DNA of 64,000 nucleotides from the human T2T-CHM13v2.0 reference genome, Homo sapiens: NCBI RefSeq assembly GCF_009914755.1, contig NC_060936.1, one strand, 5' to 3'. The translations under genes were made by a program, and so were the position numbers. Of this stretch, positions 1 through 64,000 are shown piece by piece (positions within the stretch are counted from its first letter, which is position 1; every line of letters starts with the position of its first letter). The notes beneath the pieces were generated by a model. That model did not search any database. It saw only the letters and a list, made by a program, of their open reading frames with translations, and was not told the origin of the DNA.

Positions 1-59
1 TCCCCTAGCCCTATTCTCCTCTACTTCACTGTTTCAATGTTAATACATATCAAAACACT

Positions 60-900
60 TTAATCTTGTTTAACCACTTCCTAATAGTTGATACTATAGA
101 GCACAGTTCATTTAGCCATTCCACTGTTGATGGTTTTTTAGGTGGTTTGCCCTCTTTCTGCATTAGAGGCAATGCTACAATGAACATCCTGGTGCATACC
201 AGCAAAGATTTCTCCAGGAAAGATACCTAGGAATTAAAATTGCACTTTATTTTAAGATACACTGCTAAAGAGCCCTCCAAAAAGACTAAAACCTATGCCC
301 CCACTAGCAATATGTGAGAATGCATATTTTCATACACTTTGAATATTATCAAAGTTAAAATTTTTTGATAATCTCATAGGTGAAAATGGTATTTAGTTAT
401 AGTAATATCCATTTTCCTAATTATTATTAGTTTCAGATATTTTCTGTGTTTACTGGCCACTTGTGTTTCCACTTTGGTGAATTTCCTTTTTGTATCCTTT
501 GCCAATTTCTCTCTTGGGTTGTTTATCCTTTCTGTTTTTATTTATAGGAATCGTTTATATATTGTTTGTACTAATATTTTTGGTGTTATTTATGTTGTAA
601 ATATTTTTATCCATTTTTATATATTTAGCTTTGTTTGTGATGCCTTAACCTCTGTCTTACATTTCAACGTTCTCAAATGTATTCTTTTCCTATTTACTTC
701 TTATTTAATAAAGTCCTTCTCAATCCCCAAATCCATAAAGATCATAAATATATTTTCTCCCAATAATTTTATAATTTTCAGTCTTTAATCCATCTGAGAT
801 GTATTTTCCAAGAATGATTCATAAAGATGTCTTTATTTTTACCCTCAAAGCATAGGCAATTTTCTTGCCACAATTTCTTGAATAGGTCATCCTTCTTCCA
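60..900 (-). mobile_element. Old L1M fragment
   Basis: Degenerate antisense L1 ORF2/3' motifs (gcaatgctacaatgaacatcc, ggccacttgtgtttcc). Confidence 0.6.
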
Positions 901-1249
901 CTGATTTGAGCTGAGTCCACTAGCTACAGCATAGACAACTATTTAGGGTTGCTCAGAACACAGCATGCTATTTTCCCTTCCTATAGCCATCCCTGTTGCG
1001 TGTCATTTTCCTAGCCTAATGCCTATTCCTTCAAGACTAAGTTCAAGAATCAACCCTCCACGCTCAGAAAGATTTCCCTCATTCTCCTCACTATACCCTT
1101 GTTTAAAACTCATCAATTACTTCCATTTAGAAGAAAATCCAAACTCCTTACCATGGCCAACAGGCCATACAAGAGCTGCCTACTCTCAGACCTCATTTCC
1201 TATAGCCCCTCCTTGGCTCACTCATTTCCAGCCTCACTGGGCTTGTGTT

Positions 1250-1600
1250 GTTCTTCCAACACTCCAAGCCCAGGCCCTTTGCTTTTGCTGATCACTCTGC
1301 CTGAACTTATTTTCCCTTTGTATGACTTACTCATTCTTGTCCTTCACATCTCAGTTCGAATGTCCACTTTTCAGAGAGCTCTTCTCTGATTGCCCTCTCC
1401 AAAACTGTGTTCAACTACAACACTCTATACTTCTCTTTTACTTTCTTATTATCCTCATCAGAAATCCTATTATTTGTTGACTTGTGTATTATTCACTTAT
1501 CCCTCTAGAATGTAAGCTCTTTGTCTTACCACTGTATTTCTAAAACCTAGACCGAAACTTGGTATGTAGTAGAGAATTAATGAATATTGGATGAATGAAT
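1250..1600 (+). mobile_element. L2 3' fragment
   Basis: ctagaatgtaagctc...ttggatgaatgaatg, typical L2 3' end. Confidence 0.6.
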
Positions 1601-2129
1601 GTCCCTGCTTGTGCTCCTGATGGCACCTGTGCTTAGCTCTGTTGTAGCAATCCTCACACTACTACCATTGGGTTTTTCTTGCCTGACTTTTCCACTAAGC
1701 TTTCTGAAAAATCATTATTTTTTACTATGTCTAGTGTCTGTCAATAAATGTGCACTGACAAAATAAATGAGTGAATGAATGGGAAATTGATGTTGAGATG
1801 CCGTTTTTAAAGAGTAAGTACCTTATCACACATAGCTAAAGAGACCAACTGACACATCCACCGTACTAGTGGGAAATCTTAGATCTATAAGTTTAGAAAC
1901 ATTTCTATCTTCCAAGTTACCACAGGAGACAGTGTTACTGATTGTTTCATGATTATAAACAGGACCCCCATCTTCCCACCTCCTATGGGAATTTTCTTAT
2001 TGTTCTTCCAGTTTCCACTAACCAGTCTCCTCACTGCCCTTCTAGCCTCAGATCATCCCCCAATCCCAAAGCCCAGGCCATATATGTTAGCGGTTTTTTT
2101 AGACAGCATCTCACTTCCAGGTACTGATT

Positions 2130-2665
2130 TCTATACCAGTCATTTATGTCTTTGTAACAACCATCCCAAAGCTTAGTGGCATAAAACAGGAATGATCCAT
2201 TAATTCTCATAGTTCTGTGGGGCGGCTGAGCAGCTTCTCTGCTGGTTATGCCTGGGTTCACTCATGTTGCTCATTCAGATGTGAGTTCAACTGGAATGAA
2301 AGGACTGAGATGGCCTCACTCATGTCTGGGGTCTTGATGTGGCCGTCAGCTGGGATAGTTGGAAGAGCTGGACTTCTTTCTCCATGAGATTTTTAAATCT
2401 GAGATATCTGCAAACAGTATGGCAATCTCAGGGCAGCATTCTTTCTTAGATATGGAAAACAGAAGCTACAAGGTCTCTTAAAGCCTGGCTTAGAAGTCCC
2501 CAACCTCACTTCCACCACATTCTGTTGGTCAACGAATTTATTAGACCAGCTCAGGTCCAAGGGCTAGCGAAACAGACTTTGTGCATTGATGAGAGGTGTG
2601 GCAAACTCACATTGTAAGAGCGTGTGGAAAGGAAGCAATTGTGGTGGCCATCTTTGCAAACAATT
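2130..2665. mobile_element. MLT1-type MaLR solo LTR
   Basis: tgtaacaaccatcccaaagcttagtggcataaaaca...cacttccaccacattctgttggtcaa. Confidence 0.7.
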
Positions 2666-2869
2666 TCCATGAGTAAGAGGCATAATATTTCAAAGATCCA
2701 ATTAAGTATTTGAAAAAAAAAATGACAAGTTAGTCACGGAGAAAGCATTCAACAAATAGCTTCTTGACCATTTTGACTAATGTACATAATGCGAAAAAAG
2801 AAAAAACAAACTTTCCTGATTATGAAGAGTGAACATTAAGAAGACCAAACAACCACAACAACAAAACTA

Positions 2870-3605
<736 letters not shown>

Positions 3606-4173
3606 TCAACTCATGTATAAAATGGTTCCCATGGGGAGACTGGAAAGCCTATGCTTAAGAGATTTCCAATAAAAATGGTTACCATTCACTAATTAGTCTA
3701 CATTGTGGGGAAGCAGACTTAGTTGTTAGATTTCTTTATGTGACAAAAAAAAAATCCTTCTTCGGCTCTTGTGTGTATTGTGTTGTATGCCTCTATTCAC
3801 TAATTTCTGTCCTATGGCCTAAGCAAGACTGATTCTAAAGGTGGTTATCTAGTAAGGTATATTATTCATTCACTCATTTATGTATTAGTTACTTTATTTA
3901 TTCATGCAACCATTTGTTCATTTACTCAATTAACAAGAATTTATTGTGCATCTAAGATGTACCTGGCTGGCATTGTGCAAGGCATTGGAGATCCAATGTA
4001 ATCTCTCCTAGAGCTGCTGGTTTAATGGGAGACACAGAAAACCAAATCCACAAAAACAAAGGTTGAATTACAATGGTAACACCACTGCAAAGAAGAAGTA
4101 CCCAGGGCTATGAACGTCTCCTGGAGTTTGTGCTAATCAAGGAGTTGAGAAGCAGGGCTAGGCCTAGAGCTAG

Positions 4174-4795
<622 letters not shown>

Positions 4796-5146
4796 AAAAT
4801 TTAATTAAAATGTTAATTTAAATATTAAATTTTATTTTAATCTATCACTAAAAATCTATGTAGTGGTTACTAAGATAGTAATAAAAATTGTTTGGTTCTT
4901 ATAGAGCACTGTCTTCAGAATGATGTGGTCCAATGGTCATATTGGCTCGCAGCCATCCTTGTTGGCCATATGTTGTCCTTGACGTGTCTCTGGATTTTCG
5001 GAAGTATCTATTTATTCTAAATCTGTATTTCTGTCCTGGAAAGAACTTCAGTTTGAGTGCTGCTTGAAGACCAAATACTTGGAAAAATAAAACGTTTTTT
5101 CTTTTCCTAGAGCTCTTTTCTCTTTTTCCTTAAGAATATATTTCCA

Positions 5147-5478
<332 letters not shown>

Positions 5479-6627
5479 CTAAGGCTTCCTCTGAGCATAA
5501 AATGATGATGGTTAGAAAACCTTCATGTTTTTTCCTGCCCTTTAAAAATGGATTACATAGATATCCAACAAAGTGTATACTTTCTATCAACAACTGAGTT
5601 CATTTGAGACAATGTCACCAAGGATGATGTCTTGATATGTAGAGTTCATAGTGAACTAGTGCATGTAATCGGTTTTTATCTTCATCCTCCAAGCACTAAG
5701 ATTCCTCTAAATCAGAGTCAAAGTTATTTAATTGCAGCAGTGTCTTTCCAAGGTCTCCGATTGCAAATGGTTTATACTAAGTCAGAGGAGCTCCATACGC
5801 CATGAACTTCCCATGACACACGGTATCTAAATAAGTAAATATTGATAACCAGAAAGTGGGAGTCCAAGCTACCAGTAACTATGTGTCTTATCACAATAAA
5901 AACAAACAGTGCATACCATTTCTGAAATAATTCCTGGGTCCTTAAATGAAGACTTAGGTTACAGCATTTTAGAAATAAGCAAAAAGTAAAATAAACATTT
6001 TGTCCCTCCTTTCACCAATACCCAAGGTTTAAACTTTGTATCATGGGGCTGCTGCTTCTCCTTCCTCCTCCTTTTTGTATGCTGTACACAAGTTCCTTCC
6101 TTCCCATCTCTACTGACGCCACGCTGCTATGCACTCTGGTCACCACACAACAACTTCCTGAATGTTTCTCCTTCTTTTACTGCTTCCCCTCCCCAGCCCA
6201 CCTTCTCACTAGAGTAATCATATCTACTGATTTTATTGTGCCACTCAAAATTTCCAGTAGTTCCCCATTGACCACAGTTAGGTTCCCCAAACATTTTATG
6301 GGGAGGAATTACTTTTTCCTCAAAGCTTTAAGAATGGTGTGTAGCAAGGGCAAGGATGTGTGAGAAAGAGAGAAGCCCTGTATGAACTTGTGTATTTTTA
6401 CATAGGAAGCTTTCCATATATAATTTCATTCAATCTTTTTCATTGTGAAATATTTTCAACATGCAACAAAATAGAGTAATATAATCAACTTCCTTGTATT
6501 TATTGCTCAACTTAGAAGGAGAGCATTACAGGTATTATAGAAACTCCCTATGTACCTGCCCAGTCACATTCTGCAGCTCTATTCTGAATATGGGGCTCAT
6601 TACTTTCATTCATGTCTTTACAGTTAA

Positions 6628-6826
6628 GGCAAGGATCACAAGCTTTTTCTACAAAGGATAGACTGAATATTTTAGACTTTGCAGACCATATGGACTGTAT
6701 TGCAACCACAGTACTTAACTCTGTACTGTGGCTCAGAAAGGAGCCATAGAGAGCAAGTAAACAAAAGGGCAAATCTGGTCCTTGGCAGGCTGGGTTGGGT
6801 CTGAGAGTCATAGTTTGCTGATCTCT
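6628..6826. mobile_element. MER58A-like hAT MITE
   Basis: Related copies at 10753-11087, 39988-40203 and 57315-57500. Confidence 0.7.
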
Positions 6827-6967
6827 GCAGTAGAGTAACAGTAATAATATGTAGCACTGCTTTGCATATCTTTATATCAAACTGTATGTATTATTCTGCA
6901 ACCTGATTCTTTTGCTCAATATGATGTTTCCCCATTTATTCATATGAATACATCTAGTTCTAGTTCA

Positions 6968-7387
<420 letters not shown>

Positions 7388-7849
7388 TGATGGACATTAT
7401 GCTGTTTCCAATTTCTTACCATTGGAAACAATGTGGTGAACTTTTTTTGTACATGTCACTGTATACATATATTTGAAAACCTATGAAAGATTCACTTTTT
7501 AAGCTTTACGGCAACCCTATTATTTCGATTTAAATCCCCAATCAGGGGAGTGTCTGGGTGGTAGTGTCAGGAGGAGGTGCTGAGTGAGTAGTTCCAGGTC
7601 ATGCGTGAAGCTACGGAATGTCAGAACTGGCACTCCACCCTTAATCTCCTCATGTCTCATCCCCAGTGATATTTATACTAGACCAAAGCTATTATTTCTG
7701 CATATGTAAAACATTGCCAGCTATGCAAAGGGAATATGAAATAAATATAAGCAATGATTCCTCTCTTCTAGAAGTTTACGATCTGGTGATATAGTAAAGA
7801 CAAAACAGATGAAATCAAAGCATTAATTACTATACAAGGAGGAGGGAGA

Positions 7850-8760
7850 GAAAAATGACAAGGAAGCATCAATCAACAAACTGGAACATATAGGGGAAAA
7901 ATCTATAAGACTGAGAGGTGCAAGAGCACATTTGAGCAAATGGAGACATGCTGTGCCCTTGAAAGGCAAAATTAAATATCAGAAATGAGCAGATTTTCTC
8001 CCTAAATATCTACGTTTGGCACCGTCTCAAACTCCCAAAGAAACTTTTCTTTTTAAGAGTGTGATAAAAGATATGATAATTTTATCACAGAAAACAAGCA
8101 AGGGTATCTTAGGAAATGTTGAAAGAGAATGATCGATAATAAGAAAGGATGATATTGATACAAGAAGTAACTGCACGATCAATGGAAAACTAAAGTCTTA
8201 AAGAAGCACTATGAACCAATGGGTGAGGGAAAATGTACTCAAGAAGCAATTCTGAAAAAAAAAAATCCACCTTGTACCATAAACTAAAAATAAGAAGCAA
8301 TAAAAGTAACCTTTAAAAAATCAGATATATTTAACTACATGCAATGCAAAACTTTTTAGGTAAAGGTAATTTAAAGGCATGTAGTAAATATAATAGAATG
8401 CTAATACATTCAACGTATGAAGAACTCTGCCAAGTCAATAAAAAAAGGAACACTTCAGTAGAAAAATGGCAAAGGAAGTAAACCCAAAATGGAAACTGTC
8501 ACACATAGCCAATATAGATGTAAAGAAATGTTTTTTAAATTACTGCTAATCAGAGTAATTTAATACAACAAGATAGGATTTGTCACCTAGTAAATTAGAA
8601 AAAATTGTTCAAAGTGAGAGTGGGTGATGCTAATAAAGGTATGATGAGAAAAGCAGTCTTACTGCTGGTGGGAGTATAAATGGAAAAAAATGATAGAACA
8701 CAATTTGACATTTTTTATGCTTTGCTGTATTGCCTCAATTTTCTGCAATGACCCTTTTAT
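7850..8760 (+). mobile_element. Degenerate L1M remnants
   Basis: A-rich L1 ORF2-like motifs (gaaaaatggcaaagga, ctgctggtgggagtataaatgg). Confidence 0.55.
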
Positions 8761-9025
8761 TTTAAAAATACTTTAGCTTAAAAATAAATTTTAATAACTT
8801 TTCAGAAAAACAGTGGATGAAGGAATGCTTAAAGTTGGGGTTTTATTAAGTTAACAAACTATTAATTGAGACTGATTAGGCTAACAGAGGGGGCAGCTGG
8901 CTAATCTATCCTGCATCCACCCTATCCCTCTTCCAGGACAGGGGTGGGGAATGGGGGAGTCAGGGGGAAGGTAGGGAAGTGATCATGTTCAAATCAGATC
9001 TTTTTCTTTTCTTTACCTGCTCTGA

Positions 9026-9357
<332 letters not shown>

Positions 9358-9442
9358 TTTAGCTGCATTTCTAAGGAGATTTGCTTCCTCTACTTCATGT
9401 GTTCTGCCAGCTGTTGACCATGGCTATCACCTGACAATGTTG

Positions 9443-9745
<303 letters not shown>

Positions 9746-10752
9746 ATAATGTTGTTTTTCTTTCTGATCTGGTGTTCTCTCTTCCACAATAGACTGCTTT
9801 CTCTACTTGTGCCTTTTGGCATGGAAAATGAGCTGCCCCATTTGTAGAGACAGTCTCATGGACAAGGCATAGTTTTGAGTAAATGGGTACTCATAATAGC
9901 TAGTCATAAAGTAAATCCTGAAATTTTAAAAAAATGTTTAAAATCTTAAAGTCATTAGAAATTAAAAAAATTCAAATTTATATACATATTTTAGTGGCAG
10001 AAAATATGATAAAATGACCAATAACAGACTCTCACGTGTAGACATATGCTACCTTAGGATAAAATTCTGCCATGAAGTGGAATGGAATGAAATGTAAACT
10101 TGAGGAAGAACAGGAATGATTAAAAAGTTTCCAGCTGTTAAAGAATAACTTCATCTATTTCTTAAAAGGATAAGGGAGGGTAAAAAGTTGCTGTGATATT
10201 TAGATTTAATCGAATTATTTAAAAGTAATGCAACAACATGTAAAAATGTCAATTTTTATAATACATCAGAAATTATATTACTTGCAACTATTTTATTTTT
10301 TAGTGAAAGACATTAGATGTCAACCCAAAAAGTGTGTTGAAGGAGCATATTGTTTTTCAAGGGTCTTTCAAAGGTTAAAATTCTCAACCTATAACATGAC
10401 TCCTTTTATGGAAGGGAGGATTTGAAGGAAAAAAGACTATAGAGCTAAAGTCAAGGGTCTCCTGGGAGTTCTTCTTTTGCAGTTCCTTCCCCAAAATGAA
10501 AGTGAAGAGTATTAGAGAAAGAAGAGCACCAAAGTAACCGTAATTAGACAAATAATGTATATGGAAACTCTTGGCAAATAGGCTAAAGTTGCTAATCCCA
10601 GTAAGAAGCTGTTAAGAGGTAAAGAAAATCTGACTATTATGAGATGTATTTAATTAAGTGGGTTTATATCCCCAAGGTAATCTTTACATTTATTCATAGT
10701 TTACCTCTAACACTACTTTGATTGTTTGAATCCCTTCTGTTCTTTGTTTCAG

Positions 10753-11087
10753 GCAGGGATTAACATACTTTTTGTGTAAAAGGCTAGATAGTAAATATTT
10801 TTGGGTTTCTGAACCGTGCAGTCTTGTGTTGCAACTACTGTACTCAACTCTGCTACTGCAGGGAGAAAAGAGCCATAGATATTCCATAAACAAGTGGCTG
10901 TGGCTGAGTACCATTAAACTATTTATAGGCACTGAATATGAATTTCATATAATTTCCATGTGTCATAAAATATTCTTCTTTTGTTTTTTTTAACCATCTG
11001 AAAATGTAAAACCATTCTAAGCTCACAGGCTACACAAAAACAGGCAGCCGACCGGATTTGGCCTGCAGGCAATAGTTTACCAACTCT
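10753..11087. mobile_element. MER58B-like hAT MITE
   Basis: cagggattaaca...tagtttaccaactctg termini and internal consensus motifs. Confidence 0.75.
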
Positions 11088-12204
11088 GTTTTTAGATACA
11101 GTATTTGAAGGCCCTTTTATACTGAAGAGTGAGAACAATATTCTGGAAGGATACACAAAGAATTAGCAATTGTAATTGTATTTAGGTAAGGAAAATGGGT
11201 GTCTAAGCTGGGAAGACTTTTTTTCAGTATACTGTTTGAATTGTTTACCATGTGCTTGTGTTACTATTTCAAAAATTTAGTTTCTTTTTTTTTAAAGCCC
11301 ATTCGGGAATTGTAAACCCAATGAATCTGACTTGAGTGGACCCTGCTAACTATCTGGATTCTAGAGAGTTCTGCTGTTAGCTAATCAGGGGCATTCACAT
11401 GGTAGGTCTCCAATCAGGGATAATAACTTAAATGATGCAGAATTAGGGGAACTGGACTTTTCATTTGGGAGAGCAAGTGATAAATTATGTCCTAAGCTTT
11501 TGTGCCAATAGGGCTTATAACATTTCTCCAGGAAGAGCAAGTCAAATGTCATAGAATTTGGCAGAACTAAGCAAGAAAAACAATAAATGCAGATAATTTA
11601 ATAGAGCCAACATTTCTTGAGGGCTGACTGTATGCCAGGCCCTTAATTTGAAGGTGCCAAGTTTATATGAATGTATTGAAGAAAATATATCACAGGAATC
11701 CAAAATGAAGATGAGTGTGCCTGGAAAATATTAAAAAACTGTAATGTGCAGTGGAAGTACGGGGGAGCTTGCTGAACATGGCTCAAGGTTAAAAAAGACA
11801 GATGTGAGACAAGGAGAGCACAGAGGGAAACCTGAAGTCAGAGTCACAGAGCTGTAATATCCTATTTTTAAAGACCAGAGGAAATGGGCCTTAAGTTACA
11901 GAGTATAAGCTTGGGTTGAATATTAGGAAAACTTTCTGACCGTTCACATTGTGGGTTCCTGGAAAATATTATTATGGGAAATTGTGGAATTTCCTATTCC
12001 CAAGATAGGAGAAACTCTAGAACAATAATTGCCTAAATTTTGATGGGGAGTGGGGTATTTAAGCCCATTTATTATACAATATACAGACACATATACATAT
12101 TTAGTATCATGATTCATATATGTATTCATATATACACATTATATATATCCTTATACAATTGATATGTACATGCTGAAATTTGAATTTCCCTAGTCCTCAA
12201 CTAG

Positions 12205-12540
<336 letters not shown>

Positions 12541-13948
12541 AGAAACTCAACTTTTACTGGCTTACTCTTCAGGACCTCCCGCTCCTATCAGAGCCTCCCT
12601 CCCCGACAACACCCCAGTTATTTCAGGAGTGCCTTGGGGTCTCTTCATGTTTATAACTAAGTCTGCTCTGGCTGTTCCTTCCACTCCATTTTGTGTCCAT
12701 GGGGCAGAGCAGTGCCCAACCAGTAGTCATGATTCCTCTGCTGGGCACCTCTGCTGCCCAGCCCTCTTGGGTTCAGAGTTCCACTGTGATATATGGCATA
12801 GTTGTTTGAGGATGAGGGTGAGGTTGAAGTGAGTTCTCTCTCTCTTCTGCTTGTTGCATTGGACGGATCTGCCTTATACCTCAATGTTTCCAGACTTCAT
12901 TTTTATTTACAACCCTTTTCTTCTCACCTCTGGGTGGTAGGAAGGTCTCCTGAATCTAGTATGGGTTGGTCAAACACAGCTACACTGAAAATTACATATG
13001 TCTCTAATGGCTAAGGCTTTCCTTTGGGGTGAAGTTCATGGTCCCTAGCTCTCTATGAGTTTAGAATGGATTTTCTCCCACCAAGCCGCTTATATTAATG
13101 GATAGTAGAGTTTGGCAGTAGGGCTTGGTGGAATTTGATGGGCTATGCCGTGGGTTTACCAGATGGACCCAGATATGCCTGGAACCCACAGTGGACACAG
13201 TTTGTGTCTCTTCTCAGAAGACTCTCCCTCATTCTTGCTTCTTCATGTGGTTCTTCTCTGTTGTCTTCCCATCAATGCAGATTGCTCTAGTATCGCCCAT
13301 CTTTAAAAATTGCCCTTGAAACTACATCCTCCCTCCGCTACTTCTCTATCTCTTGACTCTCTATCTCTTCACATCCAAACCTCTCTATTACAGCATCCTG
13401 TTATTTGCCTTCATAAACAGCTTTCATGACAATATATAATTATCTATGTATTTGGGTGATTATTTAATATTTATTCCTAATTAAGCTTGATATCATGGAT
13501 CATGAATGTTTATTTTCCTTTTGCCATTTTATCTTCAAATATCTAGCACAGAGTTTAGTGCAGAATATGTGCTCACTGAATATTTGTTGCAAGCATTGAA
13601 TAAATGAATAAATGAAGGAAACAGGTTTCTGGTGGACGACTTTCCCAGCAGCCAAGTGCACCTGAAACTCACTTCTGTTTGAGCTAGGACATTTGGTGAG
13701 TGAGAGAGAAAGAGAGATACGAATAATGGGGAAATCCTAATGAAATACATACTTATCCAAAAAACCCACTATATCCTCTTCCTGGGCAGCAAATATAGAC
13801 AGCTATTTATTTGTAAATAAAGTCATACCTTGGTGGAGACAGAAAAAAAAGGTTTGAAAATCATCCTCAGAAAACAGCTTGGGAAAAGAGATTCTGACAG
13901 CACACATTATCACTTTTCATTATTTAACCTTTCAAATTACTTCTTTAG

Positions 13949-14083
13949 GGAGGTAGAAGACATCGTAGAAGGAGTGAAAGAAGAAAAGAAGACTTAGAAA
14001 CATAGCTCAAAGTGAACACTGCTTCTCTTAGTTTCCTGGATTTCTTCTGGACATTTCCTCAAGATGAAACTTCAGACACTTTG
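13949..14083 (+). other. NR1H4: NR1H4 5'UTR exon (FXR alpha1/alpha2 transcripts)
   Basis: Acceptor ttctttag|GGAGGTAG and donor TTG|gtgaga; matches the FXR mRNA leader as recalled; splices to 14716. Confidence 0.9.
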
Positions 14084-14760
14084 GTGAGATTTACCATTAT
14101 TTTTCTTCTTACTATATCTTTTTAAAAAGCCCCGGATCAATACATGACCAAGGTAGATCATGACAGTGAAAATGAAAGCCCCTGAAATTTCCTCTAAAAG
14201 GCAGATACAAGGAATATCTCTGATTTTCTGATCTGCTGACATAATGCCTAAATAGTCAAAAAAAATTCCAGTAGGAAGTGGCTTTAAATCACTATTAATG
14301 TTTATAAAAACCTATTCAACTTTAGAATAAAGTTTAAGATAATAAATCATGGATTCATCTCATTTTAAATCAAGGCCTTTTATATTTGTTTTTTTTTCTA
14401 ATAAAGACATAGTCAAAATGTCATCATATCTTGCCCAAATCTCCCAAGGGCTGAAATTTGAATGAAAACATACGGTGTTTTTTTCAGATAAATTAGTATC
14501 TTTTATGCAAGCACGTATCTTGGGCATTTTTAGGTCCAAATGAGGTATAAAAATGATAAATATTGAGAAAAGATACATACAGAAAGGCTATAGTAAAATG
14601 CATTCAAAGGGAGCCATTTGTACTTTCGTAAACTATCTCGCTGTCTCCTTCCCCAGCTCTCCTAACCAACCCTTCCCGCATTCCCACAGTCACAAACTAT
14701 TTATTTTCCTTTCAGGAGTTTTTTTTGAAGACCACCATAAAGAAAGTGCATTTCAATTGA

Positions 14761-14877
<117 letters not shown>

Positions 14878-16896
14878 TAAGAACAAACTACGATTTGGAA
14901 ATACATGAGGAAATGCCTAGATGATGAGTCCAGCCCAGGGTCAAGAACATGTTTTTGTTCCTTCCAAGTACTCAATCAATGTTAGCTACTCTGCAAGGTT
15001 AGAGGTAGATCGGACCTTGGATTCATGGGACTTAATGGTCTTCATTTTTATAGATGAGGACTGCAAAAGCTTTGTGAATTGCTCAAGGCCGCGAGGCTAG
15101 ATAATTAACAGAGCAGGGAGTAGAAAGCGATTCCTCCTCTAAGGCTAATTCCAATATTATTATAGCAGGTACTAAACTATGAAATCATGATTCTTATGGC
15201 TTAATATGACACCTATTAAAGGCTGAGTTTACTTAGGTTATAGCTGGGCAGATTTCCTTTTGCAGTTCCTCCGGTGCTGGGGGATCTATGGCACAGTGTC
15301 AGGATTAGTCATTTAAGCAGGATTGAGGACAAATTGTACTAAGCAGTTTTCAGTAGATCTGTAACTAGATGATACCATAAAATGATATATTGCTCCACTT
15401 TATGCATTTATGAAAAACATCTCATTATAAAGAGTTTCAACTGCAAACATTAACAAAGATTTAACCAAGGCAATATTTTGGGTGGGACAGGGAGCCTTTC
15501 TGCCAGTGTTAAAATAATTCCCTTCTGCATAATAGCCCTGCTGGCAGCCTGGGATGCTCCCAGTTTTCACCCTCCGTTAATATATGGGCCATGATATACC
15601 ATAATAGTGAAAATGCAAACACTAGAAGTTCCTCAAAGTTCAATGTATGAAGGCATGACCGCTTATTTGGTTGCTGATATTCCTAGGACCTGTTAATTAA
15701 TAATTTGTTCTGTTACCTATTAGTCATTAGCACTTTAGTGTGTAATAGTTGATTAGGCCATTTCCAAAAAGGGGTCATTATTTGTAATAATTATTTACAT
15801 GTGTACCTGCCTCCATACAGTACAAATGCATTTAAGGGCAGTGACCATATTTCATTAATATTTTATTATCCAGTGCATATTTAGTAGGCACTTGATAAAT
15901 AAGAGTCCAGTAATAAATAATAGAAGGGAAAAGAAAAAGAGGTTTATGGAAAAAACAGATGTTGATCCGTAACTCTTAGAGAGACCAAAGGCGGCAGTAA
16001 TTATTTATTAAATGCCAGTTCTCCCAAGTACTTGCTGCATCTTATTTCTTCCAGTTGGCTTATCTTCATCCTGTAGATGCAGTCAAGGGCAGTGGGAGGC
16101 CCTGCCTCCATGTCTAGCCACTTGACCATTTGCTTCTGGCCTGCCTGCCCTTCCGTGGTTCCTCAGAACAGAGTCAATGTATAGACATCTTAATGATTTT
16201 TTCTTCTAGCAATCAGAACTCACAGAATAATTAGGACTATTGGCACATACCACAGATAAAGAAAAATTGCACTCAAGATTTTTTTTCAAACAGAAACTTC
16301 CATTTCCTGCTGTAAAATTTTATGATTGTAGGTTGAGATCTCTGAGCTTAGGCTTCATCATTACTAAACCAATCTATTCAGCTCCAATTTGCATACAGAG
16401 AGAAAATTGTAGGGTTTTCCTTACAAGCTAGCCCAATTTTCAGCCAGCACAGAAGATTTCAGGGTGATTTCAGCAGCCATAAGGTGAAAAAGATGCCAGT
16501 AAATTCAGAAAAAGCCACGAAGATGCCGTCAGGTTAGAAGCATCTAAAGATGATTGCTAAGGAAGCACTGTGCCTTCTGCTTTTATGGTGTGGTTCTCTC
16601 CTCTCTCTCTTTTGCTGGACCACATTCTTATTCCATTTCCTAACACTGCATTTAAGGTTTCTGAGAATATATAGCACAAGCTGCATGAGCTGCAATGCAG
16701 AGCTGTAATTCTTTGCTGGAGCAGTTTCCTCAACTCTTTATCTGGTCCCCTCTTCTGGTAAACTAATCTGACCATGTGTGACCATTAGGACTCCTTTTCC
16801 TTTTCTCCACTAAGCTGTAGAGCCACGTCTAAGCATTATTTTCAAATCTCTTTCCCCTAGGCCCTCAGTCTCACTTCACTTAACACATCTGAGCTA

Positions 16897-17199
16897 GGCT
16901 GGGCATAGTGGCTCACACCTGTAATTCCAGCACTTTGGGAGGCTGAGGGAGGTGGATCACGAGGTCAGGAGATCAAGATCATCCTGGCCAACATGGTTAA
17001 ACCCTGTCTCTACTAAAAATACAAAAATTAGCTTGGTGTGGTGGTGCATGCCTATAATCCCAGCTACTCAAGAGAACTGAGGCAGGAGAATCGCTTGAAC
17101 CAGGGAGTCAGAGGTTGCAGTGAGTCGAGATCGCGCCACTGCACTCCAGCCTGGTGACAGAGTGAGGCTCCAACTCAAGAAAAACAAACAAAAAAAAAA
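16897..17199 (+). mobile_element. AluS (Sc-like)
   Basis: Dimer with TSD ending ctgagcta. Confidence 0.93.
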
Positions 17200-19805
17200 C
17201 ATACCTGAGCTAAAGGTATGCCAAAGGGGAGGACGAAGAAAATTTTGATTCCTTTATTCCTCTTCCTCATCTTCTTGTGTGTCATGATGACATTGATGGC
17301 TTCTATGGCCCCTTCATGTGCGTAGGGTGGAAGGCACCAGGGAAAAGACTGGCCCATGAATGAGTAGCCCACAGGCCTAACTCAGTACTCCTGAGTCTAA
17401 GCTACGCCAGGGGTTCAGAAGGGTTAATCCATGGGTTCAACTGCCCAGAAAGCTGGACTCTTTTCCAGTGGTTAACTGTGTATTGAAAACAGCAGTCATG
17501 TTGTTATAATAAAGGCAAACAAGGTTAATGGAATAGTCTATGGATAGCTGTCACTTCTTCTCTTCAAATATCGGACACTGACAATACGCTGGGCCTTGGA
17601 ATAAAGCAGAGAATAGGACAGGCAAGATCCTAGTAGAAAGCAAACTCACAATAAACTTGTAAGTAAATCAATAAACAAAATAATATTATTTTTATACCTT
17701 ATTTGGACCTACAGATGCCCAAGGTAGTGATACATGCTATGAAGGCAACAAAATAGGGTGATGCCCTATAGCCTGGAGTGATGGGCTGCTCTAAGTGGTA
17801 TAGTCAGGAAAGGCCCCTGAGGAGTCCACAATTGAGCACAGCCTGAAAGACAAGAAGCCAGAGAGAACATTCCGGGAGGAGACAATAACAAGTGCAACGG
17901 CCCAAAGTCTGGAATGGACTCAGAAGGACCTTGTCTTCTACTCATTTTTATTTAGGGGTGGACAACTGCTTTCCCATTAACCAGCTGTGCAGCCTTGAAC
18001 AGCTCACTCAAGTTCAGTTGGTAAAAGTAGATTATCAGGCTGGGAATTCTAGGACATTTACTCAAATTAAACATTTGAGTCCACAAAAATGCTACTGTTG
18101 TCCACGTCAGGAAGTGGTGACTTAATGGTACTCACTTGGTACACGGCTCAACAAGTCCTTTTAAGGTGGTCCTGGGCATGGTCCCCTTCACTGCAGGTTA
18201 TTATAAAGGTCATAATTCAATGACAACTTTAAGGCATTTAGAAGGTGACCTGAAGACAAATACAGACAAGCACTCACTACTGGGTCCTGGAGACAATAAT
18301 GACCTTTTCAGTGATAACTTGCAGCTTCTTCTAGAGGTGACCATGGGCCCCTTACTCTTCAAAGGCTTTGCTTAAGGTGAAGGGGAAATTTCTTCACCCC
18401 TGTAATGTTTATTCCAAAAAGCAGAGCCCAAATGAGGACTTGTGTGAAGGCAGTTTATGTGAGACATGATGAGGGAGTGGAGGCGAGGGAGTGGGCGATG
18501 CAACAGGGAAGGAGGGAAAACCAAAGAGGTCAGTTGTCAAGATCCCTGGTGTGGGGGAGGCCAGCTTGATGCCACTGGGAGCAGCACAGAGAACTGTCAG
18601 CAGAGGGGTCAGGGACTGGAGCATATATTAATATTAACTGCCCCTCGGCTCCCGTTGGTTGAGCGTCACCCCAGGGGGCATTAATTCCCCGCACTTCTGG
18701 ACTGTTTTTGAGCTCAGGCCAAGCTGTCTCCTGTGGGATTAGAGAAGTTCTGGGCAGAAAGCATAGGAACGTGCGGCATGCTCTTGAAATGACAGGTGGT
18801 CAGCCTGCAGTCATCATCTGAGCTCGTGTATGATCAGCTGCCACAGGTATGGCCGAGATCAGAGACGGGCTGAAGGGATGTGACAGCTCCACCAGAAAAA
18901 GAAGAAAAGAAACTTGGACAGAATGGAATCAGAGAGATGGGGGTTGGAATCACCTCCCTGAAGTCCTTTAATTTATTCTGTTGCCAGACATCCCTGACAA
19001 ATCCAGACGGAAATCTAGCCCGTCGGTAACTGAATCCACGTAGAGGCCTGGGGGTGGAAGGACACAGTTACCACACAGAGATTCGTCTCCTTTCCTCTGG
19101 GAGATCCTGCAAGCCAGGAAGCTTGGTCAAAGATTAATTTAGTGGATTAAAAAAGGCGTCTCTGATGAATGAATAAGGCAAAGTTTTATGCAATTAGTGC
19201 ATAATAAAAAGTAATAATGACAAAGTCCACAGCTCCCCACCATCTGACATAGTGAATAAAACAGGAGATGGTATATTAACTAAAGTCTATATTTACTTTT
19301 AGCAAATTATGTTTTTAAAACTCAAAAATTACAAAAATTTAGAGACTAAAGAGACAAAGCATTCCAACAATAAGAGAAGAAGCAAGAGAAAATACAGTCT
19401 TATCCTCCCACACCCAATGTTCCTGGGCACAGTGATTCCTGATTCACTTAGCACAGTGACACTGGGAATGGAAATAAGGAATAAAATAGCGGGAAATGAA
19501 ATCTCAGAGGCAAGTGAGATTCTCTGAACTTCAGTTTTTACCCACATAAAATGAGGATAATAATGTCACACTTCACAGGTTGTTGGGAGGAAGGAATGGG
19601 CTGTGTGGGAAAGCGCTCTGTAAGCTGCAAGGCATCCTAAAATGTTACAATTAATCCAGAGTTTGAAATGTAGTTGTCATATTTTAAATTGTTGAAATGA
19701 TAAACACCATTCCACTCATTAAAAGAAGGAAGTACTGTTTATCTCAACATTGTGGAGTGCAAAGAACTTTCAAGGGGCCAGAGAGAATCAACAATACGTA
19801 AATAA

Positions 19806-20114
19806 GGCTGGGCGCGGGGGCTCATGCCTGTAATCCCAGCACATTGGAAGGCCAAGGCAGGCGGATCACCAGAGGTCAGGAGTTTGAGACCAGACTGGCT
19901 AACGTGGTGAAACCTCGTCTCTACTAAATATACAAAATTAGCTGGGCGTGGTGGCACGTGCCTGTAATCCCAGCTACTCGGGAGGCTGAGGCAGGAGAAT
20001 CGCTTGAACCCAGGAGGCGGAGGTTACAATGAGATGGGCGACAGAGTGAGCCTCAGTCTCCAAAAAAAAAACCAAACAAACAAAACAAGAAAAAAACACC
20101 AAAAAACAAAAACA
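19806..20114 (+). mobile_element. AluS with short right-arm deletion
   Basis: TSD aacaata(c/t)gtaaataa; gagatgggcgacagag junction. Confidence 0.92.
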
Positions 20115-20371
20115 AACAATATGTAAATAAATTTCTGGTTACCTCACCTTTGCATTATTACATTGCTAACAACAGCTTTGGAATCCACGTCTTGTATTGC
20201 TTTTATTATTGTATCTAACAGTCTTTCCGGAGCCCCATTCTGATTGAGGCCTAGCAAGTGTCAGGAGGTAGATCCTATACAATCCCATTCACTTATCTTT
20301 CATTTCCTTTGGCTATTTCTCATTGCCTTATGCTTCACTTAGCTGTGTATGCCCATTTTCTTAGGGTGCGC

Positions 20372-20502
20372 TTTATTTCTTTATTTTTATTTTTATAGAG
20401 AAAGGGCCTTGCTCTGTCACCCAGGCTGGAGTGCAGTGGCACAATCAGAGCTCACTGCAGCCTTGAACTACTGGGCCCAAGCAATCCTCCCTCCTCAGCC
20501 TC
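20372..20502 (-). mobile_element. 5'-truncated AluJ (right-arm piece)
   Basis: Partial antisense Alu flanked by gctttattt repeats. Confidence 0.8.
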
Positions 20503-21842
20503 TTCATGCTTTATTTGTATCAGAATACACTCACTTTGAAATCTGCTTCTTCCCTATGACTTATGCTTAAATTGAACGAATCTTCCAGATGTTACAGAGT
20601 CAGTCAGATGTTTTAAAATGCAATTAAAGGTTTTGAGATGCAGTTTGTAGAATATTTCTGACATTTGATTTCAGGTATTTTTCCATCTCACTGAGTTCAA
20701 CTCAAGTGAACGTAGTTCTGACTTCTTGGGTGAATTAAAGTTCAAAGTTTCCAAAAGATAGAGAGATACCATTGTCTCAGATAAAATGAAGCTTTGTTTC
20801 AGCATACTTGAAATATTTTGTCACTGCTATTTCTTCTCCACAGCTCTTCCATAGCTGTAAGCAGTCTCTAAGGCATTTAATTTACTGTTACTTTGGTTTT
20901 TTCTTTCTCAAGGAATCTCAGTTCTGGTTCTCTTGATAGTGGAGTAAAGAAATGGGAGAAGGAAAGAAATATTGAATGAGCCTCTTCTTATTACAAAATA
21001 GATTACTGATTCTTTCAGCAGGGGCTTGCAGAGTTTGGAAAAGGTGTGCAATGAGTCAGAGAGTTGGCCAGCTGGTAGGCGATTCCACTGCAGTCTAGGC
21101 CTTAGCTCTCAACCCTGCAGGCTAAGAAACAGATTCTTAGGGATGCCAAGTTAAAAAAGATTGACTATAAAATCATATTGCAAATATATTAACTTACAAC
21201 AATAAAAATAATTGTAATGATAACAGCTAGTATTTCTTGAGTGCTTTATAGAAATTAATGTGTCAGATATCAAGCTAAGTACATTTTAGATTTGTTAACA
21301 GATTTCCTGGGTTGGTTCCAATCTCTGCCATCTACTACCCTGTGGTCTTGGACAAATTCCTTAACTTTGCACAAGTTACTTGCCTTATTTAAATAAGGTG
21401 ATAAGAAGAATGCCTGGCACATCACAAGTACTCTATTTGCCACTAAAATTCACTCTCACAACACACCTATAAGGTAGGTACCATTACTGTTCCCCTTTTA
21501 TGGTGAGAAAAGGAATATTTAGTGATGTTAAATAATCTGCTAAACATTCCATAATTAGTAAGTAGGCAACTGAAATATAATCAGGACAAGGAAACAAAAT
21601 CCAATGTTTAAGTCTCCAGGCTTAGAGAATACTTCTATTAACCTTGTCAACTGGGAAGGTCTTTCAATAAGATTATCTACCTTTAAAGTCTGCTGACCAT
21701 GTCTGTTCTGAAGGATAGTTCTCAGAAAAAAAACATTGCCAACATTTACTCTAGGACCTCCCTTTTTTCATGCCTTCATAGCTGATGCCCCACTCAGCGT
21801 GAGAGGTACAACATTCACAGTGCTCCCAAATACTCTGCCGAA

Positions 21843-22412
21843 CAGTGCCATCAGATAGAACTTTCTGTGACGAAGGAAATGTTCTAGCTCTACTTCGTCC
21901 AATACAGTAGCCACTATTCGCATGTGGTTATTGAACACTTAAAATGTGACTGGTGTGACTGAGGAACTGACTCTAATTTAATTTAAATCAATTTAATTTA
22001 AATAGCCTGATATGGTTGGGCTCTGTGTCCCCACCCAAATCTCATCTCAAATTATAATCCCCACATGTTGAGGGAGAGACTTGGTGACAGGTGATTGGAT
22101 CATGGGGGTGGTTTCCCCATGCTGTTCTCATGATAGTGAGTGAGTTCTCATGAGATCTTGTTGTTTGATAAGTATCTGGTGCTTCTCCCTTCCTACTCTC
22201 TCTCCTGCTGCCTTTTGAGGACATGCTTTGCTGCCCTTTCACCTTCTACCACGATTATAAGTTTCCTGAGACTTCCCCAGCCATGCAGAACTGTGAGTCA
22301 ATTAAACCTTTTTTCTTCATAAATTGCCCAGTCTTGGATAGTTCTTCATAGCAGTGTGAAAAGAGACTAATAAATAGCCATACATAGCTAGTGGCTACTG
22401 TTTTAGACAGCA
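21843..22412. mobile_element. MER3-like MITE split by an MST-type MaLR solo LTR (22008-22374)
   Basis: LTR tgatatggttggg...gactaataaa with 5-bp TSD tagcc; MER3 sequence resumes afterwards. Confidence 0.85.
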
Positions 22413-23705
22413 GAGATATTCAGGAAAAAATATTTTTTTAGGGAAAAAATAATATGAGACAGTTGATCATCTCTAAGAGAAATTCAAAGGGATCCAATCA
22501 GTCTTGTTATGAGAACATTCTGTGTGAATTTCACTCAGCAACAAGGGTTTCCTGGGTCAGCTAAATAATCCTGCTCATTTCTTATCTAGTATAGATGTTT
22601 CTGAGGGCAACCGACAGGTCCATTTATTTTGGCCAGTGAAAAACTTAGTGGAGAATTCTTGAAATGGAAAATTCTGAATCATTCGTCTAGCTTCATATCC
22701 TTTGGGTAGCTTTTTCACCTATGACCCTCTCAGGGAAAGGATAGCTCTGGGATTGTGAGGAAGGGAGAACGAGGTCAGAAGTAAACTGAGGACTGAAAAT
22801 GGCTTTGCAGATGGTGACCCCGATCAAGCAATTCAAACTGAAATATACCCATAGACCACCACTCTTTTCCTCTTTCTTGGCAATTAGGGCAAGTGTACCT
22901 TAGTTTTTCCACCACGGGATTTTGAGTCAGAAGACCTGGGTTAAAGTCCCAGCTTCATTCCTTACTAATGGGATGACTATAGACAAATCACTGAAACTCA
23001 CTGAGTTTAAAAATAGGCTTAAAGATAGTGGAAGTTAGAAATAATACCTCCCTCCAAGGGTGCAAGTGAAGATCTGATGAGATAATGCATATGGAACCGC
23101 TTTGGAAACTTGTGAAGGCTATAGAAATGTCTTAGCAATGATTATTCCACTTGTATAGCTCACCTTTGCCTTTCAAAATTGCTTTCATATTTACTATCTC
23201 ATTTTATCTTCAGAACAGGCCTAAATAGGGCATGAATTATTATCTATGTTTTACCATCTATTGATGTGGACAAATGGGGCCCACAGAAGCTGAGAGACTC
23301 ATCTAAGGTTACACAGTGCATCTCGCTACATTATGCCTGGGCTCCACCCTGGATCAACTGAGTCCCCTTCTAAAGCCCTCATTTCTAAAAAACAACCAAT
23401 AGACTTAAGCTTGATGTACAAAAGTTATGCTGAAGGATAAAATATAGAATTATTCCTATTCAATAAGCAACCCAAGGTACAACATGAGTCCAAAGCTGAG
23501 CAATCATAACATCAATGTAGTGATGATGGGTAGCCACCTGTTGTGCTAAGCATTTTATAAATACTATTTTAGTTAATAATCACGTATAATTCTTTGAGGT
23601 TGTATAGTTATCAACCCCATTTTACAACCAAGGAAATAAAGGCAGAAAATGGTTCAGGAATTTGTCCATTGTCCACAGAGCTAATAAGTGCCAAGACAGC
23701 CTGGA

Positions 23706-24080
23706 TGTATTAGTTTGCTGGGTCTGCTGTAACAAAGTAACATAGACTGGGTAGCTTAAACCACAGAAATTATCCCATAGTTCTGGAGGCTGGAAGTCCA
23801 AAATCAAGGTGTCAGCAGGGTTAGCTCTTCCTGAAGGCTGTGGGTGGAGGATGTGCTCCAGGGCTCTCTCCTTGGCCCACAGATGGCCATCTCCGTCTCC
23901 TCTCTGTGTGTTCACATCAACTTCCCTCTCTGTGTTTCTGTCTCTGTAACCAAATTTCCAGTTTTTATAAGGATACAAGTCATATTGGATCTTCATTTTA
24001 ATTTGATTTTCTCTGTAATGACCCTATCAACAATTAAGGTCACATTCTGAGGTACTGGGGTTTAAGGCTTCAACATATAT
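23706..24080. mobile_element. MLT1-type MaLR solo LTR
   Basis: tgtattagtttgctggg...cacattctgaggtactgggg. Confidence 0.8.
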
Positions 24081-24221
24081 ACATCCTCATCTTACAATGG
24101 TTCAACCTACTATGTTTAGACTTTACAATGGTGTGAAATAGACACTTTTAGCATAGTTTTCAATAAATTGCATGAGATATTCAGTTCTTTATTACAAAAA
24201 AGGCTTTGTGCTAGATGATTT

Positions 24222-24469
24222 TGTCTTACATGGTGGTAGGCATGTCTTACATGGTGGTAGGGAAGACAGAATGAGAGCCAAGCAAAAGGGGAAACCCCTT
24301 ATAAAACCATCAGATCTTGTGAGACTTACTCACTACCACGAGAACAGTGTGGGGGAAACCAACCCCATGATTCAATTATCTCCTACAGGATCCGTCCCAC
24401 AACACGTGGGGATTATGGGAGCTACAATTCAAGATGAGATTTGGGTTGGGACACAGCCAAACCATATCA
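24222..24469 (-). mobile_element. Truncated THE1-type LTR abutting a Tigger-family fragment (~24083-24221)
   Basis: aaaccatcagatcttgtgagactta...gacacagccaaaccatatca. Confidence 0.85.
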
Positions 24470-24720
24470 AGCATTATGCTTTAAATTCTTCCATTTTAAA
24501 TCATACCATTCCATTTTAAATCATACCATTCTGCCACCTTTTGATGGGGACAAATGTCAGGACCCGGAGCATGGCACTTGACCTCCAAGTCCAGTTTTAG
24601 AGCCAGTGAACAGAAACCCACCCTCTAAAAGTTCTTAAACTGGAAAAGTACTCCCCCAAAATGTTTATCTAAGAGACTGGTTTCCAGCTTACTAGGCAAT
24701 TTGGCATTAAGAACTTTCCT

Positions 24721-24836
24721 CATAAACATTTACAAATATTCTGCTCCGTAATGAAGTTAATCAGTAAACCACACAACCTCTGTCCTCTCTCACTCCTTAC
24801 CTAGTCTCATTTTCAGTGGCTGTGAATAAGCTAAGA
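24721..24836 (+). promoter_or_regulatory. NR1H4: Proximal region of the internal (alpha3/alpha4) NR1H4 promoter/5'UTR with HNF1-like and forkhead-like motifs
   Basis: GTTAATCAGTAAA at 24756-24768 (2 mismatches to HNF1 GTTAATNATTAAC); ATAAACA and ACAAATA at 24722-24738; directly upstream of the alternative first coding exon. Confidence 0.6.
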
Positions 24837-24945
24837 ATGGTAATGCAGTTTCAGGGGTTAGAAAATCCAATTCAAATTAGTCCTCACTGCAGCTGTACGC
24901 CGTCAGGATTTTTCATGGAAATGATGAGTATGAAGCCCGCGAAAG
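24837..24945 (+). CDS. NR1H4: NR1H4 alternative first coding exon (alpha3/alpha4): MVMQFQGLENPIQISPHCSCTPSGFFMEMMSMKPAK-G
   Basis: Within ORF 24816-25052; 36 codons +1 nt then donor AAAG|gtagga; phase 1 matches the acceptor at 32231. Confidence 0.95.
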
Positions 24946-26772
24946 GTAGGACACTGTTCACAGGTGCTTTCAGGTCGAGCTCTTGCAACTGGACTGAGGA
25001 AATCTGGGGACTTTGGTTGGAGATGACAGTAACAGATGTCTGTCAAAGATAGTGGCTCAGTCAGACCCAGAAGACTGGAATGAGAGTTTGGGTTGGGGTG
25101 ATTTTTATAGGGTTCTAAACAGACGAATATCTTATGGGGATGAAATCCAAGGATGTTTCCCCTAATATTCTTCATAGACTCTTATGTCAAATTATCACTA
25201 TTCTTCCAAACCAAACATTAGACAATTCTAATATTAATATCAATGGACACTTGAAAAAACATTTTAACAGACATTATTTAATGCAGTGCTCCTAAAATGG
25301 CAAGTCTCAGTTCCCAGGGGATCACAAAATTTATTTAGTGTCTCGTGACCAGCATTAAAAACTGGATTAGAATATAATAGAATAGAAATATTAGTGTCCC
25401 TCAAGGAGTAAAGACAAGTGGTATTTCATGAAATTTTGTTTCAGTTACATGTGTATAAGTATGTACGAGGGATATGAGATAAAATGTATCTAAAACCGTA
25501 GGTTGTGGTAAAAAAAAAAATGAAAAGAGTTTGGGAAACACGAATTAATGAAGTAGTTTCACAGCAGGTTTCTCCCAATAGTCCATGAAAAATCAGATAA
25601 GCACAGAGTTGAGCTTTAGGCCCAGGCTCTTGGTTTTCTCTGAATTAAAACATCGATTATAATTAAAACACAGTATAATGTAAATCATATTTTAATATTT
25701 TTTAAAACAGAAATTCATCTTTTAAATTTCCAGCAAGAAAAAACTCGAGTCATTTTTATAATAATGATAATTGTGAACATGTTTTTGGTCATAGACTTGG
25801 TAGCATACCATTTTGTTTAAATGCGATGTTTAAAAGTGACCGACACTGTATTTAGAAATGGAAATGAGTTGGAAGGCCGGGGAAGCAAATTTTCTATTTA
25901 CTTCAATTTAACCAACATTTAATAAACATTTACTATGTGTCAGCCATTGAGTTAGATGCCAGGAATATAAAGAAAAGAATATAGTCTAATATTTTCCCTC
26001 AAAGAGTTCACAGACTAATCACAACAATCACAAAAGTATACATGTGTATGTGGTGTCAGGCACTATGCAGTTTCCATTCTTTGTCTTAGTTCATCTTTAT
26101 TACAGCCTCTCATGCAGGCACTACATTCTTTCAGCTTTGTAAAGGAAGGAACAGAAGCTTAAAGAAGTTCCATGTCTTTCCCAGGTTCATATACCTAACA
26201 AGTTGTGGGTGAAATGAATCCAGATTTGTCTGCTCAGAGGGCACTCTTAGGTAGTATCTCATACCATCTCAAGTTCAGCGTGGAAGATAAGCCTGTAAAC
26301 AAAAGAAATGATTGTATGTGCTTCCAATAAGTGCCATAATAGAAGTGTGTACAGAGGTAGGAGAGGTGAATTCCACCTGGGGGAACTGGGGCAGACCTCC
26401 CAGAGTAGGTGACCAGAAGTAGGTGATCAGCTGACAAGGCAGGGAGAGGCACTGACATCACAAAGGCCTGATGCCAGGAACAGCAAACAACTTTGCAGTA
26501 AAGCCCTGCCATTTAGTGAAGAAACCATGGATTAAGAAATAAAGGAAGGCAAAAAAAAAAAGTGACTTTTCTAGGCACTGCAATTCAACAGACATTCATT
26601 AAACATTTACTATGGTCAGCATTGTGCCAGGAATGAAAAACTGGATATAAACTGGACCCTTTCTTAGGAGCATCAGAAACTCACTGTGAGATTATGGGGG
26701 AGTGCCATTGTTTTTATGCAAACCTGATTTCCCATTTGGGGGTACAGTGGTTCTGGTCCCAAACTCCTTAGA

Positions 26773-26960
26773 GCTGCACTGGCTAATATGCCACATGTGG
26801 CTATTCAACTTTAACTTAGAATTAAATAAAATTTAACAGTCAGACTCTAAGTATCACTAGCCACATTCCAAGGGTTCAATATCCCTATGTGGTTAGTGGC
26901 TACCATATTGGTAGGTACAGAACCCTTCTATCACCTCAGAAAGCTCCCTCAGATGGCACT
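26773..26960. mobile_element. MER3-like MITE
   Basis: gccacatgtggctatt...tagtggctaccatattgg. Confidence 0.7.
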
Positions 26961-27448
26961 CCTTTAGAGAAGGTGTTGAAACCTGGAGACTGTCTAACCA
27001 GAAGAATTTTACTTTCTTTTCAGGGCTTCTCAGACTCCCCTGGAGTCCATCCATGTGTTCTCATTTAAGAACTCGTCCCTAAACTTCCATGGAGAACCGT
27101 CACAAAGGAATCCTAATTCTCATACTCTTTGATAGGCTAATTCCAAAATAAAGATTCCTAAATCTAAATTTTAATATGTATTTTCCCTTTTAAATTGTAT
27201 CAAAATAGAAATAAATTTACCTTTTCAGAAAGCATACTCTAAATTAAAGTCGAACTACCTCTACTCCCTCCACATCTTATTTTCTGCCAATGTTGTATTT
27301 GTTTACTTGTTTACTTATTTTTGTCCTAACCCTTGACATCCCCACTTCCCAAAACACACAAACAAGAGAAAGGCTGGGCCTTCGTATGTGTCTTTTCACT
27401 TTCATATGTTCAGACCCTAACACAGTGACTGCTAAATAGCAAGTGTTT

Positions 27449-27452
<4 letters not shown>

Positions 27453-27508
<56 letters not shown>
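27453..27508 (+). repeat. (CA)21(GA)7 compound microsatellite
   Basis: Direct reading. Confidence 0.97.
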
Positions 27509-27924
27509 ACATGAGCATATGTTTATAAATAATAATTTGTAATGAAAGAACTATCCTAATACTTATATCATCAAGACAGACTGTGTTAATAATTACTTAT
27601 TAACTATCAATTAACTATGATTAAAATCAGGATTTTGCTAGGTTCTTTAGGAAACATGTCTTTTAATGACACTCAACTTACCGAAACTGCTTCTCAGCAA
27701 CCGTATTTTACACTCAGAACTACCTTCTGAGATAGCAACAGTCCCATTTTTATAGGAGAGATTGAAATAGGAAAAGCTTAGCCAGTTAAGATCTCATGGT
27801 CAGTTAACTGTGGAAGTTGTTCTAGTCCAACCATTTTGGAATATTTGGCCATGCTGGTTCTTTGGTTGTAAAGTTCCTTTGTAATTACTTCTCTATTTGT
27901 GGAGATTTAGGAGACACACTATGA

Positions 27925-28258
<334 letters not shown>

Positions 28259-28836
28259 AAGAATAGAAGTATTATTTAATATTATTGTGTACGGTTCTCA
28301 TATTTTTACTGATGTTCTACTGTTTTAGCATGATATTATCTATATCTTTGTGAAAGCTTTCCATTTTGATCTAGATTATTCCAGAGACTGAAAGACAGGG
28401 ATATTATTATCTGACTTGACTTGGGACTCCTTTGTATTTCTTGATTATGAAAATAATTGTTTTGTTGAAATAATGCTTAAAGATTTTAGAATTGTCATAT
28501 GAGGAGAAAAAAAGTACACATCTCCTTGGATGCTACAGAATCCAGATTCTATCGGTTTTTGATCTTGGGCAAATTACTTAACCTTACTAGACCTGTGGCA
28601 GAGAGAAATTGGGCTAAGGGAGGAAGGGGAGTTAAGGGAATAAGATAGGTTAGAGGATAAAATCTAAGTGTACGTGAAACTAATGCTTTTAATACTTTTT
28701 AGTTTTTTTCAATTCCATTCACTCCAGAAATTTTCATCGTATTTGGTGATGAAATAGATCAGGATTTTGCTTCTATTTTATCTTTTCTTTTTGTGTAATA
28801 ATTCCATATTTTTCTCCTTCCATTTTGCGGTCATAA

Positions 28837-29213
<377 letters not shown>

Positions 29214-31355
29214 TATGCTGTTTTTATATGGATAAGTCACACAGAAGGAAAGGAAATTGATTTTTGTACAGATACTGTATACCATGTGTTCTGTCAATCA
29301 TTTCCTGGGTTAATGCAGAAAGCATTATTTTCAACATGTAATATGTATATTCTGAAATTTGGCAGTGTAGAAAAGCCCTAAATTCTAATGTTCATAAACT
29401 ATTAGTCATATACTTATGGAGACTTTTAGATATAAAGAAGAACTAGAAGATTATCTAGGGTGGAGTCTTCTCTTTACAGATGAACAGAGGGAGGCCCAGG
29501 TAGGGTAAGTAATGGTTTTTAAATGGCATGTAACTAGATTCAGGAACATGACTGCCAGGGACCTAGAAACCTCTTCTGTTGGGAAGACTTCCCAAGAGAA
29601 GCAATACCCACAGGGAATTTAGAGGTAAGTGGACATTAGTGAGATGAAGCCCTGGAAGGGGTTGGCTGTGTTGAGAACCATTTCAGGCTCAGGAAGCAGC
29701 AGGTGGGAGAAGTCCTGAGTCTGGAAGCGGCAAGGCACATTCAAGAAACAGAGATGTCCGAACATGCAAAATGGCTGGAAAAGAAAGCAAGGGTAGAGTC
29801 ATGCAGAAGCTTGCAGGCCCAGTTATAGGTTATGTGCAAGCGGAGGCCGAGAAGGGGGTAACAAACACAAGTAGGAGGATGCAGAGAGGGGCTTTGAAGA
29901 TCATGTTTTTAAGTATCACACACCTGAAATTACCCCCAGAGAGCAGCAATTCAGTGCATGGGCTTTGAGATTAGACTCCTAGAGCTCAAGTCTCATCTAC
30001 TTAGGTAGGTAGGAGTAAAGTTGCTTAACTACTATGTGCCTCATGGTACTCATTTGTAAGTGGGGGTTAATAATGTTACCCACCTCATAGAGTTTTGTGA
30101 GGAATAAATGAGAACATACAAGTGCCTGCTACTACGAAGAACTCTATAAAAGTTTTCTGCAAAATGTGGTAATAGTAATCATAATAATTATAGTAATCGT
30201 TTCAACTATCTTTTGAGCACAGCAAAGAGCATTGCCAATTTGAAATCCCCAAAGCCCCAAAAAACCACGTTTTTCTAAAAGTTTGGCACACACTTTTTTG
30301 GTGACAGAACCTGACCTGAATGAATGTGAAACTATTTATGGTCTTTACTTATTGCACTTGCTGTGAATATTCATACGTTTCCCTGTGGAAAATATTGCTG
30401 TATTTGATTCTGGGTTCTGTTCCAGACTGTGCTGGGAGGGATATATAAATAGCACTGTATTCTGTTCTGAAATCCTGAAAATTCTGACTTCTAAAACACA
30501 TACGACTGCCAGGGTTTCAGATAAGGAACTGTGAATCTGTATCATCTCACTCAATCCTCAGACTAACTCTTGATATCGATATTATCATCCCAACCTTGCT
30601 GCCATGAAAACCAAGATTTATCAATAGTTTGAATAATTTGCTCAAAATCCCACTGTTCATAAGAGATGGAATTGGAATTTTGGTCTAGAATTGTCTGACA
30701 ACACTTTGAAGAGTCAGACACATTTGTAAACTTTCCTATCTCTTATTTATGTCTATTTTTTCAGCATTTGCATAATTTCAATTTTTTATTTTCTAAAGAG
30801 CCATAGTTGATGTTTCCAGGAAATAGAAGCATTTTCATAACCTGATGATTTTCTATTACCTAGAGGTTTTCTAAATAAGGGACTCCTTTAATAATGATGG
30901 TAGTAAGAATAATTGTTATTATTCCTATTTTAAGTCAGCTATAATTTATCGAGCACTTCTGTGTGCCAAACATTTAGCAAAGCACTTGGCACACATTATC
31001 TCATATAATCCTTACATCAACCCAATGAGGTAGGTGTTATTATTCTCTGTTTTATTAGAAGAAGACTGCAACTTAAAGACATTAAGGAATTGCCAGCTGC
31101 ACACAGATTGTAAGTAACAGAGCAGGAATTTGAATCCAGTAGATAGATTGCAGGCACTGTATTCTTTTTTTTAAAGCTCCTCCTTTGTTTTATAATGATT
31201 AAAATAACACATACATATACACATGGCAAAAACTACAAACAGTAAAAAAAATTATGCAATCTTCTATCCCAGAATATAATGTAAAAATATCACCTCTCAC
31301 AGTCACCACCACCTACTTTCTTCTGTATCATGCAGAAATTTGTCTTTGCACGTGG

Positions 31356-31360
31356 GCACG

Positions 31361-31392
<32 letters not shown>
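31356..31392 (+). repeat. Alternating purine-pyrimidine tract gcacgtgcgcg(CA)n
   Basis: Direct reading. Confidence 0.9.
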
Positions 31393-32051
31393 GAGTTGGT
31401 GTTTAATACCGATGTGAATATACACATTGGTCTATAGCTTACCTTTTTCATATAGCACCATATTGTAGAAAATTTCCATAACAGCACATAGAAATCTAAA
31501 TAATTGTTTTACATCTACTTAATAGTGTATGGATGTAACAAATTTATTGAAGCAGACTCCTATGGATGAATATTTAGATCGTTTCCAATTTATGGCTCTT
31601 GCGAATGTGCTGCAAGTGAATATTTTTACAAAATACTTTTTCATAGAGGTTCAAGCATATTTCTAAAATAAATTTTCAAGCAGTGGAAAATTTATGCTGG
31701 GTGAAAAGGACATTGAAGTTTAAAAAACTGGAAAATATTGACAAATTTCCCCCCAAAAATATTTGTTTCCCCAACAGTGTGTATTATTAAACTTTTTAAA
31801 CCCTCACACATTTGAAGATGAAAACTGTAATGTTTTAGTTTCAATTTAAATTTAATTATTGGCAAAGGTGAGCACATTTTTCTGTTTACAAAACACGGTT
31901 ATATTTCTAACATTGACTATTCCTTTCCTTTATCCCTTTTTCCATAGCTTCTCAAATATTTTCTTATTGGTTTTCAGGAGCTCTTTATACATTAATGAGA
32001 TGAGTCTGTCCTCTATGTTGCAGATATTTTTCTGAATTTTTAATTTGTCAT

Positions 32052-32058
<7 letters not shown>

Positions 32059-32088
<30 letters not shown>
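32059..32088 (+). repeat. (TA)n microsatellite
   Basis: Direct reading. Confidence 0.95.
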
Positions 32089-32089
<1 letters not shown>

Positions 32090-32196
32090 TCTAAAGAAGT
32101 TGTAAACTTTTATGTAGTTAAATGTTTCAATCTTTTCTTAGAGCCCACACTCCTAACCATTACGCCAAACTGCCTCTCTAATTTCCAGAATGATGA

Positions 32197-32607
<411 letters not shown>

Positions 32608-33073
32608 TGATTGGCAGTTTTCTCCTTCAGGTTTTACTATATTGGTTGTTGAAATCCCTTGAACTAATTGCTTCCCTTTTCCCAGGCAACTTCCCATTTT
32701 CTCCTCCTGTGCGCCTACCTCCTCCTACATCCTCACCTTTGTTGTGTAGTCAAAGATCTGTAGGAAAAGACTGTTAGAGTATTTAGCTTAATGTTTAAGA
32801 CTGTTAGAGTATCTAGCTTAGAGTGTTTAGCTTTCTTCCTTTTCACAACCTCACACGTAGCTAAAGGGAACTTATGATTAAATTGAATTTTTTGTAGGTT
32901 TTGTTTGTTTTTGTTGTTTTTTTAAAAAAGAAAGAAGAAAGTGATGAACACATCTCTTTTAAAATTAAGATCTAGAAGAATACAACTTTATTCAATAAAT
33001 ATTTAAAAATATTTTTCATGTACTTTAGTTAATTGAGAAAGAGAGAAAGAAAGAGCCAAGTAATAATAGCTTA

Positions 33074-34129
<1,056 letters not shown>

Positions 34130-34943
34130 TTACTGTCTCAACTAAGGCACAGATAATCGTGGTATTTATTCATTAAACAAATATTTTGGGAACACCTACC
34201 ATGGGTCAGGCACTCTGCTAACATCTAGAACATTGAATACTGAATAAAAACCATCTCTTGAGCAGAATCTTTCGGATGGTGTGACACACTGGGGTTCCCT
34301 GATGTTGGTGGTTGCCACAGAAATAAACAGAGGACCCAGTCACATAAGATCGGCTCAAGGACATTTCAAACCTTTGAAAGTTCAAATGATCAGATTGTGT
34401 AAAGCCACATTAGTCACTTCTTAAAAACTGGGTATGATATTGTTAGAATTTTTTTTAAATAAAGAAGCATTTGTACACCAACTTTACAAACTAAAGCAGA
34501 TCTATAAAGAAAACTTAAAAGATCCCACTTATGGCCTTCAGAATGTCCTTAACCTTTTTGTGGAGAGTCACGTCTGAATAGGTAAATGAACTTATACATT
34601 CGTTGGAAGCATAGATTAAGTCTTCTCTACCTATATTGCTACTCATAGCACCTAGCACAGTGCCTGGTACATAGTAAATATGGAATGTCTTTTGAATGAC
34701 ACAATGAAAAACCATGTTCATCACTGGTACGTAATTAATCAGCCTCTACTTTGCAAAAACACATTAAAATTTTTTTTTACAATACTTAATTCTTTCCCAT
34801 CTCCGAATGATAAAAAGTAAATATTACCCTCGATTCCTATATGAAGTGGCAGATCTTTTTGAGCTGGCAGAGCTGTGGAGATCGAGATCTGCTTATGTTA
34901 AAGATTTTAAAATGGTGTGGAATAAAGCAGGAAAACATTTCTA

Positions 34944-35340
<397 letters not shown>

Positions 35341-35439
35341 TTAAAATAAACAAAAATAAAACTTCTACAGTTAGGTTTGAGAAACCAACTGCTGATCTAC
35401 AGGAAAGAAAAAGAACAAACTTTATAGTAGCTCTAGTCA

Positions 35440-35725
35440 AAAAGTGGCTGGGGCTCTTACACTGGAGGGCAAATTAGGACCAAAAGATGAAGCTTATAGG
35501 ATGGCATCTTTTGAGGCCTAATTCAAGAATTAATTTTTTAGCACTAACATGAATTGTCCCAACAATGAGATTGGCTTTTTGCCTTAGGTGGTAACGAACT
35601 TCTCATTATTACAGGAATTCAAAAAGAGGTTAGATAAACAGGTTTGAGTACAGGAGATTTGTATGTTAGGTGGGACACTGTATTAGCTGGCTTCTGAAGT
35701 CCTTCCTTAAATTCTGTGAATCTGT
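35440..35725 (+). mobile_element. L3/CR1-like 3' remnant
   Basis: Degenerate match ending tctgaagtccttcc...ttctgtgaatctgt; similar remnant near 11800-12030. Confidence 0.5.
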
Positions 35726-35857
35726 AGTACCATATTTATAATATTCTAATCTGCCTGTTTCATCTTCTAAGCAAGTTTATAAATTTCATAAGTTAAAAAG
35801 TGACTATAATTCATGTACTCCCTCCTGTTGCTATGAACTGATGAAAGGGAAAGCTAG

Positions 35858-36072
35858 ACCATGGTTTTTAAACCTTGACACTATTGACATTTTAGGCTGA
35901 AAAACTCTGTTGTGGGGGGATGTCTTGTACATACTGTGGGATATTTAGTAGTAGCCCTGGCTTCTATCCACTAGATCCCAGTAGCAACCCCCCACTTGTG
36001 ACAACCAAAAGTGTCTACAGACATTGCTAAATGTCCTCTGGGGTTACAATCACCCCAGTTGAGAATCACTGA
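35858..36072. mobile_element. MER20 hAT MITE
   Basis: cactattgacatttt...gtgacaaccaaaagtgtctacagacattgc...gttgagaatcactg. Confidence 0.85.
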
Positions 36073-36595
36073 GAGAGACTATTCAGTGAAAAGTATAATA
36101 TAGAGCTTCTCAAACTTGAGCTACACCTGGAGATTTCTTGAGGGAAGCTATAATATTTCTTGGGTGCCTCTAATGTTGACTTAAATTGCTTTTAATGAAT
36201 TACTTATGCTATCAAGCAATTATAGCATAAGCTATATTATATTATAATAGCTATATTATATTGTGTATCATCTTTTATACACTGAAAAATTTCTATACAC
36301 AAAGGAACAAACACAAATTTACAAAATTACATACAAACAAAACTACAAAACCAATAAAATAATGAAGTATATTAGATTGTATGGTTTTGTTGCCCAAAAT
36401 GTTACCAAACTCAGGTTCTTTTGAGTTTGGTATCACTAGACCATGTGTCATATGAGGCCTCAATTCTCCACTGCTTTTCTCTCTTCGAAGAATTGATTCA
36501 ACCAAACCTTTGTTCATCCAGAGCTCCATTTGGCCATCCCTGAGCTGGGTACATCTCAGGCATATGAAGTTTGCCTTTGCCATTTTGTCAAAGCT

Positions 36596-36900
36596 TTTTT
36601 TTTTTTTTTTTTTTTTTGAGACAGAGTCTTGCTCTGTTGCCCAGGCTGGAGGGCAATGGCATGATCTCCACTCACTGCAACCTCTGCCTCCTGGGTTCAA
36701 GTGATTCTCCTGCCTCAGCCTCCCCGAGTAGCTGGGCTTACAGGCGCCCTCCACTATGCCCAGCTAATTTTTGTATTTTTAGTAGAGATGGAGTTTCACC
36801 ATGTTGGCCAGGCTGGTCTCAAATCCCTGACCTCAGGTGATCCACCCACCTCAGCCTCCCAAAGTGCTGGGATTACAGGCATGAGCCACTGTGCCTGGCC
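36596..36900 (-). mobile_element. AluS
   Basis: Antisense dimer, degenerate TSD tgtca(a/t)ag(c/t)t. Confidence 0.93.
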
Positions 36901-37025
36901 TGTCATAGTTCTTGACAAACAAGTCATATTTCTTGCTGCTAATGGGCACAAACAAAACTGAGGGTGATTAGTTTGAATATCAGTATAAGATGATCATAGA
37001 TATGATCCAGAGAATGCTATTATTA
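36757..37025 (+). repeat. 269-bp direct duplication, copy B (inferred donor)
   Basis: Offset 32,230 from copy A; host Alu retains a degenerate TSD tgtcaaagct/tgtcatagtt. Confidence 0.95.
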
Positions 37026-37303
37026 GTTTTTTAAAGACTGGCATAAAATAAAAATGTAAAAAATAAATTTAATATGTGTAAAGGCCTTAGAAAAAAGTGT
37101 GGCACATAGTCAAAACTCAATAGATGTCTATTGTTATTATTGTTATGGTCCTAGAATTGATTTACATATCGTGTAATGGCAATGTGAGTGTTTTCTGCTT
37201 ATATTGATAAATATTGATGCTCAAATCATCGTGAGTTGTTTAACAAGATTTATTTGACATAGATTCAGATTACCTAAAGCCACTTCAACTTGTCTGTGTA
37301 GAC

Positions 37304-37467
37304 CAGTGCTACTCAAAGCATAGTACCTGGACCAGCAGTATCAGTATCACTAGAGAATTTATAGAATGTGGGGTTTTACCCCAGACTTACTGAATCAGAA
37401 TTTCTGGGAAAGGGGCCCAAGAATCTGTGATTTAACCAGCACTACATGCTAAAGTTTGAGAATACTG
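37304..37467. mobile_element. MER5A-like MITE
   Basis: cagtgctactcaaag...aaagtttgagaatactg. Confidence 0.8.
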
Positions 37468-37634
37468 GCGTAAAAATCATATCCAAAATCTTCCTAAGGC
37501 CACTCATCTGGCCAAGCATCTTGGTTTTGTGTTGTGAGTGTGAAACCCACAGGATGGGAAAAGAGAATAGGAGGAATGCTACTCTCCATGAGGTCATCAA
37601 AAGCACAATTCAGTAGAATAAAATGTAGACTTGA

Positions 37635-38094
<460 letters not shown>

Positions 38095-38312
38095 GATGAC
38101 ATGCTAATTCTTATGGTAGGCATTTTGGAAACATTCTCTCTGATCTTTACAGCAACTATGGAAAGTAGGAATTATTGTGTCTATTTTAAAATGAGGAATA
38201 AGCATATCATTTCCAAAACAAGCTAAGATATAGAGATGCCAGTGCTAATAGCTTGTGTGATGTGTTTACTATACTTTAGTAATACACTTATTAATTCTCA
38301 TATCTTATGTCC

Positions 38313-39212
38313 ATTTTATTTTATTTTCTTAAATTTATGATTGACATAATAATTGTACATGTTTATGGGGTACAACATGTTTTCATACATGTATAATTGT
38401 GTAATGATCAAATCAGGGTAATTAGCACATCTAACAGCTTAATTTATCATTTCTTCATTATGAGAATATTAAAAAACCTCTCTTCTAGTTATTTTGAAAT
38501 ACACAGTACATTATTATTAACTCTAGTCATGCTGCTATGCAATAGAACATCAGACATATTCCTTCTATCTAACTGTATTCTTGGACCCGTTGACTAATTT
38601 CACTGTCCCCTTCTCCCCCCATCCTCCTCATCCTCTCATAACTACCATTCTACTCTCTATTTCCATGAGAACAACGTTTTAGATTCTACATATAAGTGAG
38701 ATCATATGGTATTTGTCTTTCTGTGCTTGGCTTATTTCATTTCATGTAATATCCTCCGGGCTCATCCATGTTATCACAAATGGCAGGATTTCATTCTTTT
38801 TTATGGCTGAATAGTATTCCATTATGTATACATACCACATTTTCTTGATCCAGTCATCCATTGATGAACGCTTAGGTTGATCCCCTATCTTGGCCATTGT
38901 GAATAATGCTGCAATAAACATAGGAGTGCAGATATCTCTTTGACATACTGATTTCATTTCCTGTGGAGATATACCCTGTGGTGGGATTCCTGGATTATAT
39001 AGTAGTTACATTTTTAATTTTGTGAGGAAACATCATACTGTTTTCCATTATGACTACACAAATTTACACTCCCACCAGCAGTAAGGGTTGACTTTTCTCT
39101 ACATCCTTGCCAAAACTTGTTATCTTTTGATTTATTGATAGTCATTCTAAATGGAGTGAGGTGATATCTCATTGTAGTTTTGCATTTTCCTGATGATTAG
39201 TGGTGTTGAGTG
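38313..39212 (-). mobile_element. 5'-truncated L1MA 3' end
   Basis: ORF2 C-terminal remnant (ORF 38742-38957, CTPMFIAALFT); TSD cttatg(t/c)ccattttat. Confidence 0.9.
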
Positions 39213-40217
39213 CCTTATGCCCATTTTATGGAAGTGGAAGCTGAAGCATAAGTTGTTAATCTATTTACCCAAGTTTTCATAGCTAATAAGAGCTTCAAAA
39301 CTATAGCTTATAATCTAACTCCAGAGCCTGTATGATTGACCACTAGGCTATGATGCCTTTTATTGGTTGTCCACTAAGTGATTGTTCTGCTCTTCAGTTG
39401 TTTGCTCAAGGGTAATATTGACTAATTCAATGGCGAGAGGAAGAAAACGAAGCAGTCCGTTTAGCTGTTAAAGAATCAGTAGTGTCTAAGCCAAGGGAAT
39501 GAATCCCTAAAGTCACTAACCTTGGATAGCTTACCTCCTTAGAAGAGAATTTTTCTTTCTGTCTTGTGAACTGTGCTTATGACCAAGTGAAACTTGGTCC
39601 ACCTGCGAAGAGTTCTGGGGCATGGCAGGGTAAATAGAGTGAGACCAGTGGGCCAAGGACAACCCTGGAAAACACTTACCTTAAAGGTGGTCAGGGGAAG
39701 AGAAGCCCACAAAGGATATAGAATAGAAGTAATCAAGATAGAAGTCTACAAGGAAGTGCAGGATCACAGAAGGCAAGGAGATGGAGAAAGTAGTCAGAAG
39801 AGAGCCAACCTTTGGGGAGGTTTAGGAAGGAGAAGCTGGATTTGGACATAAATATATTTTTAAGAGCAGAGAAAGACAAAATTTTTCCATTGATTTTGAT
39901 TTGAGACGTTGCCCCCATGGTGTCAGGAAAAGGACAAGCATGCAAGGGAGAGGATGGGTTGGAACCAGGCAGGGCCCATGTTCTATGCCAGGGATTGGCA
40001 CATTTTTTTCTGTAAACATCCAGACAATAACAAGTTGAGGCTTCACACCACAGCAGCCTCTGTTGCAACTAATCAACTCTGCTACTGGAGTGCAAAGGCA
40101 GCCACATAGAAAATGAGCATAGCTATATTTCAGTAAGCTATACTTACAAAAATAGGCAGGAAAAAAAATGACAGTGGGCTGGCTGCAGTTTGCTGAACAC
40201 TGTTCTTGACCAATGAC

Positions 40218-40516
40218 TTTTTTTTTTTTTTTTTTTTTTGAGATGGACTCTCGCTCTGTCACCCAGGCTGGAGCGCAGTGGCAATCTTGGCCCACAGCAA
40301 CCTCCACCTGGGTTCAAGTGATTCTCCTGCCTCAGCCTCCCAAGTAGCTGGGATTACAGGCACCAGCCACCATGCCCAGCTAATTTTTGTATTTTTAGTA
40401 GAGACGGGGTTTCACCATGTTGGCTAGGGTGGTTTTGAAGTCCTGACCTCAAGTGATCCACCCGTCTCAGCCTTCCAAAGTGCTGCGGTTGCAGGCATGA
40501 GCCACCGTGCCTGGCC
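40218..40516 (-). mobile_element. AluS
   Basis: TSD ttgacc(a/c)atgact. Confidence 0.93.
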
Positions 40517-43500
40517 TTGACCCATGACTCTTAAGGGTTGGTGTACGAATTAACTGGAAGCTGTGTAGTGAATGAGCACAAGATTCAACTCACAGCCCCT
40601 ATGTGAGAGAAATGTAACTTTATTTTTTAAAATTGGATTTAATTCAGTCTAGAGCTCGGTGGAAACTTTATTTCATTTTATTCAGTATCATTCCATTCAC
40701 CCCCGCCAAAATTCTTCTGGCGGTTTATCTAAGTACCAGGATTAAGGGAGGGTTGTGGAGGGATTGGGCACTGGGGAGTGGGGCTCTGGCCCCACAGCTG
40801 TGGGGCTGGGTGGGGCTTGGTGCCACAGCTGTTGACACAGTCTGAGATCTGTTGGAGTGCTGTTGTATTTGGTCTTCAGTCACCAGTGGGAAAGGTCTCT
40901 GTGACACCATCCTGGGGTACTGAGCACACTCTTCCATCACGTCTGGCCCTGGCTGTCTCCTTCATTCAGCTCAGGTGGGTGGGTTCTGATGTTGCATCAG
41001 TGCTGTGTTGGGATGCCTGGCTTCCCAGAGAAACCATGCTGCCATTTCATCTGCTCTATGCCATGCTGGGTGCAGAGAACCCTGGGGGTTTCTCCAGTTC
41101 TACCCAGGAAAGGGCATAAGAATCCTCGTCTTCCAGGATCCCAAATGACGTGGAGTTTCTATAATCTCTCAATCCACCTATCCTAGGATTCTGTCTGGGG
41201 ATAGGGAGTTGGGAGGGACAGAGCTCAGGACCTTCTCAGGTACCTAACATGTCTTAGCTCTTTGACTTCCCCTTTAGTTGTCTGCTTCCTCCCGACTTGA
41301 ATAAGTTTTATCTGGTCTTCAGGATTGGGGGCTTAAGCTCTGGCGTCTGAAAAGCCAAAAACAGGCTCCTTTATCTTCCTTATGTGTTCTCCTGTGAAAA
41401 CAAATGAAAATTATCCTACCTTAGTGAATGGAGGAATGAGGAAGGGCTGTGAGGAAAACCAGAGGAGAAGGACAGAATAGAGTGGAATGCATATCAGAGG
41501 ACCAATGCCTCATGCCTGCAGGTCTTGTGAGAGCTGCTCAGCCAACCTGGTTTCCCCGCTGACCCCGCAGCCCACTTCCCCCATGCACATCTCTTGATAT
41601 CTGCACTCAGCAGATGCAAAGCGAATTATACTCTGTAACTTTCCATCAAAGGGAGCACGGGCTTTGCGGGCTGACAAGCTCACATTGAATCTAGGCTCTG
41701 CACTTCTTGGCTGAATAAACAAGTTACTTAATATTTACTGGTTAGAGTTCAGCAAAATAAAACAGAAACCAACAATTCAAGCAGAAAAGAATTAATACAG
41801 AAGTTGGAAGAGTCAGAGTAACAGGATCTATGCTAAGTTTCTGGGAGATGCTCAGAGCCACACTGCAGAACTGGCCCGCCGGTTGCTTTTCTGCCAAAAT
41901 CAAGAAGATGGGGACTCAGGAAGCCACCTCAGGACTGTTGGCTCCAGGAAGACACCACCTCAGCTGCCATCTAGGGATCAGGAAGTTGCCTTCACTGGCA
42001 ATCACTAACTCCAGAGACGGGGCTTGCCTGCCAAATCTGCACCTGCAAACAATGAATACCCTGTCCCCTGCCTTTCAATACCCTCAAAGCTAGTGACTGG
42101 AAGCCAGAGTGCTGCCACAGCAAAACTCCACAATCCCGCTTACCAGTAGAAACAACGGAAGAACAGCTTGCTTCTCCTTTCCAAAAGTCTTACAAGGGCA
42201 TCTCTATGGGAGAGCTTAAATCATATCCACCATGTTAGCTGCGAAGGAAGTCTGGGCAAGGTTATGTTCTACTTTCCTGCCTCTCTGGTAATAGGATGTG
42301 CACTAGACTAGAAGGGAGGTGCAGAAGATATAAAGCTAGCGAATTCTTAAGACCGTGCAATATTTATTCCTCTGAGCCTCAGATCTGCAAAATAGGGATA
42401 TTATCTATTTTGTGGGACATTTGTGTGGATTGTACAAGATTTATATTACATTATATTATATATTAGAATTTACCAGCTCTCTTGCTTTAGTATTTCACTG
42501 AAGATTTGTCAGTCCTGTGATACTTAAAACAAACAAAGAAAACACAAGAGAATTTAAAAAAAAAAAGCAACCTTAGAAACAAAACAAAGATCAGGGTTAA
42601 ATTTCCTCATTACATTGGTCTCTTTTTCTGGTTCCACTAAAAATATTTTAATTTGTCTCAGTGTTTTATTTGTCATAAGTATTTATAGCATCAATGAGAG
42701 AAATGATGGTTTTCAATTTTTGTAAGTAATAACTTGGGAACACAAGCATCACGCAGAATGACAATGACTGCCACTTTCTCAGGACTAGATTAAATCAAGA
42801 GCTTTCTTTTGCCCTCAGTTATCAGTGCAGCATATGGAAATGTGCTAATGTCTGAATGAATTTTGATTCAAACCTCAAACCTCAACCAACAAAACTGATC
42901 AGCATCTAACTGAAAATTTCAAATGGCTGCATTTCCAAATAGGTCAGTGTCTGTCACATTTGTTTCAATGCCAAGAGAGTCTTCACACATCCGAGAATGG
43001 TAGAATTCCTAAAAGATGCTGTCTGAGTAAATGAGTGACCCTACTGCCTTTCTGAATATATTTTTGTGTAGGATTGTGAACCAGCATTAGACTTAGGTCT
43101 GAAGTTTTAAAAAAGCTTCCAAAAGTATTGAAACTATTCCAGTATAGAATAGATGTAGTGTTTCCAAAGGATCCTTTGTTTATGGACATTTGTGAAAGCT
43201 GAGGAGTGCTGACCTATATATAAACTTATTGACATCCTATTTAAGATCAAGCAAGGTCTGATTTTATACAATTTAATAATGATCCTAATGAATTCTAGAG
43301 GTCAAATTATCTTGGAGTATGATGCAAGATGGGGTTCCAAACTATTTCACTGCATTGGAACCCTTTTGTAGTAAGTGTTATGAAAATCGTGGGAAGAGTA
43401 GGACCCTGAAGGCAAACAACATGCTTTCCAATCCCAGCTGATTCTCTTCCCAGGTGTCCTAAATTACTTAACCTTTCTGATCTTTAGACTCCCCACCTGT

Positions 43501-43519
43501 AAGATAAGGACAACAATGA

Positions 43520-43690
43520 AGATGAGATAAAGATGAGGAGATGATGATGATGATGGTGATGATGATAATGGTGATGGTGATGGTGATGGTGGTGGTGATA
43601 ATGATGATGATGGTGATGGTGATGATGATGGTAATTATGGTAATGTTGGTGATGTGATGATGATGATAGTAATAATCATGTTGATAGATA
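43520..43690 (+). repeat. Degenerate (GAT/GGT)n trinucleotide repeat
   Basis: Direct reading; lies between MIR fragments. Confidence 0.9.
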
Positions 43691-43964
43691 ATCTATATCA
43701 AGTGATTACTATGTGCAGGCACTGTTCTGGGAGGCTTTATATGTACTAATTTGTTTAATCTTCAGGACAGTCTTTTGAAGCAGGTATCTGTAGATTGTCA
43801 TGAGGATTAAATAAATTGATACCTGTAAAGTACTTAACAGAGTTCTTCCCAATGGAAAATCCTCAATCATTGCCTGCTATTATTACTATTATCATTGGGT
43901 TGTTGTGAATTTAAAAAAATGGGATATTATTTTTAAAATATCTAGCTCTGTACCTGGCACTCTT

Positions 43965-45049
43965 TTTAAAAAGTTTTTTTTTTTTAGATTTCAATAGCTT
44001 TTGGGGGTACAGTCGTACAAATGGTTTTTTGTTACATGAATGACTTGTATAGTGATGAATTCTGAGATTTTGTTGTACCTGTCACCAGAGTGTATACATT
44101 TTATCCAATATGTAGTTTTTTATCCCACACTTTTCTCCCCTCCTCCCTTTTGAGTCTCTGAAGTCTATTATACACTCTGTATACCTTTGCTTACTGATAG
44201 CTTAGGTCCCACTTGTAAGTGGGAACACATGGCATTTGGTTTTCCATTCCTGAGTTACTTCACTTAGAATAATGGCCTTCTGCTCTACCCAAGTTGCTGC
44301 AAAAGACATTATTTCATTCCTTTTTATGGCTGAATGGTATTCCATGGTGTATATATACCACAGTTTCTTTATCCACTCATTGGTTGATGGGCACTTAGAT
44401 TGGTTCTATATCTTTGCAATTGTGAATTGGGTTGCAATAAACATACATATGCATGTGTCTTTTTATCTAATTACTTTTTTTCCTTTGGGTAGACACTCAC
44501 TAGTGGGATTGCTGGATCGAATGGTAGATCTACTTTCAGTTCTTTAAGAAATCTCCATAACGTTTTCCATAGAGGTTGTACTAATTTACATTCTCACCAA
44601 CAGTGAAAAGCATTCCCCTTTCACTACATCCACACCAAAATCTATTATTTTTTGACTTTTTAAAAATGGGCATTCTTGCAGGAGTAAGGTAGTATCTCAT
44701 TGTCATTTTAATTTGCATTTCCCCAATGATTAGTGATACTGAACATGTTTTCATGTGTTTTTTGGCCATTTGTATGTGTTCTTTTGAGAAATGTCTATTC
44801 ATGTCATTTGTCCACTTTTTGATGAGATTACTTGATTTTTCCCTTGCTGATTTATTGAGTTTCTTATAGATTCTGGATACTAGTACTTTGTCAGATGCAT
44901 AGTTTGCAAATATTTTATCCCATTCTGTGGGTTGTCTGTTCACTCTGATGATTATTTATTTTGCTGTGTAGAATCTTTTTAGTTTAATCAGGTCCCATTT
45001 ATTTATTTGTTTGTTTTTGTTGCATTTGTTTTTGGGGTTTTAGTCTTGA
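43965..45049 (-). mobile_element. 5'-truncated L1PB-like element
   Basis: ORF2 remnant (ORF 44581-44943, [13 protein letters not shown]); perfect 16-bp TSD tgtacctggcactctt. Confidence 0.92.
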
Positions 45050-46179
45050 TGTACCTGGCACTCTTACATGCTCAGTAATCATTAGATGTGATTTTGTTGG
45101 TGAATTCTTATTTGTTATTCCTCTGTTCATTCAACCTCCCCAGTCTGGGTCATACACTGTTTTCAAAACTCTCCCTCTTCCTATTAGTTAACCCAATTCT
45201 TTATTCAGCAAATATTATTAAGTACCAGTTTGTATGCCGGAGTCTATTCTAAGCATAGGAGATGCCTTGGTGAGCAAACCAGACCAAATTCTTGCCTTCA
45301 TAGTCACCATTCTAAAGCAAAAGCAGAAAAATAGTCTACATAACTCAGCTAAAATAGACAAAAAGAGAAAACAGTCAAGCAAACAAAAAGATTAAGAAAT
45401 ATAAAATCAGTAAAAGAGTATCGAAAAGAATACGTAGAAAAATGCAATGGTAATAAAATGATTTCCAGGGAATATGAACTGACATTTCACATAAACATAT
45501 AGGTGATGAGGCAAGACAAACTAAGATGATAAAAACTAAATTTAAACAAGAAAAAATGTTTAAAGCAAACATATAAGCAATATGTATAAGTAGTGGTTAA
45601 AAGAAACGTCTTAAAGCATAAATTACTAAATGAGAAAAGTTATAAATCTACACTCAAGAAAAAAATGGAAATAGGCATTTAAGCAGCAGTTTGGAGGTGA
45701 AAGGTTTAACCCCACAGAGCAAACGAATTCACTTGGGCTCAGGTAGCTACGAGCAGCATCAGGCACCTCCCAGTGCTGGAATTCACCTATTAGAAACCCA
45801 GAACACCCCTAGGAACCTCAGGGAAGATGCTGGGGACCAGGTGCCGGTCACTGTGGGCCACTAGCTTCTGGGGGTTTGCCTACCTGGCACTTTAAATGGT
45901 CACTGAAGGTATCCAAAGCCAAACTCCAGCACAGCTTGGCTGTCCTCATCATAACCCCTGTCCTCATCCTCTCAGCAGAAACCCAGTAGGTCTGATGGTG
46001 TCAGTGGGTTTTTGCTTTCTACTCCTTTAGCCTCCTTCATCACTTAATAAGCATTTTGTCAAAGAAATGAGTGCATGTGATTCCAAAGTCAAATGGTAAG
46101 AAGGGCATATCATTAGAAAAAAGCCCCACTCCTACCCTCTTCAACTGCTCCTAGAGGCAACCCCTAAGAACCACTTCAG

Positions 46180-46847
46180 TTTTCTTTGCTTTTTGTATTT
46201 TATTGTTTCTTTCTTTGTTGTGTGGATAGTCTTTATTTATTTCTGTAGTACCATCTTCCCTCCCAACAAACATGGAAGAAAAAAAGAAGGGGCTGGTGGG
46301 AAGAAATGCCCTGGGGGACACACCTCTCCAATCTCTGCAGTTTTGAAGAGGGAGTGTTGAGGTGGAAGTCTTGGGGATATGGGGAAGATGGCCAGCCCCT
46401 CCTCTTGTCTCCCAGGTGGCTCTTGGCAGCCTTTTAAAGCTTAAACTCATCAGTTATTTTGGAGACGATGCTTTTAAAAGACTTGGAAGTCTGGGATATA
46501 TGCTTAAATGGAAACTTCTTGAGATATCTCCAAAGCAATTTTCACACCTCCATCTTCCACTGTACTGAGTTCTCTTGGTCCCACTGTGGCTGCATGCACA
46601 GCAGCATGCAGTTCTTGTACAGTCTCTGGAGTCTGAAGGAGTTCCATTTTGTCTTATCAATGATCTGCACAGCTACCTCTTTCCTAGTTAGGGTGTGTCA
46701 GGCCAACTGCATGGTGACCAAGTTACCCTGGTTGATGGTCGTGATGAGCCAGTAGTTGCCAATATGGGTATCCTCAGCAGAGATGCCTGAGAGGTCCTGC
46801 AGTACGTTGGAGATAGGGCTTGGAGTCAAGGTGTCCCGAGGTAGGCT
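46180..46847 (-). pseudogene. Processed MARK2-like (Par-1 kinase) pseudogene with large internal deletion
   Basis: Minus-strand frame reads SAEDTHIGNYWLITTINQGNLVTMQLA*HTLTRKEVAVQIIDKTKWNSFRLQRLY-KNCMLLCMQPQWDQENSVQWKMEV*KLLWRYLKKFPFKHISQTSKSFKSIVSKITDEFKL*. This resembles MARK2 [42 protein letters not shown] and its C-terminus VQWEMEVCKL...FKRISGTS...SKIANELKL*. Stop at 46434-46436, then 3'UTR-like sequence and an A-rich tail remnant. Confidence 0.9.
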
Positions 46848-47029
46848 TAAATTTGGGAAAAGCTGATTAAAAGCTTGGTCCAAATCATGTCAAAAGAATA
46901 TAACTTCCAAAATCCACCTGATGACCTAATCTTTATAATGAAATCAAAACACAATGCCAGAGAAAAATAAAAATAAACAAAAACAAATGCTAACACACTA
47001 AATTTAAAAAGAAAAATGAGAAAAAATTC

Positions 47030-47830
47030 TTACAAAGTCTTTGTATAGTTTTGGTATTAGGGTAATGCTGGCCTCATAAAATAAGTTAGAAAGTGTTCCC
47101 TCTGCTTCTATTTTCTGGAAAAGATTGTACAGAATTGGTATCATTTCTTCTTTAAATGCTTGACAGAATAAACCAGTGAGACCATCTGGGCCTGTTGCTT
47201 TCTGTTTTAGGTTATTCATTATTGATTCAATTTCTTTAATAGTATAGGCCTATTTTGATGACCAATTTCTCCTTGTTGAGTTTTGGTAGGGTATGTCTTT
47301 CCAGGAATTTCATCTAAGTTAGCAAATTAGCAGGCTTGGAGTTGTTCATATTTCTTTATTTTTCTTTTAATGTCCATGGGATTAGTAACGATGGGCCTCT
47401 CCTTCATTTCTGATATTGGTAATTTGTGTCTTCTCTCTCTCTTTTTTCTTGGTTAGCCTTGCTGGGCTTGGTTAGCCTAGCCTTATTAATTTTATAGATC
47501 TATTTTATTGACTCTATTAATTTTTATTGATCTATTTAAAGAACCAGCTTTTGGTTTCACTGGTTTTTCTCTATCATTTTCTTACTTTCAATTTCATTGA
47601 TCTCTGCTCTAATTTTAAGTATTTTTTTTTTTTTGCTTATTTTGGATTTAATTTGTTCTTTTCTAGTTTCCTAAAGTGGAAGCTTAGATTATTGATTTTA
47701 GATCTTAATCAATATATGCATTTTAATGCTATAAATTTCTCTGTAAACACTGCTTTTGTCACATCCCATAAATTTTGATAAATTGTATTTTCATTTCCCT
47801 TTAGTTCATTTTCACTTAGTTCTTTAAGTA
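47030..47830 (-). mobile_element. L1M ORF2 fragment
   Basis: ORF 47004-47219, GPDGLTG..FYEASITLIPK. Confidence 0.85.
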
Positions 47831-48674
47831 GTCACCTCTATGTCTTCTATTTGCATTATGTGTAACCTTTTAGAAACCTTTGTGATGTAAGATATGTTAT
47901 ATTCCTATATTTCTCTAAATCAAAGTTAATCTCTTCTAAGCTCACAACTCTCCCGGCTGATGTGAAATTCATCTGGTCTATGTTTGAGAATACTCCTTCC
48001 TCCAGGATCGTGCGCAAACCTCAGGATCATGTTCAACTTTGAATTGGTCCCTTCAAAGTGAACAACTCAGCCACAGTCCAGCATGGACATCTTACCCCAG
48101 GGTTTTCAAGGCCATGGTTCTTAGTATCTTCCTGTCCTTGTCTCAGAGCTACATCATTAGAGATCTGTCACTCCTCTAGAAGCTCTTTATTAGTGCTGGT
48201 TCAATACTCACAGAACCTCCCAGACTCATCCCATTCCCAATTCTACAAGCATTGCCCTTCACCTCCAACACCTTTGAGATGATGCAATATAACCGTTTCA
48301 AAGAGAGGTCGAAAACAAAAATCCTATGTGAGAGTTATCTTTATTTAGAGACAGAAAAATTGCAGCTTTTGTCCCAGCAAGTGAACAAGAGTTTCCGCCC
48401 TCTTGGGATGGAAAAGAAAATGAAAAAGCAATAGAAGCAAGAAAAAAGCACACATAAATACCTTGATCAGTTATCCTTTCATCTTAATGCTCCTACAATT
48501 ATTGCAAAACAATCATTTATGAACTCAAACTGGGGACGGTAACAAATTTGTTATGGGCTGGGCACTTGCCATGCTGTGTAAAACCTGGGTAGATTCATGT
48601 CTCAAGATAATTTTTAAAAATGTAAACTTCCTACTAAAAGGACAGCATAAGGCAGTGGTTAAGAGCACAGAGTC

Positions 48675-49006
<332 letters not shown>

Positions 49007-49103
49007 TCACATCTAAACTCTACCATTTGCTCTCTGCAGGACCTTGAGCAAATTAACTTCTTTGTAACTCAGTCTCCTCTTTGGTAAGAAAGAGATAATA
49101 GTA

Positions 49104-49312
49104 TGTGATGTTCCCCTTCCTGTGTGCATGTGTTCTCATTGTTCAATTCCCACCTATGAGTGAGAACATATGGTGTTTGGTTTTTTGTCCTTGCGATCGT
49201 TTGCTGAGAATGATGGTTTCCAGCTTCATCCATGTCCCTACAAAGGACATGAACTCATCATTTTTTATGGCTGTATATTATCCCTAAAACTTAAAGTATA
49301 ATAATAAAAAAA
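49104..49312 (+). mobile_element. 209-bp 5'-inverted L1PA (PA2/PA3-like) insertion
   Basis: Antisense L1 3' segment followed by sense ccctaaaacttaaagtataataat-A tail; perfect 18-bp TSD aagaaagagataatagta (49086-49103, 49313-49330). Confidence 0.93.
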
Positions 49313-49711
49313 AAGAAAGAGATAATAGTAGTATCTGCCTCATTGGATTGTTATGAATAGGAAATGAATTGCCATTTACCATTTTAGAACAGTGCCTGGC
49401 ACAAAATAAGTGCTGTATAAGCGGAGACAGACCTAGAAGCTGTCTCTATTTAGGTCATCTTGAATGGAAGGATCTCTAGTTACTCACCTCTGTGTGTTTG
49501 CTGCTATTTTAAAAGCCTGTAGACCCTTAAAGTTTTACAACATCAACCAATATTTTATTGATTGCAAAGTAATGGGTGGCCTACTACCAGTGGCTATCAG
49601 TATCAGTCACTGGAGTCTGGCACGTGCATGTGTATGTACACATATATGTGTATGACTTGAGAATAGGGTGTGGTATGTGGCTTCTACCAGTATAAAGAAG
49701 CATGAGAAGTG

Positions 49712-49813
49712 CCTGAACTCAGGAAGCAGAGGTTGCAGTGAGCTGAGATCACGCCACTGCACTTCAGCCTGGGCAACAGAGTGAGGCTCCATCTGGGAAA
49801 GAAAAAAAAAAAA
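49712..49813 (+). mobile_element. 5'-truncated Alu right-arm piece
   Basis: gaggttgcagtgagctgagatc...A tail. Confidence 0.85.
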
Positions 49814-52602
49814 GAGGCAGAAAAGCAGTGTGCAATATTCTGCAGAATCGAGGAATCCATGTAAAAGTACCATCCTATAGCTATTTTCTTGCTACCCCAG
49901 GGATCCCATTGGTGCTACACATTCCCCAGATGGCAATGCCAACCCTGTCTACTTATCCTGTATTACCAGCAAGGCTCTGTTCCTCAGTGAATTTCCTTTC
50001 CATTCATTTTCAAATGACTTTTCTGATATGAGCATTGTTGAATATGCACAAGAAAGAGGCAGAGGTATGTGTATGGATAGATTTGCATAAGTATAAATAC
50101 AGTATATGTACCCATATTTAAATGATATAATGATAATATTGTGTTGCTATTCAGAGTGAAAGCTAATTAATTCAGCTATTGAGATGATAATGATTTCTTT
50201 TTCAGTTAATACCAGAGTCAAAAAACCCTGCAGAATGGTTCTACGCACTGTTCCTTTGACTCATCTTGGAAGAAAGACCTTTATTCTGTTAACTATTAAG
50301 CTGTCTATCAGTATCTATGACAGTTTTAAAGGAAATCATTCCTGGGAGGGGTAGAAGATTATTAGTAGGAAGGCTGACTCATGTAGGCTCAAGTGGACAT
50401 TGAGGTCATGATTTGGTACCAGGAAAGAAAAAGTCCTCTTTTTGCTTTTAGTCTCTTAAAATGCATGCTTTGGTATTTGCACTCTCAATATCAACACTGA
50501 TCTGCAGCACAAAGTCTTTTTTTAGACTTTATTTGGTTGGATTTGACATTTAGAAAAATGTTAAGATCTTTCCTACTGAAATTTACACCAGCTGAAAAAT
50601 TCACAAGCAAGTCCATGACTTTCTTAACCTTGACATCTCTAACTTTTCCTTCAGCCTCTGTTTTCATATTTCATGAGTTACCAAAACCTGATGTTCTCTC
50701 TGTTTCCTCCTTTCTCTTCTGTCCCACTTTAGTTCAGGCATTGGTAGCCTCTCAGTTGTATTATGGCAATAGTCTCCTCTCTCTAGTCTCCAATACGCGT
50801 TCCACCTTTACCTTGCTCCGAGGAGCTTCCCAACATACAGGTTAGGTCATACTGTCCCCTGTCAAAGCCTTTAATGGCTTCCCTCTTTCAACATGGTAAA
50901 GACTCAACTCCTTTGCTTGGCATTCAAGGACACTTAATCACATTCTGTTCCTGTTACAACTGCTTACCCATCTCCCACTAATTCTCTCCATACTCTACCC
51001 AACCGCCACCAAGATGGAGTATCTACCCTTTCTTGGAATTTTCATAACACCCTGTGTTTGCTCATTTTTCCGAATGTCTTTCCTCCCTCATGGTCCATGT
51101 TTCTAAAACCTTACTTATTCTTCAAAGCCCAGATCAAATTCTATTTCCTTCATGGACCCCTCCCTGATTCTGGCTACTCTTAATTAATCAGGTTCACTCC
51201 CAGTCTATACAATGCCTTTTCTTCGGGGCGCTTGACTTCTAGCAGTTGGGAAATCCTCATATTATACTTATCTTGCTAGAACAATTTTTAAGTGCCTTCT
51301 GCTGGAAAATTGTCATAAGAAATATGCAGCTCTACATGGGTGCAGTGTAATTGCTGCCTCTCCTCCTTAAATGTGGCACAATCTTTACAAGCATATGGTG
51401 TGGACCTGCTTCTACATTTCAATAATTTATTCCTTGTTTAGCTATCTCATCACTCATATTTTATATTATGCTGTAAATTTACTTCTGTTTATTCCAACTA
51501 AGTATGCAACTCTGAAGACAAGGAATGTCTTATTCATCTTGGTATTTCCCAGGTCAGAGAATGCAGCTTTCAGATAGTTGGTACTTAACAGTAAACTATT
51601 TTACTCTCTTGTAACCCAAGGGTGGCAATTGCAAGATAGTAAAGAGTACAGGCTTTAGTGCATGACTGCCTGGGTTTGAACCTTCCTAGCCAACTACTAA
51701 CCATGTGATCATGGCCAAGATACTTAAACTCTCTGTACCTTTTTTTCTTCATCTATAATATGGGGACAAATAATACTATCTTCATCATAAAATTGATATA
51801 AGAATTACATCAGTAAATGGAGGTAAAGTAGCTCAAACAATAGCTACTAGGTGCTTAATAAATGTTAGATATTATTCCAACAGTCTGTTAAAATAGGAAG
51901 GACTCCTCTCAATTTTGACAGAGACATGAAGACACTAGATGCTACATTCCAAGGTGAGCCCATCTGGCAGAAATTTCACAGTGGATATTCAAGAACCAGT
52001 TAAACATCTCACTTATTTTGAGGGAATGAAGAGATCAGGAGTTGGAAATTATAGAGAGGTCTTATAAAGATTTTGGAGCATGTGACTAGTGTGCTGTGTG
52101 AATCTTACATCCCTACTGCAAAGGAGAATGTTGGAAATGGGAGTGTCTGTCCCTCGGGCCACCACTGGAACGTGTAGTAACTTTGTGAGAATTGGAAAAT
52201 GGTGTCCCCTCATGCCCCCAAAATGTATACTAAAGAGGTCCTGTTGCCCCAAGCCCAATGAAAGAGTCTTCAAGACGATCACTTGAGTAGGTTGACATGT
52301 ATCCCCTGAAGCTGACAGACATGGGGACTTTGTGTCTCACTTTCACCCGAGAAGTTGAAAGGCAGGAAGCCGGGTGGCTGACTGCTCATGGATAAATGGG
52401 AGAGATTTCTCTGCTCCACAGAGATTGTTAGATCAGAGAAAGCCATTATGGGGTTATCTTAGGTCCATGTGAAGAGAACCACATAGAGTGACCTCAGTGT
52501 AAAAATTGTGGAGTGAATCGCCAGATTCCTAGATGTTGAAGGAGACACATACCATGGGCTAGAATAGATATGTATTTGCCCTCATCAAAAAAGTTCAGAT
52601 GA

Positions 52603-52898
52603 GGCTGGGCGTGGTGGCTCATGCCTGTAATCCCAGCACTTTGGGAGGCTGAGGCGGGCAGATCACTTAAGGTCAGGAGTTTGAGACCAGCCTGGCCAAC
52701 ATGGTGAAACCCCATCTCTACTAAAAATACAAAAATTAGTCGGCCGCGGTGGGCGGCGCCTGTCATCCTAGCTGCTCCAGAGGGTGAGGCAGGAGAATCC
52801 ATTGAACCTGGGAGGCAGAGACTGCATGAGCTGAGATTGTGCCACTGCACTCCAGCCTGGGCGACAGAACAAGACTCTGTCTCAAAAAAACAAAAAAC
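52603..52898 (+). mobile_element. AluS
   Basis: TSD aaagttcagatga. Confidence 0.93.
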
Positions 52899-53886
52899 AA
52901 AGTTCAGATGAAAGTATCCCGAAGATGAGAGGTCTCTAAACAACCCAACCCAATGGAGAAAGAGACAACTTTGAAAACTTGCTATGCACAAACCAGCTTA
53001 CAGAAATACTAGGCGAGTAACTGCCTTCCTGTCATTTCTTCTCTTACCTCTCACAATCCTCTCCTGAATTCAACACTGCCTCCTTGACTCTGAAAGTGTC
53101 AGGAACTGTGGTTAGTCAGATGGAGGAGAAAGCAGAAAGTGGGGAAATGGAGCAGCAGAGTTGAAGTCGGTTACCTCCCTTCTTCACTCTAGGCATCTTA
53201 CCTGTTAACAGGCTGCAGCTGTGCTATACCTTCTCGGGGGAGATGGTTGCTTTTAGCTCAAGGTTGGCATTTTTATTATTATGCCAGGCTGGCATATAAA
53301 GTACTGAATTGAAACCTTGAATGCGATTTTCTCCCTGAATGCCTGGTTAACAGCAACTCACTTTCCAAAACTTAGCTCAGTGCTCACTCCCTATCCTGAC
53401 CTCTTCATCCCAAACTGAGGAATCTGTGTGTCTGCTCTGCCGCAGTGCAGCTTTTAGAGCCCAGGCAACATGTAATTTCACTTGTTTAGTTGTTTGTGCG
53501 TCTTTGTCCTCAGCCAGCCTTTAAACTCTTGGAGCCCAGGGGTGAATTGTTTGCCTTTGTACCCTCTGCACTTAGTGCTCACTGGCATAGAATTGTCCCC
53601 CAATAAAGATCTATGAAAGTAATTTGTCTTAGAAAACAAATTCACATTTTTCCTAAGAGAGGCTATAATTCAAATTTGTCTTTATTTCTGAGAGATAAAT
53701 TAAAAACAACAGGCTTCTCAACAACACAATGTCACATAAAGTATTTGTCACTGGTGTGCTCAAGGATGGCCTGGGTGCTCTCCAGCAGTTGGTGAGAAAA
53801 TGTCCTGGCATCTCTCAATCCAAACCTGTTTTTTTCCTGAGAAGCTGTGAGAGGACTTTTTACACTTTTCAGTGTTTCTCCCACAG

Positions 53887-54039
53887 GTTTCTTCAGGAGA
53901 AGCATTACCAAAAACGCTGTGTACAAGTGTAAAAACGGGGGCAACTGTGTGATGGATATGTACATGCGAAGAAAGTGTCAAGAGTGTCGACTAAGGAAAT
54001 GCAAAGAGATGGGAATGTTGGCTGAATGTATGTATACAG
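53887..54039 (+). CDS. NR1H4: NR1H4 exon: second zinc finger ([47 protein letters not shown][MYTG]); alternative donors after 54027 and 54039
   Basis: Acceptor ccacag|GT; donors T|gtatgt and G|gtattc 12 nt apart give the known +/-MYTG isoforms. Confidence 0.98.
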
Positions 54040-55322
54040 GTATTCACTTCAAGCAATTACATTTCACTAAAAATCTCTTAAGGAGGCAGATGTCAGGTAA
54101 CTCATCACGAGAGTGCTACTTCACATATTAAAGAAGGAACCTACTAAGCCATCTAAGTTCTTGAAAAGGGTAATGAACCACTGAAATTGTCCAAACTGTC
54201 AACTAAAGAGCATTTTAGTCACCCGAAAGAAATGGGTTTTTTTTGTTGTTTTTCTTTGTCGCAGTGAACTATACATGGAGCCCAGTGGCATTAACATACC
54301 ATTCAAATAATGTGCTTTAATGAGCTACGAATGACATCTAAAAGTTTCCTCTAAATTTGATTTTAATATACTTATTATTTATTGCTTAATTAGCATACAA
54401 ATTCACTATTGTGGAAAAAAATGAGAATGCTTTATAAGGTATAACTGCCTCTGAATTGTCTAAATAGAGTTCTAAACCAAGTCATTTTATTAAGGATCTG
54501 TCTTCTCTTAGTGCAGCTTTGAACCAATTTGTATAGGTTTACACAGGAAATTAACTACTCCCAGTTTTAATATAATTTTGTCTTTCTATCTGATAAAGAG
54601 ACACTGTATTAACTGCTGGCTTTGTGAGGAACTGTAATCTTCATCAAAAATTGGAATGCATGCTAGTATATAACATAATTAATTTTTCATTCTGCAAATT
54701 CTACAGACCACTCAGATTCTGAGATATGTCCTGTTTCTCCTCAAAACACAAATAGACAAATGTCACCAAGGGGATGACAGCATTCAGGCAGGGAATGCCA
54801 AATGAAATAAAAGCCTTCAGAAGGTGACTCCAGTTCTATTGTTACCAAACTGTACGGGCAACTGGGATGGACCCAGGGAAATAATGCATGCAGGTTGGGG
54901 GAAAATAGGTCTGTGTAAATAATCCAGCTCTGGGTGGATGAAAATTTTATAGTAGCTGATCACAATCTCATCTTAGCATACATGAAATGAGAACCTGCAA
55001 TAGGGGCTGCTGCTGGAATCCAATCTTGCAATGGAAACACTTACTCTGACACTGCACAGCTCATATAGCTCATCACTTAAATATGAACTTGTTCCAGCTG
55101 GAGCGCTGAGGACATTTTGCATGAAGCCACATATAGCAGTCTATAATATTTATGAACACAAACTCATCCAGTAACAGATGCGGATATTTCATGGTTCTAT
55201 AAAATAAATTCCCTGTACAAAGAAATTCCTGGAACTTTGTTTTATTGGCATTGAGAAAAGAGTAAGGACGTTAAATGGGATGAAGGGAAGATTGTTTTAC
55301 ATTATTTTTAATAGCTCTCTTT

Positions 55323-55621
<299 letters not shown>

Positions 55622-56287
55622 TTAATAGCTCTCTTTAAGTGTAAATCAATGAGGTTGATTGTATGATCATTCAAAGACATTTTAAAAGTCACCTTGTATT
55701 ATTTTTATTTTTAACTGTATTCTCAGGAATTGGCACTGTTCTTAAAATTAACAGGATTTTAAAAATTTCCCTAAAGGATGTTAACATTTGTTTTTCTCAA
55801 TAAGTTTATATGTATTTAATGTGAAATTCAATATCCTTCTTCTGGTACAGTATGTAAACATGGATGAAAATAATATTAATGGCATGTTTTAAAACACCAA
55901 TTTTCACAGTCCCCTAGAGCAGGAACAGGGAGAGTGTCATTCACCTTTTCATTGACTGAATCCCTTGCATTTGTACAATGCTTTCATATCACAAGTTCTT
56001 TATATAAAGCTCATTTAAAAATGATTATTGCTTTTATTTTGTGTAGATTATTGCTTTTAATCTACACAAAACTCTATGAGGTAGATATTATTCCCATTTT
56101 ACAAATGAGGAAACTGAGACTCACAGAGGTTAAACTACTTGTTCAAGGTTAAGTCTCAAACCTTGGCCTTCCCTTTCTAAAATGCATAAAAGGCTAGCGT
56201 TAGTTCTGTGCCATTGCATAGGGGATCTTCTGGGCCAGGTACATATCAGTGGTTTTATGACCACACACCCAACAGTACTTTCTGTGA

Positions 56288-56500
<213 letters not shown>

Positions 56501-57621
56501 TAGGTACATAGTGAGCTGGCCAGGAGGCTTTCAAATTAAAGCCACAGGCACAGCTGAATTTCTAGTCCAATTGTTCATTAAAATGGATTCCTAATACATG
56601 CTTTGATGTAAACATTCAAATAGTAGCAATGCATAAACTAAAAAGTGAAAGTTTTCCTTCTCTCTGACTCCATTCCAGTCCTACTACCTAGTGTTTGCCA
56701 GCAGAAATGATTTGGTGTATAAAATGGATTTTTTCCAACTGAGTATTGATGACCATTTTTTCCCTCTTTTTGAGAAGACAGTCTCAAACTGGGAAGAACA
56801 TGGTCTCAATAGAGGCTGTGGATTAATCCTTATAAATGAGTAAAACAGGGTGAATACACGTATGTGGATGAATAGAGAAAAGTCCTACCCACTGGGGTTA
56901 CAAATTTCTCAAGAAATCCATTGAGCAACTTAGGACAAAATAGGGGAACAGCATCCAAGGTGTTTAGACACACACATTGTGATAATGCACAGGACATTTG
57001 ATGGAATTTTATTTTGCCATTAGCTGAAAAACCAGTAAGCTATGATTGTCCAAACCACACCCTTCTCAATATTTATTACATTATTGACAAAGAAAACTTT
57101 ATCCACATTTAGTTTTACAAATACGTATTTTTGTATTTATTTAAGAAAAAGTATTTTATATGAAAGCATTATTTTGCCATAGTGCTTCATCAGTAACACT
57201 TTGGTATAAGAAAACAAAGAGTTGACATAATTATTCACACTCTTCAAAAGATGCTGTAGAGGGAGAAAGAGATGTTTGGGGTCTGAATTGTCCAGATTGT
57301 TGACTCTCTATTTTAGGGGTTGACAAACTTTTTTTCTTTAAAGGGCTTTGGCCACATGGTATCTACAACAGCTACTCAACTCTGCCATTTTAGTGCAAAA
57401 GTAGCAGAGACAATACATAAACAAATGAGTGTGACTGTGTTCCAATAAAACTTTATAAAATCCAATGGATTTGGTCCATGGGCCACAGTTTGTTGATCCC
57501 TCCTCCACATGAATACTCTCAGATGACTTCACCAGGTGGAATTCATGTAGAATAGTATATGAATATAGTATTCATAGTAGTCATACTATATGAAAACCTT
57601 TCATTAGTTATAATTAAAGCT

Positions 57622-57638
57622 TGAACTTTCAGTGACCT
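57622..57638 (-). promoter_or_regulatory. Candidate DR5 nuclear-receptor element (RARE-type) AGGTCA-ctgaa-AGTTCA
   Basis: + strand TGAACT ttcag TGACCT; two perfect RGKTCA half-sites; function untested. Confidence 0.45.
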
Positions 57639-57940
57639 TCAATATGAATGGGCTCAATAGTCTTCATATCCAGACTACCATTTATTCCTAAGAAATACAC
57701 AAGTGGAATATTTTGTTATTCATATTTTATAGATAGGAAAATTCAGTGAAATGTGATATGGCCTGCCTGAGGACCCAGAGAAAGAAATTATACACTCTCT
57801 TAGAACTCATAGTTCCTGCTGTATTTATGCCTTTTTTTTTTTATGATTTCTGCTATTAGGTCCCTCCAGATGAATGCACATATAGAAAGAAGGCTTTATA
57901 CACATCTTCCCTAACACCTTTTATTTTCTTGCCAGTGTAG

Positions 57941-58069
<129 letters not shown>

Positions 58070-58376
58070 TAAAGTTAATATTTTCTGGAGTTTTTATTGC
58101 CTTGGAGGTATAATTTATATGTGAATATGTTACTTTGAAATGATTAGAGCTGAGAATTCAAGTTAGACTTTTAAACTCTCAGCAACATTAAACAATTCAA
58201 GAGTATGAAGTCTCCCACCTATCTTGATAATGGTAATTGCCCTCCAAAGATCTGAGAAATAGTAAGATGGGTTTTCAAATTTTATCATCTAAACCTAGTT
58301 TTTCTTTAGTCTAATGGTTTTATATTATCATTTTCTTATCTACTTTTTAATCATTGGTTTTTTTCTTAAAATTTAG

Positions 58377-58484
<108 letters not shown>

Positions 58485-59121
58485 TAAATAATCAAAGTTA
58501 ATATTTATTGAGAGTTTAAATATGTGCCCACAGATTAGATTACCTATTTTACATACGGTGTTTTAATTTTCAAAACATTCCTGTGAGATCAGCTCTATTT
58601 TCACTATTACTTTGCCAAGTATTTTCACATGTACTTATTTCACTGCTATTCTCTACAATAGTCTTGTGACATTGAGAAAGGCAGGTCTGTTCTTTGTAAA
58701 ATGAAAATCATTTAATATCTGATTTAAAGTAACTGTCGAACTACTATAGACATAAGATATTAGAACTAGAAAGGATATTTAAAATAATGTATAATAATTC
58801 TTTCAAATCAATAGATTAAAAATTGAAACTTTGCAAAGTTGTCATTCACCCATTTATTCCTTCAATAAGCAATTGTTGATACCTACTCTATACTAAGTGC
58901 CTGGCTATTACCTTCAGGGAGAGTGATCAAAGGTGATAATAATAATGATAAATACACATACATACACATACACACGAAGTGCTGTTTGAACACAGAGGAA
59001 CTGGTTGCTAATTGTGTCTAGGAAAGATGGAGAGACTTCAGGGAGGATCATATTTGAGTTGAGTCTAAAAGAAAAAGAAGTTTTCCAGTTGGCATGGAGA
59101 AGCAGCAGCATTCCAAGTTGA

Positions 59122-59438
<317 letters not shown>

Positions 59439-62072
59439 GAGAAATCTGCTTGTTATAAGGCACTGAGGCATGAACAAGAATAGGATTATTTGAGATAGGA
59501 GAGAAAATTCAGTGTGGTTATAGTATAGTGTCTGTGGTGGGCTCCTAGGTTAGACAATAAGGTAAGTTGGTACCAGACTGATGAAGGCCTAACTAAGGAA
59601 TTTAATCTGTGTACCCTGGACAGTAAAGAGATTTCGGTGGTTTTTGTAGCAGAGGGAAATGAAGTTTTTGTTATACAGAAATGACTTAATCAGGTTCATG
59701 TAAGATGAATTTGAATGGAAAGGGTCTGGGGGCAGGGAAGATCAAGTAGTATGCTACTGCACAAGTCCAGGCAACAGGGCTTGAAATAAAGCAATAGCAG
59801 TGGGGAAGAGAAGAAGAAACAAAAAGAAGAGAGATTCAAAAATCGATAGGGCTTGAGGAACAGTTGTATGTGTAAGGTGAGGGAGAGGGACTTACTTATC
59901 CACACTCATTCTGATGGTGCCAGTATAGAAACTAGAATGTGGGAGTCTTCTTATATCCCAGCCTCAAATTCTTTTTGCCACATTATTAATGCTATCTAAG
60001 CTAATGGGTTTTAGTTGTTTCAGTGCTTATTAAAATATTGGTGTATTGAAATCCCGTAGTCTAGAAGAGTATAATAAATACCTTGTATAGCAGCATAATA
60101 CTATAATATTAAATTATAGAAGATAACTTCTGACATAGGATTTTAGTTAAACATGTTAATTTGCCTTCTTTTTGCCAGCATTATGCTATTATTTTATTAA
60201 ATGTGTCACAGATAGACATAAGCCTACATAAAACTCATAAAGTGTGAGGAGAAATTTCTCACTATCATTGAAACACTAATATGCTCTCATTTCTTTATTA
60301 ACAATGAAAGAGGAACTTAATTTACTATATGCTAATTAAACTGAAGGCAAGCTCAATAAAAAACTGGATTATATAAGAGTAAAAACTGTGGAGGAAAGAA
60401 CTGGAAAAAGGAGATATTTTTGGTTATTTATGGGAAGAGATTTTTTAAGTTCAAATGGTCAGTTGGTTTTGAATCAAGAAATAATTGAAGACAAATAAAA
60501 ACCTTATTCATAAGAAGGTAGCTTATCTGAAAGCAATAGCAATATCTTGGCATCTCTTAATTCCCAGTGCCTAGCCTCGTTCCTGAGGGAGCAAGTACAA
60601 TTAGTGTGTGTTCAATGAGTAAAGCAGAAGGAAAAAATTTAAAATATGGAAAGAAATAAAAGGCAAAAACCCTTGAGAAGGAAAAAAATTGACAATAATG
60701 ACAGAGATAGCATTATTACAAGTAGTAACAATAGGGATATAATACCAGTACTGAAGGGATATTTTGTGAAAAACTGAATTGAATCATTCCATTCAGTATT
60801 CATTGAGCACAACCTGTGCCAGGCACTGTCCAAGGTGCTGGAGTCCCTGAGGGCAATAAGACAGGGCCCCTTTCCTCAAAGAAGCTCTTAGATTCTCTCG
60901 GATGGTGGCTCAATTTTTAGCGTTGCTCTCTTCTCTATACTCCCTTTGCTATTTAGTTCTTCCCAAGCCATTTAGGCCCTGATGGTGTTATCTCTATTCA
61001 TGTGAGTGTATGTGCCAGCATGCACATGAGCTTGTGTTTTGTTTCCCATTCATTCATTCAATCTGTCAATTATCCAACAAATAATTCTTAGGTACCTATT
61101 ATGTGCCAGGAACTGGGGATACAAAAGTAAAGAAAAACAAGGCCTCTGCCCCCAAGAAATGTACACTCCAGTAGAGGTGGCAGACAATTAACAAATAAGC
61201 AAATAAATCTATAATATCATGTCGGGTGGTGATAAGTTCTATAAACTAAAATAAAGCAGGTAGAGACTAGTAGTGGTGGGGAGTGTATTTTAGATTGGGG
61301 AATGCTGGAGCAGAGGCTTGATTGCAGGAAGGAGCAGGGCATGGGGCATGGGGTTATCTGGGAAGAACATTAATCTCTGAGGCAAAAAGAGGCTTGTGTG
61401 TTCACAGCAGGGCCAGGTGGTCAGTGTGGCTGGAACACAAAGAGTAGAGGGAATGAGGAGTAGAAAATGAGTTCAGAGAAGCTGTTGGGACTGTACTATT
61501 TAAGCCTGGATAACAACTTTGAATTTTCCAGGGAGTGTTATATTCCATCAGGTTGGCAATTCTTACCATATTTTTCTGATTTTCCCCCACCCTGTGTGTC
61601 GCAGTGCTGAGTTCAGAGCAGATACATCAACATGACTTTGGTTGGCTGTTTTTGGGAAATACTACCCGTTCTTTAGCTTGACTAAAGACTCATGAGTTAG
61701 CCAAATATTCTGGGTGCATATAAAGTTTTCTTCTGGCTTGTAGATGCTTCCAATCTGCAGAGTTGACCCTGTCACATCAGGTGTGACTAACATAATGGCT
61801 CAAAGAAAATCTACCTGTGTCTAGTTTCTGAGGGTTTCTTCATCTGAATCAGTGTATCTATGCCATAATATATGTATCTACTTGGACTTGACATCTCCCT
61901 TTGCCCAGCTTGTTTAATAAATTCTGCTCAATGAAGATAAAAGCCTCTATTTTATTGGCGAGTACAAATGGACTCAACTAGACTACCCAATTTTAAACAA
62001 CTACAGAATCACTTGATGTAAATGTTTTATCAATGGCAATGATGGTGATCATGAAATATTGTTACTCCTTGA

Positions 62073-62252
<180 letters not shown>

Positions 62253-62700
62253 TGATTTGGCTAATGGTAAAAGAGTTTGTTTCTAGGAGTAAAATTGGTG
62301 TGCTTCATGAGGGTGGGGCTCTTGCCAATCTTATGCAATGTTATATGCCTGTTGTGCCTAGCATGAAGAATGGCTCTAAAAAGATATGTGTTAAATTGAT
62401 AAGACTTCTAGAGGCTTGGTTCAAATATCTCTGTTGTAATAACAAAGTAGCAAAACTACCCCTTTACTGCACTAAGATGAAGAGCCAAAGGAAGACTTTT
62501 TTAAAGATTGGAAAATTCATCTGATTTTGAACAACTAGCACAAAGGAGCTAGGATTCTTCAGCCAAGAAAAAGATTATTTAAAATCTTCTGGTATGTAAG
62601 ACTAAGTATCCAGCTATTATATATCTGTATCAAAATAAAATAAGAAGACATTTTAATAGCAACATTTATATGTCATTTACTAGGTCTCAGACACTTTTCT

Positions 62701-63350
<650 letters not shown>

Positions 63351-63479
63351 TGATTTCATCTAATCTTCTCAAATATTCTATGAATAAATACTATTATCAT
63401 TCCCATTTTTCAAATGGAAAAGCTGAGACAGAGAAAGGTTAAATAACTTTCCCAATGACAGAGAGGAAGTCTGACTTCA

Positions 63480-63804
<325 letters not shown>

Positions 63805-64000
63805 CTATGCTATAGTACCTCTCAAGAGACGAGATAATAGCACAAGTTACTCAGTGTTTAACTTATTGTGGAATAACACTGTGACAGGGAAGCTCAAGAG
63901 ACATTGAGATGAATTACCAGGAATTCTGTGCAATTTATCTTAGGAGATCCTTAAGATAGGATGAGTTCTTATTTTCCCGAGAGATTTCATATATGGGTTG

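What the first reader, a model, noticed from the sequence alone, without database searches (positions are those of the whole stretch)
46180..46847. Antisense MARK2-like retrocopy with the kinase N-lobe joined in frame to the KA1 C-terminus
Seen: one minus-strand frame runs from SAEDTHIGNYW...EVAVQIIDKT...LQR straight into MLLCM...VQWKMEV*KL...FKHISQTS...SKITDEFKL* with no frameshift. It has two internal TGA stops (46698-46700, consistent with CGA>TGA; and 46542-46544). Known (recalled): these are the start of the MARK2/Par-1 kinase domain and the last ~60 residues of the KA1 domain, normally ~600+ codons apart. Similarity starts about where MARK2 exon 2 begins, crosses the KE|VAV exon junction without an intron and continues into 3'UTR-like sequence, so it is mRNA-derived. 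Inference: about 2 kb was lost at a junction near 46620-46628 (CCAGAGACTG), apparently at a short microhomology. This could reflect a template jump during L1-mediated reverse transcription or a later deletion. It may also be a secondary copy of a MARK2-derived retrogene family. It lies antisense in the 21-kb intron between the two FXR zinc-finger exons, and the ORF track shows only a 61-aa piece of it.
Basis: partly seen in the sequence, partly recalled or inferred. Interest (0 to 1): 0.8.

Follow-up and report, generated by a model that had tools for sequence, protein, structure and literature searches.

The report
Old internally deleted MARK2 processed pseudogene
This is a long-dead, intron-less copy of the MARK2 kinase messenger RNA lying backwards in an intron of the FXR gene, with its middle missing; it is an ordinary pseudogene, though two sister copies elsewhere have lost nearly the same middle part on their own.

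Summary
One minus-strand frame (46889-46434) reads the start of the MARK kinase domain and then the last 59 residues of the KA1 domain, with TGA stops at 46698-46700 and 46542-46544.

Against MARK2 on chr11 of the same genome, the window holds exon 2, exon 3, the last exon from about +173, and 3'UTR. These are contiguous and about 75% identical. About 1.8-1.9 kb of mRNA is missing. The junction lies within 46627-46616.

New findings:
- **Longer copy.** It runs 180 nt further 5' (to about 47025) as a spliced leader whose three blocks map to MARK2 intron 1.
- **Family.** At least 10 other human loci share this leader and derived changes such as DEQPH to EEETH. Their source was therefore an already diverged MARK2 derivative.
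- **Repeated loss.** The chr8 and chr6 copies also join exon 3/4 to the last exon, at different junctions. An AU test rejects the three as one clade (p 0.004).

It is a dead processed pseudogene: the ATG is lost, there is a frameshift and there are two stops. I could not tell a reverse-transcriptase jump from a later deletion or aberrant splicing. Interest is low to moderate.

The parts
46846..47025 (-). Spliced alternative 5' leader of the source transcript. It has three blocks: 47025-46963, 46954-46910 and 46907-46846. It is 5'-truncated compared with longer sister copies.
   Evidence: The blocks map collinearly to MARK2 intron 1 at chr11 63846076-142 (74.6%), 63846841-884 (86.7%) and 63856077-136 (80.6%), and then run straight into exon 2. 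The same leader was found next to MARK2-like exon 2 at 7 other loci by own-genome search, and in 8 of the 10 other loci by blast chains. Exon 1 lies at 63828837-899, so these blocks are in intron 1.
46677..46845 (-). MARK2 exon 2 equivalent, which in the parent encodes PTLGHLDSKP...ILTGKE. It carries the family's 3-nt deletion, a 5-nt and a 3-nt deletion of its own, a lost ATG at the MIRGRN position, and TGA at 46698-46700.
   Evidence: Blast gives 74.5% identity over 184 columns to chr11 63884503-686. See also the alignment and the translations.
46623..46676 (-). MARK2 exon 3 equivalent (54 nt, VAVQIIDKTKWNSFRLQR), joined to exon 2 without an intron.
   Evidence: 85.2% identity to chr11 63884924-977. 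The parental exon is bounded by cag|GTAGCT...CAGAAA|gtaagc.
46616..46627 (-). Junction zone. Any split from exon 3 position 50 to exon 4 position 8, joined to last-exon positions +170 to +180, scores equally. About 1.8-1.9 kb of mRNA (exons 4-17 plus about 172 nt of the last exon) is absent.
   Evidence: Two-piece alignment against the parent and against the family consensus. Lengths are and are approximate.
46434..46622 (-). Last-exon coding part, the C-terminal about 60 residues of the KA1 domain. It has TGA at 46542-46544 and the parental stop (TAA) at 46434-46436.
   Evidence: 74.7% identity to chr11 63898409-605. Pfam KA1 is weak at 13.3 bits.
46243..46433 (-). Proximal 3'UTR of the source transcript, ending ...GGTACTACAG.
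   Evidence: 46341-46243 is 75.7% identical to chr11 63898670-775. In the alignment, the chr8, chr7, chr10:84.19, chr4 and chr6 copies stop being alignable at this same point.
46179..46242 (-). A-rich tract of 64 nt (67% A), starting AAATAAA. It is probably a decayed poly(A) tail. It may also include the resumption of the host L1.
   Evidence: Composition is. The AAAT(A/C)AA start is shared with sister copies. The alignment to the continuation of another L1 copy is marginal.
47036..47805 (-). Context, not part of the retrocopy: an old L1 ORF2 fragment on the same strand that abuts the 5' end of the retrocopy.
   Evidence: The translation matches human L1 ORF2p residues 455-524 (E 4e-16) and 276-303 (E 1e-3). 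No match was found for 47856-48167.

Best explanation
The locus is a non-functional processed pseudogene of the MARK2 family, about 800 bp long (about 47025-46179, minus strand).

It was reverse-transcribed, presumably by L1 machinery, from a spliced polyadenylated RNA made of an alternative non-coding leader (from what is now MARK2 intron 1), exon 2, exon 3 and onward to a proximal 3' end. It inserted next to or into an old L1 ORF2 fragment in the NR1H4 intron that splits the DNA-binding domain.

The source RNA did not come from the conserved MARK2 gene as it is today. It came from an already diverged, apparently unconstrained MARK2 derivative that seeded at least 11 copies in the human genome.

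The copy lacks exons 4-17 and the first about 172 nt of the last exon. This loss arose separately in this copy and was not inherited from a deleted founder. My preferred mechanism is an intramolecular template jump of the reverse transcriptase, or a microhomology-guided re-annealing of the nascent cDNA, during insertion. This is inferred and not shown; I put it at about 0.4 among the mechanisms.

The in-frame join is an accident. The element has no start codon, a frameshift and two stops, and it has drifted about 0.26 substitutions per site.
For: Retrocopy:
- Leader|exon 2 and exon 2|exon 3 are contiguous, although the parts lie 28 kb and 0.24 kb apart on chr11.
- 3'UTR and a 64-nt tract of 67% A follow the stop.

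Family:
- The own-genome searches found MARK2-like copies on chr3, 4, 5, 6, 7, 8, 10 (three loci) and 18.
- 8 of the 10 other loci show the same leader block next to exon 2.

Diverged source:
- At 78 of 910 alignment sites, at least 70% of copies share a base unlike human MARK2.
- All copies share a 3-nt deletion in exon 2.
- In exons 2-3 the non-CpG differences between the consensus and the parent are 8 nonsynonymous to 4 synonymous.
- These include DEQPH to EEETH, where MARK1 and MARK2 both keep DEQPH.

Age: the tree is star-like, with end branches of median 0.26.

Independent deletion:
- Junctions differ. The window has e3:50-e4:8 | +170-180. chr8 has e4:14-26 | +130-144. chr6 has e3:~33 | +25 or e4:38 | +79.
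- The AU test rejects window+chr8 (p 0.013) and window+chr8+chr6 (p 0.004) as clades.

Disablement: stops, frameshift and ATG lost.

For a jump rather than random later loss: three independent copies have both breakpoints within about 100 nt (exon 3/4) and about 180 nt (start of the last exon). There is short similarity at the window's junction.
Against: - No target-site duplication above chance. The best local alignments scored 17 and 11, against 95th percentiles of 17 and 14 in 300 random controls each.
- The A-rich tract could partly be host L1.
- No orthologous loci could be examined, so a later genomic deletion is not excluded.
- A fourth copy (chr7) has an unrelated 0.44-kb internal deletion, which shows that old copies of this family do lose internal pieces.
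- A test for long-range RNA pairing between exon 3/4 and the last exon found no outlier. Over 69 windows the mean was -43.8 with SD 6.0. The last-exon windows from -1 to +149 gave -42.3 to -47.4. The window at +179 ranked 4th at -54.6.
- The window's junction also fits the natural exon-3 donor joined to an AG at last-exon +171/172.
- The C-block part of the consensus rests on only 3-5 copies, and by my estimate may hold several false differences.
- The tree has 8 inner branches, of which 6 are unsupported.
Confidence: 0.85

Rival explanations
1. A full-length or longer retrocopy inserted first. A genomic deletion of about 1.8 kb (replication slippage or end joining at short similarity) removed the middle later.
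For: The copy is old, with an end branch of 0.26. It shows several small deletions of its own. The chr7 copy has a 0.44-kb internal deletion at non-exon boundaries, and the chr10:84.19 and chr5 copies carry large insertions. There is short similarity between the two breakpoints.
Against: Random later deletions at three different loci would not be expected to place both ends in the same about 100-nt and about 180-nt stretches of a transcript longer than 2.3 kb. My rough estimate for that is well below 1e-3. It is not a formal test, and how the copies were found may bias it.
Confidence: 0.3
2. The retrocopy records an aberrantly spliced RNA. The natural exon-3 donor was joined to a cryptic AG inside the last exon (after ...GAGCGAG, +172). 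This requires a source that still had introns, for example a decaying unprocessed duplicate of MARK2.
For: The N block can end exactly at the last base of exon 3, and the C block can begin right after an AG, with no indel needed. A transcribed, intron-bearing, unconstrained duplicate would also explain four things: the common leader start, the spliced leader, the derived substitutions, and both proximal and distal 3' ends. Decaying splice sites could give similar but not identical joins in other copies.
Against: The stretch before that AG is purine-rich and lacks a pyrimidine tract. The junction is equally well placed at 8 other positions. The chr6 and chr7 junctions are not at exon ends and have no GT...AG that I could place. 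No intron-bearing MARK2 duplicate turned up in the human genome (only the best candidates are scored).
Confidence: 0.2
3. The chr12, chr8 and chr6 copies are daughters of one already deleted founder, a deleted subfamily. Their differing junctions come from later erosion.
For: All three join exon 3/4 to the start of the last exon. The window's junction could be derived from a chr8-like one by slippage between GAGACTGT and GAGCTGT. A few shared states between the window and chr8 were seen by eye.
Against: The AU test rejects window+chr8 (p 0.013) and all three (p 0.004). chr8 groups with chr4, chr7 and chr18 (87/97), which include a full-length copy. The shared-derived count for window+chr8, 12 of 608, is not above other pairs. 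chr6 keeps last-exon sequence that the other two lack.
Confidence: 0.05
4. The L1 ORF2 fragment and the MARK2 copy are one chimeric insertion. The reverse transcriptase switched from the MARK2-derived RNA to L1 RNA. That would also show template switching in this very event.
For: An L1 ORF2 fragment (residues 276-524) on the same strand ends within about 10 nt of the retrocopy's 5' end. It is not clearly resumed after the retrocopy.
Against: No shared target-site duplication was found around the pair. The A-rich tract after the retrocopy aligns marginally to what follows LIPK... in another L1 copy, as expected for a simple insertion into a pre-existing L1. L1 is common, so adjacency alone is weak evidence.
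Confidence: 0.12
5. The in-frame N-lobe-KA1 fusion is, or was, an expressed mini-protein or an antisense regulator of NR1H4.
For: There are about 115 codons without a frameshift across the join. A RefSeq enhancer is annotated 300 bp away, at 47155-47324 (hub table).
Against: There are two in-frame stops, the ATG is lost and there is a frameshift upstream. Divergence is equal to that of the sister copies. The kinase part is about 60 residues, with no Pfam Pkinase hit. No Rfam family matched. An in-frame join has a 1 in 3 chance.
Confidence: 0.02

Closest known systems
[quoted passage not shown]
   Same: MARK2-derived, intron-less and disabled. The name series is in use: 19 papers hold 'MARK2P'. 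One gives MARK2P5 with the full name in passages I read; the others I saw only as a search listing. The sister loci found here on chr3-8, 10 and 18 are of this kind.
   Different: I could not check whether this chr12 copy has a name. It is absent from the RefSeq table supplied with the finding. The one paper that holds both 'MARK2P' and 'NR1H4' is a long gene list (listing only). None of the listings or passages I saw describes the shared leader, the diverged source or the internal deletions.
L1-mediated processed pseudogenes in general (Esnault et al. 2000, cited in PMC11702581; passages read)
   Same: Spliced, with a 3' A-rich end, 5'-truncated and dispersed. In that preprint's cell experiments, 144 of 235 new pseudogene insertions were full length and 20 of 235 had 5' inversions.
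   Different: This copy has an internal loss of about 1.8 kb rather than a simple 5' truncation or inversion. No target-site duplication is recognisable.
Chimeric or rearranged retrocopies made by RT template switching (U6-L1 chimeras, PMC4476161; tripartite chimeric pseudogene, PMC2104539; both seen as search listing and abstract only)
   Same: The idea that the LINE reverse transcriptase leaves one template position and resumes elsewhere, often at short similarity.
   Different: Here the jump would be within one RNA, giving a deletion, and it is inferred only. Those cases join different RNAs.
Retrocopies that record splice variants, and spliced L1 insertions (recalled; no call)
   Same: A retrocopy can preserve an unusual splice event of its source RNA. 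The window's junction is compatible with the exon-3 donor joined to a cryptic AG.
   Different: The acceptor context is poor, and the sister copies' junctions do not sit at splice-like sites.

Membership tests
Processed pseudogene (retrocopy) | Parental exon-exon junctions present without introns | tested here: met
   Leader block | exon 2 and exon 2 | exon 3 are contiguous in the window, but 28 kb and 0.24 kb apart on chr11.
Processed pseudogene (retrocopy) | Poly(A) tail at the 3' end of the copied mRNA | tested here: inconclusive
   A 64-nt tract of 67% A follows the 3'UTR. It may partly be host L1 sequence.
Processed pseudogene (retrocopy) | Flanking target-site duplication | tested here: inconclusive
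   The best flank alignments are no better than the random controls.
MARK2P family (copies of one diverged MARK2-derived source) | Shares the non-coding leader and the family-specific changes (3-nt deletion in exon 2, EEETH-type substitutions) | tested here: met
   See the alignment and the leader hits. The window falls inside the star of copies, apart from MARK2. In the window, the EEETH site is itself further altered (GAGGA---TACCCAT).
Functional MARK/Par-1 kinase | Complete protein-kinase catalytic domain | tested here: not met
   Only about 60 residues of the N-lobe are present. There is no Pfam Pkinase hit.
Functional MARK/Par-1 kinase | Open reading frame with a start codon and a complete KA1 domain | tested here: not met
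   Two TGA stops, an upstream frameshift and a lost ATG. KA1 scores 13.3 bits, under the 23-bit cut-off.
Template-switch chimeric retrocopy | Two RNA-derived parts in the same orientation enclosed by one target-site duplication | tested here: inconclusive
   The L1 ORF2 fragment abuts on the same strand. No common duplication was found.
Retrocopy of a splice variant | Junction coincides with a donor and an acceptor (GT...AG) of the source | tested here: inconclusive
   Exon-3 donor plus AG at last-exon +171/172 is one of 9 equally scoring placements. It is possible only if the source had introns.

The most novel reading that the evidence does not exclude
Three independently inserted copies (chr12, chr8, chr6), from at least two branches of the family tree, each lost almost the same segment. 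Each joins exon 3/4 to the first about 180 nt of the last exon, with the window's and chr8's junctions inside chr6's under one of its two placements.

This would mark a hot spot in the source RNA. One possibility is a structure across which the L1 reverse transcriptase repeatedly jumped. The other is recurrent cryptic splicing of a transcribed, decaying, intron-bearing MARK2 duplicate that has since vanished from the human genome.

Either way, the MARK2P family would be a fossil record of a lost expressed MARK2 derivative with its own promoter in what is now MARK2 intron 1.
Probability: 0.3. Interest if true: 0.45.

Novelty: new member of a known kind. Interest (0 to 1): 0.25.

Why it matters
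For NR1H4 and for MARK2 biology it matters little. The element is a disabled fossil, and nothing suggests that it acts on its host gene.

Its modest value is for the study of retrocopies, in three respects:
- The family preserves an alternative, now degenerate 5' leader of the MARK2 locus. In human DNA its 60-nt exon has caa|...|at instead of ag|...|gt, and its long first exon is interrupted by Alu-like insertions.
- The family shows that its copies came from a diverged source rather than from the conserved gene.
- It offers three independent, similar internal deletions. With orthologous loci from other mammals, these could test whether such deletions are made at insertion or later.

Tried and rejected
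- **Deleted subfamily:** rejected by the AU tests and by a pairwise shared-derived count that was not elevated (12 of 608 for window+chr8; other pairs reach 15 of 404).
- **Long-range RNA pairing between exon 3/4 and the last exon:** RNAduplex on a script-joined human MARK2 exon series, 69 windows, gave no outlier. Present-day human sequence may not represent the source RNA.
- **Target-site duplication:** The repeat finder gave 13 short two-copy families. One (46219-46239 with 48327-48347, 76%) touches the 3' end, but its partner lies about 480 nt beyond the last detectable L1 homology. Local alignments were not above chance.
- **L1 resuming after the retrocopy:** phmmer of the 37-residue downstream translation found nothing relevant. 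The DNA alignment to another L1 copy's continuation was marginal, score 17 in A-rich sequence.
- **Exon skipping in the chr7 copy:** rejected. Its join is exon 2 position about 13 to exon 7 position about 37.
- **Pfam on the two L1 translations:** no hit. The PDB search was needed instead.
- **Rfam and tandem repeats in 45000-48500 / 45800-47300:** nothing relevant.
- **Exact size of the missing part:** two attempts to set the exon 13-17 boundaries did not give an open frame, so I give only about 1.8-1.9 kb.
- **More genome DNA:** The leader-only hits on chr1, chr7:36.25 and chr3:131.5 were therefore not examined.
- **Literature:** 'MARK2P' occurs in 19 papers. I read passages of one, and I saw the single paper with both 'MARK2P' and 'NR1H4' only as a listing. 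The retrocopy and template-switching search gave 50 papers, 15 listed. I read passages of one, which does not treat internal deletions within insertions. No supplements were opened.
Full report
**1. The observation**

It has TGA at 46698-46700 and 46542-46544, and the terminal TAA at 46434-46436.

A phmmer search of this translation against all PDB chain sequences returned 47 distinct sequences at E<=1, and the best 23 are MARK1-4:
- Residues 35-97 align to the very start of the kinase domain. For MARK2 5kz7 the E-value is 1.6e-13 (...[54 protein letters not shown]...).
- Residues 93-151 align to the last 59 residues of KA1 (1ul7 2.4e-8; 3ose 1.2e-7).
- An engineered MARK1 kinase-KA1 fusion (6c9d) matches in both stretches.

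Pfam reports only a sub-threshold KA1 (13.3 bits against a cut-off of 23) and no kinase domain. That fits a short, decayed fragment.

**2. The parent gene**

The window's own assembly can be searched. The window piece matches chr11 at three places that are exon 2, exon 3 and the last exon of MARK2. Blast against 84 kb of that locus gives a collinear chain:

| Window (minus strand) | Matches on chr11 | Identity |
|---|---|---|
| 46847-46675 | exon 2 | 74.5% |
| 46678-46625 | exon 3 | 85.2% |
| 46615-46419 | inside the last exon, 63898409-605 | 74.7% |
| 46341-46243 | 3'UTR | 75.7% |

The parental exons have normal splice sites: cag|CCCACC...AAAGAG|gtgagc and cag|GTAGCT...CAGAAA|gtaagc. The last exon begins at 63898230. 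So the KE|VAV junction is intron-less in the window, and the C block starts about 172 nt inside the last exon, not at an exon boundary.

Exon 1 (ATG...NERDTEQ|gtaagg), with its CpG island, lies at 63828837-899 and has no counterpart in the window.

**3. The copy is longer than the finding**

The 180 nt upstream of exon 2 (47025-46846) is AT-rich and looked like junk, but it is shared with other MARK2-like loci. It maps in three collinear blocks to MARK2 intron 1: 63846076-142, 63846841-884 and 63856077-136.

The last block ends exactly where exon 2 begins, so this is a spliced alternative leader. In longer sister copies the leader reaches back to 63841866-63842286 and 63845339-769.

On chr11 these blocks are separated by roughly 300-bp segments that hit dozens of places in the locus. 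Their ends look like Alu ends. That is my inference and from flanks recognised by recall; no repeat library was available.

In present human DNA the 60-nt block is flanked by caa|...|at rather than ag|...|gt. This leader exon therefore looks degenerate in today's gene.

**4. The family and its source**

Own-genome searches and local blast give MARK2-like retrocopies at these places:
- chr10:93.30, chr10:90.72 and chr10:84.19
- chr4:179.35 and chr3:147.08
- chr18:44.65, chr6:55.87 and chr5:158.51
- chr7:98.09 and chr8:68.29
- three leader-only hits that I could not fetch

Only the best candidates are scored, so these are lower bounds.

In the alignment of leader plus exons 2-4, all copies share states that human MARK2 lacks. 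These include a 3-nt deletion and GAGGAGGAGACCCAT for GATGAGCAGCCCCAC. Overall, at 78 of 910 sites at least 70% of copies agree on a non-parental base.

In exons 2-3 I counted 77 codons, of which 17 were unresolved. The consensus differs from the parent at 8 nonsynonymous, 4 synonymous and 2 CpG-type codons. One change, I to L, is probably a change in the human gene; mouse has L by my recollection, with no call behind it. DEQPH, however, is kept by both MARK1 and MARK2, so EEETH is derived.

In the last exon the count is 13 nonsynonymous, 2 synonymous and 7 CpG-type, with 44 of 119 codons unresolved. It rests on only 3-5 copies, and by my estimate could include several false calls.

I conclude that the copies came from a MARK2 derivative that had already drifted without much constraint. 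I cannot say whether that source was a transcribed retrocopy or an intron-bearing duplicate. These points favour a gene-like source:
- the common 5' start of the long copies, at about 63841866-882 in three of them;
- the spliced leader;
- the use of both a proximal 3' end (most copies, last exon about +546 to +560) and a distal one (chr10:90.72, to +2133).

**5. Age**

The maximum-likelihood tree is a star. End branches have a median of 0.26 substitutions per site (0.26 for the window). Only two groups have support: chr10:93.30+chr10:90.72 (100/99) and chr4+chr7+chr8+chr18 (87/97). The chr3 row was dropped, because it is a 96%-identical partial duplicate of chr10:93.30 followed by unrelated sequence.

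From general knowledge of human neutral divergence, a divergence of this size points to an insertion around or before the radiation of placental mammals. I did not date it further.

**6. The junction**

A two-piece alignment, which finds the best split of the copy between an N reference and a C reference, places the window's junction equally well at nine positions. These run from exon 3 position 50 to exon 4 position 8, joined to last-exon +170 to +180, that is window 46627-46616.

The ambiguity comes from similarity between the two parental sites: ...CCTCCAGAAACTATTCC... and ...TGCCAGAGCGAGCTGCATG....

One placement is exactly the end of exon 3 joined after an AG (GAGCGAG|CTG). That would fit the natural exon-3 donor spliced to a cryptic acceptor, but the acceptor context is purine-rich.

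**7. Sister copies with similar losses**

The chr8 copy is collinear with the window across the join but keeps more on both sides: exon 4 to position 14-26, and the last exon from +130 to +144.

The chr6 copy joins exon 3 (about position 33) to last exon about +25, or by the other equally scoring placement exon 4:38 to +79. It keeps last-exon sequence that the other two lack.

The chr7 copy has a different loss, exon 2:13 to exon 7:37.

The three copies that join the N-lobe to KA1 are not a clade. Holding window+chr8 together costs 14.3 log-likelihood units (AU p 0.013), and holding all three costs 17.3 (p 0.004). I defined the group by the deletion trait, but ran the test after I had seen a first tree.

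So similar losses arose at least twice, and probably three times. That is hard to reconcile with random later deletions, and it suggests a property of the source RNA or cDNA. A simple test for RNA pairing between the two regions found nothing unusual.

**8. Surroundings**

Immediately 5' on the same strand lies an old L1 ORF2 fragment. ORF2p residues 455-524 are at 47240-47036, and residues 276-303 are within 47831-47709. Nothing is detectable further up.

L1 does not clearly resume after the retrocopy, and no target-site duplication can be shown. A separate stretch of the ORF2 C-terminal region lies at 44955-44205 on the same strand (recognised by eye and recall).

I cannot decide among three cases:
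- the retrocopy landed in a pre-existing L1;
- it removed target DNA on insertion;
- it forms a template-switch chimera with the L1 piece.

No Rfam family or notable tandem repeat lies in the area.

**9. Function**

I see none:
- The ATG that the family keeps at the MIRGRN position is lost.
- The parental frame is broken upstream.
- There are two stops.
- The copy is as diverged as its sisters.

The in-frame join is a 1-in-3 accident.

**10. Comparison with what is known, and verdict**

MARK2 pseudogenes are named by HGNC, for example MARK2P5. I could not establish whether this locus has a name; it is not in the RefSeq table supplied.

It is an ordinary processed pseudogene with an unusual but not unprecedented internal loss: a new member of a known kind.

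The points worth keeping are the fossil leader, the diverged source, and the three independent, similar junctions. Orthologous loci in other mammals, which I could not examine, would settle when the loss occurred.

Noticed in passing
window 47036-47805 (minus): An old L1 ORF2 fragment (ORF2p residues about 276-524) abuts the 5' end of the retrocopy on the same strand. It is 3'-truncated, with no clear continuation after the retrocopy. The RefSeq enhancer at 47155-47324 lies inside it.
   Followed up: partly
window 44205-44955 (minus): L1 ORF2 C-terminal region with long open stretches (for example a 124-aa piece, [13 protein letters not shown]...), on the same strand. I do not know whether it belongs to the same element as the upstream fragment.
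   Followed up: no
L042 (chr7:98.09 Mb) 1700-1830: This sister copy goes from the leader through the first about 13 nt of exon 2 straight to exon 7 position about 37. That is a 0.44-kb internal loss not at exon boundaries.
   Followed up: yes
L035 (chr10:90.72 Mb) 3281-4231: Last-exon homology of this copy stops at +172, the same position at which the window's C block starts. It resumes at +1528 in the distal 3'UTR after 443 nt of other sequence. This may be coincidence or a weak point at +172/173.
   Followed up: no
chr3:147,077,724-147,078,303 vs chr10:93.30 Mb: 580 nt, from the leader to mid exon 2, are 96% identical between these two loci. That is far closer than any other pair, which suggests a recent DNA-level duplication of part of a copy.
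   Followed up: no
chr11 63841866-63846884 and 63856077-63856136 (L027, L028): The ancestral leader is recognisable in MARK2 intron 1. Its long first part is now interrupted by about 8 Alu-like insertions. Its 60-nt exon has caa|...|at in place of ag|...|gt, so it is probably dead in humans.
   Followed up: partly
chr1:228,235,965-228,236,425; chr7:36,252,525-36,252,856; chr3:131,497,511-717: These places matched the leader's first part only, with no MARK2 exons reported nearby. They may be more family members, or a sign that the leader's first exon derives from a low-copy repeat.
   Followed up: no
3' ends of copies (alignment); chr11 about 63898790: Most copies end at ...GTTCTACAG followed by AAAT(A/C)AA, but human MARK2 reads GTTCTCCAGCCCCCC there, with no A-run or AATAAA. 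The source therefore had a proximal end or signal that today's gene lacks.
   Followed up: no
tree: The chr10:93.30 and chr10:90.72 pair has a much shorter root-to-tip path (about 0.13-0.16) than the other copies (about 0.26-0.32). They may be younger copies of a slowly changing source, or this may be an effect of their having N-block columns only.
   Followed up: no
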